IMG/VR virus record: IMGVR_UViG_3300042914_003763
Coordinates: 53,114 to 117,113 of that record
DNA: 64,000 bases
Direction: 5' to 3' (one strand)
DNA from: a virus
Position 1 is the first letter of the stretch; every line of letters starts with the position of its first letter. The notes beneath the pieces are model-generated. The model ran no database searches. It saw nothing but the letters and a program-made list of their open reading frames with translations, and was not told the DNA's origin. Made by a program: the position numbers and the translations under genes. This document shows, in pieces, positions 1-64,000 of this stretch.

Positions 1-2
1 CT

Positions 3-200
3 GCTTTAGATTTTAATGCTAGTGGTGCTGGTTTATTGTTAGATGTTGTAACCACTGTGTCACTATTAACTATTCCTTTATCGCCAATAGTTAATATTGC
101 AACATTACCAAGTTCAACATCTATTCCAATTACAATAACCAATCTTTCTGGATCAACAGGAACAGTACAAGTAACTTTAACAATAATGGAGATTGAATAA
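3..200 (+). CDS. C-terminal part of a tail/tail-fibre-type virion protein (5' end outside the window)
   Basis: Open frame ALDFNASGAGLLLDVVTT...ITITNLSGSTGTVQVTLTIMEIE* ends at TAA 198-200, overlapping the next ATG; resembles C-terminal domains of cyanophage tail proteins. Confidence 0.55.
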   Translation, partial: ALDFNASGAGLLLDVVTTVSLLTIPLSPIVNIATLPSSTSIPITITNLSGSTGTVQVTLTIMEIE

Positions 201-997
201 TGCCTAATGCAGTAATTACATCAACTACATTCAGTGCCGATGGTACTCAAGCATCTATCATAAATCAACTTAATACAGCAATGTTAACGGCTGGGTTTAC
301 TCAGATTGATAGTTTTGTGACGGCAGGTAACGAACAAAGGGTATGGCAATTTGATGCAGATCCTGCTGATACCTTATATGGTAAAATGACAATTCACGGG
401 GGTTTCAGTGCTACTACCACTTTACGAGTAAGAGGATATTCTTCATATACACCTGCCACAGATTCAGGACTGAATGAAAGCACTACATCATCAACAGGTG
501 CAGCAGCTTTAACTTCAACCTACACTTTGTACATCTGCAATCATCCCGAAGTAAGAGGTGTAATCATGATGGAAGGTTCAACATTCAGGAAGTTTTTTGG
601 TTATATGCGACCATCGGTTAAACCACCTGCTTGGGGTGATTTTACTTATGGTTTTATGGATTCAGGTACAAACCCTTATGTTTCTTCATCTCTACAGACA
701 ATATCATCTTTAAGACCTGCTACGGTTAGTGTTTCAATTGGTACTGTCGGATATATTAACAATACTACACCAAACATAGAAATATGGAATGGGAGACCTT
801 TTATAACCAACTGCTTGCTATCGGACATCACAAATACAAAACCTATCGCTTTTTTTAGCAATGATATTATCTCTGTAGGTATGTCAGGAATGAATATTTT
901 AAATGAATTTTTTAATCCTATAACTAACTCTACCTATACTATCTTTGATAATCCAGGAGCTTCATCCAGAATGGCAATAAAAACAGCAGGAGCGTAA
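200..997 (+). CDS. Putative virion/tail protein
   Basis: 265 aa, T/S/G-rich, coupled to the upstream gene by TAATG, structural-operon context. Confidence 0.55.
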   Translation: MPNAVITSTTFSADGTQASIINQLNTAMLTAGFTQIDSFVTAGNEQRVWQFDADPADTLYGKMTIHGGFSATTTLRVRGYSSYTPATDSGLNESTTSSTGAAALTSTYTLYICNHPEVRGVIMMEGSTFRKFFGYMRPSVKPPAWGDFTYGFMDSGTNPYVSSSLQTISSLRPATVSVSIGTVGYINNTTPNIEIWNGRPFITNCLLSDITNTKPIAFFSNDIISVGMSGMNILNEFFNPITNSTYTIFDNPGASSRMAIKTAGA

Positions 998-998
998 T

Positions 999-1196
999 AT
1001 GGAAGGTTTGTTTTATCTAAATTCTTATGTTGTAGGTGTTATAAGAAGAACAGCAAATCCATTCTTGAATACATATACGTCAGCAATTAGAAAACAGACA
1101 GGAACTTTTTCATTAATAGGTACGGGAGGTGGTGAATCTACATCTGTAACTGTACCAACTACAGGGCAAATTTATCCACGAACGATAAATATTTAA
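999..1196 (+). CDS. Small virion-associated protein
   Basis: 65 aa, GGAG RBS upstream, ends in PTTGQIYPR. Confidence 0.5.
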   Translation: MEGLFYLNSYVVGVIRRTANPFLNTYTSAIRKQTGTFSLIGTGGGESTSVTVPTTGQIYPRTINI

Positions 1197-1232
1197 TGAG
1201 TGTCAGTGGGTGAAATTCCCACTTTTTAATAT

Positions 1233-2885
1233 ATGAACGAACGTAAACTAATAGATGAAATTAAGCTATCACTTCAACAAGAAGTTATTGCTGGTTATTG
1301 GAATGGTAAAGTATTTGTTAGTGATGACAAGAAAACATATACTAACATTATTTCTAACTCTCAACCTATTGGAGTAGGTTTCATAGTACCTTATGAGGGT
1401 AGATGGTTACTTGTTGTTGGTAATAGTAATAGTGAAGGTAGAAAAAATATTATTAATAGTAAGAGAAGTAGACGTAAACCTTTGATAGAGGAATTAGTCT
1501 ATCCTGTTATTACTTTATTTAATATTGATCAAACTTTTGAAAACTCATTTGAAAAAGAAACTAGATGGGTATATTTAGGTGGGAATAAACCAAGTAATAG
1601 ATTAGCAGTTAGAAATGGAGAGGATGTGGAGTTTATAAATATTCCTTTTGAGATAGAGGGAGAAGTTACAACAGCAATAAGAGGTTTTATATCAAGTAAA
1701 GATATTTATTTTAAATATAATGTTGGAATGCTAATCACTTTTTTATCAATTATAAATAAACAGAAAATAATGACAACAATAGAATTAACTGGAGGTACAG
1801 ATGTAGGAATGTGTGAGATATATAAAGGTGACGGGTTATGGGAATCAAGTCAATTTATCTCACGAAATCAAATGCACCCCGTCACAGTAAATGGAGAATT
1901 TTTAACATTTTCTCGTTCAGAACAAAATGGATCTGTTTACGCAACTTGGAACGGTAACTTTTCTTGGGAAAGAACAAGTCCATCTCCATTGTTTCCCAAC
2001 CAATTTCCACCATCCTATACAGATACAGTTATTGCGTCCTTACCTGTTTTGAACTTTAAAGAGGATTACTTTTTACAAGATTTAAGTTTCGTGATAGAGG
2101 CTGAGGGCGGCATTCCTTTGAACAATAAAATATATACAGAGGAGACAAACAACATCACTTTAGTTAACAAAAAAACTGGAGCATCACGAGCTATTAACTC
2201 TGATGATTATATTCGTATAGCTAGTTATTTTACTGATGAAATAACAGATACAAGTGGTGTAATTACCGCTTTATCGAGATATCTGCCAAATTTGCAACCT
2301 GAATACATGATAGGTATGCCAATACTTTTTTATTATGATGATCATTTACATTATGGATTCATAGAAAATGCTGTTATAGTAACTGGATTTTCATCCAATG
2401 GACGGGAATTTGTAGATCAAGGATTGAGAGTAACAATGTCATTTACTAAAAAAGTAAAACGTCCTTGTAGCTTCATTGGATTAATAGGACACAATGGTTC
2501 TTTCTTCAATTATTTCTATAAAAATAGCCCAGGGTTTATAAGATTAAGACCAGATTTTATAGGTTTTGATAATATAGAAGTTTTTTGTGGCCAATACGAA
2601 AAATTTACAAACATAAATGATAGTCACTTACTTCATTTAGATTGTACTAGGATAGTACATTTAGATACATTAAAAGGTAATAAAATCTATTCAGTTATAT
2701 CACCTAGAAAAGATTTAGAAGGAAAAATATTAGGAGAGTTAAAGGATACTGTCTACATAGAAGTCTGGAAGATAACAGAAGACGGTAAAATACTGTATTC
2801 TGACTTGATAACAGCTAATTATAACAACCTCAAAGAATCTCGATTTGATTTTAAAAATATTTATGCACACAATTATGTGTTGTAA
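1233..2885 (+). CDS. Hypothetical protein, probably structural
   Basis: 550 aa ORF in the + strand operon; no recognised motif. Confidence 0.55.
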   Translation: MNERKLIDEIKLSLQQEVIAGYWNGKVFVSDDKKTYTNIISNSQPIGVGFIVPYEGRWLLVVGNSNSEGRKNIINSKRSRRKPLIEELVYPVITLFNIDQTFENSFEKETRWVYLGGNKPSNRLAVRNGEDVEFINIPFEIEGEVTTAIRGFISSKDIYFKYNVGMLITFLSIINKQKIMTTIELTGGTDVGMCEIYKGDGLWESSQFISRNQMHPVTVNGEFLTFSRSEQNGSVYATWNGNFSWERTSPSPLFPNQFPPSYTDTVIASLPVLNFKEDYFLQDLSFVIEAEGGIPLNNKIYTEETNNITLVNKKTGASRAINSDDYIRIASYFTDEITDTSGVITALSRYLPNLQPEYMIGMPILFYYDDHLHYGFIENAVIVTGFSSNGREFVDQGLRVTMSFTKKVKRPCSFIGLIGHNGSFFNYFYKNSPGFIRLRPDFIGFDNIEVFCGQYEKFTNINDSHLLHLDCTRIVHLDTLKGNKIYSVISPRKDLEGKILGELKDTVYIEVWKITEDGKILYSDLITANYNNLKESRFDFKNIYAHNYVL

Positions 2886-2970
2886 TAATAACATTATTAA
2901 TTTTGTGTCATATGATTACAGTTATCATCCTGCATAATAGTAATAGATAACATATTAAATTAATGTAACT

Positions 2971-4326
2971 GTGAATAACTTATTTCTAACTTCCAAGATT
3001 ACAGCATTAACAACAGGAGTAGTACAAACTTTAAGCAATCCTAATAAACATACAATAAAAGAATATAAGGAAACATTACGTAATCCTTGGTTACGTGCTT
3101 GCATTAGAATGAAAGGTCAACGTGCTGCTAACTCAATAGGAGAATACCAATTTAAGAATAAAGAGATAGAAAAATGGGTTAAAAATAACATTAACAACGT
3201 ACATGGTAACTTACGTGAATTAGTTGGTGTGTTAGCTAGTGGTGCTAGTGCATTTGGACATATGGCAGTTGAAACAGCTAAGGAACGTAAGTACGGTAAT
3301 AAGTTCCGTAAAATTGAATGGCACTTAGGTGGATTTAACGTATTAGATCCTGAACGAGTACATTATGCAGGTAACTATGGCGCAATTAGTTATGTTAAAT
3401 ATCAAGATGCTGTTAGAGAATTATATATACCTTATGAAAAATGTCTTCATATTACTAACTCAGGAACATTAGACTTTAATAATGGTAGTGTTTATGGCGA
3501 TCCAGATTGTGAAGTAGCTTTTCCTTACGTTAAGTTGTATAACATTATAATGTCTGAAATGGCTATTAGTGCTAAGACATTAGCTACTGGTATTATTGTT
3601 GGATTAGCAGATGGAGATAATACAGTTTACTTGTATGACAATAACGGTGATCCGTTACGTGATAGTAATAACAACTTAATCAAACGTAATGCAGTACAAC
3701 ATCTAGCTGATCAACTAAAACAACTAGAAAATAGAAGTCATATTGTTACGGATAAGAAAAATAGTGTTGTACCATTACAAATACCAGCAGGTGAACAGTT
3801 CTGGACAATTAGCGAGAATATGTTGAAACGTAATATATTTGCTAGTTGCGGTGTTCCAGTAATGGTATTTGATGAAGGTAGTAGTGCAATAGCTACTGCA
3901 ACATTAAGTGTGAAACAAGAAACAACTCTTGATACCACTATTGCTGATATAGTGGCGCAAATTAAGGATCAATTGATAGAAAAAGTTATACGTCCGTTGA
4001 TTGTTGCTAATTTTGGTAAGCAATCCGACTATGGCGATTTCGTAGTTCAAGCAAGCGCAGATCCAGCACAAGACAGCTTAATAACCAGCAACTTGATGAC
4101 AGCATTCAGTCTTGGATTGTTACAATCAAGTGATATTGATGCAGTTAACGCATTACGTGAAAGGTTGAAACTACCACCTGTAACACCCGAACAACAGCAA
4201 CAACAAGCACAAATGACAGCTATGTTACAACAATTGCAACAACCTGCTGCACCTGAAGCTGACCCTAATAGTCAACCTCAAGAACAACAGGATGAAAGTT
4301 ATGATCAGCAATATCTAGCAGCGTAA
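2971..4326 (+). CDS. Phage portal protein (DUF935/Mu gp29-like)
   Basis: 451 aa with portal-type segments GASAFGHMAVE, DPERVHY, YGDPDCE, NIFASCGVP and LIEKVIRPLIVANFG; Q/P-rich tail. Confidence 0.75.
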   Translation: MNNLFLTSKITALTTGVVQTLSNPNKHTIKEYKETLRNPWLRACIRMKGQRAANSIGEYQFKNKEIEKWVKNNINNVHGNLRELVGVLASGASAFGHMAVETAKERKYGNKFRKIEWHLGGFNVLDPERVHYAGNYGAISYVKYQDAVRELYIPYEKCLHITNSGTLDFNNGSVYGDPDCEVAFPYVKLYNIIMSEMAISAKTLATGIIVGLADGDNTVYLYDNNGDPLRDSNNNLIKRNAVQHLADQLKQLENRSHIVTDKKNSVVPLQIPAGEQFWTISENMLKRNIFASCGVPVMVFDEGSSAIATATLSVKQETTLDTTIADIVAQIKDQLIEKVIRPLIVANFGKQSDYGDFVVQASADPAQDSLITSNLMTAFSLGLLQSSDIDAVNALRERLKLPPVTPEQQQQQAQMTAMLQQLQQPAAPEADPNSQPQEQQDESYDQQYLAA

Positions 4327-4442
4327 TCAAGAGATAGAGAAAATAAGGTGCATTTAGAGGATGCTGCTATTTAATCATTATTTGTAATTGCTTATCATAA
4401 CTACTCCCGTATTGTTTCTTTACATTCTTGTAACCAGATGTT

Positions 4443-4760
4443 TTAATCTTCATCTGTGTATTCTATTTCGACATTTTCTTCAGAATTATGTTCTTGTAAC
4501 TCGATGTAACTTGTTACACTATTATTTTCCAAATTAAATTCAATTACTTCAAGTAAGTCTTTTTTGTGATAGATAAAGCAACCATGATTCTCTGTGTAAA
4601 TAATAATCCACTCATCATCAACTTCACTAACAAACGATCTGACCCAACAACCTCTACTACCATCAACGTGCATCCAATGTACTTGATTAGTAAAGTCATC
4701 ATAAGTTAAATTACTTTCCTTATGCCTTGCAAAATCCGTAACGTCTAAATAACTCATCAT
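4443..4760 (-). CDS. Hypothetical protein
   Basis: 105 aa ORF overlapping its neighbour by ATGA. Confidence 0.5.
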   Translation of the reverse strand: MMSYLDVTDFARHKESNLTYDDFTNQVHWMHVDGSRGCWVRSFVSEVDDEWIIIYTENHGCFIYHKKDLLEVIEFNLENNSVTSYIELQEHNSEENVEIEYTDED

Positions 4761-4978
4761 AAATACTTTTTCACTCCTAACTTACCTTCTTTTCCATGAC
4801 CATTACTAACGTTATATAACTGATAAACCTTATTATCATTACGATAAATACCACAACGTTCGTATTTAATTAACAAATCATCTAACGCAACAAATAGATA
4901 ACTTACATCACCTTCATACAATGTGTATTCTTGGTTGAATACGTCATCTAAAACTTCACTAACAGTTGTTACAATCAT
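4757..4978 (-). CDS. Hypothetical protein
   Basis: 73 aa ORF in the - strand gene run. Confidence 0.5.
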   Translation of the reverse strand: MIVTTVSEVLDDVFNQEYTLYEGDVSYLFVALDDLLIKYERCGIYRNDNKVYQLYNVSNGHGKEGKLGVKKYL

Positions 4979-5043
4979 AGTTTTTATAATAGATAGAAAA
5001 ATAATGGTGCGGCGTTCAATCTAATTCGCCGCTTACTTGTGAA

Positions 5044-5352
5044 TTACTTAACTACTTTAATGCTGTTATCTTTCAACAACAACATTACTTCATCTAACTT
5101 ACTTTTTTCTACCTCTATTAAGATAGTTGTAGTTGTTTGTTTTTTCTTCCATAACTTAAACGCTGATTCAAACTCAATTCTAAAATTAACAGCATCATTA
5201 ACAAAGTAACCTAACTCTGTTAATTCGTATTCTTCATCGTCATTAAGTACCCATATATTAGGATACTTATCACAATCCCATAATATATCTGCTGGTAATT
5301 CAAATGTATCGTCATTCCAAAACTGTTTAATTTCACTACCTAATACTTTCAT
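5044..5352 (-). CDS. Hypothetical protein
   Basis: 102 aa, AGGAG RBS. Confidence 0.55.
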   Translation of the reverse strand: MKVLGSEIKQFWNDDTFELPADILWDCDKYPNIWVLNDDEEYELTELGYFVNDAVNFRIEFESAFKLWKKKQTTTTILIEVEKSKLDEVMLLLKDNSIKVVK

Positions 5353-5392
5353 AACTAATCTCCTAATTTAATTAATGTATCTCTAATCGTAA

Positions 5393-5611
5393 TTAGTCTT
5401 CTTGTGGTGTCGGTACAAATTTATAATTTAACTTCAATAAATTTTGCATAGTAGCATAACCAGGACTACCATTATGTTCTTTGTAATCGGGTATTGCTAA
5501 TGAATGTTCGTTATATCTAACACCATTAGCACCTGTTTCAGTAACATCAACATACAATATTAAGTTACCACTACTTTCACGTCTCCATTGCATTAATTTA
5601 CTGTGGGACAT
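5393..5611 (-). CDS. Hypothetical protein
   Basis: 72 aa, AGGAG RBS. Confidence 0.55.
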   Translation of the reverse strand: MSHSKLMQWRRESSGNLILYVDVTETGANGVRYNEHSLAIPDYKEHNGSPGYATMQNLLKLNYKFVPTPQED

Positions 5612-5861
5612 AATACACTCCTACAATTACGTTATTGTTATACATATTGTCATAAGTTAAGTTAGTAACTTGTAGTTGTAATTCTTGATTAGCAATTGAA
5701 AGATTAGTTGCTAACTTAACAAAGTGTTTAGCTAGATTAGCTAATTCTTCCTTACTACACTTACCACTGTCAATATGATCAAGTAACTTAACTTCATTAA
5801 TCTTTGTTTGTAACTTTGACTTAGCTAAGATATCATCCATGATTAGTAACTCCTTGTTCAA
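5598..5861 (-). CDS. Small helical protein (weak NblA-like pattern)
   Basis: Two predicted helices; probable true start at MDDILAK. Confidence 0.45.
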   Translation of the reverse strand: MNKELLIMDDILAKSKLQTKINEVKLLDHIDSGKCSKEELANLAKHFVKLATNLSIANQELQLQVTNLTYDNMYNNNVIVGVYYVPQ

Positions 5862-6312
5862 TTAGATAACACATTCCTATAGCAGCACTATCACTACTAT
5901 GATCAGATAGAAAAATAGACTTATCAACTTTAAAATAATTAGCAGCGTTACTAGCTACTAATTCTTTATCAGCTTTACCATCTCCTGTTACTTGTTTCTT
6001 TATATGAGTAGCACTATATGAAATTATAGTAGCACCAACTTTAGCAGCATTAAGTTTAATAACACCTAATGCTTGACTAATGTTAGTACCATTAACACCT
6101 CTACCAATGAAACAAGGTTCTTCATACACAAATACTTCAGGTTTGTACTTATTAAATAACTCGCCGTACTTGTTATCTATATTAAGTAACTTATCCTGAA
6201 GTAATTTGTGTTTACTAACTACATCACCTACTTCTAATATAGTTAAGGTTGTTGTGTCAATAACACAGTAACTATTATTTATAACACCACAATCAGTTCC
6301 GATTAATATCAT
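5833..6312 (-). CDS. ruvC: RuvC-like Holliday junction resolvase
   Basis: ILIGTDCG, FVYEE, IKKQVTGDGKADKELV and DHSSDSAAI motifs. Confidence 0.85.
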   Translation of the reverse strand: MILIGTDCGVINNSYCVIDTTTLTILEVGDVVSKHKLLQDKLLNIDNKYGELFNKYKPEVFVYEEPCFIGRGVNGTNISQALGVIKLNAAKVGATIISYSATHIKKQVTGDGKADKELVASNAANYFKVDKSIFLSDHSSDSAAIGMCYLIEQGVTNHG

Positions 6313-6463
6313 AATGATATTACAATAAGGTAATTGTTAATATCATAACAATATTAATCAATCAATCTTCTAACGCTCATTGTAATACTTTATTAAATTA
6401 CTCTACTTTATCAATAGTTCCATTAAGTGCGGCGATCAACTCTTCTACTGTTATTAGTTTCAT

Positions 6464-6958
6464 TTATTTTCTCCTCACATAGTCAACATAACTGTAACCA
6501 TCATTCATTACTGTTTTTTCTATCTCCCATTCGCTATTCACGAATCGAAAATAAGTATCAGCATCGGGAAAATCTTGAAAAATATGAGTAATATACATCT
6601 TCTCCACATGAGGTAGAAAAATATTGTATATCTGTGAACCACCAATTACAAACACATCTTTCTTGAAACTTTTAGCAAGTTGTAATGCAGTAGCAGGATT
6701 ATTAACATAGTACAACTTACCAAAGTCATCAGTGCTAACATCGTAGTTCAAAGCTGATGATGTGAGTACGATATTGATACGATTAGCGAGTCTCTGACCA
6801 CCCAAATCGCCATCAAAAGTTCTTTTACCTACAATGACAACGGTATCAGTTGTAAGCTGCTTGAATCGTCTCTTATCGTCTCTATTGTTCCACACCAAAC
6901 CACCATTAGCACCAAGTTCACCGTTATGTCCAATTGCTGCTATTAAGTTAATCGTCAT
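6464..6958 (-). CDS. folA: Dihydrofolate reductase
   Basis: LIAAIGHNGELG..GGLVW, DKRRFKQLT, VIVGKRTF, LANRINIVLT, FVIGGSQIY, ADTYF. Confidence 0.92.
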   Translation of the reverse strand: MTINLIAAIGHNGELGANGGLVWNNRDDKRRFKQLTTDTVVIVGKRTFDGDLGGQRLANRINIVLTSSALNYDVSTDDFGKLYYVNNPATALQLAKSFKKDVFVIGGSQIYNIFLPHVEKMYITHIFQDFPDADTYFRFVNSEWEIEKTVMNDGYSYVDYVRRK

Positions 6959-7232
6959 TTTCTTTTTCTACCTCATACATATCAAATAAACTTTTTACGT
7001 AAAGTAAACCACGTAAATAACCTTCAGTTTCTACAGCATTAATTGTTAGATGATGATCGTTCTTTAGTTCATCAATTAAACGTCTAGTGTTTTCAATTTC
7101 ACAATATAATTCTCCATTAACATCTTCGTAGATATCACCTTGTCTAATTAGACTCGCTGTTTTATTTCTAACTAATTGATCAACTTTCTTATTGATATAA
7201 GATTCTAATTCTTGTAGTAAGTTATCTTTCAT
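6948..7232 (-). CDS. Hypothetical protein
   Basis: 94 aa ORF with GAGG RBS. Confidence 0.5.
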   Translation of the reverse strand: MKDNLLQELESYINKKVDQLVRNKTASLIRQGDIYEDVNGELYCEIENTRRLIDELKNDHHLTINAVETEGYLRGLLYVKSLFDMYEVEKENDD

Positions 7233-7234
7233 AA

Positions 7235-7448
7235 TTAACCTCTTCTAATATAATCACGCCAAGATTCATCATTAAACTTTAAGTCAACTCGTAATTGTTT
7301 AACTTGTAGTTCTAAGTTGTTAATTCTATTATCTTTTGCTTCAATTCTATTAACAAAGTATTCATACATGATTAACAACAGTTTCTTTTCTTGTTCTGTT
7401 AATTCAACATTAATACGTTCTTTAAGCCAACGTTGAAAGTTTTTTCAT
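7235..7448 (-). pseudogene. Small gene frameshifted in an A6 run just after the ATG
   Basis: ATG-AAAAAA-CTTT; deleting one A gives MKNFQRWLKERINVELTEQEKK...WRDYIRRG*, which fills the intergenic gap. Confidence 0.55.
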
Positions 7449-7465
7449 GTCTGATGTTCACTACT

Positions 7466-7765
7466 TTACCAAGTTAATCCTAAGTTATCAGCATTACCTC
7501 TACAAGTAAAGTTAGGATTATTATGACAAATCCAACTCTTACTAACTTGTAGTTGTAGTTCTGGTGATTGTTGTTTTAAAGCTTCACTACATTCAATATA
7601 AAGTTTACAAGTTACTGCACAATCTGAACATGACTTTGGTAGTAGTGGTAGTTCTCTATTATCATAATTTAACATCCTCATAAAGTATTCTTCATTGTAT
7701 TCAGTTTTTGGAGTGATATTACATTTAATTTTTTTCATTTTTCTATCTCTTAATTCTATAAACAA
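7466..7765 (-). CDS. Cys-rich hypothetical protein (possible metal-binding)
   Basis: CSDCA...WICH...CRG. Confidence 0.5.
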   Translation of the reverse strand: MFIELRDRKMKKIKCNITPKTEYNEEYFMRMLNYDNRELPLLPKSCSDCAVTCKLYIECSEALKQQSPELQLQVSKSWICHNNPNFTCRGNADNLGLTW

Positions 7766-8519
7766 TCATTTCTTTAACAGGTGTTCTATCACCATTACAA
7801 CTAATACTTCGTGGTGCAATAACATCACTAACTATGAAATCAGCATCACTATATAACTTAACTAACGTATCATCATAACTATTACTAGCTATAACAGTAC
7901 AGTTAAGTTGGGATAACCAATTAACTAATCGTAGTTGATCTTCCCATTTGAAGTCTTGTTGTGCATATTTAGTGAATACATTATAGTAAGGTGGATCTAC
8001 ATATACAAAATCATCATCATTAATCTCAAGTTGTTCAAAATCACTACAAGAGAAACAATAGGTAGAAAAAAGATTAGTGTAGTTAGTGAAGTCTTGTAGC
8101 AACTTAACTGTTTTGTATTTACCGTATGGTACATTAAATTCTCCTTTGTTATTGAATCTACAAAGACCATTGAAACAATGTTTGTTTAGATAGTAAAACA
8201 ATAACGCCGCATCTTTAGTTAAGTAGTTATTTTCTTCTATCCAAATATTAAACTGATTACGCCAAGTGTAATAGTAACTTTCATCATTAACAAACAAATC
8301 TAAGTTAATATCTAGTTGTTGTTGTATTTGTTTATAGAGGTTAATTAAGTGAGGATTAACGTCATTAAGTAATGCAACTTCTGGTTCAATATGTAATGTA
8401 ACAGCACTAGCACCACAAAACGGTTCAACTAATCGTTTATAGCTACCAGCATAATAATGTTCTGCTATATGATTAGCAAGGTGTCCTTTTGATCCACACC
8501 ATTTTAACAAGGGTTTCAT
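7743..8519 (-). CDS. dam: Dam-family (D12 class) DNA adenine methyltransferase
   Basis: LKWCGSK, LVEPFCGASAV, FNGLCRFN..GEFNVPYG, YVDPPY. Confidence 0.92.
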   Translation of the reverse strand: MKPLLKWCGSKGHLANHIAEHYYAGSYKRLVEPFCGASAVTLHIEPEVALLNDVNPHLINLYKQIQQQLDINLDLFVNDESYYYTWRNQFNIWIEENNYLTKDAALLFYYLNKHCFNGLCRFNNKGEFNVPYGKYKTVKLLQDFTNYTNLFSTYCFSCSDFEQLEINDDDFVYVDPPYYNVFTKYAQQDFKWEDQLRLVNWLSQLNCTVIASNSYDDTLVKLYSDADFIVSDVIAPRSISCNGDRTPVKEMIVYRIKR

Positions 8520-8660
8520 AACTACTCTCCATAAGGAAATAACACTAACAATGGTAAGCTACAGATGGTCGCAATAGTAAAGCTGTAATAATCACCAGCT
8601 AACCATCTGTCACATAAACCAAATGCAAAACCACCAGATAGAAAAATAAATGCTGCGAGT

Positions 8661-9002
8661 TTAATGTAAGTCATCTGTAAATACCCGATCAAATAATTTA
8701 TTTATGTTGTGTAAGTCAAATGATCCTTCATTTGTTATATTGAAACCTTCATACTTAACATAAGTTAAATCCATAAAAAGATTTATACCTACATCAATAG
8801 CTAAATTATATTCAACATCTATAACAGGTTCTTGCCAACAATGAATAATTATACTATCAACTTCTTTAATATCATGTTTATCTAAATAACTAAACAAACA
8901 TTCAACGATATTACGTAACTTCTGTATTGTTTCATTATCATAACTAGTCGTTAGTTCTTGTATTCTGTTGTTACAATACCGTAATGCTTCACTTGTCAAC
9001 AT
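8661..9002 (-). CDS. Hypothetical protein
   Basis: 113 aa ORF with GGAG RBS. Confidence 0.5.
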   Translation of the reverse strand: MLTSEALRYCNNRIQELTTSYDNETIQKLRNIVECLFSYLDKHDIKEVDSIIIHCWQEPVIDVEYNLAIDVGINLFMDLTYVKYEGFNITNEGSFDLHNINKLFDRVFTDDLH

Positions 9003-9013
9003 AACTATAACTC

Positions 9014-9772
9014 CTAATCTGGTATTCGTTTATTGCGCCGCACAAAGTCTAAAGCCGTTAGTAATCTATTATATGTTTTTTCTACCTCTTTCAGTCTATC
9101 TTCTGATATTTCATCGTTGTGTTCACTTGCAAACTGTATTTGTATAACACCATAATAATTGTTCTTTTCACCATTAACAGGAATAAGTCTAGTGTAAACA
9201 GCTTCTAATCCTATGCTATTAAGATATTGCTTGCAACCATTATCAACGTTAACATCTGAAATAGCATTACGAGTAAACTTATCTGATTGGTAAGTTAATA
9301 ACTCATCTTCTATTCCAGTTACATCAATATTCTTATAGCGTTTACGTAATGATGTTATACCAGTTTTAAGTGACTCATATGCCAGACTTAACTTAGTGAA
9401 ATGAAAACTCCCAACACTAGTACCATTATGAAACAATCCTACTACAACACGATCTGCATCAGTTAACGCTCTTAACTCAATTAATATTTGTTCTATTTTC
9501 TTCTTCTGTTGAACCGAATCCTTATTGATGTAAGCTATTATGTTACCAGTTGTTGTTTTAAGTAATCTTATTTTACTAATATGATTTTGTATCACTACTA
9601 CACTAGCTAGTAGTAACAATAATAAGTTAATAAAACTAATAGTACCTGTTTCTTTATATATTTTAATAGTATCTGTAATTAATTCTATTTCTACATTAGT
9701 ATTAGGTTCTTTAGTTGTACTTGTTGTTTGAGCAATGAACATAAAATATGATGTACGATATTGAATTACCAT
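9014..9772 (-). CDS. Single-pass membrane protein with GAF-like domain (possible T4 T-type holin)
   Basis: TM segment FINLLLLLLASVVVI followed by ELRALTDADRVVVGLFHNG...YGVIQIQF GAF pattern. Confidence 0.5.
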   Translation of the reverse strand: MVIQYRTSYFMFIAQTTSTTKEPNTNVEIELITDTIKIYKETGTISFINLLLLLLASVVVIQNHISKIRLLKTTTGNIIAYINKDSVQQKKKIEQILIELRALTDADRVVVGLFHNGTSVGSFHFTKLSLAYESLKTGITSLRKRYKNIDVTGIEDELLTYQSDKFTRNAISDVNVDNGCKQYLNSIGLEAVYTRLIPVNGEKNNYYGVIQIQFASEHNDEISEDRLKEVEKTYNRLLTALDFVRRNKRIPD

Positions 9773-9814
9773 ACATCATATTTTAACTGATTACCGTAAT
9801 ACTACTACAATAGT

Positions 9815-10303
9815 TTATACATCGTTATTGTGTTCATCTTTCGTCTCATTACTTAACTTAATAAGAGAAGATAACACTGAATTAAATATTTCACGTTTCT
9901 CTTCTATTTGACCACCAGCGATAACTTCGTGTAAATCAAAGTCCTTCGATTCAATACCGAACTCTTTTACATAACTATTCACGTAATTAGCCCGATTTAA
10001 GTTGGAATATAACCATTTCAACAAATCAAAGGTATAAATATTTGATTCAATTTCAATATCTAAATCCTTTAATTCATTGATACTACTATCAGCAATCAAA
10101 CTAAGTACATCAACAATATAATTATACACATAGTCATCAGGCATCATGTCACCATGAGCTACACGACATAATTCTTGTAATTTAGGATCGGCATCATCTT
10201 TTCGCTTGTAGGTAGAAAAATTTTCAGTTCGTTCTAACGGTTCAAACTGATCAACATAACGTGCTGCTAATTCTCGTACTGCATCCACATTGTAATCTGA
10301 CAT
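9815..10303 (-). CDS. Acidic helical protein, possible Ocr-like DNA mimic
   Basis: Start MSDY after an AGAGG RBS; D/E-rich; IYTFDLLKWL segment. Confidence 0.4.
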   Translation of the reverse strand: MSDYNVDAVRELAARYVDQFEPLERTENFSTYKRKDDADPKLQELCRVAHGDMMPDDYVYNYIVDVLSLIADSSINELKDLDIEIESNIYTFDLLKWLYSNLNRANYVNSYVKEFGIESKDFDLHEVIAGGQIEEKREIFNSVLSSLIKLSNETKDEHNNDV

Positions 10304-10372
10304 AATTCCTCTTTTTCTATCTCTAATAGCCACCAACAACAGTAATTGGAAACTTAATGAACGGATGACTAA

Positions 10373-11002
10373 TTACCAATTTAAAGCACTACTTACAATT
10401 GGTAATTCTGTAATGAACAATTGTTTAACTTCATTAGCTAAATCGTAATGTTCTTTCTGTGTGCCAGATTCAGGGTTAGCACGAACATTTAAATAATGAA
10501 TCCAACTCCTGATTGTACCATTCATATACATCTTAGTTGTACTACTCATTGGTAATATACGTCTCGCTGATTCTTTAGCAATACCTTTATCTAATGCTTC
10601 ATTATAGGTAGAAAAAAGTAATTGGTTTATGTAATTAACATTATCATCAAACCACTGTTTTGTTTCTACCTCTAAATCATCAATACTATTCTGACGGTTT
10701 TTCACATCTTGACGACGTGGAATAGTTGGTTCAACTGTGAGAACTTTGGCGTATCGTTGTGAAAACTCTTGAAACGAAAAAGATTTATGTCTAATTATTT
10801 GTGCTGATATATCTCTCGATGTAGTTAATTCAACACACATATTACCCATTTCAAATATAGACCAGTGTTGATGCTCAATACAATATCTAAGCAACTTAAC
10901 AACATCAGGATTATCTTGATTAGCAGAATTACTAACTCTAGCACAGTAACCTATAATTTGTTCTACGTTTGGTGTCATCCAAACAATTTTTACTTTATTC
11001 AT
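10373..11002 (-). CDS. thyX: FAD-dependent thymidylate synthase
   Basis: [35 protein letters not shown]. Confidence 0.95.
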
Positions 11003-11231
11003 AACATTCCTTATTATTAACTTTAATTAAGATACATAATAATATTCAGAAAATTTAGGATTTTTAGATGAACCAATATAATACTTATTGTTTACAGTGT
11101 TAAGAATCTTATAAATTCCACAATTATCAGTCATAATCGAATTACCGTATATCTATTTGTCTATAAACACCATAATATATATACCAATTGCAAGTATTGT
11201 TGTTCGCTCATAATTACCTCTAATTGAATAC

Positions 11232-11258
11232 AAAAAGGTGGCATTTTATTACCACCTT
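11232..11258 (-). terminator. Intrinsic terminator after dut
   Basis: AAGGTGG/CCACCTT stem with U-tract on the - strand. Confidence 0.6.
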
Positions 11259-11270
11259 ACTGTTAGTTAT

Positions 11271-11750
11271 TTAAATACCTGTACTACCAAATCCATTACT
11301 ACCACGTTTATGTTCTTGTATTTCTTCTACTTCAATTACAGTAGGAACAATAACAGGGAGTACTACAAACTGAGCAATCTTTTGTCCTGGTTTAATTGTA
11401 ATAGGTTCATTACTTAGGTTAACTGCTATTACGATAATGTTCCCAGTATATTCATTATCAACAGTGCCAGGGGAATTTAGTATACCTAATCCTTCTTTTG
11501 CCGAACGTCCTGACTTAGCACGAACTTGTCCTTCATATACTAATAACTCAGTTGTACCGTCATTACAGTTGATTAATTTTGGTTCTGGTAATTGAATAAC
11601 AATACCCGTATCAATCATACGACGTTCTAACGGTTGAAGTGTAATAACTTCCATGTCAGTTGGACTAGTTAAATCAATTCCACTATCTAATGAATAGGCT
11701 CTAGTAGGAATAATAGCGTTAGGATTAACTTTTTTGATTTGTAATTGCAT
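11271..11750 (-). CDS. dut: Trimeric dUTPase
   Basis: SGIDL, RAKSGRS, NSPGTVDNEYTG, KIAQ, RGSNGFGSTG. Confidence 0.95.
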   Translation of the reverse strand: MQLQIKKVNPNAIIPTRAYSLDSGIDLTSPTDMEVITLQPLERRMIDTGIVIQLPEPKLINCNDGTTELLVYEGQVRAKSGRSAKEGLGILNSPGTVDNEYTGNIIVIAVNLSNEPITIKPGQKIAQFVVLPVIVPTVIEVEEIQEHKRGSNGFGSTGI

Positions 11751-11779
11751 TCTTATATTTCCTTATAACAGTTATTAGT

Positions 11780-12520
11780 TTAATTCAAGTCCAACATTTG
11801 AGCTAATGTTTCTTCAAGATAAGCAACATCTTCACCATAGTACAATACGTTATTCTTGTACATTGGTAATGATTCAAGATGTTTACCTACTCTTAATGCA
11901 CTAGCAGCACGTTTACTAAATGTATGTCGTTTAGTCCAACTACCTAATCCCTTACTAACTAAATATTGTTGTGCAGTTACAGCTTGTTCTGTTGAATCGT
12001 TATCAGAGTTAAGTATATTGAAACAACCAGGATTACTAATACCTTTACGAGTAAATTGTTTTAATTGATTACTGTCTTCAAGTAAGCGACGATTAATGTT
12101 AGTTTGTTCTTCAATGAACGTGAGTATCTTACTCATATCGTTAACAGGAGAGATAGAAAAATGTCCTGTTTTACGTAAGGTAGGTAAGACTTCTGATGTT
12201 ACCCATTTCTTAAACTTCTTAGCTTCAGGTTTAGTGCTGTTGAAGATAGCTGCATACAAACCTGATTCATTTATAATGGAAAGTCTGAAACTATTGTCTG
12301 GTAAGGATTGTGCTATTTCGGGAAATAGCTGAGGATTAATTTCTCGCTTATCTTCATCGTCTATAAGTTGCAACATTTTACCTGTACCACTATATTCTAG
12401 TAATTCGGATAAATCTTTAGCTACGAACCAATGGTCATTATCTAATTCAACAATTCTAATAGATCCGTAGTTTTCGTACTTAAATAACTGTAACATCGTA
12501 ATCTCTTTATTGTTTATCAA
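11780..12520 (-). CDS. Bro-N domain (antirepressor-like) DNA-binding protein
   Basis: WFVAKDL, INESGLY, KPEAKKFKKWVTSEVLPTLRKTG. Confidence 0.88.
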   Translation of the reverse strand: MINNKEITMLQLFKYENYGSIRIVELDNDHWFVAKDLSELLEYSGTGKMLQLIDDEDKREINPQLFPEIAQSLPDNSFRLSIINESGLYAAIFNSTKPEAKKFKKWVTSEVLPTLRKTGHFSISPVNDMSKILTFIEEQTNINRRLLEDSNQLKQFTRKGISNPGCFNILNSDNDSTEQAVTAQQYLVSKGLGSWTKRHTFSKRAASALRVGKHLESLPMYKNNVLYYGEDVAYLEETLAQMLDLN

Positions 12521-12642
12521 CTAACTCAGATAATGCTTCAATTTGACTGTCTTTAAGTAATGCTAACACTTCGTTACGCCCCCAACCAGTTTTAGATTGT
12601 AACTTTTGTTGGAATAATTCGTTAATGCGTTCGATTAATTGT

Positions 12643-12975
12643 TTATTGTACATTGTTATTTCTCCTATCACTAATTACAGCAGCTAACAAGATACTGTAG
12701 TTTACCAAATCAAGTAAAGTGTCATCAATCTTCTCATCTTCAACTAACAATACACCTTGTTGTAAGAAGCTATTAATGCGACTTAGCTTATCTGAAATTC
12801 GCGTCATGATACCAATCTCAGTAGAACAAATACCCATTTTTTCTACTAATTGTAAATTAGCAAATGGATTATTTTTTACTTGAGTACCGCAATAGTCATG
12901 ATTCTTCTTAGAACTAATAGCTAATGCACGATCTGTTAGTTGTTTATGGAACTCGATAAACTGTTCTCTATTCAT
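12643..12975 (-). CDS. DUF1599/nucleotide-modification-associated, MazG-fold protein
   Basis: KKNHDY..NPFAN..RISDKLSR..DDTLLDLVNY. Confidence 0.7.
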   Translation of the reverse strand: MNREQFIEFHKQLTDRALAISSKKNHDYCGTQVKNNPFANLQLVEKMGICSTEIGIMTRISDKLSRINSFLQQGVLLVEDEKIDDTLLDLVNYSILLAAVISDRRNNNVQ

Positions 12976-13229
12976 CTTTTTAAATCTCCTATTATATCGT
13001 TAAGTAACTCACTCATTACCTGATCATGTAAAGGATTACTTCTTTTGGTAGCATTTAACACTAAGTCAACAAAGATATTTTTTGTTAACTCATCAGTAAT
13101 TAATGAAGCAACATTAACTACAATATCATAATCAATTTCATCATAATTATCTTGTAGTTTACGTAATGCTTCTTGTACTTCAATAGTGTCAGGTAATTCT
13201 TGTTGTAGTTGTTTCCAGTTAATCATCAC
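12972..13229 (-). CDS. Hypothetical protein
   Basis: 85 aa ORF coupled to its neighbour. Confidence 0.45.
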   Translation of the reverse strand: MMINWKQLQQELPDTIEVQEALRKLQDNYDEIDYDIVVNVASLITDELTKNIFVDLVLNATKRSNPLHDQVMSELLNDIIGDLKR

Positions 13230-13415
13230 TTTTATTTCCTACTCTTAATTTAACATCTTTAACTACATTACCATTAAACACATAGTTAAAATAACTATTA
13301 ACTTATAATGCTTTAGTAGTTAATTCAATTAATTGACACATTAGTTTAACTCCTTATTACAATAACGTTTTACGAAATTAAGCGGCAATGATTAGTTAAA
13401 TCCGCCGCTATTAAA

Positions 13416-13826
13416 TTACTTATTCCAATTTAACTCATCATCTACATCTTTCATTATTTTTTCTACCTCCATTTCATTTTGTTCATACTCATCAAGTGCT
13501 TCATCTACTATTTCTTCAGCTAAATCGTTAAACATTGAAGGGTGAGTACCATCTTCCAATATTCCATACACATTGAGTGGATCTTTAACATTGTATGTAA
13601 TTTTTATGTGATTTGTAGTAATAATAGTACCATATCCCCAACCACCTCTATGATCTGTATCATATTGACTATCACCAATATGAATATGATAATCACCATC
13701 AACAAGTTGTAATCTTATATCAACTTCTGTTATCTCATTATCATTTTCGTAATGCAACATAACGTTTTCTATTTCTTGTTTTACTGCTACAATTAATTGT
13801 TCTCTGTTGTACATAACAATCTCCAA
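13416..13826 (-). CDS. Acidic hypothetical phage protein
   Basis: IDIRLQ-like segment and GDSQYDTDHRGGWG. Confidence 0.55.
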   Translation of the reverse strand: MEIVMYNREQLIVAVKQEIENVMLHYENDNEITEVDIRLQLVDGDYHIHIGDSQYDTDHRGGWGYGTIITTNHIKITYNVKDPLNVYGILEDGTHPSMFNDLAEEIVDEALDEYEQNEMEVEKIMKDVDDELNWNK

Positions 13827-14183
13827 TTAGTCTGAATATAAATAAAATAAGGAATAGTAACAAGAAACAAATACTAATAACACATAACAATTGAAATGCT
13901 ATTAGTATTAGTAGGAATAATGTGTGACTTAACGTAGTTAGTGTTTCAATCATATTACATTACAGTAATTGAGTTTCAGTAACTCTAATATAACCATCTG
14001 GTACTTCTGTTAATCTAGTAGCAATACAAGGTTTAGTATTATCACTAGTACACATCCATACTTTAAGTTGTTGTAACATCTCTTGTACATCATAGTAACA
14101 AGGTAAACAAGTATTATCATCTGCTGATAATTCAGGACAATATCTATCACATGGTTGGAACATAATTACCTCTTTGACTATAA

Positions 14184-14213
14184 TTGTCAATTCTAACTAC
14201 TTATGTTTATAAT
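14184..14213 (+). promoter_or_regulatory. Sigma70-type promoter for 14269..15126
   Basis: TTGTCA-18 nt-TATAAT upstream of the lone + strand gene. Confidence 0.55.
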
Positions 14214-14268
14214 GAAAAAGACGGTGTTGAGTTACCGTCTTGTTGTTTAAACATTAAGTTGATTCATT

Positions 14269-15126
14269 ATGGAAATTGTAACACCTTACAAGTCTGAAGA
14301 TGGAATTACCTTTTACATCTCTAACGATGGTAAACAAACGGGAATTAGTATAGTTGGATTAGAACGACTTTTGGGTTTAGATCCTAGAAGTTGCTTGTTT
14401 ACAAAAAGTCAGAATAAGTTGTTATGGAGGATGTCTATTGGAGATGACCCCCTGGAAACTGATCCTGAATGCTTGAAACCTTTATGGGGTAAAGTTTTTG
14501 AACCCACTGCCGTTGGATCAGATGGTGCTAGGATAGTACGTTCTCAAACTATGGTAGCTATTATTGAATATTATGCTTTTGATAGAAACAATCCAGTAGC
14601 TAAACATAGTTTTAGAGCGTTTGCTAATATAGGTGTTGATAATTGGATTAAACAGACTGTTAATTATACAGTTGATGAAAAACAAAATGAAATGTTGAAT
14701 ATGTTACGTCAACTTCATCAAGATATGCAAATTGTTAAAACAAAGGTAGAAAAATTAGAACGTCTTGATGGTATTACAGTAACGTTGTATCCTGGTGCTA
14801 AACATATTAACGATGGTTTATCATCAACCAATCAACTAATGCTAATGGATGATCGTCTTTACTCTGCTAAAGATTGGTTAGCATCTAAAGGTGTTAAGCT
14901 AACTCACGGAGGTTATATTAGTTTTGGACATCTTGTAGCTCAGACTTATAAAACATTAACGGGTAAAAATCCTCAAGTTAAGTACAAAACAAGTCCACGT
15001 AAAAACAAACCTGGTAAAACTGTTAAAGCTAAAGAAGGTTGGGGTTATCGCAACATTGACTTTTACATAATGGAAGCAGCTTATGAGAAGTTCAAGAAAA
15101 AAATGTTGTGGAAAATAGAAGAATAA
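14269..15126 (+). CDS. Antirepressor/KilA-like modular DNA-binding protein
   Basis: N-terminus resembles 19676..20464 (DGITFYI..ISIVGLERL vs DGIEIYI..ASISGYARM); C-terminal domain shared with 11780 and 19676. Confidence 0.6.
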   Translation: MEIVTPYKSEDGITFYISNDGKQTGISIVGLERLLGLDPRSCLFTKSQNKLLWRMSIGDDPLETDPECLKPLWGKVFEPTAVGSDGARIVRSQTMVAIIEYYAFDRNNPVAKHSFRAFANIGVDNWIKQTVNYTVDEKQNEMLNMLRQLHQDMQIVKTKVEKLERLDGITVTLYPGAKHINDGLSSTNQLMLMDDRLYSAKDWLASKGVKLTHGGYISFGHLVAQTYKTLTGKNPQVKYKTSPRKNKPGKTVKAKEGWGYRNIDFYIMEAAYEKFKKKMLWKIEE

Positions 15127-15133
15127 GTTAAAC

Positions 15134-15163
15134 AAAAAGAGGGTAACTAAAACCCTCTTTTTC
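15134..15163. terminator. Bidirectional intrinsic terminator
   Basis: AAAAAGAGGG-N-CCCTCTTTTT between convergent genes. Confidence 0.8.
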
Positions 15164-15189
15164 TAATCTTATTTGATTAAGCGTTATTG

Positions 15190-15948
15190 TTAGTATAGTA
15201 AAGCGTTTGGACTTTCAAAAAAGCTATAATCATCAGCTACATTAGTTAACTCTTCCAATTCCGGCGCATAACCATCACTGATCAACAGTTTACTTTGAGT
15301 CATGAAAAAGTCCTTGTCTAATCCTGGTACTTTCAAATCACTCATCATCCAATCAAGTGTTTTTTCTACCAATTTGTCAATAGCCCCTACTTGTTTGAAG
15401 TCATGTCCAATGTTAGCTAATACACCACGATTGGTAGCTACATGGCGCATTTCATCCCTACTGACATTACCAGCAAGCATAGATAAACTTTCACCACCAA
15501 AGAGGCGTAATATGCTCAATGATACCAGAAACACACCCATTTCAGCATAAGCAGCTTTCATGATTGGATGGTAGTCATCAGTGTTCCATTCAGCAAATAT
15601 AGCTTGAGTATCTTTATAATCTTCAAGTAGATAGTCTTCAGCAGCGTATTGAAATGCACGGTAATGTAAAGTTTCATCTCCTATATTACTAAGTAATAAT
15701 TTATACGCATCTTCTGTAACAGGTAATTCTTTTTTAGTAGCATCTGCTATCCATTCACCAACATTAAGTTCAAGTGTTAATGCTAATGCAATTACCTTAC
15801 TTACTGTTTCAGGAACACCTTGACTCATTTGAACTAATGGTGTTTTTGGCATCTTAGAAGCAGTCCATTCAAACCCTGTACATTTACCATTTCTAGAATT
15901 ATAGTTGTTACGAGATTCAAGTAAAGAACGATAAGTTAATTTAGTCAT
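15190..15948 (-). CDS. nrdB: Ribonucleotide reductase beta subunit, small ferritin-like (cyanophage type)
   Basis: LELNVGEWI, DETLH, RDEMRH metal-ligand motifs; adjacent to the alpha subunit. Confidence 0.8.
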   Translation of the reverse strand: MTKLTYRSLLESRNNYNSRNGKCTGFEWTASKMPKTPLVQMSQGVPETVSKVIALALTLELNVGEWIADATKKELPVTEDAYKLLLSNIGDETLHYRAFQYAAEDYLLEDYKDTQAIFAEWNTDDYHPIMKAAYAEMGVFLVSLSILRLFGGESLSMLAGNVSRDEMRHVATNRGVLANIGHDFKQVGAIDKLVEKTLDWMMSDLKVPGLDKDFFMTQSKLLISDGYAPELEELTNVADDYSFFESPNALLY

Positions 15949-15968
15949 GATAGTTAATATAGAGGTAG

Positions 15969-15995
15969 AAAAAAGGGTTATTAATACTAACCCTT
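15969..15995 (-). terminator. Intrinsic terminator whose U-tract runs into the RGRTAGAAAAA motif
   Basis: AAGGGTTA/TAACCCTT stem next to AGAGGTAGAAAAAA. Confidence 0.6.
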
Positions 15996-16018
15996 AATGT
16001 TCATTAAGTTAATCAACC

Positions 16019-17842
16019 TTATTCGGCACAAGCAGCACATTCACCTGGATTGTTGATTGCACAAAACGCTTTCTCATTTTCACTCACTGCTGTGTTGGCT
16101 ACTGCTTTATTGAGATAAGACTGATCAACTTTATCTGCTAACTGATAATAAGTTGTTACTAATGGTGAACGTAACATGAAATCACGTAACCATTCTTCAT
16201 CAATTTCACGATACAAGTCAAATGACATACAATGCGCCATTCCAGTTGTATTCATTAATCTTTGGAACAATTCCCATAGTCGTTGTACTGCATCAACACC
16301 GTTAGATTGAATAAACTCTTTTATTGTTTCTACCTTATTACCGTAATAGTAGAAACCAGCTAACTTATCAACAGTATGACTAGTGCGTCGTACACGTCTA
16401 TCTAATGGTGGGTTAATCTGTTTACATACTGTATTACCATCAAGGTCTTGATAACGGAATGCACATGATTGTGTAGGCGCAATCGTAAACATTCTTTCAA
16501 GTCCCACTTCACGTCCTATTTCAGCAGCAGCTTGATAACCTTCGTGAATAGCATTAAATAGTTGCCACTCAATTTTGTTTTGTAGATAAAAGTCATCATT
16601 AAGATATGCTTCACCTGCTCGAATAAAGTCAAGGTACTTGATATCAAAGTGCGCTAACATATTAGCTAAACCAATCCAACCAATACCAATTTGTCTGTCT
16701 TCTTCTGCTGATAAGTATTGAGAAGCACGACCACCAACTTCATTCTTCCAACGTTTCCATAAATCACAACCTAAATATGCAATCTCTTTGAACGCAGGAA
16801 CGATATCTTCAATTTTTTCTATCTGACCACCGTTGATGTGTAATAGTAAGCACGTTGCTTTATCAGCTAAAATTATTTCTTTGCAAACTTGCGAGTATAA
16901 ACGTTCGATACTATAGTTAATACCAAAATAATTAACTTCAATATCTTTAAGTGGTACTCCTATTTCGTAATTAACACCGCCACGTTCTTCATACCCACAA
17001 TCAACTTTATATATTGTTTTCTCTAACATTAGTGATTTATCATTAACACGTACTTCTACAAGTTTCATTAATCTCTTGTCTTGTAGAATATCTGAATCAA
17101 CAATAATACCTTTCTTACCACTACCAGGAATGTCAGCTAATGGAACATTGAGGTATTTAATAATATCAGGATGTGTATAGATGAGTGAAAAAGTCACTAT
17201 CCCATTTTTGAAGTTCCCACCGCGACGTAACACTTCATTCATCTGACCGCATAACTTCATAAAGCTAATCAAATCACCTTTGTTAATGTGATTCAAAATA
17301 GCTTCGTAAATAGTTAAAAACGATACAGCACCAGATGATGTTAAACCTTTACCATTATCAATACCTTTGGGACGTAATCGAGATAAGTCAATTACTGGAA
17401 TATTACTTGATTCAATAACTTCAATAAATGACTTCCATGATTGTTCGATAGAAACAAAAGCATCTACACTTTCTTCCATTGAATCATTAACTGAAATAAC
17501 TATGTAATCACCTTCATTACGATTAGAATCGTTTAATATAAATAAACGTAACTTTTGTTCATCAGTTAAATCAACATAATCAGGATGATCTTCAGGAAGG
17601 TAGAAAAAATATTGTTTATCTACTTGAGGTTGACGCGCTTTAAAGTCATCTAAGTTAACACATATACCAGCACCACCTCTTAGCGCAATAGATAAATATT
17701 TAATTGCGTCAAATATATCATTACGATATTTCTTTATAGAACACGATACAGGCATTAGACTATTACTATTGCCGTTATTTAATTGTTCAGTATATGATTG
17801 AACTCTGCCAGTTAGAGCAATAAACTTGCTTACATCTTGCAT
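16019..17842 (-). CDS. nrdA: Ribonucleotide reductase alpha subunit (Cyano SP-type class I)
   Basis: TGRVQS, PVSC, LRRGGNFKNG, QVCKE, TCLL, FTIAPTQSC, C-terminal CAACAE. Confidence 0.88.
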   Translation of the reverse strand: MQDVSKFIALTGRVQSYTEQLNNGNSNSLMPVSCSIKKYRNDIFDAIKYLSIALRGGAGICVNLDDFKARQPQVDKQYFFYLPEDHPDYVDLTDEQKLRLFILNDSNRNEGDYIVISVNDSMEESVDAFVSIEQSWKSFIEVIESSNIPVIDLSRLRPKGIDNGKGLTSSGAVSFLTIYEAILNHINKGDLISFMKLCGQMNEVLRRGGNFKNGIVTFSLIYTHPDIIKYLNVPLADIPGSGKKGIIVDSDILQDKRLMKLVEVRVNDKSLMLEKTIYKVDCGYEERGGVNYEIGVPLKDIEVNYFGINYSIERLYSQVCKEIILADKATCLLLHINGGQIEKIEDIVPAFKEIAYLGCDLWKRWKNEVGGRASQYLSAEEDRQIGIGWIGLANMLAHFDIKYLDFIRAGEAYLNDDFYLQNKIEWQLFNAIHEGYQAAAEIGREVGLERMFTIAPTQSCAFRYQDLDGNTVCKQINPPLDRRVRRTSHTVDKLAGFYYYGNKVETIKEFIQSNGVDAVQRLWELFQRLMNTTGMAHCMSFDLYREIDEEWLRDFMLRSPLVTTYYQLADKVDQSYLNKAVANTAVSENEKAFCAINNPGECAACAE

Positions 17843-17945
17843 CTTATTTCTACCTTATGTTGGTTATGTGATTACAGCTTTAATTAGTCTAACAAGTAGT
17901 AGTTGAGGATGACCGTTGTTACTACTACTTGTTTTGTAGAGTTAG

Positions 17946-18443
17946 TTAGTAACCGCAATCATAATCATTAACTATTACACGATCACGTAATATTATTACT
18001 TCAGCATTATCACCAAACTGTTTTTGACATTCCTCTTTTACAGTTTGTAATGCTGAATAAATAACAGATAATAATTTTACTTTATCTTCATCTATTGTGT
18101 TAGTATAAATACGTTTCTTAGTTTCATTATCCCACTCACAATTAAATTCCCACTTAGTCACCACACTATATTCTTCTTTGCCTATTTCAATTACGGTATC
18201 AAAACTACTGTAATTACTTTCATTATCCTTTTTAACAATATAACCAGGATCATCCATCGTAAATGTACAAGGATCTCCATCATTAAACGAAGGAATATAT
18301 TGTATCCATCTAATACCAATAAATTCGGGATACTTATCTAACGTAGAACAAATCTGTTGTTTAATTAAAACAAATAATTCCTCATTTAACTTTTTACGTT
18401 GTGTATCAATTTCATTAATCTTCTTGTACACATCTTCAAACAT
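17946..18443 (-). CDS. Conserved hypothetical phage protein
   Basis: WIQYIPSFNDGDPC motif. Confidence 0.6.
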   Translation of the reverse strand: MFEDVYKKINEIDTQRKKLNEELFVLIKQQICSTLDKYPEFIGIRWIQYIPSFNDGDPCTFTMDDPGYIVKKDNESNYSSFDTVIEIGKEEYSVVTKWEFNCEWDNETKKRIYTNTIDEDKVKLLSVIYSALQTVKEECQKQFGDNAEVIILRDRVIVNDYDCGY

Positions 18444-18445
18444 AA

Positions 18446-18796
18446 CTATTCTCCTAATTTATAAACAGTTGTAATTTTAGTAGGTTTACCCATCCAAGAT
18501 TCTAAAGGTATTAACGATAACCAATCTGCTAATGATGGTATCTTACCTAAATCTTCAAGGATATGTAATTCAGCAATTTCTCTTACACTAACTAATTTAC
18601 CATCTTTGGTAGTTATATTATGCCCAAATATTTGTTCCATAACATAACAACCGTGTGCATGATGATATAAGGCGCGATGTTGCATACTAGCATAAGATTG
18701 TTTGCTACTATCTAACATATCGTGAATAGGTAAATAATCTTCGGGAATGCCGCCCCATTTTTTAACCGAAGTTAATGCGTGTTCGTATGGCTTCAT
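18446..18796 (-). CDS. DUF6915-like protein
   Basis: KPYEHALTSVKKWGG.PEDYLPIH..LDSSK, HRALYHH, VREIAELHILEDLG. Confidence 0.7.
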   Translation of the reverse strand: MKPYEHALTSVKKWGGIPEDYLPIHDMLDSSKQSYASMQHRALYHHAHGCYVMEQIFGHNITTKDGKLVSVREIAELHILEDLGKIPSLADWLSLIPLESWMGKPTKITTVYKLGE

Positions 18797-19135
18797 CTTT
18801 TTTCTATCTTATCTAATCAATGTACCGTACTAGTATTTCCTGATCTAACTTAACTAACCATCTTATTAACGTAATATAACAAGGTGGTTGTAGTTCTGCT
18901 AGTAAGTAAACTAAGTCAGCAATTAAGTTGCGTATTATAGTTATGATATTGTTTTTCATTCTTTTACCTCTACTTCAACAACTTCAACATCTTGATCGCC
19001 ATCAACAATTAATATACCAGCTATTTCATGTGCTAGTGATTCATCATCTGTAGTACCACTAACAGGATTACCGTTATTATCTATAACTTGATATTGGGAC
19101 ATAGTTAATATAATAGGTAGAAAAATAGTAGTTAA

Positions 19136-19584
19136 TTAAATACCAGACTTAACAAGTTGTTCATTTTCTTCCCTTACCATTTTATTTCTATCTAGTAACA
19201 ATTGTTTTTCTTTTTCACTAGCTAATAATCTTTCTAATGATTCAATATAGTTCTTAGGTAATGTACTTTGTCTAGCTTGTTTAAACGCTTTAACTAAATT
19301 AACTTTTGCTTGTCTAACTTCAGGTGTGTTTTTGAGTAAGTTAATGAAAGATAAGATTGATCTTCATTCAGGTAATAATACGTTTCAGCTTGTCCGAAAC
19401 CTCCTTGTGGTAAGGATTTACCCTGCGCCGCTACCAGCGTCACCTCACCAAACACTTCAAAATCCGATTGATAAGTACATATTAAATCTTTCAGTGACTT
19501 ATGTTGAATACCAAGTTCCTCAGCAATTAATCTTAAATCAACCACTAAATTTGAATTAATCAACTGTACTGTTAAATTACTCAT
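19136..19584 (-). pseudogene. Rha-family regulator, frameshifted in an A5 run
   Basis: Rha N-terminus (VVDLRLIAEELGIQHK, YYLNEDQ); adding one A at 19329-19333 restores KNTPEVRQAKVNLVKAF...LVKSGI*. Confidence 0.75.
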
Positions 19585-19675
19585 TCTAAATTCCTCTTAA
19601 TTTAGGTAGAAAAAATAGTAAACATCAATTAAGTATTTATACTAAACTAGAGTCAGTAACTCCTGACTCACATAA

Positions 19676-20464
19676 CTAAATACCACTTTGTACTAATCTA
19701 ATTGTTGCAATAATATAAGCAACTTTACGTCCAACAAAGATAGTTCGATTACGATTATTTTTCAATGGATTTTTACCTTCTAACAGTCGAAAATATTGGG
19801 CTGATCGTTTAGATATAGTAGCCCAATATTCAGGTTCTAATCTTTCTTCAACCCTTGTATTATTCCATTCAATTAGAAAGTCATTAATGCTAATTCCATT
19901 TGAATATAGTAAATCACTAACTTCATTTTTGCTTATCTCAAGTAATTCTAAAAACTTATCATATTCAGATACTTCATCTTTAAAATCGTTTAAGTCTTGA
20001 TTTTCATCTTTCAATTCTTCATTTTCTTCAATTAATTTAATAGCTTCTAATTGTAATCGTTGTTTTTCTTCTTCAACTGCAATCAGCTTCTTCAATGCGT
20101 CAATATATGAATCAGGAGTTTGAGTTAGCGTTGCTGTACTTTTAACTTCATACCCAGATAATTGATGTAGAAATACTCTGATACCTAATATTGCAATTTT
20201 ATCCGCTAATTCAGGATTATCATTTCTCAACCATTTAACGATAAGATGTTCTGGAATTAGTGCAATTGCTTGTAATCCGCCTCTGGTAAGGACTTCCGCC
20301 GTTTTTATTTCATTTAATTCACACCCTTTACATCTTTTTGATATGGTTGATCTATCTTTACCACTCATCCGAGCATAACCGCTTATACTAGCAAAACTCT
20401 CGCCTGTTGTATTGTTGATATAAATCTCAATACCGTCTTGATTAAATGCTGTTAAATTACTCAT
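19676..20464 (-). CDS. Antirepressor-like DNA-binding protein with coiled coil
   Basis: ASISGYARMSG, AEVLTRGGLQ, PDSYIDALK. Confidence 0.65.
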   Translation of the reverse strand: MSNLTAFNQDGIEIYINNTTGESFASISGYARMSGKDRSTISKRCKGCELNEIKTAEVLTRGGLQAIALIPEHLIVKWLRNDNPELADKIAILGIRVFLHQLSGYEVKSTATLTQTPDSYIDALKKLIAVEEEKQRLQLEAIKLIEENEELKDENQDLNDFKDEVSEYDKFLELLEISKNEVSDLLYSNGISINDFLIEWNNTRVEERLEPEYWATISKRSAQYFRLLEGKNPLKNNRNRTIFVGRKVAYIIATIRLVQSGI

Positions 20465-20490
20465 TCCAATTTCCTCTTAAATTAGGTAGA

Positions 20491-20519
20491 AAAATAAGGG
20501 GTAATAACACCCCTTATTA
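20491..20519 (-). terminator. Intrinsic terminator next to the RGRTAGAAAAA motif
   Basis: AATAAGGGGT/ACCCCTTATT stem. Confidence 0.65.
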
Positions 20520-20621
20520 TAATTAAACTGATGTTACAAATCGTGTTTGGGAATCATAGTAATGAAATTCACTGTTGTACCAATAATGACTACAGTTACT
20601 ACTATTTTCATATCACAACTC

Positions 20622-20939
20622 CTATTTACTCAAAGCTTGTTCTAACTTATCTAACTTAATATCAATAAGTTCTTCTAACTCTTCATTAGTTACATCAAAT
20701 ATTAACATAACTTGTTGTAACATTATGTAAACATCTGCTAATTCAGTTTTAACGTCAACATCTGTTACTTTACCGTAACGATATTGTTGTAACGCTAACG
20801 ATAGTTCAGTTAGTTCTTGTACTACATGGATAAGTTGTTTATCTTGTCCCCATTTACTTATAGCTTGTTTAGCTAAGTCAGGTAATCTACTTTTCGCGCT
20901 TGCTTGATTCATTTGTCCTTGTTTAATGTTCATATCCAT
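20622..20939 (-). CDS. MazG-like NTP pyrophosphohydrolase
   Basis: KWG..KQ..QELTEL...TELADVYIMLQQ. Confidence 0.75.
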   Translation of the reverse strand: MDMNIKQGQMNQASAKSRLPDLAKQAISKWGQDKQLIHVVQELTELSLALQQYRYGKVTDVDVKTELADVYIMLQQVMLIFDVTNEELEELIDIKLDKLEQALSK

Positions 20940-20961
20940 TATATTATTCCTCTATTTGTAG

Positions 20962-23058
20962 TTAGTTAATAGTACCGATCTTGTTGATGATTTTGTTCAC
21001 TTCAGAAATATAGAAGTCGTAATCTATATTATAATCTGCAAAATGCTGCACATCATAGTAGTTGTTGAACATAGTTATGTATGCTCCTACTGGTGATAAG
21101 CTTATTTCACGATCACCTAATACTTGTTCCTTAACTTTGATAGTGGGAATATTAACTCCCTCTAACAAAATATCTTTAAACTTCTTCATTCTACCAGTAG
21201 CAGGATTAATGCGACTCTCTTCATGATATAAGTGACTCATTCTTATACCACGTTGTACTAATCTTTCTTGGGTTACTTGTGCATTATGTTCAACTTTCTT
21301 GATGATATTACCAGTAATAGTTGTTTCAGTTACAGTAGGTTTAGACATAAAAAACCTAACTGTCTTTTGTACTTCTTGTTTACTTACGATTGTTTCTTCT
21401 TGTGTTAATAAGTTTTTTTCTATCTGAAATAGGTAAGTTACAAATTGAGAAGATGTTTTCTGTGACATACAGAAGTCGTATATGTCATCGTGTTGATATA
21501 AAAACTCTTCTACATCTACACCATCAAAATAATATGCTTGTAATGCTTTAGCTATTACAGGAAATTCAAAACCTTTAAGTATTCCACCTTGAGGAATAAA
21601 TATACCTTTAGTTTTCTTCTTACCGTCTGTAGTTAAAGCCGCATAATTATTTATATCTCTTCTTACATAGGTAGAAAAGTATGATTCTTCTAATGTGAAT
21701 CGTGATTCTTTCTCCCATTCTTTATATAAACATCTAACACCTTCTAACTGATCCTTTTTAATGTGTAGTAATAAACCATCTGTATTAGCAGAAATAACCT
21801 TATAACCCGCTAAATATAACCGTTCAATCAACATCAGAATCCAAAGTTGGTTGTTGATAGTAACTTTATACGTACACTGGGGATCATATAAAAAGTAATA
21901 CGGAAAATTAAAGAGACCATAAATTGTATTAATTTTTATCTTCATACCAGCTTCTAGTACGGAGTACAAGACATTTTCTTGTTTATGTTTTTTGTACCAT
22001 AATCGTTTAGATACAACCTCTTCTACTAACGGAATAAATATATCAACATCTAAGTGAGCAGGACAGACCTTATTGTTAATAATTGCAGTTGGGTATTGTG
22101 ATGCGATGTCAATATCAAGTAACAATTCATCGTCTGGTACTTTAACAATTAACGGTGTATCTACGCTATGAATACCACCTAATGCTACAGTGTAAGTCAT
22201 TCCACCGTATTCAAGTTCTGGTATATCGCATACGAACTTATCATCATTTTTTCTAACTATGTTAAGTGTCTTAATGAGATAGAAAAAAGATTGTAGTTCT
22301 GGTGTTGTAAAGTTGATTTGAGGGAGGACTATATCTTTAATTGAAATATTCTCACGTGGAGTTCGTAAATATTTAAGTTGTTTAATATCGGTATTAGGGT
22401 TCTTTTCTAATATCTTTTCGTAGTAAAACTTATCAAACAACTTCTTAGCAATGTAGCTATCAGCCGAACTTAATACATCAATCTTGTAATGTTGAGATAG
22501 CACTTGGCGCATCTCTAATCTTTTTTCTATATGATTGAGAATTTTAAGTGTTATATCAACGTCATTCTTGTTGTAATCAACTAATAGATCAAACTCTTCA
22601 TCTGTTATTTCTTTATCGTAATCAACAGGTAAGTCTTGAATAATAGGATGTTTAAGGTTAACTGCTACAGCTTTGAGTGACTTGACACTATATCCTTCAC
22701 GTATAACTTCTAATAAATCAAGACTATAAAGAAAGTTACTGTTGTATTTGTATGGATTCTTATTACCCTTAATCAGTGTTTGTGAAAACTCCCATAACTC
22801 AAGTAGTGTTATATCTTTGTTGTAAATTAGATGATCAATAACACCATTATCAAACTGTAATGAGTTATAACCAATCCAACATCTAGGATTACTCTTATTA
22901 GTGATTAAATTAAGTAACTCATTAATATTATTCTTGTCTTTGTACCAAGAGTAAATACGATATTGCTTAACCTTTAATGAATAACAAGTAACAACAAGTG
23001 CATTTTTAAATATCTCAACGTCGTATATTATTCCTGTTTGTTCTAGTTGCTCTAACAT
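20962..23058 (-). CDS. Family B DNA polymerase with 3'-5' exonuclease
   Basis: YDVE, GYNSLQFD, YNKNDV (exonuclease); DIDIASQYP, KIKINTIYG, SANTDG (polymerase). Confidence 0.9.
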   Translation of the reverse strand: MLEQLEQTGIIYDVEIFKNALVVTCYSLKVKQYRIYSWYKDKNNINELLNLITNKSNPRCWIGYNSLQFDNGVIDHLIYNKDITLLELWEFSQTLIKGNKNPYKYNSNFLYSLDLLEVIREGYSVKSLKAVAVNLKHPIIQDLPVDYDKEITDEEFDLLVDYNKNDVDITLKILNHIEKRLEMRQVLSQHYKIDVLSSADSYIAKKLFDKFYYEKILEKNPNTDIKQLKYLRTPRENISIKDIVLPQINFTTPELQSFFYLIKTLNIVRKNDDKFVCDIPELEYGGMTYTVALGGIHSVDTPLIVKVPDDELLLDIDIASQYPTAIINNKVCPAHLDVDIFIPLVEEVVSKRLWYKKHKQENVLYSVLEAGMKIKINTIYGLFNFPYYFLYDPQCTYKVTINNQLWILMLIERLYLAGYKVISANTDGLLLHIKKDQLEGVRCLYKEWEKESRFTLEESYFSTYVRRDINNYAALTTDGKKKTKGIFIPQGGILKGFEFPVIAKALQAYYFDGVDVEEFLYQHDDIYDFCMSQKTSSQFVTYLFQIEKNLLTQEETIVSKQEVQKTVRFFMSKPTVTETTITGNIIKKVEHNAQVTQERLVQRGIRMSHLYHEESRINPATGRMKKFKDILLEGVNIPTIKVKEQVLGDREISLSPVGAYITMFNNYYDVQHFADYNIDYDFYISEVNKIINKIGTIN

Positions 23059-23162
23059 AGTTAACCTCTACTTATTACAAAGATCCGCTATCTTATTAGA
23101 GTAGCGGATCTATTAAGTTATTGTTCATAATGTAGTAACTCTAATTAACTACTCTTACTTAA

Positions 23163-23774
23163 TCAAGCTGCGTAACGTTTAACCGTATTAGGTGATTTAA
23201 ACTCAATTACATTACTGTTACGTGGAGCATATTCAACTACTTGAGGTTGTCTCTTCTGCATCCATGAATTAACAATAACTAATCGCTTACCTTGTACTAC
23301 TGCTTCAATGTCATAAAACTTATCAACAGCATCACCACGTATATTACCGTAACGATCTTCATATTCGCTACCAGCTAACGTACCTACCAACTTAATCTTT
23401 TGGTTATACCTACCTTTTTGCATCTTAACTAATACAAATTGGTGATTAATGTTTTCGTAGATTACCTTACCAGAAATACGAACTACATCCCATTCAATAT
23501 CATCTGGATTCTGATATACTACAACACCGATTACTATGAAGTCAAGATAAGGTGGTTGTTCACCTTCATATTCATAGTAATCGTTACTATCATTAGGATT
23601 AAGTGTATTAGGTACAAGAACTAAAGCTGACTCTTTTGATAAATCAATTTCACCATCGTCAACTAATCTTTGTACCTTGTAAGAAAGGGTAGCAGGATAT
23701 GAGCTACCCAAAATGTTAACTACGTTGTTATCAAAAGTCCCCTTCGTTACTAATCTCGCCATCTGCTTGTTCAT
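23163..23774 (-). CDS. Beta-rich hypothetical protein (possible OB-fold)
   Basis: 203 aa between helicase and polymerase. Confidence 0.5.
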   Translation of the reverse strand: MNKQMARLVTKGTFDNNVVNILGSSYPATLSYKVQRLVDDGEIDLSKESALVLVPNTLNPNDSNDYYEYEGEQPPYLDFIVIGVVVYQNPDDIEWDVVRISGKVIYENINHQFVLVKMQKGRYNQKIKLVGTLAGSEYEDRYGNIRGDAVDKFYDIEAVVQGKRLVIVNSWMQKRQPQVVEYAPRNSNVIEFKSPNTVKRYAA

Positions 23775-25608
23775 CTATCTTACTCAACTGTTCGCATCGA
23801 AATGTACGATCTGGAAAACCTACCAGATAATATATATGATACTTATCAGTTGTGTTATATTCCACTTTTTCAACAGAAGTTGAGATATACTCATTTTCCA
23901 CTTCAACAGTAACCGGAGTAGAGATAGAAAAAAGTGGTGGACGTACCATTAACCAAAGTAAGTTTTTAACTTCAGGTGTTAATAACTCCATTATCTTAAC
24001 GCGCAAATCAGTCTTCCAACTATTAGTTAATTCCTTGTAACGTACCACATCATTAGTTAATACAGCTTCAGTTACAAGTTCAGCTTGACGTTTAATTAAA
24101 TCTTGTTGCAATTTCACCTCTTCTTCTTTTTGCTTGTTACGTTCAATGGCTTCATCTTCCTTATCTAAAAAGTGAGTTAACCAAGTTTCACCAGTTTTAG
24201 GAATGGCATATAACCATCTTTTTTTTCTACCTGACCTATCAGCATAGTAGATGATTCCTTCGCTGTTAATCATGTCATTGAGGCGTTCTATGACAAGTTC
24301 ACGATCTTCACCAACAGCATTAATTAATTCTTCTAGTGTGTAACCAAATGGTAAGCTATGACGGTCATCATATTCAATGTCGCCCCATTGTTCATCCCAT
24401 TGATACCATTTCTCAAACAATAATCGTAACAAGTTATTTTGTAATTGTAAGTTTTCAGGCGTTAATACAGTTTCCTTAATTACTTCTAATCTCCAACTAC
24501 AAGCTTCACCATATATCAACTTGTATTGAATAGTTACAGGATCACCATCTCTAGGTATAGTATGAAGTTCGTTGTAATTACCGTTATTAGGATCTTCTTT
24601 TCTAGTTAAGATAGCCATACCATCGTTAGTGCGACTTATCTTACTACTACCAGCAATACTATCTATTTTTTCTACCTGTGTTTTAGTACCGCCATTATAG
24701 CTAGTTTTATTATTGTGATGTAGTAATACAATAGTGAAATCGTTTTCATGCGCCATTGTTTGTAAGCCATATAACGCATTACCAATTTCACTACTAACAT
24801 CAGTTAACCCTGATTGTCTGATACTACCATTAAGACTATCAATAACAACTAACTTACAATCGTATTTCTTAACTAGTTCTAGTAACTCTACTTGATGAGT
24901 TACTATATCTAAGTTTTTACATAACGTAATACGATTACTGTAAATTAACTCATTATATTGATTAAAATCTTCAAGTTCTAACGTTTGTAAACCACCAGTT
25001 CGTAATCGTTTAGCTGTTGTTTTACGAACATTTTCCTCATTTTGTACAAACAACACATTACCTTGTAAAACTGGACGATTGAGAAAATCAATACCAGTAG
25101 CTACTGAAATAGTGAGACAACTACCATAAACAGATTTACCAGACTTAGCTTGTGCTGGTACAAGTATCATACCACCTAACGGAATAATACCTTTAACTAA
25201 ATCACGATTAGTTTTAATATCACTATTAAGCAACTCACCTAATGTATATACCTCAATAGGTGATTCCTTAATACTGTAAGATTCGATAATTTTTTCTACC
25301 TCTCTCTTATCATTAAGATGACGATTTAACCATAATGCTAACTGTGCTTTTTTTCTACCTTTAGTATATGCTTCGGTAGTATTATGTAAATCAATAACCC
25401 TTAACTTAATCTCTTCAATCATTATTTGATCGAAGTCGCTTTGAATAGTATCATATTGCTTACGATAAATAGCACAACCTTCTGCTAACTTAACAATTAC
25501 TTCTTCGTTATTGAAGTTAATTAATGATCGTAAGTAGTTATAATATTCTTGTTCAAGTTCTTGTAATGTTAATAAATTATCAGTTAGCGTATCTTGAGCA
25601 GTAGTCAT
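23731..25608 (-). CDS. RecA-fold (AAA_25/RepA-like) replicative helicase
   Basis: Walker A AQAKSGKS, Walker B LVVIDS, LLHHNNK, AGSS. Confidence 0.85.
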   Translation of the reverse strand: MTTAQDTLTDNLLTLQELEQEYYNYLRSLINFNNEEVIVKLAEGCAIYRKQYDTIQSDFDQIMIEEIKLRVIDLHNTTEAYTKGRKKAQLALWLNRHLNDKREVEKIIESYSIKESPIEVYTLGELLNSDIKTNRDLVKGIIPLGGMILVPAQAKSGKSVYGSCLTISVATGIDFLNRPVLQGNVLFVQNEENVRKTTAKRLRTGGLQTLELEDFNQYNELIYSNRITLCKNLDIVTHQVELLELVKKYDCKLVVIDSLNGSIRQSGLTDVSSEIGNALYGLQTMAHENDFTIVLLHHNNKTSYNGGTKTQVEKIDSIAGSSKISRTNDGMAILTRKEDPNNGNYNELHTIPRDGDPVTIQYKLIYGEACSWRLEVIKETVLTPENLQLQNNLLRLLFEKWYQWDEQWGDIEYDDRHSLPFGYTLEELINAVGEDRELVIERLNDMINSEGIIYYADRSGRKKRWLYAIPKTGETWLTHFLDKEDEAIERNKQKEEEVKLQQDLIKRQAELVTEAVLTNDVVRYKELTNSWKTDLRVKIMELLTPEVKNLLWLMVRPPLFSISTPVTVEVENEYISTSVEKVEYNTTDKYHIYYLVGFPDRTFRCEQLSKIDEQADGEISNEGDF

Positions 25609-26425
25609 CTATCAATCTCCTTATGTCGTAATCACGTCCTGCAATATCAACTATATCGTCACCATCACTCATAGTGTGAGCAGCTTCACCATAATCAAAT
25701 ATGAAGTATGGTTTACTAACAGCCCAACAAGCTTGCATAACAGCAGTAGCTTTTTTTCTACCCCTCTCATCATTATCAGGTAGAAAAATAACTGATGTAA
25801 TCTTAGGGTTAGTTAAGTTACTTGCTATGTAACTAACGTCCTCTTGTGCAAAAGTAGGTGCTGATAAACAAACATAATCTGTATTTCGCATAATATAGTC
25901 GGCGCATTTTTCGCCTTCTGTCATTAATACACTACCTGATGTTGTAACATAACTACTACCATATAACCCAAAATTATTACTACGTCCATAAGTCCAATTA
26001 GAATTAATATTTGTACGGTATTTAGGGTAGAGTTCTTTTTTTCGTTCATCATTATAATCAACTCTCTCAACACAAGATAAGGTAGAAAAAATATAAGTGG
26101 TAATGGTGCGATCTGATAAACGCCTTACTTTAGGTAATTGATAAGTTGAAGTTCGTTTAATGGGTGGATCTAATGAAGTAGGAATAACAGGTTTAATGAA
26201 TGAACTAATTGGAGGTGGTAAGTTAGAAGTTGTTATTGGATTAGCACCTAATTTAGTTCGTATTGAATTAGGTGAACAGTTACCTGTATAACAACTATAC
26301 TTACCTGTGTTCTTATGACACTTTAACTTACCACCACAAACAGGACACTCAAATGTGTATTCTGTTCCTAATTCATTAATCAAGTTCAACTTACCAGCGT
26401 GATAATAATCAGCTAGTTTGAACAT
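25580..26425 (-). CDS. DNA primase (Zn finger + TOPRIM)
   Basis: CPVC..C...C; TEGEKCAD; PDNDERG; DIVD. Confidence 0.85.
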   Translation of the reverse strand: MFKLADYYHAGKLNLINELGTEYTFECPVCGGKLKCHKNTGKYSCYTGNCSPNSIRTKLGANPITTSNLPPPISSFIKPVIPTSLDPPIKRTSTYQLPKVRRLSDRTITTYIFSTLSCVERVDYNDERKKELYPKYRTNINSNWTYGRSNNFGLYGSSYVTTSGSVLMTEGEKCADYIMRNTDYVCLSAPTFAQEDVSYIASNLTNPKITSVIFLPDNDERGRKKATAVMQACWAVSKPYFIFDYGEAAHTMSDGDDIVDIAGRDYDIRRLIDDYCSRYAN

Positions 26426-26431
26426 TGTTAA

Positions 26432-26749
26432 TTATCTCATACTAACTATTAATTCTTCGTAACTATCAGATAACTTAACAACGTAATTACATAATTCATT
26501 CATATCTTCAATTACGTTATTTGTCCAATTACCTTCTTGATGTAACTTAACTGCTATTTCTTTTAACTTATTAAGTATTTCTTCATTATCAACATCAGGA
26601 GAATAAGCATAGTTAGTATTATGATAAGCAACTGAAAAATGATTATCGTCATAATGTGAACTCACTTGTACATTAAATAAATGACCATCACTAGTAACAC
26701 TAAAAGATCCGCTTTCGTATATTAAGTAAGTTGTCATAACTAAATCCAT
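26432..26749 (-). CDS. Hypothetical protein
   Basis: 105 aa ORF. Confidence 0.45.
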   Translation of the reverse strand: MDLVMTTYLIYESGSFSVTSDGHLFNVQVSSHYDDNHFSVAYHNTNYAYSPDVDNEEILNKLKEIAVKLHQEGNWTNNVIEDMNELCNYVVKLSDSYEELIVSMR

Positions 26750-26894
26750 TCTTCTACATCAACAACAGGATAACCATTAGGTACATTACGTAACCACATA
26801 GCTTTATTACGATCATAATCAGCAATACAATACCAAGTGCCGCCAATTAATTGACGTATTAACTGAATAGATGTAATTAAGTTAATTAAGTTAT

Positions 26895-27224
26895 TTAGCA
26901 TAACCATTCTCCATCTTGATAAATAGTAGTTGTTTCTTCTTGAAATCTGTTAAACGCAATATATTCTATATTTGAAATATAAAATTCATACCACGTTAGA
27001 CAATCCTCACTAATGTAATAACGACATTGAAATAAAGTTGGATATAAATCTGACTTATTTAATTCAACATTATCTAATTCAATAACTATCCTACCAAAGT
27101 TAACAGTAGTTGTGATATTACCAGTTATTCTTTCTATATTATTGCAATTAACTAATGTTCTTCTTATATCAGCTAATTGAATAAGTATTAATTCAAGTAA
27201 CTCTTTATTGTGTGTCATTTCCAT
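26895..27224 (-). CDS. Hypothetical protein
   Basis: 109 aa ORF. Confidence 0.45.
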   Translation of the reverse strand: MEMTHNKELLELILIQLADIRRTLVNCNNIERITGNITTTVNFGRIVIELDNVELNKSDLYPTLFQCRYYISEDCLTWYEFYISNIEYIAFNRFQEETTTIYQDGEWLC

Positions 27225-27451
27225 ACTCCATCTTCAAATAACAACTCTACGTCATTAACAGTACAACGAAAACCACGACTAGTAACACTAAGATGATCAA
27301 CAAATAAGTTATCTAACTTAACATAACTAGCACTAACAATACACTTCTTATCAACATTCATATTGATATTGTTAGCAACACAAAAGTTATATAGTAACAA
27401 CAACTTCTGTTTGATTAACTCTACTTCTGTTAGTTGCATTATTATCTCCAA
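27215..27451 (-). CDS. Hypothetical protein
   Basis: 78 aa ORF. Confidence 0.45.
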   Translation of the reverse strand: MEIIMQLTEVELIKQKLLLLYNFCVANNINMNVDKKCIVSASYVKLDNLFVDHLSVTSRGFRCTVNDVELLFEDGVWK

Positions 27452-27562
27452 TTACTAAGTCAATTAGTGTTTGTAATTGTAAAGGATTACGTTTATCGTC
27501 ACAATTACCGGGACAATAGATAGAAAAACAATAGGGGCATTCTAACATAACAACACCTTTAA

Positions 27563-28429
27563 CTAAACAATGTCGCAACGTAATGGAAGATAACCACCGC
27601 CATCAGCTTGTAGTTCCATTTCTCGCCAATTAATTTTTTCTTGATTAGCATAACCTACAATCATTTTTTGCATCCATTCCCAATAAAACTGTAATGAATC
27701 AGGATTGATGTAGTAAACAAAAGGTTGTCTACAAGTAGGAGTTATGCCGACTATGAACGCTTTGTTGAATGGATAACTACAATTAGTACGTTGATTAAGT
27801 GCCGCACTGTAAGCGGCTAACTGAACACAGTATTGCATCAAAGGATAAAAAGGTTCGCCGTTATATGGGCGTACAACAGGTTCTTTTGTTTTGTAAGTCT
27901 TACCATCAGGTTTAAGAATTAACCACGATTTCCAATCCTTTAAAGCAGGTATATAACCATCACTAACTGTTTCTCCCGTATCACGAATTATTAAACGGCT
28001 ACCATCAATGTAACCAATAAAATCAACGTTACCAGCAAAACCACCTACACCTTCTCGATACCAATATGTAGTTTGTTCAACAGCAATCGGTTTGATAATA
28101 GGAAATAACTTTTTTTCTACCTTACTAAAACAAGCGTAGTTAATTGATCCATCATCTATTGGTACTTGATTATGTGAGAAATATTTTTCTATTAGATTAT
28201 GAATCTTAGTACCAGCATTAGCAGCTTTAGTTGTTATAGCATTAGCATTTTCATGACCTACTTTATCACGCCAAGCAAATAAAGCTGTTTTATCTTTATG
28301 ATAATCAATCTGAGTAGTTACAGATTTAAGGTGTTTACTGAAGCTACCGTCATGTTCTACTATCTCATAATGTCTACCACTACCATCTTGCTTAGTTACC
28401 TGTTTAGAACTGAAAGTATTAACTATCAT
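27563..28429 (-). CDS. PD-(D/E)XK (Cas4/RecB-like) exonuclease
   Basis: SVTT, GTKIH, FAGNVD, KDWKS, QLAAY. Confidence 0.82.
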   Translation of the reverse strand: MIVNTFSSKQVTKQDGSGRHYEIVEHDGSFSKHLKSVTTQIDYHKDKTALFAWRDKVGHENANAITTKAANAGTKIHNLIEKYFSHNQVPIDDGSINYACFSKVEKKLFPIIKPIAVEQTTYWYREGVGGFAGNVDFIGYIDGSRLIIRDTGETVSDGYIPALKDWKSWLILKPDGKTYKTKEPVVRPYNGEPFYPLMQYCVQLAAYSAALNQRTNCSYPFNKAFIVGITPTCRQPFVYYINPDSLQFYWEWMQKMIVGYANQEKINWREMELQADGGGYLPLRCDIV

Positions 28430-28541
28430 TACGTTACTTCATTAACTACATCTTGTTAGTGTAGCTTATTTGTTTACCATATTTAATTACAAAAAGAAAA
28501 GATGCAGTTGTTATCTGCATCTTGTTATTACTACTTGTTAA

Positions 28542-28742
28542 TTACTTTTCCGATGGTTTATATGATAACGCTAACAACTCACCAAAGCATTTCAAAAAAA
28601 CTGCATCAGTAAATCCAATAGGCTTAATTCCATATTTCGGTGCTAAGTAGTTAAATACAAACATTATTATTAGTGATGCTAATAATGTGAATACTACGTT
28701 AGCTATACCATTTTTAATGAACTTTTCCCAATTAATCTTCAT
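28542..28742 (-). CDS. Small membrane protein
   Basis: Hydrophobic stretch VVFTLLASLIIMFVF; GAGG RBS. Confidence 0.55.
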   Translation of the reverse strand: MKINWEKFIKNGIANVVFTLLASLIIMFVFNYLAPKYGIKPIGFTDAVFLKCFGELLALSYKPSEK

Positions 28743-28811
28743 TTCAAATAATCCTCATAAGAGATAGAAAAATAAGTTAATAAGGAGTTAATCACTCCTT
28801 ACTTTAATCAA

Positions 28812-29279
28812 TTAAAAGTTGTCAGATGCAGATGGTAATTCTTCGTTGGAAGATGCACCGTTAGCACCATCGTCAGACTTCTTAGGTGACATAGGAGGCT
28901 TGTTAAACTTAGTAACCTCACGTACATCGTATTCAATATAAGACTTACCTTCATAGACTCTAGAGCTTTGTATAACGTAACCTTCAATGCTGAATTGCGC
29001 CCCCTTCTTGATTTTCATCCATTCTTGATCTGGATCAATGAATGCAAATACCTTATCAGCACCAGGAACATTTTCCCAGATATTAATAGTAATCCACTGT
29101 GTTTGATTTTCCCAGTTATCATCTACTTTTTTTCTACCCGCACTTGCAGCTAAACTAAACTTGATAACTCTAGTATTATTGACATCGCGTACTTCAGGAT
29201 CTTTACCTAAGTTACCACTAACTTTAATTTCAAAACCAGTAGGAGCTAAAACGTTATAACGGATTTGTAAGTCTGACAT
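28812..29279 (-). CDS. ssb: Single-stranded DNA-binding protein
   Basis: GNLGKDPEVR, FSLA, TQW, acidic C-terminal tail ending in F; start re-set to MSDLQ. Confidence 0.88.
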   Translation of the reverse strand: MSDLQIRYNVLAPTGFEIKVSGNLGKDPEVRDVNNTRVIKFSLAASAGRKKVDDNWENQTQWITINIWENVPGADKVFAFIDPDQEWMKIKKGAQFSIEGYVIQSSRVYEGKSYIEYDVREVTKFNKPPMSPKKSDDGANGASSNEELPSASDNF

Positions 29280-29430
29280 AATAGTTGTTCCAATAAAAAA
29301 TAGTAGTTTTCGGTAATAGTGATATCGTAACACAACTAGGAGTTGATTACTGTTATTATTCACTTACAATTTGTAATTTAACTTTGAGTGATCCTATTAC
29401 AGTTAAACACCTCAGAAGTTAGCACCAATA

Positions 29431-29667
29431 TTAATCATTTATTTTTATCGCTTTATTTATTTCATTAACTGAATACCAACATTTAACTTCAGTTAACGAA
29501 TAAAATTTAATATTGTTAAGGTGACTATCTTCTTCAATAAATAAACCACGACTGAAATAACCAATACACCATCCGTCATCAGTAGTTAGGAAAACAATAT
29601 GTTGTTCATAAGATGGTAGTTTTTCAGAAGGTTCGTAAATTGTAATATTAACGTTTTTCATTATCAT
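29431..29667 (-). CDS. DUF551-like small protein
   Basis: SEKLP...VKCW pattern. Confidence 0.45.
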   Translation of the reverse strand: MIMKNVNITIYEPSEKLPSYEQHIVFLTTDDGWCIGYFSRGLFIEEDSHLNNIKFYSLTEVKCWYSVNEINKAIKIND

Positions 29668-29734
29668 TTATTGCTTCAAATTAATAAAGAGATAGAAAAG
29701 TATTAAGGGGCGACTTAACACCCCTTGAAGTTAA

Positions 29735-30700
29735 TTAGCTAGGTATTGGTTCGAGTTTCTTTTTAGCTTGTTCTATATCAGTAACAAGTATTTTACCTTT
29801 AGTACGAATATCATCTTCTGTGATATTAGTAAAGTCTGTTGTTACAAAAGGATGATCTTTACCTGTTACATCTTTGTATTCAGCTAACTTCTTGTTGAAC
29901 AAATCTAATAACTTAACTTCTACGCCTTGATCTAAGTAATATTTGATTTCAGCTACAGCACGTTTAGCGTTCCATTGTTCAATTTCATCTGCTTCGTAAG
30001 GAGGAATAACAAATTGCTTATCACGAAAATAGTTAATTCTAGGTGGTTTAGTATTACGTATTACTTGAGCGTCTCTACCTTGTTTATCTGTTAATAAGCT
30101 AAACTCTAATGCGATATGAAATTCATATTCAATGTCAGCTTTGAAAACAGGAGCTAAACCAACTTTAACAGCTTTAGTCCGGGTCTTACCTGTTTTATCA
30201 ATGTATTCTTCCATGATTGTGTCAGACTTAACACGCGAAGTAACAATCACATGAGCAGTTTTAGATGAAGTAATTGTTTCTCTAGCTTTAGCTATCTTAG
30301 GCGTTACAGTTCCCCAAGCATCTTGAGTTTTTGCTTTATTACCGTTTGTTATTTTATTAACCTCATCTAATGCTCCACCGAGTCCTTCCCAATACTTAGA
30401 GATGGTATCAATAATTATTACACCACCTTCGCCTACAAATGCTTCAGCTTCCTTAAATGCCTTAACTAATGAATCCATTGAAAAAGGTGCATCAACAGGT
30501 AGCACATTAAAATCAGGAAACAAATCTAAAGCACCTGAACTATTTTCATTTTCAGTATCAATTACAACTACTTTATCGGAACTAGGTGCTAATAATGTAG
30601 CTATTTCAATTGCAGTAGTAGTTTTACCTGAACCACTAAGTCCGTAGAAAAACAAGCGAGCTTTTTGTTGACGTTTTGTTGCACGACGAATCGATCCCAT
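29735..30700 (-). CDS. Sak4-like AAA_24 recombination ATPase
   Basis: GLSGSGKTT, VIDTE, IIDTIS, KVGLAP, EYEF. Confidence 0.82.
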   Translation of the reverse strand: MGSIRRATKRQQKARLFFYGLSGSGKTTTAIEIATLLAPSSDKVVVIDTENENSSGALDLFPDFNVLPVDAPFSMDSLVKAFKEAEAFVGEGGVIIIDTISKYWEGLGGALDEVNKITNGNKAKTQDAWGTVTPKIAKARETITSSKTAHVIVTSRVKSDTIMEEYIDKTGKTRTKAVKVGLAPVFKADIEYEFHIALEFSLLTDKQGRDAQVIRNTKPPRINYFRDKQFVIPPYEADEIEQWNAKRAVAEIKYYLDQGVEVKLLDLFNKKLAEYKDVTGKDHPFVTTDFTNITEDDIRTKGKILVTDIEQAKKKLEPIPS

Positions 30701-30804
30701 TATGATTCTCCTATTCTTTTTACGGTGTAACTTTTATGTTGCTGTTTCTTACAAAAGACTTTAATAAGGTACAGTACCAGATTAACTCAACTATTATAAC
30801 CGGA

Positions 30805-31272
30805 TTATGCTGCTAAAAATTCATCAAGTGCTAACTTATCTTGATAATCTTTCCATAATTGCATTAGTTGTGGATACTTGTATTGAGGCGGAATATTATC
30901 TTCTTTTCCTCCTAACCAAGCATTAAACGTTCTGTTAGTAGTTAACATAGCAACAGCAACACTACATGGATTATGTAACCAAGTAACAAGTAATCTAGCA
31001 TCATCGGTTATTTGATTACGAACTCCTGTATCAACAAGACGTTGACTTCCTAACTCAACATAGAATACGCGATTGTTACTTCTTTGTTGCAGTAGAGATT
31101 TTGGTTTATCTACCATAACTAAGATATCTTTAGTTCTAGTCCACATTTTGTTATTGTAATAAGTTGTAAATGGATTAGGTAAGTTAACCCAGTTAGCGTA
31201 TTTACTTATAACATCAGTTGCTAATTTATCTTTAGTAAGTAATTGAATAGTGATATTGTTAATTGTTGTCAT
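30805..31272 (-). CDS. Hypothetical protein
   Basis: Probable start MTTINN after a GGAG RBS. Confidence 0.5.
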   Translation of the reverse strand: MTTINNITIQLLTKDKLATDVISKYANWVNLPNPFTTYYNNKMWTRTKDILVMVDKPKSLLQQRSNNRVFYVELGSQRLVDTGVRNQITDDARLLVTWLHNPCSVAVAMLTTNRTFNAWLGGKEDNIPPQYKYPQLMQLWKDYQDKLALDEFLAA

Positions 31273-31596
31273 GATAATGTATCTCCAAATAATATTAATA
31301 AGAGATAGAAAAATGGGTGCGTTTTTAACACCCATTAATATTCCTTTCCCTCCACTCTTAACTATCTATCAACATAGTCCCAACATATGCAAATTTTAAA
31401 TCACAAAAAAAATCCCCTTTCCAATTCACAATATACTTCGTGTATATCGCCTATGAAGTTACCTGCTTTATCTGTTTCAATTAATATGAAATCATCTTCA
31501 TCGTTATGAAACAACTTCCAATTATCTTTACCAAACATGAAATCACACATTGCGCTGATTAAACCTTTAACTTGTAATTCAGTCATTTTCTACCTT

Positions 31597-32688
31597 TTAA
31601 TAAACTAATTGCATTTTATGTTTGAAGATATTAACAGCAGTAGGTTCAACTGTTACAAGGAATTTCTTATCTGGAATACCTGTTTCTTCATCACCGTATT
31701 CAGTAATTACACACTTCGTAGTAGTTAATACCTTAGTTATATCACCATAATTCAAACCTTCAACTATAAATGAATCTAATAAATCATAGTTACTATTAAC
31801 TCTGAAACTTTTCTTACATAATAAATCAGCAGATACAATTTTGTTTAATATTAAACATTCTGCTAACTTATTATCTTCTAATATTTGTTGAATAGTAACT
31901 AGAAAGTGTTGTTCGTTGTAATCTAAGTTCATATCTTCAATTAACTTAGATGGTAAATCTTTGTGCATATTAACTTCATTAATTAAAGAAGTAATAGCAT
32001 CAATAGTTAGATAACTTAACTTACCTATTGTCTCAAGTAAGTCGTCTCTGTATTCTTGATACAGTAATAAATCATCCACAATCTCAAATATTGCACTATC
32101 AGGTAATCTATCAAACTTTTTATGATATCTAATACGTCCAGGTCTATTAAGTAAGTTATCATCAATTCGTAATTCATTAGTCGTAAACAAGAACAATCTC
32201 TTATGTACATTAGTGTTAATACCATCTAATAAAGATAACACTTCGCTAACATTATCATCTTCTTCCTGATCGTATATCTTTTCAAATTCATCAAAGAATA
32301 CAATAAGTTCCTGTTGTATTTCGTTAATAAAGTCAGGCATATTAATAAATCTTGCATTAACTATAACAACAGGTAATTGTAATTGATTACAAATCATCTT
32401 AGCCGTAACAGATTTAGATGTACCTTTCATTCCTGAAAGTAATACACCTACGTTGTTATCTACTTTATTCCAAGTTGTAACCACCTTATCTATAAAAGGT
32501 GTATTTAGATCATACAATTTAGAAGGTAAAATAAAAGTTTCTGATTGCTTATCTAAAAACAACCCAAACTTACATTCTTTTAATAAATAAACACCAGCTT
32601 CTAATTCATTTATTTCGGTGTTCTTGTTGTTGTAGAAAAAAGAATTACCACTTAATTGCCATACTTTAGTCATGATATTTATGTCCAA
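31597..32688 (-). CDS. AAA+ ATPase
   Basis: GMKGTSKS, FFDEFEK, LSLLDG, LLNRPGRIRY. Confidence 0.85.
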   Translation of the reverse strand: MDINIMTKVWQLSGNSFFYNNKNTEINELEAGVYLLKECKFGLFLDKQSETFILPSKLYDLNTPFIDKVVTTWNKVDNNVGVLLSGMKGTSKSVTAKMICNQLQLPVVIVNARFINMPDFINEIQQELIVFFDEFEKIYDQEEDDNVSEVLSLLDGINTNVHKRLFLFTTNELRIDDNLLNRPGRIRYHKKFDRLPDSAIFEIVDDLLLYQEYRDDLLETIGKLSYLTIDAITSLINEVNMHKDLPSKLIEDMNLDYNEQHFLVTIQQILEDNKLAECLILNKIVSADLLCKKSFRVNSNYDLLDSFIVEGLNYGDITKVLTTTKCVITEYGDEETGIPDKKFLVTVEPTAVNIFKHKMQLVY

Positions 32689-32743
32689 TTATTTAATTTA
32701 CCTGGATAGAAATGCAAGGGCGACTAAAACCGTCCATTATATA

Positions 32744-33268
32744 TTACAGTAGTGATTCTAGTTGCGTTATTAATTTAAGTTTTTCATCGTTATCATGTAC
32801 TAATAACTGAAGATCCCCTCTTAAATCGTCCATTTCATATTCAATATCATTTTTCTTTTCTTCTAATTCATCTATTCTATTTTGTATTTGAGTTATTTCT
32901 TCTTTATTGTTAGCGATTATTTGTCTTAACTTATCAATTGGACTAACATCTAAATCATCAATACATCTTAATTTAATGTCGTAGTTCAACAAAATGCAAA
33001 CAATACTACGATAACTAAGTTCCCAAGTATCTTGTTTATTCTTACTCGATCCTTGTTCAAGTAGAAATTCCTTATTTCTATTAAGGTAAGGATATAGTGT
33101 TATTTTCTCATATTTGATATGAGTACGTAATACCTTTAATAAGTTACCAACTTTTCTTAGTTCATGTATTTGTAGGTTAAGATCGCTGCATAACCATTTA
33201 CGATTATAAAACAATAACTCTTCAGCAACATCTTCTGTTAATTTAGCTATGTCAAATGTAATTTCCAT
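32744..33268 (-). CDS. Coiled-coil hypothetical protein
   Basis: C-terminal heptad pattern. Confidence 0.5.
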   Translation of the reverse strand: MEITFDIAKLTEDVAEELLFYNRKWLCSDLNLQIHELRKVGNLLKVLRTHIKYEKITLYPYLNRNKEFLLEQGSSKNKQDTWELSYRSIVCILLNYDIKLRCIDDLDVSPIDKLRQIIANNKEEITQIQNRIDELEEKKNDIEYEMDDLRGDLQLLVHDNDEKLKLITQLESLL

Positions 33269-33280
33269 TTTTTCTACCTC

Positions 33281-33505
33281 TTATTTACTGGCTAACCATT
33301 CTAATTCTAATTCAGTAAACACGTTAATCAAGTAACCACTTGTAGCTATATATTCGTTACAGTTACTATCAACTGTTTCATCTTTACACCAAACTTCACA
33401 ATAATCATCTTCATCAACATCTATTCTATTAACGTAATCAGAATAAACTTCTCTAGCTAACAACTCAATATAGTTAGTTAGCTGTTCCTTCGTTAGTGTA
33501 ATCAT
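33281..33505 (-). CDS. Small acidic protein
   Basis: 74 aa, D/E-rich. Confidence 0.45.
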   Translation of the reverse strand: MITLTKEQLTNYIELLAREVYSDYVNRIDVDEDDYCEVWCKDETVDSNCNEYIATSGYLINVFTELELEWLASK

Positions 33506-34413
33506 GTTATTAATCCTAATACTTTAGCAAACCTTGTTATCTCATCTGGTTTAATATGATGACAACCTGCAACAATACCTTTACGACTAATGTGATTAAC
33601 CTTGTAACTACCTACTTGAATAGTTTCACTATAAACCTCATTATATTTAACACAACGTTGATATAACTTGAATAACATTTCACATGAATCAACAGGAAAG
33701 GTTGCACCTTTACTTGTTTCAACTACATCAAAGTAAAGGCGTAAGTAAATATTATCACAATAACAGTAAGGGATATTAACAGGTTTACCATCTAACCAAT
33801 CATGAAACTGCTCTTTATAATACTCTAAATCAAGTGCTAATTTAGTAGCTTTTTCTTCTTCTTCCTTACGTAACCTATCTTCATGTTCAATTGCTAATTT
33901 AACTAATAACTCATCTAGTTGTGTTTCATCTATTCTTTCAAGATGACTAGCATTGAAAAAGCCTATTAGTTGATTAGCTTTAACTAAATAACTCTTAGAT
34001 TGTTCACATAGATAAAGTTTATTTTTTCTAGCTCTATTAGACTTACTTTGTAATTCAGTAGCTTTTTCTATGTAATAGTTGTAGATAAAATCAACTTCTA
34101 CGTTTGATGGTGCTAATAAAGGTTTGCTGTTATAATAACCTCTACCGCTTTCATATGTAAACACTTTTAAATGACTACACGCTAGAATTATAGATGATTG
34201 ATGTTTTTTTGTTGTATTACTGAATGGTTCTACATCTACAACTACACATTCTTCACCTTTACTATTACTACGAAATGCAGCTATTTCTGTACTATAACTA
34301 TAAAAACTTTTACCCTCAAGCCTAACAGTGGTGTTGTAATTAGCCGCATAATCTTGTGATTGATTAGCAAATAAATGAGCTACTTCAGCTTGTTTAACTA
34401 CTGTTCTAACCAT
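33502..34413 (-). CDS. Conserved hypothetical phage protein
   Basis: VAHLFANQSQ, FSNTTKKHQS, ETSKGA, AGCHHI. Confidence 0.65.
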   Translation of the reverse strand: MVRTVVKQAEVAHLFANQSQDYAANYNTTVRLEGKSFYSYSTEIAAFRSNSKGEECVVVDVEPFSNTTKKHQSSIILACSHLKVFTYESGRGYYNSKPLLAPSNVEVDFIYNYYIEKATELQSKSNRARKNKLYLCEQSKSYLVKANQLIGFFNASHLERIDETQLDELLVKLAIEHEDRLRKEEEEKATKLALDLEYYKEQFHDWLDGKPVNIPYCYCDNIYLRLYFDVVETSKGATFPVDSCEMLFKLYQRCVKYNEVYSETIQVGSYKVNHISRKGIVAGCHHIKPDEITRFAKVLGLIT

Positions 34414-34494
34414 GATAATATTCCTGTAATAAAGTTAATGAAATAGAAAAAAATAAGAGGGTTATAAACACCTTCTTATTTAATAACTATTTAA

Positions 34495-35052
34495 CTACTC
34501 TTTGTTGTCATATATTTCTTGTAACTTAGGTAAATCTTCAACGGTTAAATCGTAATCTTCTAATGGGAAATCTTCTCGTAAATAATCTTTCTCGTCTAAA
34601 GCATTTAACATTTTAGTAATATTACTATCATTGCTGTAAGTAGGTATAACTATTTTCAAAGGTTTATCGCTGTGTACATACCCAACTGATATTTCACCTG
34701 GTAGATATTTGAAACAACTACTATCATTAGACCTAATAGGTAACTTATGAAAATTCCAAATAAGTCCATATTCTCTACCGGAAGAACGTTCAGGTTCTAA
34801 CCACCAATCATTACCTACTAAAACTAAAGTATTGTTTTTGCAGTAATCTATTAAATCTAATGATGTATATTCAAACTCACACGAATTTACTGCTAGTAAT
34901 TTAAGTACCCATTTAAAATCTTCCCAAGGACAACTAAACTTACCATCTTTACTACCAATCCATAAAATGTCATCGGTGGTTAGTTTATGTTTAGATAAGA
35001 CATCTTTAAGGTCTATGCTGAAAAAATCTTTAAAATCAAAATACATATACAA
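34495..35052 (-). CDS. Hypothetical protein
   Basis: DILWIGS, LVLVGNDWWLE. Confidence 0.5.
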   Translation of the reverse strand: MYMYFDFKDFFSIDLKDVLSKHKLTTDDILWIGSKDGKFSCPWEDFKWVLKLLAVNSCEFEYTSLDLIDYCKNNTLVLVGNDWWLEPERSSGREYGLIWNFHKLPIRSNDSSCFKYLPGEISVGYVHSDKPLKIVIPTYSNDSNITKMLNALDEKDYLREDFPLEDYDLTVEDLPKLQEIYDNKE

Positions 35053-35060
35053 CTCCTTTA

Positions 35061-35417
35061 TTATTTACCTAATCCAAATTCACTTAACTTATAACCATCT
35101 TTTCTTTTTGGAACTACATATACATCTATGTTGTAATTAAGATTGTACATAAAATCCTTGGCTTGTTCTTCTGTTACACCACTGACTGTTATTACTATAT
35201 TTTCAAAATTAGTAGTAACAACAAGTTGCTTATCAAAATCATAGTAAATAGCACTAATATAGTTAATCTTCATATCATCATCTCTCCAAGTTTCTAACCA
35301 ATTACCATCAACGTCATTAACAAATTGTCTTATACCATCAACACCATAAGTTAATCTTGAATCTTGTAGTTGACGTGCAAATTCAAGATGTTGTTGTAGT
35401 TCACTAATCATAATCAA
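35061..35417 (-). CDS. Hypothetical protein
   Basis: 118 aa ORF. Confidence 0.5.
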   Translation of the reverse strand: MIMISELQQHLEFARQLQDSRLTYGVDGIRQFVNDVDGNWLETWRDDDMKINYISAIYYDFDKQLVVTTNFENIVITVSGVTEEQAKDFMYNLNYNIDVYVVPKRKDGYKLSEFGLGK

Positions 35418-35475
35418 GAGATAGAAAAATAAGGGGTGAATTAGTGTATATCACCCATTATATTGCATTAACTAA

Positions 35476-35706
35476 TTAACTATTTTCTTTTATAAAATTC
35501 AACCAATTATCTACTTCAGTAACATACTTTTCTTTCAACTCTTCAAATGAATTACCGTATGCAAAGAGAAATACTCCGTCGTCATTTTCTTCACCAATAT
35601 AAAGTGCATACCATGAATAAGTATGATTTTTTGTTTCAACAACTACAGCATCATAACCTTTGTATGAAATGGTTAGTCTTTTAATTCCTTCAACGTTATT
35701 ACTCAT
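35476..35706 (-). CDS. HicB-like antitoxin N-terminal domain (orphan)
   Basis: YKGY.A.V...F..GNSFEELKE....VDNWL matches the HicB toxin-binding domain pattern. Confidence 0.6.
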   Translation of the reverse strand: MSNNVEGIKRLTISYKGYDAVVVETKNHTYSWYALYIGEENDDGVFLFAYGNSFEELKEKYVTEVDNWLNFIKENS

Positions 35707-35708
35707 TT

Positions 35709-35984
35709 CTATCTCACTTCTTCTAATGTTACAGTAAGTTCTTTTTGTTCTAATTTAACTCGATAAGATAATGCAGTAGAATAATCAGTTGTTATTACAA
35801 TAGCTCTACCATTAGTAAGTGCTTCTTGAATTATCTTATCGGCAACATCGTAATCATATTTCAATACACTCATTAGTACCTCAACAACATACATAGCAGA
35901 TAAACTACTATCTTCATGTAGTATGATATGCCAGTTGTTATCGTAGTTTGGTTTGATAGACAACAACTCAAATAATGTTTGCAT
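35709..35984 (-). CDS. clpS: ClpS-like protease adaptor
   Basis: WHIILHEDS..SAMYVVEVL...A.KII.EA...GRAIV...ELTVTLE. Confidence 0.72.
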   Translation of the reverse strand: MQTLFELLSIKPNYDNNWHIILHEDSSLSAMYVVEVLMSVLKYDYDVADKIIQEALTNGRAIVITTDYSTALSYRVKLEQKELTVTLEEVR

Positions 35985-36005
35985 AACTAACTCCTGTTAT
36001 GTGTA

Positions 36006-36356
36006 TTAGCTATTAACGTAATCGTACATTTCCCAACACAACTCTATCAAATCATATTGAGATAAAATAGAATTATCGTGACAATAATCACTAATACTAT
36101 TTATTAATTCAATAACATCAATCCATTTTTTAGGATACATATTAACACTAAAATTAGGATCTACTAATCCTTCAGTTGCAATATCATAGAACTTGTTAGC
36201 TAATATCCAGATGTCACGATTAGCTAGTTTAATAGCCTCATCGTTATTGTCAGTCATATAACAATAACGATTTTCTAGTATTTCATATTTAACAATACTA
36301 GGAATTATTTTCTCTATCAGTTTAATCTTATTCCACTTAACATCGTTACTATTCAT
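36006..36356 (-). CDS. Hypothetical protein
   Basis: 116 aa ORF. Confidence 0.45.
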   Translation of the reverse strand: MNSNDVKWNKIKLIEKIIPSIVKYEILENRYCYMTDNNDEAIKLANRDIWILANKFYDIATEGLVDPNFSVNMYPKKWIDVIELINSISDYCHDNSILSQYDLIELCWEMYDYVNS

Positions 36357-36727
36357 ATGTCATCAATACCTGCTTGTAGTAATGCCTCTTTGTAAATGTA
36401 CAACTTATTGTAAGTTGTACGTAACTTCTTAGATGTCTTATTCCACCACAAGTTAAACTTAGCTTCTTGTTCCAAGATGGTTTCTTCTACATTTTCAACA
36501 TAAGCTAAGTTAACATAAGTTTGTTTATGTTCCTTCTGTAAGTAGATATCATTAATAATCCTCTCACATTGTCTGATGATAGCTTTAGCTTCACTAACTG
36601 TAGTTACTTCAGGTAGTTCATCTGGTGACGGACTATCAATTTCAGCATTGATAGGAATATTAATAATTCGTTGTTTTATGATTGGTTTATCTTTAAGCAT
36701 AACAATTAAAAAGGGTGCTATTAACAC
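36353..36727 (-). CDS. Hypothetical protein
   Basis: ORF; probable start MLKDK. Confidence 0.45.
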   Translation of the reverse strand: MLIAPFLIVMLKDKPIIKQRIINIPINAEIDSPSPDELPEVTTVSEAKAIIRQCERIINDIYLQKEHKQTYVNLAYVENVEETILEQEAKFNLWWNKTSKKLRTTYNKLYIYKEALLQAGIDDI

Positions 36728-36751
36728 CCTATAATAAACTAACTAAATCAA

Positions 36752-37408
36752 TTAAACAGCACTACTTCTGGTGCGTTTGGTGCGTCCTGTTGTTGTTACT
36801 TCTGGATCGCTTTCATCGGTTGTTACTTCAGGTTGAGGTTCAATTACTTCACTTTTTTCTACCTTTTGATTATCTTCAACTAAAGGTAGTTCTTCACCTG
36901 TTACTATCGGTTCACTAACATCTTCACCTTCAACTTCAAACTCAACTTCATCAGGTTTAAGTGTTTCGATGAGTGCAGTTATTCTTCCACCATTATCTCG
37001 ATCACCCCAACCACGTTCTTTCTCTGTGACCCAATGTATACCCCGTACACAATCCATCACATCGTAGATTTTGAGATCATCTAATTCGATTAACTGTTTC
37101 GCTTTATCTGCAACTTCAGCATCAATCAGTAAAGATAAAGCGGTAATTAATACCAACATTTTAGCTAAGTCTTGCCTATCACTTTTTGATGGTAAAGATG
37201 ATAATACATAATCCTTAATGTCAATCTTTCTAGCTACTGCTGTACCAACACGTCTACGGCTAGTAGTAGCCATCAACTCGAAATTTGCATCTTCAAAGTC
37301 TTTCTTAGTTCTAGCAATAATATCTTCTGGAACTCCATAACTTCTCATGTTATCCAGTGCTACCAATTGTTCAGGACGTAACATAATTTCTTCTCTGTTA
37401 ATGGACAT
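36752..37408 (-). CDS. Hypothetical protein with acidic low-complexity tail
   Basis: 218 aa; GGAG RBS; PEVTT repeat. Confidence 0.6.
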   Translation of the reverse strand: MSINREEIMLRPEQLVALDNMRSYGVPEDIIARTKKDFEDANFELMATTSRRRVGTAVARKIDIKDYVLSSLPSKSDRQDLAKMLVLITALSLLIDAEVADKAKQLIELDDLKIYDVMDCVRGIHWVTEKERGWGDRDNGGRITALIETLKPDEVEFEVEGEDVSEPIVTGEELPLVEDNQKVEKSEVIEPQPEVTTDESDPEVTTTGRTKRTRSSAV

Positions 37409-37469
37409 GAATATCTAACTCCTTATATATTACTTGATAAAACGGTAGAAAACAATGGGTTAATAAGAA

Positions 37470-37856
37470 CTAACTCATATAACCACTATAACCGCACCAA
37501 ATTGAACTTATTAACTCACCCCTATTGGATAATCGTTTAGGTTTTTGGTTCATCTCGCTGATATAACGATTATAATGGTTTAACTGTATCTCGTACAATG
37601 TTGGTATTTTTATATCTCTAACTCGCTCAACCCTCATCTTATGCCAAACTAACTGAACTCGAAGTGGTATAAACTCTTTCATATACCAATCGCATATTTT
37701 TTCTACCTCTTGTTCTTGTTTTCGTTGTTGTTTAATTAAGCTAACATGATATGCAAATTGAATTACAGCTTCTTCTTCAATTGGTTTCAATATCATGATA
37801 GATGGAAACTTCATGTAAGCAGCATACTCAGAAGTAGCACTTGGTATTTGAAACAT
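37470..37856 (-). CDS. Hypothetical protein downstream of E1
   Basis: 128 aa ORF. Confidence 0.5.
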   Translation of the reverse strand: MFQIPSATSEYAAYMKFPSIMILKPIEEEAVIQFAYHVSLIKQQRKQEQEVEKICDWYMKEFIPLRVQLVWHKMRVERVRDIKIPTLYEIQLNHYNRYISEMNQKPKRLSNRGELISSIWCGYSGYMS

Positions 37857-37909
37857 GATTTAAGTAAGGATGTAGTAGTATGTTGACGCTGTGTGTGAGA
37901 AGCTAGTGT

Positions 37910-38695
37910 TTAGGCTATTGTAATTGGTTCATCAATATCCATACCTGTAATAATTTGATCACCAATCGGATGTCTCCACGCCCATTCACATCTAGGTAAC
38001 AATTTACCGTATTCCATTAAATGAAAGAATACATCGTACCCAAACTGTGATGTACGTTCGTTAGCGGCTAGAGTTTGAGGTTCACTAACATGATTAGTAT
38101 CACAACTACCACCCACTCTAGGCATATTACCAATACTCATATCTATCATATTTGGATACAATATGCGCGGATCTGAACCATATAAAATTTTATTATGATT
38201 CATGGTAGTAACACATTGTCCGAAAGTTGTTGAGTTACCCATATCAATCAATGTCCAATTTTTTGGCTTATTCAAAGCTTCATTGTTATTAGGATCGCCT
38301 TTCAAATACTCCCAAAATAACTTACGTGTAGGATTGTTATCTACACATAAGAATATTAGAGTTTGTGTATAGCTACTTAACTTTTCAATCAGTAAAAAAT
38401 GTACAGAAGATATGTTATTAACATAACTGTTATAATAATCAAAATTGCGTGATCTATTACTTAACATACCGTAACATTCTGCCAATACTTTGGCTTTAGG
38501 TTTGCCGATATCACGTGCATAAAACATCTGACGTGATATGTTTTTCTCTTCAACTACATCTTCATCTACTAAAAAAATAGCAGGATTAATATTCTGACTA
38601 ACAATGTAGTTACATAACTTAGCTAGTAACCTACTACCATTACCACCACATCCTATTATGACAATATTAAAAAATTCTTTTTTTAACTTAATCAT
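37910..38695 (-). CDS. ThiF/E1 ubiquitin-activating-like enzyme (PRTRC ThiF type)
   Basis: IVIIGCGGNG, VDEDVVEEKNISRQ, KPKAKVLA, LCVDN..TR, IDMGN..FGQ, putative catalytic GSC. Confidence 0.9.
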   Translation of the reverse strand: MIKLKKEFFNIVIIGCGGNGSRLLAKLCNYIVSQNINPAIFLVDEDVVEEKNISRQMFYARDIGKPKAKVLAECYGMLSNRSRNFDYYNSYVNNISSVHFLLIEKLSSYTQTLIFLCVDNNPTRKLFWEYLKGDPNNNEALNKPKNWTLIDMGNSTTFGQCVTTMNHNKILYGSDPRILYPNMIDMSIGNMPRVGGSCDTNHVSEPQTLAANERTSQFGYDVFFHLMEYGKLLPRCEWAWRHPIGDQIITGMDIDEPITIA

Positions 38696-38704
38696 TGTAT
38701 TCTC

Positions 38705-39544
38705 CTAAAGTATTTCTAAGTAATTACCTTCTGTCAACTCAATGAAATATGAATCGCTATCTGGTTCATTATCAGTTAGATAGTAACTGCGATTAGTAAA
38801 ATCCAAATAGTGTCGTTCTGGACGTTCATCCAACCATTCGTAACTTATATCTATGTAGTATGAAATATAATCTTCATCCTCATCCTCATCATCATCAGCA
38901 AATACTAACTTATTAGGACTCCACTCTCTAAGTAACTGCTCAACTGTAGGATGAACAACTTCACCATTTATATACAACGACGGTCTGTAATCGCCGTTTC
39001 TAATACAATCCCAAAAATTGTTGTAGGTTTTGTTAATATTTAACTCATCAATCTCTACAGTACCAGTACACCAACTACCTACTGATCTTTCAACATTACT
39101 CAAAGATAAAGCAACGGCTTTATCTTCATGTTCAGTTAAGAAGTAATAAGTATTTCCATCAAAGATCATTAGATGTTCAGGTATATCTCTTTCGACAAAT
39201 CCTATAAATTCACTTTGCTTAATTGCACTTTTCCTTTTACAGTTATCATTACGATAAACATTAATACCACCTATACAATCATCGTATAAACGGTATGAAC
39301 AATCCATACAATTCCGCCAATAAAAATCAACAAATGACTTATCGTAATACTTTAAGTTAACGTTAGTTAATGCCTCCATTTGGAACATGATTATACCGTC
39401 ATTATTGATATCTACATAGTCTTCTTCTGTTACGTAATCATCTTCTTCATCACACCATACTGTCTTTCCTTGGTACTCACTGGCGAATGAATACGCAACG
39501 AAAGCATTTTTACAATTAGCAGGTAGAATAAGTTCCTTTCTCAT
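38705..39544 (-). CDS. Putative prokaryotic E2 (Prok-E2 family D-like) conjugating enzyme
   Basis: LSNV....GSWCTG and FW...NGD motifs; lies between JAB and E1. Confidence 0.6.
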   Translation of the reverse strand: MRKELILPANCKNAFVAYSFASEYQGKTVWCDEEDDYVTEEDYVDINNDGIIMFQMEALTNVNLKYYDKSFVDFYWRNCMDCSYRLYDDCIGGINVYRNDNCKRKSAIKQSEFIGFVERDIPEHLMIFDGNTYYFLTEHEDKAVALSLSNVERSVGSWCTGTVEIDELNINKTYNNFWDCIRNGDYRPSLYINGEVVHPTVEQLLREWSPNKLVFADDDEDEDEDYISYYIDISYEWLDERPERHYLDFTNRSYYLTDNEPDSDSYFIELTEGNYLEIL

Positions 39545-40455
39545 TACACAACTCCTTCTTTTTCTAACTTAGCTATTGCTACTTTAACTTTATCTAATCC
39601 AAACTCTTGAACTAAATATCGCATTTCATCTTCAACACCCCAAGCACTGAAACTTCTTGTGTCAAACAATTCAAAACCATAATCATAATAATTAACTACG
39701 GCTTTCTTCTTACTGCCTTTAGGTAGCCAACTGTACCAATGTTCAGTAGAGGGTTGTACAACTTGATTTATGTATTGCCTAATTACTTGATGTACGTTGT
39801 TATGATAATCAGTTTCAACGATCATAGCAACGTCAGCATTGAAGCTTATATCGCTAACAATTCCAGATATAGCCGAATCAGGTAGAAAAAAGCGTTTATT
39901 CTGTTTATTCTTACCATCATTACCTACTACAGTAAAACACCATTTATAGGTGCGATTAACTAAGTCAATATTACTGATTACACAGTAACCTTGCTTAATG
40001 TGCAACTCATCCTTATCATCAACACCAGATGGATGTTTGATTTGCATCGTATTGTGACTATGAATATGCCAGATATTATCATAATTTGGTAGGTCAGCAG
40101 GATACGACAATGATCTACCTGTCTCTAAATCAACACATGATTGATAATTATAATTGGCACTACCACCTGTAACCATCTGAGTAGGAATGATAACTTTCCA
40201 GTCATTACGGTATTCATCAAAAATGATTCGAGAATGCACCTCTAAGTCTTGTTCGGCATAATCAAGGAATAGTGTCATCAACTTATTCCATAAATCGTTA
40301 GGAACTTTAGGTAAATTAGGATTAAGTTCAAATATTCCCATTACATAATCATCTATACCATCTTCATAAGGTTGATATACAAGATGATTACCATAGTAGG
40401 TTTCAAGTTGTGCTATTGTTTCACCAGTCTTCAATCTTAAATTTGTGTTTGTCAT
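39544..40455 (-). CDS. JAB/MPN+ metalloprotease (Ubl peptidase)
   Basis: Catalytic E in DLEVH, IPTQ.VT, HIHSH...PSGVDD.DE Zn motif. Confidence 0.88.
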   Translation of the reverse strand: MTNTNLRLKTGETIAQLETYYGNHLVYQPYEDGIDDYVMGIFELNPNLPKVPNDLWNKLMTLFLDYAEQDLEVHSRIIFDEYRNDWKVIIPTQMVTGGSANYNYQSCVDLETGRSLSYPADLPNYDNIWHIHSHNTMQIKHPSGVDDKDELHIKQGYCVISNIDLVNRTYKWCFTVVGNDGKNKQNKRFFLPDSAISGIVSDISFNADVAMIVETDYHNNVHQVIRQYINQVVQPSTEHWYSWLPKGSKKKAVVNYYDYGFELFDTRSFSAWGVEDEMRYLVQEFGLDKVKVAIAKLEKEGVV

Positions 40456-40478
40456 GATATGTCTCTAATTAGGTGAGC

Positions 40479-40511
40479 GAAAAAGAAAGGGGCGATCTAA
40501 TGACCTACCCC
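40479..40511 (-). terminator. Possible terminator between the Ubl genes and JAB
   Basis: GGGG/CCCC stem followed by a U-rich tract on the - strand. Confidence 0.45.
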
Positions 40512-40527
40512 TATTGATTACATCATG

Positions 40528-40830
40528 TTAGCCAGCAACACCCGCAGAAAAGCTCACTGCATAGCGTGTACCATTAACGTACTTGCTATTGACATCAATA
40601 GCTACACCATTAGCAACAACAGTATATTCACGATTGATATCAGTACCACTTAATTTAGCAGCTGATTCAATAACATCTTTCACTGTTACTTCATCTTTAA
40701 TTTTAATTTCTCTCATATCAGCGACAGAGAATTTAACGTTAACTACAGCTTCACCATTGAACTCAGTTGTAACTTCTTGTTGTTGAGAAGCTTTAGCAGC
40801 CGCAGCGAATAAACGGGAAAATAAAGACAT
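40528..40830 (-). CDS. Ubiquitin-like (beta-grasp) protein, copy 2
   Basis: Start re-set to ATG after GGAG; TVKDVI..VANG; C-terminal AGVAG; beside JAB-E2-E1. Confidence 0.78.
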   Translation of the reverse strand: MSLFSRLFAAAAKASQQQEVTTEFNGEAVVNVKFSVADMREIKIKDEVTVKDVIESAAKLSGTDINREYTVVANGVAIDVNSKYVNGTRYAVSFSAGVAG

Positions 40831-40923
40831 AACGTACTCCAATTAAATAGGGTAGAACATTGTTATAGTAATCAGTTACGTGAGGAAACACTATGTAACC
40901 GTCTAGTTAACCGATTTAATTAA

Positions 40924-41220
40924 TTACCCAGCGATACCAGCAGAAAAAGAGATAGAATATTTAGCACCGTTAACAGGTTTGCTATTAACATCTACAACTA
41001 CACCGTTACATAATACAGTGTACTCACGTGATGTGTCAACGTTAGCTAGTTTAGCTTGAGATTCTATAAGTTGTTTTACCGTAGTAGCATTACCTACTTT
41101 AACTTCTCTTTCATCTGCAACTGAATATTTAATCTTGACAGTAGCTTCACCATTGAACTCAGTTGTAACAGTTGTATCAGGATTAGTAAAGTTCTTAAAC
41201 AGTTTGGCAAATAAAGACAT
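40924..41220 (-). CDS. Ubiquitin-like (beta-grasp) protein, copy 1
   Basis: Paralogue of 40528; TVKQLI..LCNG; C-terminal AGIAG. Confidence 0.78.
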   Translation of the reverse strand: MSLFAKLFKNFTNPDTTVTTEFNGEATVKIKYSVADEREVKVGNATTVKQLIESQAKLANVDTSREYTVLCNGVVVDVNSKPVNGAKYSISFSAGIAG

Positions 41221-41300
41221 AACGTACTCCAATTAAATAATCGTATTAGTTAGTTACTTGAGGAATCACTAGTAACATAGTTAAGTTAACTTACGATCCA

Positions 41301-41891
41301 TTATCGTAGATAACCTATCATACCGTTATCGTATTTAGCGATACCTAACATAACCCACAAGTTGATAGTCTGATTATCAATCATATGTTTCAGTGCTTCA
41401 GGTTTAATATTATGAGTTTTACATTGCTTGTATTTTAATAATGCTTGTTCTGTTTCAGCACTTATTGTAATATCCAACCATTTACTTATTGCAACAAGTA
41501 AAAGTAACTTATCTGTATCTTTGTTTAACCATACACAACCAGGGGCTTGGCCATTGTAATGACCGTAAGTTAAATCTCTAGTAAGGTAGTTACTGATATA
41601 TCTATCGTAACCACATTTAGATGACTTAACTTGAAAACCTATGTAATGATCTCCCTTCTTAACTGCAACATCTATTTTTAAATAACAATCTAACTTACTA
41701 CCTGATTCAGTAACCATTACTTTATCTACATCAAGTAGTTGTAATAAGTTACATATGGTAGTTATTGTTTCTTGCTCTTTAATCACATTCTCAACTTCAA
41801 CAATCCAATTATGTTCAATCTTATCAAGGTATTTGGTTATTTGTTTCTTTGATAGTGTTAATGGTTTTGTTGTTGTAATACCGTATGTCAT
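41301..41891 (-). CDS. PD-(D/E)XK-fold nuclease-like protein
   Basis: KIDVAV...IGFQVKS. Confidence 0.55.
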   Translation of the reverse strand: MTYGITTTKPLTLSKKQITKYLDKIEHNWIVEVENVIKEQETITTICNLLQLLDVDKVMVTESGSKLDCYLKIDVAVKKGDHYIGFQVKSSKCGYDRYISNYLTRDLTYGHYNGQAPGCVWLNKDTDKLLLLVAISKWLDITISAETEQALLKYKQCKTHNIKPEALKHMIDNQTINLWVMLGIAKYDNGMIGYLR

Positions 41892-41927
41892 GATATGTCT
41901 CCAATGTTAATGAAAAGAATGAGATAG

Positions 41928-41966
41928 AAAAAAGGAAAGCTTACTAGCATTAGTTGCTAGTAAGCT
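41928..41966 (-). terminator. Intrinsic terminator ending in the RGRTAGAAAAA motif
   Basis: AGCTTACTAGCA/TGCTAGTAAGCT 12-bp stem. Confidence 0.7.
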
Positions 41967-42008
41967 AAATGTGTTATTAGAGTGAGGTACGATTAATGAT
42001 TAAATCAT

Positions 42009-42623
42009 TTAATTGCTGTATGCAGCTACCTCTACTTGTTGTGGGTTGTTAATGTAATTGATTATCTCAGTTTCATTCATTAGATATTCTTGATTGTAAA
42101 CTACCCATCTGTTACCAAGATGTTTCCTAAGAACTACATAATCTTCATTATTATAGCTAAACCTAACACCTTCTCGAACTGAAGTTAGAAAAACAGTAAC
42201 GGTATCTGGTAATGGTGCAATTATTTTTTCTACCTCACTTATAGTTAAACCACCATAACCAATACCGGGATAAGGTAATGCAACAGTCTTAGTTGGATTA
42301 GCATTACACCAACTAACTAACATTTCCACTGATTGCTTAATTAAAGTTGGATCAGAAGCATATTTGTAACTGTTTTTTGTTTGAAATGCTCCAACTAATT
42401 GACCTTCATAATCAACTACAATTAACCCGTATCTAAAATGCTTATTTCGTTGTTTATCAATTAACCCACCAAACTGTTGTTCGATACCAGGATATCGCAA
42501 CTTAACTGACTTAGCACTACCAGCACCCATAATAAGTGCATTACGATTGTTAAGTTCTGAATTAGTAGTCGCTAAATAAAGATCGAACTTAGTATCGAAC
42601 ATATCACCAATTCTTAATTGCAT
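42009..42623 (-). CDS. Macro-domain (ADP-ribose) protein
   Basis: GDMF, ATTN, MGAGSA, FQTK, LPYPGIGYGGL. Confidence 0.8.
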   Translation of the reverse strand: MQLRIGDMFDTKFDLYLATTNSELNNRNALIMGAGSAKSVKLRYPGIEQQFGGLIDKQRNKHFRYGLIVVDYEGQLVGAFQTKNSYKYASDPTLIKQSVEMLVSWCNANPTKTVALPYPGIGYGGLTISEVEKIIAPLPDTVTVFLTSVREGVRFSYNNEDYVVLRKHLGNRWVVYNQEYLMNETEIINYINNPQQVEVAAYSN

Positions 42624-42914
42624 TATTTAATTCTCCCGGTAAGTACATTATTACAATTTGGACAACAATACATCTCTATCTTTTTCCAATAGATAGTAAC
42701 GATGTTATAACCAAACCAATTACAATTACGACATCTATACAAAGACATAATTAATCTCCAAATACGGTAGAAAAAAGTAAGCGGCGAATTAGAGAAGTAG
42801 TTGTTCAACTTGCGCCGCTAATTGAGTTAATCCCAATTAATTCAATCAACTAACTAACTATCTTTATATTGGACATCTTTAAGTTTAATAAAATCTACTA
42901 GTTTCATAATTTCC

Positions 42915-43154
42915 TTATTGATGTTCTGAATAAATTTCTTTAACTAGATTAATCAGTTCAGGATCAAGTAAATTAACACCTTGTTTATTTACTCCAAATA
43001 AAAATTCACTTATCTCATCATCTAAGCTCTTATAACAAAATACAGTACAAGAAACTTTGTTATAAACAAAATACAACTCACTATCATGAAACTTATGTAA
43101 TTGAACTCTATTATCTTTACAAAATTCTTCCGCTGTTATAATCTCATAATTCAT
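42915..43154 (-). CDS. Hypothetical protein
   Basis: 79 aa ORF, GGAGG RBS. Confidence 0.5.
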   Translation of the reverse strand: MNYEIITAEEFCKDNRVQLHKFHDSELYFVYNKVSCTVFCYKSLDDEISEFLFGVNKQGVNLLDPELINLVKEIYSEHQ

Positions 43155-43395
43155 AATACCTCCAACATTAACTTACCATTACGAACAACAATTCTTTCAC
43201 TGCTCGATAATACAACACTTCCTTGTTGCATTATCTCATTAACTGATAAATTAATATGGTACTTATCTAACAAGTCCCATACATCCATTACATCTAACTC
43301 TTTAATAGTTGCTAATAAAGTAGCCATAACTTTTATCTCCAAAATAATTATGATAATGAAATAAGGTACTTGTTGTATTAGCAAGTACCCTTAAC

Positions 43396-43869
43396 TTATG
43401 CTGCTATTAATTGATCTTCATACTGCATTATTACAGCATTAAGAAAACTCATGTAACTTTCATATTCATTACTAACATCATAAGAGTTGTTTATTTCTAC
43501 CAATTGATCATAAGAGAAGGTAGAAAATAAAGATGATAAGTCTCTGTTAAGTAGTGAAAACGATATCTTGTTATCAATGTAATCATCGAATATAATCTGC
43601 CAGTTACATTGAACATAACTAGGTTTCTCTAACCATAACTCATGTTGTAATTGCGGCGGATTAACTTCATTAATTACAAGTAATAACTGACCTATGTTGT
43701 CACAACTATTCCAATTCCATGAATAAAGATATGGATATTGTTGTAGTAAGTCGCGTACTTTAGTTAATACGGTAATTGCTTTGTGTGAGTACATAATCAC
43801 CTCAACTAAATGGTAACAATTCAGGATGATAGAACTCATCAGCCTTACACCATTCACGAACAAAGTCAT
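43396..43869 (-). CDS. Hypothetical protein
   Basis: ORF; probable start MYSHK. Confidence 0.45.
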   Translation of the reverse strand: MTLFVNGVRLMSSIILNCYHLVEVIMYSHKAITVLTKVRDLLQQYPYLYSWNWNSCDNIGQLLLVINEVNPPQLQHELWLEKPSYVQCNWQIIFDDYIDNKISFSLLNRDLSSLFSTFSYDQLVEINNSYDVSNEYESYMSFLNAVIMQYEDQLIAA

Positions 43870-44212
43870 CTAAATCAGCTTCATAATCTTCAAGATCGTG
43901 CGTACTGAAGTCATCAAGTAAACAGCAACGTAAGCTATCAATGTAATTACAGTGATAATAACCACCTTCACTAAATAAGTTAGCTTCTTGAAGATCGTCA
44001 TACATCTTTTCACGTAATAATTCATCTTCAGGTTGTTTCTCACAATATGATGCGACATATTCCAAGCAGTAACTAGGAGTAATTTCACAACAATGTGTTA
44101 TTTGGTTGATATTGAAATAGTAGATATCAAATATGCGTCCATATTCATCTACCATCTGTTGAGAGTAATTAGTTGTTGCATCAATAGCAACAACGTATAT
44201 TTCTGGTCTCAT
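43802..44212 (-). CDS. Acidic Cys-containing hypothetical protein
   Basis: THCCEITPSY; D/E-rich. Confidence 0.55.
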   Translation of the reverse strand: MRPEIYVVAIDATTNYSQQMVDEYGRIFDIYYFNINQITHCCEITPSYCLEYVASYCEKQPEDELLREKMYDDLQEANLFSEGGYYHCNYIDSLRCCLLDDFSTHDLEDYEADLDDFVREWCKADEFYHPELLPFS

Positions 44213-44601
44213 ATTTTTTCTAACTTCACTCTAACTAAACCTTGTTTTAATGGTGCAATATTTTTGAATGAACCTTTTGACAAATCAATAATACGTCCTA
44301 ATTTATTGAAGTTACCCGTATCTTGTACTAAACAAATAGTTGATTTTCCATTAGTCACATTAGTAACTTTCAACTTAGTACCAAACTTGTAACTGTTATG
44401 GGCGCAAGTGTTACCCCATTCATTAAACGTAATACCACTAGCAGTCTTACGACCATGAAAATAACCACCATACCAACTAGCAATACCGTAACTAGGTTTA
44501 GTTGCAATTACTACTGGCTCGATACGTCCACTACCACGTTCGCTAATGTTAGTAGGAATCTCTTGAGTTAATAATGCTGTAGCAATAAGTAATTCAATCA
44601 C
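44209..44601 (-). CDS. rlpA: RlpA-like double-psi beta-barrel lytic transglycosylase
   Basis: GIASWYG..FHGRKTASG, CAH, FGTKLKVTN, RIIDLS. Confidence 0.88.
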   Translation of the reverse strand: MIELLIATALLTQEIPTNISERGSGRIEPVVIATKPSYGIASWYGGYFHGRKTASGITFNEWGNTCAHNSYKFGTKLKVTNVTNGKSTICLVQDTGNFNKLGRIIDLSKGSFKNIAPLKQGLVRVKLEKI

Positions 44602-44692
44602 AACTTGTAATTAGATAAGTTTACACAACAAAAGAGTTAGATCAGTTGTTAACTAATCTAACTCATGTTTGTTATTTGATGTAATAGTTACG

Positions 44693-45052
44693 TTAAACTA
44701 CTAATTTATATTCAGTAGGAGATACAATACCACTACTATCACCATCTACCTCAATAACCAATTCACCAATGCTTGTGATATGAGTAATCGTCCAAATAAT
44801 AGAGCCTTCAAAAGGAACAATACGCCGCACTTTATCACCAACTTTAAATTCACTCACTATTTTTTCTACCTTAGTTTGTTCGTTAATTTTTAACCATTCA
44901 TTGATCTCATCTTTATCTATTTTAGGTAGTTGATGTCGTATTCGTAATCCTAATATATCTCTAGCTTGTTTATATGTTAAATCACCATGAAGATCGAGCA
45001 TTGATGTTAAATGCTTATCAATCGCAACTTTTAATTTCGATATCATAAACAA
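44693..45052 (-). CDS. Hypothetical protein with SH3-like C-terminus
   Basis: FKVGDKVR. Confidence 0.5.
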   Translation of the reverse strand: MFMISKLKVAIDKHLTSMLDLHGDLTYKQARDILGLRIRHQLPKIDKDEINEWLKINEQTKVEKIVSEFKVGDKVRRIVPFEGSIIWTITHITSIGELVIEVDGDSSGIVSPTEYKLVV

Positions 45053-45148
45053 CTCCTATTATTTTTTTCTATGTGTTGTATAAATTCTATGATTAAATGA
45101 CATAATATGGGATGATATGTGTCACCCCATATTATGTTATTGTTTATG

Positions 45149-45301
45149 TTACAAGTTTGATTCAATGTACTGGACGATTAATTTCCGTCCAACTTCAGAT
45201 TCAGACTTGTCTTGTTCATCCGTTATTTTTTTGAACATGGATGCCTCTTTTTGATTAAGATATACGACTAACTTAACCTGGTCTTTATTGGTTGACTTCA
45301 T
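45149..45301 (-). CDS. Ribbon-helix-helix (CopG/Arc-like) regulator, absent from the ORF track
   Basis: Manual translation MKSTNKDQVKLVVYLNQKEASMFKKITDEQDKSESEVGRKLIVQYIESNL* (50 aa). Confidence 0.65.
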   Translation of the reverse strand: MKSTNKDQVKLVVYLNQKEASMFKKITDEQDKSESEVGRKLIVQYIESNL

Positions 45302-45543
45302 AAAGTTATGTTTCGATAATTAGCAGATGTAGTTGGTAGCTACATCTGCTTTATTTTGGCATAACATTATACAAATATAGCATCCTAGCTATATGAATAT
45401 TACTAAGTATATTAGGCTTACTTAGTAATATATACATTATGAGAGTTGACAAACTCTCCTAATTATGTTTTGGTTCTTCTTGTGGTGGAGGATTAGTTGG
45501 TGACTCTTCACCTTCTTTTCGTTCATCAGGATCGGTAGTTAGA

Positions 45544-45744
45544 TTAAACATAATTTTGCTCCAGATAGTTAGCCAGTAAATAAGAGGTAGAGAAAGTAAG
45601 CGTGTGAGGTTTTCTATCTATATAACAACACCAATTCGATCTTAACTTAATATCAATCGTTAAACCATCAAGATCCGCGTATATTGATTGACTAGGATTG
45701 TCGGATCGTAAGTTATCAATAATCCGTTGTAGTGAAGTTGTCAT
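45544..45744 (-). CDS. Hypothetical protein
   Basis: 66 aa, GAGG RBS. Confidence 0.5.
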   Translation of the reverse strand: MTTSLQRIIDNLRSDNPSQSIYADLDGLTIDIKLRSNWCCYIDRKPHTLTFSTSYLLANYLEQNYV

Positions 45745-46252
45745 AAGTCACCTCTATTTAATAACAACCAACAGATAAGAAGATATGTAGTTAACCGGGA
45801 GAAGTACGTTGTTATGCAAGGAATGTACTTCTTATCTGTAAGTAATCATCAAACTAATTACTATCTTTATTGAAGATAAGAAGTTTCATGTTGTCATTAA
45901 TTTCATTATCTCCCATTACCAATGAACAAGTAATATCAGATAGAAAAATATTGTTATCGTTGTCGTTGACTTGATCTTCGTTGTTGATGATAAACATGAT
46001 TAGATGTCCTTTTGTGATAACTATAAAATGAAATGAGTTATTAAACTCAAAGGTGACACTAACTAAATGCTAATGTCACCGACTGAGGATATTAACTAAT
46101 TAATGACTACCCTTTTCTATCTCTTCTTCAGTGGCAGGTCGAATGATAATGATATCATCCATATCAACCTCTTCTTCAAGATCAATACCTTGAAGCTTAC
46201 GAATAATCTTTTGTAGTTTAGTTTCTTCCATGATGCACTTTCCTTTTCCTAT

Positions 46253-46777
46253 TTAACTAATTTGCCACTTACCATTAGGATATTGTAACGCCCAATTTAG
46301 CAGAATATTCAAAGCATAACCAGCGTTACCAGGTGTAGGTTTCCAGTAGCCACCTGTGTCATGTAAAACGCCGACACATTTACCTAGTTCCTTCTCCGAA
46401 AGAGATAACTTTTCAACATCGGAAAGAGAGGGGAAATTAGGTAAATTTTCGGAGATAAACGCCTTTTGACGTTCAGATATTTTTTTACCGAATAATTCTC
46501 CGAATCTTATGTCGGCTTTAATTACATAATATTCACCCGTATATCTCTCAACACCTAATTCTCTTACTCCACCATATAATACATCAACTGTTTCTCTAGC
46601 TAATTTACCATCTAACCAATATAAACCATGTTCCTTATCTAATGTTTCATAATAAAACTTACTGTAATTGTAAGTAATATTAAGAGTGGCTTGATTAGTA
46701 CCACCTTCACTATGAGAATAAGGTAGAAAAATAGGTGTACCAGTTTCTTCATCAACTAACTCAACATCAAAACTCAT
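46253..46777 (-). CDS. Conserved hypothetical phage protein
   Basis: LNITYNYS, YWKPTPGNA. Confidence 0.6.
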   Translation of the reverse strand: MSFDVELVDEETGTPIFLPYSHSEGGTNQATLNITYNYSKFYYETLDKEHGLYWLDGKLARETVDVLYGGVRELGVERYTGEYYVIKADIRFGELFGKKISERQKAFISENLPNFPSLSDVEKLSLSEKELGKCVGVLHDTGGYWKPTPGNAGYALNILLNWALQYPNGKWQIS

Positions 46778-47024
46778 TTGTTTGTTCCTTATCTAACATA
46801 GCGGTTAATAATGAGGCAGAAAGTTTATTTAATTGTTGTGCTTCTTCCCACAACTTTTCACGATCACCTTCCCTAATAGTATCAACTGCTTCAACTATTC
46901 CTCTACTTAACCATCTCAATTCACCACCTACTTTCTCATTACCTGTTTTATAAAATGCTTGAGATAATGAATCAAGACTACCTGCTATTTGCGTTAAACT
47001 ATCGAGTGCTTCTTTATTATTCAT
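46767..47024 (-). CDS. Small helical protein, paralogue of 47017..47301
   Basis: AFYKTGNEKVGGEL vs GFKLTGNDKLCDEL. Confidence 0.55.
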   Translation of the reverse strand: MNNKEALDSLTQIAGSLDSLSQAFYKTGNEKVGGELRWLSRGIVEAVDTIREGDREKLWEEAQQLNKLSASLLTAMLDKEQTNEF

Positions 47025-47301
47025 TGCTCTGTTCTAATCCTAATTTAATACCAGTTAATGTTGCATTTAACATTATCTTATTTGATTGTTCAATGTCCCT
47101 CATTCTTTCAACTAATATTTCATTAGGAATTGAATATAATACGTCACAACTATGAGATAAGTCACTGACAACACAAATTAACTCATCACATAATTTGTCA
47201 TTACCTGTTAACTTAAATCCTTCCGACAAACGACGTAAGTAATCTGCTATTGAACTAATATCAGTTATTACGTCATTAATCTTATTATTCCAATCACTCA
47301 T
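47017..47301 (-). CDS. Small helical protein, paralogue of 46767..47024
   Basis: Shares the F..TGN.K...EL motif with its neighbour. Confidence 0.55.
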   Translation of the reverse strand: MSDWNNKINDVITDISSIADYLRRLSEGFKLTGNDKLCDELICVVSDLSHSCDVLYSIPNEILVERMRDIEQSNKIMLNATLTGIKLGLEQSNE

Positions 47302-47701
47302 TTTCTACCTCTTCATTATTTAAACTAACTACCCAAGTATGATATGGCGAGATCAGAGCATAATGTCCACCATTAGTACATTCCGAGAATGTACTAGCAA
47401 ATTCCCAAACTATTTCTGATAATTCAGGAAGACATAAATTATCTAACTTCTCACTATTACGAATACGTTCTGCTATTTGAATATCGTAATAATCATCTTT
47501 ATTAAAGTCATAATCAGGTACATCTTCACCTAACAGATTACATAAACTTGTTTCGTTAGTAACACATTGTTGATACGTCCATATCTCAACAACACATTCT
47601 TTTAATGTTTCGATATCTAAGTTAAAAATGTTATTTCTAACATTTTCGTAAGCTTCCGTTGTATGTGACCATTCCCATGTCATATTATTCACATCCTGCA
47701 A
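47294..47701 (-). CDS. Acidic hypothetical phage protein
   Basis: WEWSHTTEAY, CTNGG. Confidence 0.55.
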   Translation of the reverse strand: MQDVNNMTWEWSHTTEAYENVRNNIFNLDIETLKECVVEIWTYQQCVTNETSLCNLLGEDVPDYDFNKDDYYDIQIAERIRNSEKLDNLCLPELSEIVWEFASTFSECTNGGHYALISPYHTWVVSLNNEEVENE

Positions 47702-47850
47702 TAGTAGAGTTAATACCTAAATACAAGTTACTACCACAATAAGAATATGTTTCATTATTCTTACTAGCAATAACATCAAATCCGTTAGTAGAGGTAGAAA
47801 TAATAACTTCTATTCCTTTACCATAAGCGTTTATTAATCTAGTTTCTAAA

Positions 47851-48144
47851 TCAAACATAATCAATCACACATTCCTTATACTTGTTATATATTGATATTA
47901 ATTCTTCGTACAAATAAGTATCATAAGGTAAGTCAGTTATTACCTCTAATTCGTAATCATTGTTATTACGATAATAGTGAACATACAATACAACTCTATT
48001 ATCCAAATACATTAACTTCAATAACGTTGTATATCTGACATTAGTTATTGCACTAACGTAATTAGCTAACACAGTTACTACTTCACTAGATGTTGTGAAG
48101 TTAGGTGTTACTAGTTGTTTGTTGTTAACTGATATTAATGTCAT
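47851..48144 (-). CDS. Hypothetical protein
   Basis: 97 aa, GGAG RBS. Confidence 0.5.
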   Translation of the reverse strand: MTLISVNNKQLVTPNFTTSSEVVTVLANYVSAITNVRYTTLLKLMYLDNRVVLYVHYYRNNNDYELEVITDLPYDTYLYEELISIYNKYKECVIDYV

Positions 48145-48355
48145 GATTAAGATACTCCAATAACGTTATATCTGTAACTGAAACTAACTTAATAAGCGTC
48201 AACTTACTTATGTTAGTTTTCCACTCATTATTGCAACAAGTAAATGCTGCAATACTCATATCTTCAAAACAAAACTCTAACAAGTAACGATAACGATCAG
48301 TTACAAAGTTAGAGTTATTAAGCTTACAATTTACCTAATCATGATGATTGACTCA

Positions 48356-48757
48356 TCATTCCAAACAATGTTTAATTAGCTGGATTGGTGCTTCAAAACT
48401 AAACTGCCCACATCTACTCTTAACACTCCATTTATCAGAATCATTTAAACTCCATTCATCAACTATCCATTCTTGTAGTCCATATTGAGGATGGAAATAC
48501 TTGAATTTCAATCCTACATAAATATTGTTGTTGCTTAACCAAGTAACATCCAAAATATCTATTGAAAACGAGCAAGCGTAATAGTGAGAATAAGTAATGC
48601 TAATATCAATAATGTCATTACTATTTAAAGTTTGATATGTCAAAGAAGGAAGATTACTAATTCTATTTTTCAATTGATTAAGAGCAGTTTCAATGTCATC
48701 ACTTGTAATAATAAACAAGCGATTACCATCATTAGTTTTCACAATAAACGTTTTCAT
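48356..48757 (-). CDS. Hypothetical protein
   Basis: 133 aa, GGAGG RBS. Confidence 0.55.
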   Translation of the reverse strand: MKTFIVKTNDGNRLFIITSDDIETALNQLKNRISNLPSLTYQTLNSNDIIDISITYSHYYACSFSIDILDVTWLSNNNIYVGLKFKYFHPQYGLQEWIVDEWSLNDSDKWSVKSRCGQFSFEAPIQLIKHCLE

Positions 48758-49129
48758 TTATGCCTCCAATTAATACAAAATCCGATGCACACACAGTACA
48801 CCGGATAAACTACTACATATCTAGAAGTATATCTAACAGACGATCTACTTCTCTTGATAACTCTGTATCTTCAGGATACCCGTAATGACAGATACTATCG
48901 TCATCATCCTCATCAGAGTAAATTAAATGAAATATACGGCTCATATCACCTTCCTGTTGTTGATCATCTTCTAACATAAACAACCATAATAATGAATATT
49001 ATAGTTAATATACTTCATCAATTTTGTTTAAGCAAGAATAACGTTATTAATTAAACAGCTAAACCATTAAGATCCGCCGATCTTGTATTATTAATTAATT
49101 AGCAAATGTAATATGAAGTGATTACTAAT

Positions 49130-49595
49130 TAATCAATAAATCCCACATAATGTTCAAGGAAATTAGATACACCTATCCTTAATACCCAACTCTCTCTCTC
49201 TTAGTATATAAGAGCGTTTTAACGTTGCGACTTGGTTGTTAACTCAGTGCAACTAATTAATTACCGTTAGCTACTGTTATAGCGTATCTTAACTATTGTT
49301 AAGCGGTGTTACGTGACTTGACGGGACATTACCAGGTAACTCTTGATGTCCGATCATTGTGCATCCATGAATGTAACTTCTTGCGATAAGTTATTCACAC
49401 AACCTATCTCGTTGCTTTCACAACGTTCATGGATGTAAAGCTACTAGTGAACTAAGTCATTTCATGTTCAGAGGTTTCTCTTTCAACATCTAGTGCCTTA
49501 CGGGAACGACAAACCACCTAAACCGTTACCCCGCATACCAGCCGATACCGTGAACTACGTAACGCAGTATCAGGTGATCTTTCAATATCAGCTAT
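49130..49595 (-). ncRNA. Candidate large structured ncRNA (ends approximate)
   Basis: ORF-free, GC-enriched; GNRA-capped hairpins and a 10-bp closing helix on the - strand; TATAAT box upstream. Confidence 0.55.
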
Positions 49596-49597
49596 TT

Positions 49598-49625
49598 AAT
49601 ATTATAAACATTTTTTTCTATCTGT
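49598..49625 (-). promoter_or_regulatory. Probable promoter of the candidate ncRNA
   Basis: - strand reads AGATAGAAAAAAATGTTTATAAT; the same ATGTTTATAAT occurs in the 14.2-kb promoter. Confidence 0.5.
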
Positions 49626-49708
49626 GTTGATTAAATTTAATGAGATAGAAAAAGTAGTAAGCCGCTACATGAACAACTTACTACTTGTTGGAAACACTTA
49701 GCTCGTAG

Positions 49709-50560
49709 TTACGATATCCAATTTAAGTTAGTAACCTTACAACCTGCGGAATTTTGATGTCCTCCCCCGCCTAATTGTTTAGCTAACACACTAACATCAA
49801 AGTTATGTGTTTTCTTATTAGACCTAAAGCTAATAAGATATTCATCTTTGTGTTTAACTATTGCAACTACGAATAACGTAGTAGGATTAGTATTGTAGAT
49901 GTAAGAACAAACATCGCTAACTAATCTACTATCTTCATAAGGTATTTCAACAACTAACACTTCGTAATCAATTACCTTACGCCACTCAGCAGTAGTAGCT
50001 ATTTCCTTAATACGATTACGCTTAGGTTGTAACAACTTAACACCTGTATGAACTAATAACTTAATTAGTTCATCTTGTGTTAATGGTTCTAGTACATCAT
50101 ACAAGGTGTATGACTTACGTAATGAACTAACACATTCGTGAATCTCTTCACTATAAGGTAGATCAAAGTTCCATAAGTCACGATCCTTAACATAGTTAAG
50201 GAACGCAGGTACTACTTCATTAGGAAAGAAATGTTTCCATGTTAAAGTTGCACCACACTCATTCATATCGAACTTAGCTAATATACGACCACTAAGATTA
50301 GATAAGTCATTCATTGCTGTCTCATGATGATCAATTACTATAACTTCACAACCATCATCAGCATATTTTTCTAACTGATTTGCAGGGAAAGAAAAGTCAA
50401 CTATCACTAACCTGGAGTTAGAAAAAGAGGGTGTGTCTCCATAACAACACCCTATTATTTCTGCATCTGGATAAACTTTAGCAGCTACCCATGATGCAGC
50501 AAATCCGTCAGGACAATCCGTAGTCGGATTAATCCTGTGATAAATAATTATAGTTTTCAT
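49709..50560 (-). CDS. DHH/DHHA1 phosphoesterase
   Basis: YH..DCPDG, IVDFS, IDHH, DRDLW, GGGGH..SAG. Confidence 0.9.
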   Translation of the reverse strand: MKTIIIYHRINPTTDCPDGFAASWVAAKVYPDAEIIGCCYGDTPSFSNSRLVIVDFSFPANQLEKYADDGCEVIVIDHHETAMNDLSNLSGRILAKFDMNECGATLTWKHFFPNEVVPAFLNYVKDRDLWNFDLPYSEEIHECVSSLRKSYTLYDVLEPLTQDELIKLLVHTGVKLLQPKRNRIKEIATTAEWRKVIDYEVLVVEIPYEDSRLVSDVCSYIYNTNPTTLFVVAIVKHKDEYLISFRSNKKTHNFDVSVLAKQLGGGGHQNSAGCKVTNLNWIS

Positions 50561-50875
50561 TTACTTTCTCACTAAAGTACAGGGTCGTCCTGTTGAGTGG
50601 AATGACGCTTTATACTCATCTAATTTTATATCCATACCTGCATCATACAAGGCATGAATAATCTGACTAATTGTTTGATGATTCTTACCTAAAGTGGAGG
50701 CTATTTCACGGTAAGTTAACATTTCATCTTGAATTAAACCTAATATCTCAATTACAGTTTTGATACTAGGCTTCAAGATTGGTAATAGCCATTCTTGTTC
50801 GCTATTAGTCAGTTCCATAAATTTAGTTATTTCAGGAGCTAACTCTTTAATCCTTTCTAAACTTTCGACGTTCAT
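50561..50875 (-). CDS. Helix-turn-helix DNA-binding protein
   Basis: LTYREIASTLGKNHQTISQIIHAL. Confidence 0.7.
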   Translation of the reverse strand: MNVESLERIKELAPEITKFMELTNSEQEWLLPILKPSIKTVIEILGLIQDEMLTYREIASTLGKNHQTISQIIHALYDAGMDIKLDEYKASFHSTGRPCTLVRK

Positions 50876-51114
50876 ACTGATACTGCTGCTATTAACTCAT
50901 CAATTGTTTCTATCTCACTATCGTTAGTGAAATAGTAAATATCTTCTATTAACTCAACATCAACACTAGATTTTAATTCCTGGTAAGTGAAGTTTACGTT
51001 CTTACTACCTTCAACACAGTACCAACTACCACCTTTCATCTTATCTTCATAAACTAATATGCTACATGGTGTATGAGAACTACCGTATGTACCGTTAATA
51101 ATATTTTCTCTCAT
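50872..51114 (-). CDS. Hypothetical protein
   Basis: GTYGS, WYCVEGS.NVN. Confidence 0.55.
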   Translation of the reverse strand: MRENIINGTYGSSHTPCSILVYEDKMKGGSWYCVEGSKNVNFTYQELKSSVDVELIEDIYYFTNDSEIETIDELIAAVSV

Positions 51115-51264
51115 TTAGTTCACCTACTTTCCAACCAGTAATCGGTTGAAATACGGACACTTAATCTTATCACAAAGATTAATGCTCATTTTCTATATCC
51201 AACAAAAAAATACACAGTAAATTACCCTTACTAACTGAATATATCAGTTTTCAGGGTAAATGAA

Positions 51265-51426
51265 TCAAGTTAGTACAAACATCTTATCAGGATGCACATA
51301 CACACCTGATGTTTCGTTTTTTAATTTTATATTAATTTTGTGTTTGGACACAAAGTTAACCTCTTCTATAGTTCTGTTGTTGATGCTATCACCAACTTTC
51401 AGTTTACTTGCCGGAACTGTTGTCAT
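51265..51426 (-). CDS. Small protein (53 aa), absent from the ORF track
   Basis: MTTVPASKLKVGD...; GAGG upstream. Confidence 0.5.
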   Translation of the reverse strand: MTTVPASKLKVGDSINNRTIEEVNFVSKHKINIKLKNETSGVYVHPDKMFVLT

Positions 51427-51547
51427 TTTTTTCATCATCCTCTTCTAAATCTTCAAGTACATCTTCATCTAAATCTGAAAAATAAAAATAATCTAAATAA
51501 GTTTCAGTTTCTTTATCTAACTCATCAGTTCTATCATTTTGAGTCAT
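51404..51547 (-). CDS. Very acidic 47-aa peptide, absent from the ORF track
   Basis: MTQNDRTDELDKETETYLDYFYFSDLDEDVLEDLEEDDEKNDNSSGK*. Confidence 0.5.
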   Translation of the reverse strand: MTQNDRTDELDKETETYLDYFYFSDLDEDVLEDLEEDDEKNDNSSGK

Positions 51548-51802
51548 ATTAATTAATCCCTACATTTACCGTATATTAAACAATCCCCTGTTTGTTCATC
51601 TCTAGCATTAGTAGCTAGAGTTAATGAGTTAGTAGTTAACAGGATTAACAGCGTTATTGCAATTAACTTAATCATAATACTGTTACCGTACCGTAATTAG
51701 CTATTTATATTGTAACTTAAGTGCATACCATAGTTAGTTACAACGTTAAGTTAATTAAACATAAAAAAGCTAGTAACACTTTTGTATCACTAGCTAATCT
51801 TG

Positions 51803-51827
51803 TTATCGCATTACGGTAATGCGATAA
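51803..51827. repeat. Perfect 12-bp inverted repeat
   Basis: TTATCGCATTAC-G-GTAATGCGATAA. Confidence 0.85.
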
Positions 51828-51851
51828 AATAAATAATAATAAATAGGTATA

Positions 51852-51886
51852 AGAAAAGCCACTAACGGAATACCTTGTTAGTGGCT
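51852..51886 (-). terminator. Intrinsic terminator
   Basis: AGCCACTAAC/GTTAGTGGCT stem plus U-tract. Confidence 0.75.
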
Positions 51887-51905
51887 GAAATATATTCAAA
51901 CGTTC

Positions 51906-51932
51906 AGACAGTTTAACGACGTATCCAGGTCG
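51906..51932 (-). ncRNA. H-type pseudoknot motif, copy 1
   Basis: CGAC-CUGGAUAC-GUCG-UUAAAC-UGUCU. Confidence 0.6.
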
Positions 51933-51940
51933 GAATTTTA

Positions 51941-52246
51941 TTATTTTACATCATCCCAAGACACTGATCCTGGTTCTTTCATTGCTTCTTCTGCTGCTTG
52001 AATATCAAGCTGATCTTCAAGAGTTGAATTAAGGTGGTAACTATTACCCCCTTTACACTTAATTACTTGATTTTTTTCACGATCAATTGTATATGATGAC
52101 ACATCAACTTCCATCACAGTAGCTTTAATTAAGTTACCATTTATTTCTAATGGTAGTAAATCGGCGGCTGTTTGATTAGCTTCCTGCATGGATTCGTAGA
52201 TACCAGCAATATTGATACCATGACCTACAACAAATAAACTAGACAT
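51941..52246 (-). CDS. Hypothetical protein with antitoxin-like C-terminus
   Basis: LEDQLDIQAAEEAMKEPGSVSWDDVK. Confidence 0.5.
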   Translation of the reverse strand: MSSLFVVGHGINIAGIYESMQEANQTAADLLPLEINGNLIKATVMEVDVSSYTIDREKNQVIKCKGGNSYHLNSTLEDQLDIQAAEEAMKEPGSVSWDDVK

Positions 52247-52327
52247 ACTTATATCTCTCCTCTAGAATGATAATGTTAACACACTTGTTTTATTTATTGA
52301 CCACTACAAGTAAACGGTCATGAAAAA

Positions 52328-52729
52328 CTATAATCCAAGTTCTTTTAAGTCTTCAGGATCATCATCAAAATGATACTCTCTTTCGAGTATCATAGCTACT
52401 AACTTGTTGTCTCTACTCAGCTTCATTTGAAGAAGCGGTAGAATAAATTGTTCTGCTTCATCGGGTGAGAATTCACCTGATCTTTTGAACCTGTCATCGG
52501 GTGTAAAAGATTGCAAACCAAATATAGCTTGCCCTAACTCTCCATCACCTTGAAGAGCTATACTGTAAGAAATCAGGTGTTCACGAATTGTAGGCGATCC
52601 ACCAAATCCACCTGTCACCAAGTAGGTGAAAGTAGCGGTAAACTCTCTTTGCTTTATTAAATTTGATGGAAAGTGTACAGCAGATCGGCGCAATCCTTCT
52701 TTCCACACTGAACTAAAATCTAATTCCAT
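52328..52729 (-). CDS. Hypothetical protein
   Basis: 133 aa ORF. Confidence 0.55.
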   Translation of the reverse strand: MELDFSSVWKEGLRRSAVHFPSNLIKQREFTATFTYLVTGGFGGSPTIREHLISYSIALQGDGELGQAIFGLQSFTPDDRFKRSGEFSPDEAEQFILPLLQMKLSRDNKLVAMILEREYHFDDDPEDLKELGL

Positions 52730-52759
52730 TTCTTTTTCTACCTTTTGTAAATGTATATA

Positions 52760-53225
52760 TTTCTAGAAGTTGATAAAGGTACTTCTAGCATAAACCGTTA
52801 TTGAAGGCAATAACCTGTAACTTATCTTTGCTTCCTTATAGTTACAGTTTTGTTACTTGTCTTGGTGTAACAATAACCTAGACTTGTTGCTAACTACGTT
52901 AGTAGCGTACTGTGAGAAATACAACCTCTACAGTAATAAGTTTAGTTAGGATATTTCTAATCACATTTGTCGTGATTCTTATTGCAATAAGAAGAAATAT
53001 CAATTAGCATTTGTCGCTACTTAACTAATTAACTTACCGTAAGTCATTCCTACATACATTAGTGTCATCTAATTAGTTACTGTAGTTATAACTAATAGAT
53101 CAAGTGACTAGAACACAACTAATCTAGTATCATAAGTTGAAGAAGATAACACCTCTAATGTAATAACGTAATTAACTTAGTTTTACATCTAGCATTACTG
53201 TAACTAGATAACCTTATCACAGGTA
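52760..53225. other. ORF-free array of tandem and nested hairpins (candidate ncRNA or origin)
   Basis: Many adjacent inverted repeats, e.g. CTAGAAGT/ACTTCTAG, GTTATTG/CAATAAC, CTGTAACT/AGTTACAG, GATATTTCT/AGAAATATC. Confidence 0.5.
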
Positions 53226-53230
53226 GAAAA

Positions 53231-54583
53231 TCAGATATCTTGACGGTAAATGCCACCAGTGGCAGCACTTATCATCTTGAGATGATCGTTACTGCTATTT
53301 AGGATGAATGAGTGCAACTTAGCACCCTTTAGATCCCCAGGTTTAACACTAGTTGCATCGTCTTCACCATCGTTTACAACAATGATGTGACGATCTCTTT
53401 TGGAAATAGCACCTTTATTTTCAAGTGCTATCTTATCAAACTCCTCTAACGCTTCTTGAATAGCGTTAGCTACATCAGTTCCACTCTTGTCGAAAGAGTG
53501 TTTTATGATCTTTTTTCTATAAAATTTATCTATATTACCATCATCAGGCAATAGATAGAATTTATGACAAGAACTCTCAAAGAAAGAGAAATTTAACCAA
53601 CATTCACCACGTTTAACACGCTTGAGAATGTTGTGTATTATACCTATAGCTTTCTTTGACTTGCTATTAGTCTGCATACTACCTGAATCATCAACAATAA
53701 GCGTAACAAACGGCATTTTAAACTCTCGTTTGTATTTTTCATCAACTCTTGCTTCATTGTTGATGACACGATATGCCATCATTGGTAATGGGTTTACAAG
53801 TTCTAATGGGTTTATGCGATGAAACTCATCAAAACCCTTAATACTACGCGCTATTTTAACATCACCTTGATCATCCTTGATTAATTTAGATGAAGGCTTA
53901 GTTTTTATGGCTGATATCTTGTCCATTTCGTTACTAGCACGAAGAATATCGCGCATAACATCGGACTTAACAAGACTTTCAATGTTATAATTATCATCAT
54001 CTTTTAGATCAAGAAGTTCTTTATCTTCTTGATCTAATTTTTCAACAAGTTCAATCGCTTCGTTGATTTTTTTAGCTTCTTCTCTAACCTTCCCTTCAAA
54101 GGTAGAAAAAATGGGAATGGTTGGTGAACCACTACTATCATTACTACCAGATGATGAATTAGCTTCTTCACCGAGATATTTAATTGTATTAATTGCTTTT
54201 TCAAGTGGGGTAGTACCTGGAATACCATCCAGGTTTAATGATTGAAGAAAGGTTTGGATATTTTGATGATAGCCAACATCTTTTTCTACCCATGCTTGTT
54301 TAGCGATTGAGTAATTTTTTGTATAATTAGAATCGAAATCGTTTGGGTTATCGGGTAATGTGTAGTCACCATCATAATCCGGTTCTAACACTTTATTAAA
54401 GTTGTTAGAACAGTGATCAAAAATATTACTAGCGGATACAAATGATCCACCACTAGCGATATTACACAAATCTTCTACTAAGTCAGGAGCATATGCCTCT
54501 ACTCCTAATTCTTTAGCTAATTTTCTTACTTCATCAGCAGATGGATGAAGGTAACTAGGTGAAGGGATAGTTCTAATCGTCAT
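53231..54583 (-). CDS. VWA-domain protein (ViaA/CoxE-like)
   Basis: MIDAS DDSGSM, SGTD, VVNDGED. Confidence 0.85.
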   Translation of the reverse strand: MTIRTIPSPSYLHPSADEVRKLAKELGVEAYAPDLVEDLCNIASGGSFVSASNIFDHCSNNFNKVLEPDYDGDYTLPDNPNDFDSNYTKNYSIAKQAWVEKDVGYHQNIQTFLQSLNLDGIPGTTPLEKAINTIKYLGEEANSSSGSNDSSGSPTIPIFSTFEGKVREEAKKINEAIELVEKLDQEDKELLDLKDDDNYNIESLVKSDVMRDILRASNEMDKISAIKTKPSSKLIKDDQGDVKIARSIKGFDEFHRINPLELVNPLPMMAYRVINNEARVDEKYKREFKMPFVTLIVDDSGSMQTNSKSKKAIGIIHNILKRVKRGECWLNFSFFESSCHKFYLLPDDGNIDKFYRKKIIKHSFDKSGTDVANAIQEALEEFDKIALENKGAISKRDRHIIVVNDGEDDATSVKPGDLKGAKLHSFILNSSNDHLKMISAATGGIYRQDI

Positions 54584-54673
54584 ATTTGACTATTTTTTTT
54601 TGGTTATTAATGAGATAGAAAAATAATAGTAGTTAAGTTAGTATGTTGCGATTAACTTAACTACTAATTAATA

Positions 54674-55855
54674 TTAGAGCGATTCAGATCCACACATGAT
54701 TGAATTATCACGTTCATTAGCAGCCTTAACTACGAGATCCGCGCATTTCTTCTTAACGTTGTTAATACGTGATGTTAACGAGTCTGGATATTTACCGCTA
54801 TTACTAATCTCTGTCTCTAATGATTTAGCAAGTTTCCATATTATAGCGGCGTTAACTAATTTTCCCTTCTCAGGGTTATTAAGTTTATGGAAACCTCTAT
54901 CAATTCTTCTTTCAAATTCGTTTATTTTTTCTACCTGAATATCGTATTGTTTCTTGCGTTCCATCTCTTCTTCTAGACCTGCTAGTAGAGATGTATCCCA
55001 ATACGATAAGTAGTTCAAAATTCGTAAATCTTCCATATCAGCAGTATTAGCATCACGAAGATAAGCTGCTGATTTGATAAGTTTTTGTGTCCATTTATAT
55101 GCTCTAGGAGATATAATACTCCCGTTTTCTCCTGATTTTTGTGCTAGATGTTGGAGTAGACCTTTAATGGAACTACTTAGGATAATACTTGACACATCTT
55201 CACGCATCATATCAATTTCCGTTATATCAATAGCAGATACGTCATGTTTAACTAGTTCATCATCATCGAGAAGAGCATAATCTGCTGCATCATGACTATC
55301 CCAGCCATGATTAACAACCAGAAATCGTTGTAAAAAGGCATCGTATGAATTTTGTTGAATCTCAGGTAGAGATTCTTTTAGTTCAATTGGGTTAAGATTT
55401 GTAGCAGCAACTAATACTTTGTTAATTGACTTTATTTCTTCACCACTAATATTTAACATACGATTAGTGATGACAGCTTTCAATACAGATAACGCGTTAA
55501 AACTCGCATCTAACGCTTCTTCAAAGAAAAACTTGTGTCGTTGTAATACAGAAGCAGCAATATTATAATGTGCTTCTGTTAGGTCGTATTTTTCACCCTT
55601 CAAAGTACGACCAATTGCGCCACCTTTTATGTGACTAGCTGATGTTTCAGGGTCACATTCAAGCATACCCTGAGATCCTTTTATTGCTTTAAACGAACTA
55701 AGAATCATTTCAGTCTTACCATAACCACCTCTACCGTAGTAGAGGATTGGAATACCGGAAAGAATAGATAAAGATAAGGAATCAGAAAAACTATCGAATT
55801 TAACAAAACCAGAGTTAGCAAGTTGAGCGTTGATAGAAGATTTGATTGTAGACAT
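54674..55855 (-). CDS. MoxR/RavA-family AAA+ ATPase
   Basis: GRGGYGKT, FFEE, AATN, AFLQRF, ISPRA; start re-set to MSTIK. Confidence 0.82.
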   Translation of the reverse strand: MSTIKSSINAQLANSGFVKFDSFSDSLSLSILSGIPILYYGRGGYGKTEMILSSFKAIKGSQGMLECDPETSASHIKGGAIGRTLKGEKYDLTEAHYNIAASVLQRHKFFFEEALDASFNALSVLKAVITNRMLNISGEEIKSINKVLVAATNLNPIELKESLPEIQQNSYDAFLQRFLVVNHGWDSHDAADYALLDDDELVKHDVSAIDITEIDMMREDVSSIILSSSIKGLLQHLAQKSGENGSIISPRAYKWTQKLIKSAAYLRDANTADMEDLRILNYLSYWDTSLLAGLEEEMERKKQYDIQVEKINEFERRIDRGFHKLNNPEKGKLVNAAIIWKLAKSLETEISNSGKYPDSLTSRINNVKKKCADLVVKAANERDNSIMCGSESL

Positions 55856-55886
55856 GACTCGTACTCCAATATGATATGTGGTTAAC

Positions 55887-55915
55887 AAGTTAGTTTAATG
55901 ACATAACTTAGGTCA
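55887..55915 (-). ncRNA. H-type pseudoknot motif, copy 2
   Basis: UGAC-CUAAGUUAU-GUCA-UUAAAC-UAACUU. Confidence 0.6.
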
Positions 55916-55922
55916 ATATAAT

Positions 55923-57845
55923 TTACAGTTTGCTTATTGATGTAAGAACTGTGAACTCTCTACCACCGTTACGTGGTTTAATAGTACGTGGTATTCCTAC
56001 CACTTCATCATCTATGTTAAGCGAACTAACAACTGAATTACGTTCAGCTGTTACGATAACTCCTGTTTCTATACACCTAAAGTTATTACCATGACGACTA
56101 CCGCCTATGTAACGATACTTACGCATGGTAGTTGCTAAACAAACTTTATAGTTTTCAGGATTACTATCCTTACTAACTATATTGTTAGTTGAAATTAGTT
56201 GGGTTAACTTAGTAACGTTATCCTTAATTTGAAATAACTTCTTACTAATTAACTCATGTTGATAATCACGTCTATCTTGACTGTTATTAATGAATCTCTT
56301 ATATAAGTTCATTAACGTTGCAATATCGCAGTCCTTAACTGGGTTAGTTGCAACACTAATATCACCTTTAAAGAAATTACCTACTCCTAATAATGAAGTT
56401 GCTAGGATAGTTGTACTAACACAACCTAACTCAAGAGACTTAACTAGCATCACAGCTAAGTTAGTATCAAGAGGTAATTTACTAACTTCGATACCAAAGT
56501 TAGTTATAGCACCTAACTCATCAATACAACCCCATTTAGTTAATAACTCAATTGCATTATTAACTGCATCTTCTGTAGGTTGATGCACGAAAGATAAGTC
56601 TCTAAGTGATTTATTTATTTTTCTAACTGACAACTCTAAAGACTCAACATTAATTCTTTTTATTTCAGGGATAGGGAACTTGATACGAGAACTATAGCTA
56701 GTATCACTAACCAGATAATACGTACCATCACAAGTACGTCCAGTTCTTCCCTTACGCTGATCAAGTTCGGCTTGACTACATAATGTAGGTGATATTTTCC
56801 ATATACCATCTACAGATGATACTTCTTTCTTGATACCGTAATCAACCACAACTTGCAGGTTTTCTGGTGTTACACCTGCGGCACATATGTCTGTGCTTAA
56901 AATTATTTCGCTAACACCATGATCCTTGATGGTGTCATGGATATTATCAACCTCACTATGACAGTGAGTGATACGAACATTTATTTTTTCTACCTCGAAG
57001 TAGGACTTCAATTCATGATCTAATTCAATAATTTCTCCCTTACCAGCTAGGAATATCAGAATACGATCACCATTACTAACGTGCTTTTTCAGAGATAGAA
57101 ATAACTCTTTATTATTACCAAGATGATGTTCAACTATGGGACATTTCACACCACCCATGTGGATGTTACCAATTGAATAGCCATCAAAATAGCTATTAAT
57201 TTCATCGTCATTGAGAGTTGCACTAACAATCAATACGCGGGTTTTCCAACCATTAGCTAAACGTTGTTTAATTAAAGCAAGACATAATTCTTGCTGTTGA
57301 CTAAACTCATGACATTCATCTATTGCCACAAAGTCCGGTTCAAATGTCGGATCTAATAACTGATTTACTAATACACCTGTAGTAACAAACATTCCAGGAG
57401 CATTAGTATTGAACGACGCATTACCGTTGCGATAACCAACTTTACACTGCTTACTACAATACTCGTGAAGAGAATAAGTATTTATAATTCTTGGTTGTGC
57501 GGATATTATATTATAACCAGCGTTAACTAATTGGATCATTGAATTAGTTGACTTACCTGATCCAGTATCACCACGCAGAATAGTTATCTGGTTTTGCATG
57601 ACTTTAGATACAAAATCAGATAATGGGTTGCTAACGCTTAACAATTTTTCTATCGCTATTTGTTGTTGTTGTAATTTAACCGTTAATCTTTTTTCGAGAT
57701 CGATCAACTTAACAATATATTTCTTTTTACCTAGACCGATCAACTTGAATAAACTGCTAATTTCACCTTTGATACGACGAATGCTAACTACTAATTCATT
57801 ATTAGAAGAATTAACGGAAACTTGATTTAAAGATAATGCTTGCAT
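55923..57845 (-). CDS. DEAH/RHA (HrpA/HrpB-like) RNA helicase
   Basis: GDTGSGKST, QPR, DECHE, SAT, FLAG, QRKGRTGR, HA2-like region. Confidence 0.9.
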   Translation of the reverse strand: MQALSLNQVSVNSSNNELVVSIRRIKGEISSLFKLIGLGKKKYIVKLIDLEKRLTVKLQQQQIAIEKLLSVSNPLSDFVSKVMQNQITILRGDTGSGKSTNSMIQLVNAGYNIISAQPRIINTYSLHEYCSKQCKVGYRNGNASFNTNAPGMFVTTGVLVNQLLDPTFEPDFVAIDECHEFSQQQELCLALIKQRLANGWKTRVLIVSATLNDDEINSYFDGYSIGNIHMGGVKCPIVEHHLGNNKELFLSLKKHVSNGDRILIFLAGKGEIIELDHELKSYFEVEKINVRITHCHSEVDNIHDTIKDHGVSEIILSTDICAAGVTPENLQVVVDYGIKKEVSSVDGIWKISPTLCSQAELDQRKGRTGRTCDGTYYLVSDTSYSSRIKFPIPEIKRINVESLELSVRKINKSLRDLSFVHQPTEDAVNNAIELLTKWGCIDELGAITNFGIEVSKLPLDTNLAVMLVKSLELGCVSTTILATSLLGVGNFFKGDISVATNPVKDCDIATLMNLYKRFINNSQDRRDYQHELISKKLFQIKDNVTKLTQLISTNNIVSKDSNPENYKVCLATTMRKYRYIGGSRHGNNFRCIETGVIVTAERNSVVSSLNIDDEVVGIPRTIKPRNGGREFTVLTSISKL

Positions 57846-58029
57846 GACTCGAAACTCCTACTTGGTTATGTTAATGTCGGTTAGAAAATGAACACTTGTT
57901 ATATCAATAAAAAACCTATTGTTGCTACTAACAATAACAACAATAGGTGATATAACCAAGTCTGGTTAATTGTTAGTTAACCAGCAGCATCTATCAAATA
58001 CATAACACTTGATAGATGCAACTGAATAA

Positions 58030-58224
58030 CTAATTTCTGAAGTATCTTTTCAGATACTTTTCAATCTTTAAATAACTGACATTAGGATCAGCTTTTAAAG
58101 ATTGATAATGTTCTACTGGTACATGGCATACTAAAACCACATTACCAATAGAACCTAATATAGTTAATGATGGGTAAGAGTTAGGATCGAAATTATCACT
58201 AACTCTCATGATTATGTGTGGCAT
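58030..58224 (-). CDS. Small protein (weak subtilisin-propeptide/I9-like pattern)
   Basis: SLKADPNVSYL. Confidence 0.4.
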   Translation of the reverse strand: MPHIIMRVSDNFDPNSYPSLTILGSIGNVVLVCHVPVEHYQSLKADPNVSYLKIEKYLKRYFRN

Positions 58225-58735
58225 TATTGCTATCTAAGCTATGATCTGGAAGTGGTTTCTTATTCCACTTTGTATTTACACTTTCACCACTGTTACGATC
58301 TATTAGAACCACTTCTACATTATCGTTATCAGTTGTATCAATTTCGATTTGTAGTTTGTTTATGGTGTTGTTGTAGATAGCTATTTTTTGATTACTACTC
58401 TTTTCATCACCAAACCAATACAGTTCAGGATTTAAAACATATCCTCTAGCTCGTTTACAACCATAAGGATATTTAAGAATATAATTTTTATCTACTAATT
58501 TTTTAATAGCAGCTTTAATATTACTTTCATTGAGATTAAAATATTTAGCTAACTTTTTAATAACAGAAGTTGACACATAACCCTCATTGAATTTAACTTC
58601 TAACTGAATATAGTTAAATACTTTTACCCATAAAGGATAATCAGGATCGTCATGTATTCTTAATAATGCACGTTTTCTTGTCTTGAGAAAGACATTAAGA
58701 TCGTCACTTTCTCTCATATTGGAATTATTTGTCAT
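58199..58735 (-). CDS. Winged-HTH protein, RepL-like
   Basis: LAKYFNLNESNIKAAIKKLVDKNYI, YVLNPELYWFG; start re-set to MTNN. Confidence 0.6.
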   Translation of the reverse strand: MTNNSNMRESDDLNVFLKTRKRALLRIHDDPDYPLWVKVFNYIQLEVKFNEGYVSTSVIKKLAKYFNLNESNIKAAIKKLVDKNYILKYPYGCKRARGYVLNPELYWFGDEKSSNQKIAIYNNTINKLQIEIDTTDNDNVEVVLIDRNSGESVNTKWNKKPLPDHSLDSNNATHNHES

Positions 58736-58768
58736 AATGGTTAAAGGTAAACGTCTATAACCATTATA

Positions 58769-58816
58769 ATAAGTACGAACCATTAGTACCACTTAGTACG
58801 AACTGTTCGTACTTAT
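58769..58816. promoter_or_regulatory. Direct and inverted AGTACGAAC repeats (operator/iteron-like)
   Basis: AGTACGAAC at 58772 and 58795; palindrome AGTACGAAC-T-GTTCGTACT at 58795-58813; beside a - strand TATAAT. Confidence 0.6.
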
Positions 58817-59017
58817 TTTACTTTAAACAAGTAGTAAATACTGTAAATCAACTACGTTACTTCTTTTATATCTTTTAACGTAGTGATCAATTAATTCTCC
58901 ATTACTTATAAATTAGTAATGATAACATTTTTTGTTTTTTTTTTCAAAGTAATAATAGTTTTAACAAAAAAAGTTACCCATACTTGCAGATACAGGTAAC
59001 TAATTCACACAAAGAAT

Positions 59018-59043
59018 AGCAGTTTAACGACGTGCTTAGGTCA
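59018..59043 (-). ncRNA. H-type pseudoknot motif, copy 3
   Basis: UGAC-CUAAGCAC-GUCG-UUAAAC-UGCU. Confidence 0.6.
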
Positions 59044-59048
59044 AGATG

Positions 59049-59312
59049 CTATTTTTGGTTGTTTTTTATTTCTAAGTAAGCAGTACGGGACATGAACCCG
59101 TACTCTGTTTTTATTTCATCGGAAAGTGGAACACGGATTAACCGTGTGTCAGGATCGGCATAGTCAGCATTAGGACGTAATTGTCCTAATGTCTGTAGAT
59201 CCCAAGAACGGGATCTACCTACAGACATAAGTTCACCATTTAAGGATATGGCGTATCCGAAATTTTGTTTTATTTCTTCTTCTCTAAATTTATGTGTCTT
59301 TGTTTTTGACAT
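59049..59312 (-). CDS. Hypothetical protein downstream of the hammerhead
   Basis: 87 aa, AGGAG RBS. Confidence 0.6.
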   Translation of the reverse strand: MSKTKTHKFREEEIKQNFGYAISLNGELMSVGRSRSWDLQTLGQLRPNADYADPDTRLIRVPLSDEIKTEYGFMSRTAYLEIKNNQK

Positions 59313-59330
59313 CTTTTTCTCCTTTAGTTT

Positions 59331-59389
59331 GTCTCATCAGTGCATAGGTAACTAGCCTATACAGACAGGGTTAATAACCCTGTTTCGAC
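59331..59389 (-). ncRNA. Type II hammerhead ribozyme
   Basis: GUC-GAAA-CAGGG(loop)CCCUG-UC/-UGUAUAGG(loop)CCUAUGCA-CUGAUGA-GAC: full catalytic core and three stems. Confidence 0.9.
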
Positions 59390-59698
59390 TTAATAACAAG
59401 AATAAGCTAATTCCTCTATTAAGACTTCATGATCTTCGCAGTATGCAATTGCATCTATGAGATATTGACGTTTTAATATTGACTCATAACTCCATTCGGT
59501 TATGTTCTTTAAATCACTTATCGTCTTACAACATTTAAATGTTGTATATATTCCCTGTTTAATCCATTCTTGATCGGTTAAGACCACTAGAATAGTAAAT
59601 TTCCGATCATATAATTTTATTAACTCACAATCGGAAACTTTATCAAATACTTCTAATAGTTGATCTGAGTTGATAACTGTTTTAAGTAGAGTAGTCAT
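59390..59698 (-). CDS. Hypothetical protein
   Basis: 102 aa; its RBS region contains GGAGATAGAAAAAAA. Confidence 0.55.
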   Translation of the reverse strand: MTTLLKTVINSDQLLEVFDKVSDCELIKLYDRKFTILVVLTDQEWIKQGIYTTFKCCKTISDLKNITEWSYESILKRQYLIDAIAYCEDHEVLIEELAYSCY

Positions 59699-60017
59699 TT
59701 TTTTTCTATCTCCAGTAATTGAATAAACATGACAATCCTATTGCAATACGGTACATGAGGTATTGCAACACTGTTAGTAATTAACTAGCAGCAAAGTGTA
59801 ACTAACTAATTACGTTATGTAAGTAAGTTAGTTACACTTAACTGGTATTTAATTTTTTGGTTATTGTAGTACGTTAGTTGTACTACTTCTTTAACGTCTT
59901 AACCTTACATTATATAAGTAACAAGACGTGATCTATTGCAACAAAAAAGCTACCTATAAGTTAATATAGGTAGCTTAGTTGTATGATCTTTTTTTTTTGA
60001 TTAAGTAACTAAGGTAG

Positions 60018-61100
60018 TTACCTACTCACCCCTGTTTGACGGTACAAGTTAAACGGTGTACCGACATCAGGTAATCTAGTTACCTTAGTTACGGTAACTG
60101 GTTTAATTACCTTAACTATTGATTGTACTTGTTTAGTTGTTGTAGTAGGTTTAGTTGTTGTTGGTTTAGTCTTACTAACCTTACTACATATGGTAATTTT
60201 ATTTTCTTGTTGTGTTAGCTGTTTATCTACAGCTAACGTTAAGTTATTAACACTTACGACATATTTTTGATTAATATTATTTACAACTTGGAATTTATCA
60301 TATGTAATTAGCTTAACTACCTTAACAAGATGTTTGTTATGTGGTTTATCTAGGTTAGGTGTAAACCAACATATGTCATCTATATTAAACAACTTCTCTT
60401 CATAATAGCTAAAGCTACTATGAGAGCTTTCAACTTTGATGTAGTCTGTTTCTGATAGCTTACTTGGTTTTATCTTTTCTACTTGTTTACGAGAGATTTT
60501 ATCTCTCTTATTCATTCTGATTATTTCAGTACGTCTAAGACCAGGTACTTTTTCATAAGTACCTACGAAGTCTTTTACACCCTCTATACGTTGCAAGAGA
60601 GGTAGAAAAACAGAGTTAAATATTTCTTCTCCAGAGAAGAAATCAGTACCTTGAATAGTACCGATCTCGATAAACACATAAGTGTTATATGACTGATCTT
60701 GTTTGTTGTTTATCAAGTCATACTCTCTAGGGAAACCTAGATCGAGAATATAATCACTTAATTTAAAATTATGTGTAATATAACCTGCTTCAACTAGGTC
60801 TTTTTTAGTATCTATTGCATTATTATTAATAATCTTATTTATTTTTTCTATGACTAACATCTCTTGACCATTATCGGTATGAAGTACATACCAAGATGAG
60901 GGTAAGTCTCTAGTGTTAGTAACTATAGTTGTATTTTCTGTAATGTTGTTAGTCATATGATGTTTCCAGATTAATTTTTGTAATGTTACATGAGGTAACA
61001 ATGTGTTTAGTTTATTGAATATATTAATTTTTTTTTCTAATGCAAGCGAAATTAACTCAGTGTGTGGCATTAGAAATAAACTTGTTTTTGTTATTTGCAT
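60018..61100 (-). CDS. Hypothetical protein with T/K-rich tail
   Basis: 360 aa; possible N-terminal HeH-like helices; TKPTTT repeat. Confidence 0.6.
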   Translation of the reverse strand: MQITKTSLFLMPHTELISLALEKKINIFNKLNTLLPHVTLQKLIWKHHMTNNITENTTIVTNTRDLPSSWYVLHTDNGQEMLVIEKINKIINNNAIDTKKDLVEAGYITHNFKLSDYILDLGFPREYDLINNKQDQSYNTYVFIEIGTIQGTDFFSGEEIFNSVFLPLLQRIEGVKDFVGTYEKVPGLRRTEIIRMNKRDKISRKQVEKIKPSKLSETDYIKVESSHSSFSYYEEKLFNIDDICWFTPNLDKPHNKHLVKVVKLITYDKFQVVNNINQKYVVSVNNLTLAVDKQLTQQENKITICSKVSKTKPTTTKPTTTTKQVQSIVKVIKPVTVTKVTRLPDVGTPFNLYRQTGVSR

Positions 61101-61197
61101 AAAAAAAGACTGTTATTGTAACAGTCTGGATATTGTATATAAGCATAAAAAAAACTAGTAACTAAGTTAAGTTACTAGTTCGTTGGTTATGGAGTGT

Positions 61198-62997
61198 TTA
61201 TTCTATAAGTCTATAAGGATACGTATCCTTATAGTCGTAACTAACGTTACCCTTACTCGATTGTGGGATAACGTTTATCCCTAACAGTTGTTTCCAGTTA
61301 ACAGTTATCCTACTACAGAATATTGGGTTAAGCGTCACTATTCCGTGTAGCGTTAGTAGTTGTTTGATCTCTGGTAGATCATTAACTTGATTTTTATTAC
61401 TTATGTAAGTAATACATCCTTTATGGATGTATATGATACCTAAGTAGTGTACTACATGATTAGTACACTGTAATCCTAGTCTACCCAATACTTTACTTTG
61501 CGGGATCTTGTGTTCTTTAAGGAACACTATTAGATCCCGGTTAACTTCCCTATATATAACGTCTTGTTTGTGACGTATAGAATTTATTTGTTTGGATCTA
61601 TGCTGATGATCATAATATATATAATCATCATGATAATTATCAAAACATAATTTTTCAGTGTAACACAGTGACAGATCACCGTGTTTGTTTGTTTGTTTGC
61701 TTAATTTCTCATATACTAATCTGCTACCTAGCAGATCAGATAATGCTGTTAAGCTTAAACACATATCACTGAGATATGTTCTTAGTGATAGATCAGACGA
61801 TGGTATTTTACTCGTTACGTCACTCTTTGATCTTTTACTTAATATATTATTTTGTTTAACTTTAGCACCCGTAGATCGAGTGATTATGATATCTTGTATT
61901 CTTTTATGATCCTGTTCTACACAGGTGTTGTAGTCCCAACTTGTGTTTATAATTCCGTTGAATATGTTTAGATCCGGGATCATTATGATCCTATTTTCTA
62001 ATGGATCGAGTTGTAAACTTATACAACTCATCAGATCCGCGTGAAGCGTATCAACCCGGATCTGTTTAATAAACTCATAATATGAGTCATCTAAAGATTG
62101 TAGTATGTTAAATGCAATTAACAATGGTGATTTGAGTATTTTTACATACTCACCGCTATCTTGTATCAAGTACCCTATTAAGGAATATAAAACATCATGA
62201 TTTATGCTTTCAAAATATTTATTACTACGCTTATACATTTGGTTAAGTTGTTTGAAACTTAACTTAGTAACATTCTCTTTAATACTACTAATCAAAGAAA
62301 ACGTGTTTGGATCATATTCTATCTTCCAGATACTTTTAGGGTTATTATTATATTGTTCCGAAATTAAATTAAGTAAAATATGATCTTCACAGTCATATCT
62401 TACAGTTATTTTTTGTTTATTATATTCACTTTGTAATTCATCTGGTATATCTATAGTTATTTTTTCTATCTCGAAAGATAGTAAGCCACGTAGTTTAATA
62501 CCTGTAGGATTATCTGGTATTGAGATAATGCAACGATTAACCCAGTAGTCTATACCTTGGAAACTGTTACTTCTTACTGGTGGATTCTCTTTAATTCTTT
62601 GTAATATTGATTGTTTGTAAGTAGGCTTAATAAATTTGTTTTTATTTTTTTTGTTTATATTATTTTCTTTATTGTTACGTTCTATACTGACAAGATCAAC
62701 ATTATAATAATCGTTAATCCGTGATCCGGTATGATCTGATGTTAAATCATCAGATGATACCTGATCATCTATACTGAAAGGTTGATTTAACCTTTTTTGA
62801 TCTTGTAATCTTACGTCATTATTAATATCTAAAACTGTATGTTTATTTTTATTATTAGTATTAGTTGCATCCTCTTGAGTTAATGCAGCATTAGAAATTA
62901 AAAGTTCAATTATCTCTTGTGATTTAAGATTTGCTTTTATACCGTGTTTTTTAGCAAGTGATTGTAACTCACTTCTAGATAAAGTTGTGTATTTCAT
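61198..62997 (-). CDS. Large protein with N-terminal SAP/HeH/Rho_N nucleic-acid-binding motif
   Basis: LSRSELQSLAKKHGIKANLKSQEIIELL. Confidence 0.65.
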   Translation of the reverse strand: MKYTTLSRSELQSLAKKHGIKANLKSQEIIELLISNAALTQEDATNTNNKNKHTVLDINNDVRLQDQKRLNQPFSIDDQVSSDDLTSDHTGSRINDYYNVDLVSIERNNKENNINKKNKNKFIKPTYKQSILQRIKENPPVRSNSFQGIDYWVNRCIISIPDNPTGIKLRGLLSFEIEKITIDIPDELQSEYNKQKITVRYDCEDHILLNLISEQYNNNPKSIWKIEYDPNTFSLISSIKENVTKLSFKQLNQMYKRSNKYFESINHDVLYSLIGYLIQDSGEYVKILKSPLLIAFNILQSLDDSYYEFIKQIRVDTLHADLMSCISLQLDPLENRIIMIPDLNIFNGIINTSWDYNTCVEQDHKRIQDIIITRSTGAKVKQNNILSKRSKSDVTSKIPSSDLSLRTYLSDMCLSLTALSDLLGSRLVYEKLSKQTNKHGDLSLCYTEKLCFDNYHDDYIYYDHQHRSKQINSIRHKQDVIYREVNRDLIVFLKEHKIPQSKVLGRLGLQCTNHVVHYLGIIYIHKGCITYISNKNQVNDLPEIKQLLTLHGIVTLNPIFCSRITVNWKQLLGINVIPQSSKGNVSYDYKDTYPYRLIE

Positions 62998-63035
62998 GAT
63001 TATTCTGTTCCTTTATTTTTTTTTAGTTATGTGTG

Positions 63036-63075
63036 GATAGAAAAAAAACACAACTACCATACAGTAGTTGTGTTT
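63036..63075 (-). terminator. Intrinsic terminator ending in the GATAGAAAAA motif
   Basis: AAACACAACTAC/GTAGTTGTGTTT stem. Confidence 0.7.
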
Positions 63076-63092
63076 GAAAATGAGATATGAAG

Positions 63093-63698
63093 CTATTTAA
63101 CAGGTTGTTTTACTTCCTGTTTATTTTTAACAGGTGTAGGTACACCTACTGTTTTTAATTTTTCGATCTCATCTTTGGTTAATCCAAAAGAAATTTTAGA
63201 CACTATCGTATCTCTATCTAAGACCGTTAAGTTTTTCAAGTTTTCTAACCAGTAGTCTAAACTCAACTGTTGGATCGATCCATCTGATAAAACACGACAA
63301 TGTAAATAGGCTTTAGCAAACTGGATAAACCAGGAATTACCCTGTAGATCAGCGTTATCGTTACATATTGCGTTTAAAAAATCACTGAATAGGTTAATTT
63401 CCTTAACCGGGATTTGTCCCGGCTTTAAGCGGAAGTCGAGTGAATTTTTAGCGGAATAGTGCATAGGTGCTAGTTTTTTCACCCCGTCGATCATGTATGT
63501 ACAACCAGTTGACGATAGGATCAACTGGTGTAATTTTGCACTCTTGATCATACCGTCTTTATCCCGTGTTACCTCTATAGAGGTGATAATGTTAGAGTTT
63601 ATTCTGTAAGCCAAAATGCCTGCTTTAGTTAAAGCAGCATTATCCACATTAGCGGGATCAGCAAAGTAACTTTTAGCCATAGTTAGTCTAGTCTCCAA
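63093..63698 (-). CDS. Hypothetical protein
   Basis: ORF; probable start MAKSYF after GGAG. Confidence 0.6.
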   Translation of the reverse strand: METRLTMAKSYFADPANVDNAALTKAGILAYRINSNIITSIEVTRDKDGMIKSAKLHQLILSSTGCTYMIDGVKKLAPMHYSAKNSLDFRLKPGQIPVKEINLFSDFLNAICNDNADLQGNSWFIQFAKAYLHCRVLSDGSIQQLSLDYWLENLKNLTVLDRDTIVSKISFGLTKDEIEKLKTVGVPTPVKNKQEVKQPVK

Positions 63699-64000
63699 AT
63701 GGTATGAAAATGAACGTGATCAGTTAGTTAAGCAATTAACTAACTTTAACATGGATCAAGTAACGGCTTGATCCATGTAAAGGTTATTCAATCACCTAAT
63801 ATTTAATTGGAGAAACAAACAATTCCGTTGCTGGTTTTAATGTTTCTCCTGATATCTCAGAACGGTAAAGTTTTAAAAGACGATCGTCGTCAAGTTGTAA
63901 CTGTAGCCAAGTAGTAGCTACACATTACGTGACGTTACGATCTATTAGATACCTGATAAGCCAGTTCTCACTAGCCTAACCTGTTACGGTACGGTATCTC

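What the first reader, a model, noticed from the sequence alone, without database searches (positions are those of the whole stretch)
59331..59389. Canonical type II hammerhead ribozyme between two early genes
Seen on the - strand: the complete core (CUGAUGA, GAAA, GUC triplet), stem I UGUAUAGG/CCUAUGCA, stem III ACAGGG/CCCUGU and a short open stem II GUC/GAC. Predicted cleavage lies between 59364 and 59363. It starts right after the stop of 59390..59698 and ends just before the RBS of 59049..59312. Known: hammerheads occur in phage intergenic regions, with mostly unknown roles. Inference: self-cleavage releases a 5'-OH monocistronic mRNA that also carries the 3' pseudoknot and terminator.
Basis: seen in the sequence. 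Interest (0 to 1): 0.75.

Follow-up and report, generated by a model that had tools for sequence, protein, structure and literature searches.

The report
Type II hammerhead ribozyme between phage genes
A small self-cutting RNA (a type II hammerhead ribozyme) really does sit between two small genes of this uncultured 117-kb phage and most likely cuts their shared message in two, but this kind of element has been known in phages since 2011.

Summary
On the - strand, 59389-59331 holds a complete type II hammerhead: all core nucleotides, an 8-bp stem I, an 8-bp stem III and an open 3-bp stem II. The cut falls between 59364 and 59363.

Rfam Hammerhead_II scores 39.2 bits against a cut-off of 37. 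Whole-window scans lose the hit to speed filters. A loose descriptor finds 1 hit in the genome and 2 in 300 shuffles. Exact-core relatives occur in at least 120 viral stretches, with strong covariation in both stems and the pseudoknot, and the same gene-junction placement.

It is therefore a new member of a known kind (Perreault 2011). This scan has noted such elements 28 times on other DNA.

Three points are specific to this copy:
- It lies in a 404-nt segment (ORF102 + ribozyme + new ribosome site) that close relatives lack.
- It is 90% identical to an unannotated hammerhead in cyanophage CL131, where the flanking genes are unrelated.
- CL131's homologue of the downstream gene is preceded by a type I hammerhead.

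Cleavage itself, "early" timing and the "3' pseudoknot" remain untested.

The parts
59390..59698 (-). ORF102, the upstream gene (102 aa, no family). Its TAA stop (59392-59390) abuts the ribozyme.
   Evidence: No Pfam or PHROG hit. One 92%-identical homologue, P0007.
59387..59389 (-). Stem II, 5'-side strand in the RNA (G11.3 U11.2 C11.1). It pairs with 59333-59331.
   Evidence: Rfam alignment.
59384..59386 (-). Core nucleotides G12 A13 A14.
59365..59383 (-). Stem III hairpin from A15.1 to U16.1 (8 bp, AUU loop). It becomes the 3' end of the upstream product.
   Evidence: Covariation of this stem across 112 unique relatives.
59364..59364 (-). C17. The predicted scissile bond lies between 59364 and 59363.
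   Evidence: Core numbering applied. Cleavage was not tested.
59341..59363 (-). Stem I hairpin (8 bp, loop I CUAGUUA at 59355-59349). It becomes the 5' end of the downstream product.
   Evidence: Covariation.
59334..59340 (-). Core CUGAUGA (C3 to A9).
59331..59333 (-). Stem II, 3'-side strand (G10.1 A10.2 C10.3).
59325..59329 (-). 3' tail AACUA. It forms a 5-bp pseudoknot with loop I UAGUU (59354-59350).
   Evidence: same register as the family mode. Family mean is 4.85 bp against 3.56 +/- 0.085 with shuffled partners.
59319..59324 (-). Shine-Dalgarno AAGGAG of the downstream gene, directly 3' of the pseudoknot strand.
   Evidence: It is unpaired in the fold of the 3' product.
59049..59312 (-). 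ORF87, the downstream gene (87 aa, unknown function).
   Evidence: Six homologues. Homologue gp141 in CL131. No family.
58972..59001 (-). Terminator-like hairpin followed by U7. Probable 3' end of the unit.
59947..59976 (-). Terminator-like hairpin of the preceding gene. It marks the upstream limit of the unit.
59909..59914 (-). TATAAT hexamer without a good -35. Candidate promoter of the two-gene unit (inference).
   Evidence: Seen. Not called by the consensus scan.
59291..59694 (-). A 404-nt segment (ORF102 body + ribozyme + SD + ATG + 22 nt) that is absent from the otherwise collinear relatives L128, L129 and L130.
   Evidence: BLASTN. Junctions are ambiguous by about 16 nt.

Best explanation
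This is a functional type II hammerhead self-cleaving ribozyme, transcribed as part of a two-gene message. The message probably starts near the TATAAT at 59914-59909 and ends at the terminator 59001-58972 (- strand).

Once the 65 nt from 59389 to 59325 are made, stems I and III fold. Loop I pairs with the tail just beyond stem II, which docks stem I beside the short stem II, and the core cuts the chain after C59364.

The upstream RNA (ORF102) then ends in the stem III hairpin with a 2',3'-cyclic phosphate. The downstream RNA (ORF87) begins with a 5'-OH directly at the base of the stem I hairpin, 51 nt ahead of its AUG, with its own free Shine-Dalgarno.

The two genes thereby become separate messages whose stability and translation no longer depend on each other.

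Shown: the motif, its statistical support, covariation in relatives, and its placement. Inferred: cleavage in vivo, the transcript ends, and the consequences for stability and translation.
For: - Core and pairs next to the core all match the consensus used by Perreault et al. 2011 (criteria read; sequence).
- Rfam RF02276 gives 39.2 bits, above the gathering score of 37.
- A loose descriptor gives 1 hit in the genome against 2 in 300 shuffles.
- In 112 unique cores, the variable parts pair over a mean 4.87 bp (stem III) and 4.20 bp (stem I). With shuffled partners the means are 1.11 +/- 0.13 and 1.19 +/- 0.12.
- The pseudoknot is at least 4 bp in 106 of 121 unique sequences, mean 4.85 against 3.56 +/- 0.085. 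Close relatives show compensatory changes: UAGUU/AACUA here, UGGUUA/UAACCA in L042.
- Placement is conserved. The stop codon of an ORF of at least 50 codons ends within 2 nt of the ribozyme's first base in 104 of 125 cases. A downstream ORF starts within 150 nt in 117 of 117, at 10-29 nt in 92 of 117.
- The fold of the 3' product puts its first base in the stem I hairpin and leaves the SD open.
- Terminator-like hairpins bracket the two-gene unit.
- Perreault et al. showed that such type II ribozymes cleave in vitro and in E. coli, and that the pseudoknot is needed for fast cleavage (passages read).
Against: - No cleavage assay or end mapping exists for this sequence.
- The four public runs that hold part of the stretch are kept only as assembled contigs, which cannot show RNA ends.
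- Whole-window Rfam scans did not report the hit.
- The promoter is only a lone -10 hexamer that the consensus scan did not call, so co-transcription of the two ORFs is inferred.
- The MFE fold of the 81-nt region is only modestly better than shuffles (z -2.05).
- Close relatives express the ORF87 homologue without any ribozyme, so the ribozyme is not needed for that gene as such.
- Only 68 of 117 family members have a recognisable SD by my simple pattern.
Confidence: 0.8

Rival explanations
1. The ribozyme is mainly the portable junction of a gene cassette. Under this reading, ORF102 arrived in front of a resident gene together with a hammerhead and a fresh ribosome-binding site, so the resident gene stays expressed without polar effects. 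This does not exclude cleavage; it says why the element is there.
For: - Relatives L128, L129 and L130 are collinear with the window at 86-93% identity on both sides. They lack 59694..59291, which is exactly ORF102 + ribozyme + SD + ATG + 22 nt.
- L131 and L132 also lack a ribozyme before the homologue.
- The ribozyme is the most similar DNA segment between this genome and CL131 (90.1% over 71 nt; other segments 69-80%). The ORFs on either side of it are unrelated.
- Its variable parts are 83% identical to CL131's, against a family median of 45%.
- L108 has two ribozymes 310 nt apart where L005, L055 and L105 have one.
Against: - The direction of the event (insertion here or deletion in relatives) is not established.
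- My test of whether homology breaks more often at ribozymes than at control points was inconclusive. Continuity was 0.28 and 0.23 across the ribozyme, against controls of 0.70, 0.56, 0.31 and 0.72. At cluster level it was 7 of 14 against 7 of 16.
- No relative of ORF102 with its context could be fetched (one search found none in viral contigs).
Confidence: 0.3
2. The ribozyme is a conditional switch rather than a constitutive cutter. A ribosome terminating at the TAA that abuts the ribozyme covers the stem II strand and GAAA and so blocks folding. Alternatively, the pseudoknot beside the SD tunes ORF87 translation.
For: The stop codon lies within 2 nt of the ribozyme's first base in 104 of 125 relatives, and the start codon follows closely. 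The pseudoknot strand 59329-59325 touches the SD 59324-59319. Perreault et al. raise regulated folding as a possibility (discussion passage).
Against: Tight spacing may simply reflect phage genome compaction. The SD is unpaired in the predicted fold of the product. No alternative conserved structure was found.
Confidence: 0.12
3. The motif is a chance match or a decayed, inactive hammerhead-like sequence.
For: Whole-window Rfam scans gave no hit. The score is only 2.2 bits above the gathering cut-off.
Against: All 13 core positions and the three core-adjacent pairs are intact. There were 2 descriptor hits in 300 shuffles. The whole-genome E-value is 7.7e-8. The sequence is conserved at 90% in CL131 amid unrelated flanks. 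The pseudoknot is in the family's usual register.
Confidence: 0.04
4. The ribozyme works with a second ribozyme to excise and circularise or splice an RNA.
For: Perreault et al. mention this possibility for clustered hammerheads, but they could not detect such products (passage read).
Against: Only one hammerhead of any permutation is found in the 117-kb genome. No other ribozyme family is found in the 1.2-kb unit.
Confidence: 0.02

Closest known systems
Type II hammerhead ribozymes with a loop I/3'-tail pseudoknot (Rfam RF02276; Perreault et al. 2011, PMC3088659)
   Same: Same core, same permutation (stems I and III capped, stem II open and 2-3 bp), same pseudoknot position immediately after stem II, and the same habitat (phage and prophage intergenic spacers). 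It scores above the Rfam gathering cut-off.
   Different: It is a single copy in the genome rather than a cluster flanking genes. It is AT-rich (GC 0.40), and default Rfam filters lose it on long input.
Unannotated type II hammerhead of Aphanizomenon cyanophage vB_AphaS-CL131 (MG209611, 97349-97421, - strand)
   Same: 90.1% identical over 71 nt, including both stems and the tail. It also sits directly before an SD and ATG. The two phages share 11 ORF matches, covering 10 loci, at E <= 1e-5.
   Different: The flanking ORFs are unrelated. CL131 has a 55-nt spacer after the upstream stop. Its stem I has a bulged G and a C-G where the window has U-G. It scores 36.2 bits, just under the cut-off. 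The CL131 genome paper contains neither 'hammerhead' nor 'ribozyme' (main text searched).
HHphage hammerhead of haloviruses HF1/HF2, 13 nt upstream of a helicase start codon (as described in Perreault et al. 2011)
   Same: A lone phage hammerhead just ahead of a start codon in a multi-gene transcript. The mapped 5' end lies within 3 nt of the cut site, which supports in vivo processing (passage read).
   Different: It is an archaeal virus with a core variant and a different gene. No end mapping exists for the window's element.
Engineered ribozyme insulators placed between promoter or upstream gene and an RBS (e.g. RiboJ; recalled from memory, no call)
   Same: Self-cleavage just upstream of an RBS leaves a defined 5' end with a hairpin and uncouples a gene from its upstream context.
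   Different: These are synthetic constructs based on a different hammerhead permutation. The comparison is functional only and is not a membership claim.

Membership tests
Hammerhead ribozyme (any type) | Consensus core: C3 U4 G5 A6 N7 G8 A9, G12 A13 A14, A15.1, U16.1, H17. | tested here: met
   CUGAUGA at 59340-59334, GAA at 59386-59384, A 59383, U 59365, C 59364. Criteria as listed in PMC3088659 methods.
Hammerhead ribozyme (any type) | No mispair directly next to the core (N10.1-N11.1, N1.1-N2.1, A15.1-U16.1). | tested here: met
   G59333-C59387, U59363-A59341 and A59383-U59365.
Hammerhead ribozyme (any type) | Mg2+-dependent site-specific self-cleavage giving 2',3'-cyclic phosphate and 5'-OH ends. 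| not testable with these tools
Public runs are held as contigs only.
Type II hammerhead (Rfam RF02276) | Permutation: stems I and III closed by loops, stem II open. | tested here: met
   Rfam alignment.
Type II hammerhead (Rfam RF02276) | Score at or above the curated gathering cut-off (37 bits). | tested here: met
   39.2 bits. Not reported in whole-window scans because of speed filters.
Type II hammerhead (Rfam RF02276) | Pseudoknot of at least 4 bp between loop I and the nucleotides just 3' of stem II. This is present in the majority of members, not all. | tested here: met
   UAGUU 59354-59350 with AACUA 59329-59325, 5 bp, tail offset 1 as in the family mode.
Type II hammerhead (Rfam RF02276) | Stems supported by covariation among relatives. 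| tested here: met
   4.87 and 4.20 bp observed, against 1.11 and 1.19 with shuffled partners, in 112 unique cores. The relatives were selected by a pattern that fixes the core and the first two pairs of stems I and III.
Clustered hammerheads flanking single genes in prophages (Perreault 2011, Fig. 3) | Two or more hammerheads close together on one transcript. | tested here: not met
   One hammerhead in 117,113 bp by RF02276, RF00163, RF03152 and my three-permutation descriptor.

The most novel reading that the evidence does not exclude
Hammerhead-plus-RBS modules may act as portable, self-insulating gene junctions in phages. On this reading a new small gene can be dropped in front of a resident gene because the ribozyme that comes with it cuts the message and supplies a hairpin-capped 5' end and a fresh ribosome site for the resident gene.

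Three observations point this way:
- The ribozyme lies inside a 404-nt segment that close relatives lack.
- It is near-identical to one in cyanophage CL131, where it sits between unrelated genes.
- The CL131 homologue of the downstream gene has independently acquired a hammerhead of a different permutation (type I). If placement were independent of gene identity, the chance would be about 2 in 149 genes.
Probability: 0.25. Interest if true: 0.55.

Novelty: new member of a known kind. Interest (0 to 1): 0.3.

Why it matters
In itself this is one more phage intergenic type II hammerhead, a class described in 2011 whose biological role is still called unclear in the 2019 review (PMC6765202, passage read).

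Its value lies in being a clean natural test case. It is a single ribozyme between two small genes in a unit bracketed by terminators, and natural relatives carry the same downstream gene without the ribozyme. Comparing the two forms could show directly what the cut does to message stability and translation.

There is also a practical lesson for annotation. Whole-genome Rfam scans missed it here, and two hammerheads in the isolated cyanophage CL131 are unannotated, one of them overlapped by a called gene start.

Tried and rejected
- **Whole-window Rfam scans.** Both gathering and evalue modes returned nothing. This is explained by filter loss, not by absence of the motif.
- **Public sequencing runs.** Four runs hold 9-32% of the sampled words, and all are kept as contigs. 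When laid, the contigs of X1, X2 and X3 (X1 and X3 on record as RNA, X2 probably DNA) cover only 59019-59239. They then continue into sequence like the ribozyme-free relative L128/L129. X4 (kind unknown) bridges the ribozyme with no differences in 59337-59389. None of this can show RNA ends, so there is no evidence either way on cleavage.
- **Relatives of the flanking genes in viral contigs.** With single proteins, none was found for ORF87 or ORF102. With an alignment of ORF87 homologues, I found 1 viral and 4 metagenome loci.
- **Function of ORF87.** No Pfam or PHROG family. The protein Atlas's best feature hit scored 0.75 and its own model has pLDDT 0.46.
- **Other hammerhead models on both genomes.** RF00163 gave no match. 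RF03152 gave only one 18.6-bit hit elsewhere in CL131.
- **Are hammerheads hot spots of mosaic junctions?** The test was inconclusive.
- **MAFFT alignment of the indel junction** was uninformative because of my choice of ends. The BLASTN coordinates are used instead.
- **TAGTTACC**, which occurs in loop I and in two terminator hairpins, has 9 copies against 2.84 +/- 1.84 expected, and 2 of 100 shuffles reach 9. This is too weak to build on.
- **Literature.** 8 papers hold both 'hammerhead' and 'cyanophage'; judged from their titles and abstract openings, none is about a cyanophage hammerhead (listing only). One literature query failed on a term-format error and was not repeated.

Full report
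**Where the window lies.** The window is bases 53114-117113 of a 117,113-bp IMG/VR virus record with direct terminal repeats, rated complete. The finding lies about 4.6 kb from the right end, on the - strand. That is also the coding strand of all sizeable ORFs between 55.9 and 63.7 kb.

**The observation.**
- The RNA reads GUC (59389-59387), GAA (59386-59384), then the stem III hairpin from A59383 to U59365. This is ACAGGG/CCCUGU, and two further U-A pairs make it 8 bp with an AUU loop.
- C17 is 59364.
- The stem I hairpin is UGUAUAGG/CCUAUGCA (59363-59341, 8 bp with one G-U), with loop CUAGUUA.
- CUGAUGA is 59340-59334 and GAC is 59333-59331.
- The TAA of ORF 59390..59698 ends one base before the ribozyme.
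- The Shine-Dalgarno AAGGAG (59324-59319) and the ATG (59312) of ORF 59049..59312 follow.
- No ORF of 40 aa or more overlaps the element on the other strand.

Loop I UAGUU (59354-59350) is complementary to AACUA (59329-59325), which starts one base after stem II. This is the pseudoknot that Perreault et al. 2011 describe as typical of type II hammerheads and necessary for fast cleavage (PMC3088659, passages read).

**Is it more than chance?**
- Rfam's Hammerhead_II model (RF02276) scores 39.2 bits against a gathering score of 37. E is 8.5e-7 on 301 nt, 3.4e-6 on 1201 nt and 7.7e-8 for the whole genome. It was the only match in the genome, and 0 of 14 control genomes gave any.
- A deliberately loose type II descriptor (core, stems of at least 4 bp, at least 2 bp in stem II) finds one hit in the window, the same single hit in the genome, and two hits in 300 dinucleotide-preserving shuffles.
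- Against this, the gathering scan and the evalue scan of the entire 64-kb window both returned nothing. The identical hit passes when less sequence is given, so this is a loss to the speed filters. It is worth knowing for annotation.

**Relatives.** The pattern GTCGAAAC-N-GTCTG-N-CACTGATGAGAC fixes the core and the first pairs and leaves the rest free.
- In 121 unique ribozyme-plus-tail sequences, stem III is at least 5 bp in 116 and stem I at least 5 contiguous bp in 113. There are 51 and 52 different strand sequences respectively.
- In 112 unique cores, the free parts of the stems pair over a mean 4.87 and 4.20 bp. When 5' and 3' halves are dealt among different sequences, the means are 1.11 +/- 0.13 and 1.19 +/- 0.12.
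- The loop I/tail pseudoknot is at least 4 bp in 106 of 121. Its mean is 4.85 bp against 3.56 +/- 0.085 with shuffled partners, and none of 200 shuffles exceeded 3.75.
- The window's pairing sits in the commonest register.
- One caveat applies: the set was chosen by a pattern derived from the window, so it samples one sub-class and not all type II hammerheads.

**Placement.**
- Among 125 distinct contexts with enough upstream sequence, the stop codon of an ORF of at least 50 codons ends at +1 (63 cases, a TAG sharing its G with GUC), 0 (27, as in the window), -1 (9) or -2 (5) relative to the first ribozyme base. That is 104 of 125, and 5 had no such ORF.
- Downstream, 117 of 117 contexts have an ORF start within 150 nt, with a median of 23 nt after GAC. 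In 92 of 117 the start lies at 10-29 nt; the window's is at 18 nt.
- My simple SD pattern was present in 68 of 117.

The element is thus a standard gene-junction hammerhead.

**The transcription unit.**
- Terminator-like hairpins with U-runs lie on the - strand at 59976..59947 (after the preceding 360-aa ORF) and at 59001..58972 (after ORF87).
- Such sites are strongly enriched in 57800-61300, with 12 found against 0.8 +/- 1.0 expected.
- Between them there is a TATAAT at 59914-59909 with no convincing -35. The consensus scan did not call it.
- Downstream of it lie a 76-nt palindrome (59854-59779), ORF102, the ribozyme and ORF87.
- I therefore infer a two-gene message cut in the middle.
- The predicted 3' product folds with its very first nucleotide in the 8-bp stem I hairpin and the SD unpaired.
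- The 5' product ends in the stem III hairpin.

That each product carries a terminal hairpin, with a 5'-OH on one and a cyclic phosphate on the other, follows from the type II topology and from hammerhead chemistry. That this stabilises the two messages is my inference.

**What is specific to this copy.**

First, in the isolate phage collection the only DNA match to 58900-59800 is the ribozyme itself. It is 90.1% identical over 71 nt to Aphanizomenon phage vB_AphaS-CL131, MG209611 97351-97421.
- There it also precedes an SD and ATG, scores 36.2 bits, and is overlapped by the annotated start of gp126.
- The ORFs on both sides are unrelated to the window's.
- Genome-wide, 11 of 204 ORFs of at least 60 aa from the window's genome (10 loci) hit CL131 at E <= 1e-5, with 25-59% identity. 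The ribozyme is the most similar DNA segment of five.
- Its free stem and loop parts are 83% identical to CL131's, against a family median of 45%. This suggests recent shared origin of the ribozyme rather than slow vertical descent.
- The CL131 genome paper contains neither 'hammerhead' nor 'ribozyme' in its main text (PMC6293099).

Second, ORF87 has a homologue in CL131, gp141 (47.6% identity over 82 aa, E 5e-18), at a different place in that genome.
- Directly upstream of gp141 lies a type I hammerhead. It has stem I of 5 bp, an extra U after CUGAUGA, stem II of 6 bp, stem III of 5 bp, and a loop II/tail pseudoknot UGGCU/AGCCA.
- Rfam models did not report it.
- The same architecture occurs in at least 116 viral stretches, where stem I is exactly 5 bp in 72 of 95 unique cases. 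Its pseudoknot averages 4.11 bp against 3.67 +/- 0.06.
- My three-permutation descriptor finds 1 hammerhead in the window's genome, 2 in CL131 and 0 in 100 shuffles of CL131.
- If placement were independent of gene identity, the chance that the homologue is one of the two ribozyme-preceded genes among 149 is about 1.3%. This is my rough estimate.

Third, the metagenome relatives L128, L129 and L130 are collinear with the window.
- In L129, window 60100-59695 aligns at 92.3% and window 59290-58946 at 91.6%.
- These relatives lack 59694..59291, that is ORF102, the ribozyme, the SD, the ATG and the first 22 nt of ORF87. Their homologue (76 aa) starts directly behind the shared 5' leader.
- L131 and L132 also have no ribozyme before the homologue.
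- Whether the window gained the segment or the relatives lost it is not settled.
- One further ribozyme-bounded indel was seen in the family: L108 has two ribozymes 310 nt apart where L005, L055 and L105 have one.
- A broader test of whether homology between contigs breaks preferentially at the ribozyme was inconclusive. Continuity was 0.28 and 0.23 across it, against controls of 0.70, 0.56, 0.31 and 0.72.

**Comparison with what is known.** All defining features that can be tested by sequence are met: core, core-adjacent pairs, permutation, Rfam cut-off, pseudoknot and covariation. Catalysis cannot be tested here.
- Perreault et al. 2011 described type II hammerheads, the pseudoknot, their frequency near phage genes, and clusters that flank single genes. 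They proposed that long phage transcripts are processed into single-gene messages, and showed cleavage in vitro and in E. coli for three clusters.
- The 2019 review still calls the purpose unresolved (PMC6765202, passage read).
- This scan has already recorded 28 notes on such elements in at least 28 other genomes.

The finding is therefore a new member of a known kind. It differs from the published clusters only in being a single copy.

**Flanking genes.** The function of both flanking genes is unknown. 'Early' expression is plausible from the neighbouring helicase and the weak replication-initiator match, but it was not tested. That region does hold a 19-nt motif that is identical in L131.

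**Verdict.** This is a real, almost certainly active type II hammerhead that splits a two-gene phage message. It is ordinary as a class. The modest extra interest comes from its cassette-like indel and its link to CL131.

Noticed in passing
L125:5170-5235 (- strand; MG209611 about 105170-105235): Unannotated type I hammerhead in cyanophage CL131, directly upstream of gp141, the homologue of the window's ORF87. It has an extra U after CUGAUGA, a 5-bp stem I and a loop II/tail pseudoknot. Rfam RF00163, RF03152 and a local cmscan all miss it, yet the same architecture occurs in at least 116 viral stretches.
   Followed up: yes
L002:2505-2573 (MG209611 97349-97421, - strand): Unannotated type II hammerhead in CL131, 36.2 bits (just under the Rfam cut-off). 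The annotated start of gp126 lies inside it. An ATG with an SD at L002:2580 looks like the real start.
   Followed up: partly
window 59021-59039 (- strand): The 19-nt motif CTAAGCACGTCGTTAAACT lies between the ORF87 stop and the terminator. It is 100% identical in L131 (1449-1467), where it lies upstream of the ORF87 homologue. A looser cousin, TTAAGACGTTAAAG, follows the TATAAT at 59900. Its role is unknown.
   Followed up: partly
window 59779-59854 (- strand): A 76-nt near-perfect palindrome in the leader of the two-gene unit, conserved in L128, L129 and L130 (self-reverse BLAST matches at 83-87%). It is a possible operator or 5' stabiliser hairpin.
   Followed up: no
window 1-64000: Both whole-window Rfam scans (gathering and evalue modes) return nothing, although the hammerhead scores above the gathering cut-off on 301 nt, on 1201 nt and in the genome search. 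Routine annotation would miss it.
   Followed up: yes
window 57800-61300: Terminator-like hairpins with U-runs are strongly enriched (12 found against 0.8 +/- 1.0 in shuffles). Nearly every small gene here has its own, so this region is organised as many short units.
   Followed up: no
window, 9 sites including 59347-59354, 58995-59002 and 60077-60084: TAGTTACC occurs in hammerhead loop I/stem I and in terminator hairpins. There are 9 copies against 2.84 +/- 1.84 expected, and 2 of 100 shuffles reach 9.
   Followed up: partly
window 60018-61100 (- strand): A 360-aa ORF with a weak NusG-domain match (E 3.6e-4, 21.4 bits, just under Pfam's cut-off of 22.2), two genes upstream of the ribozyme unit.
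   Followed up: no
L108 (ribozymes 310 nt apart on its - strand) versus L005, L055 and L105: A small gene plus a second hammerhead is present in L108 and absent in three contigs that share both outer flanks. This is a ribozyme-bounded gene indel.
   Followed up: partly
window 59019-59239: Contigs from two runs on record as RNA (X1, X3), and from X2 (probably DNA), cover part of ORF87. At 59239 they continue into sequence matching the ribozyme-free relative L128/L129. That relative, and not the window's form, is what those libraries hold.
   Followed up: partly
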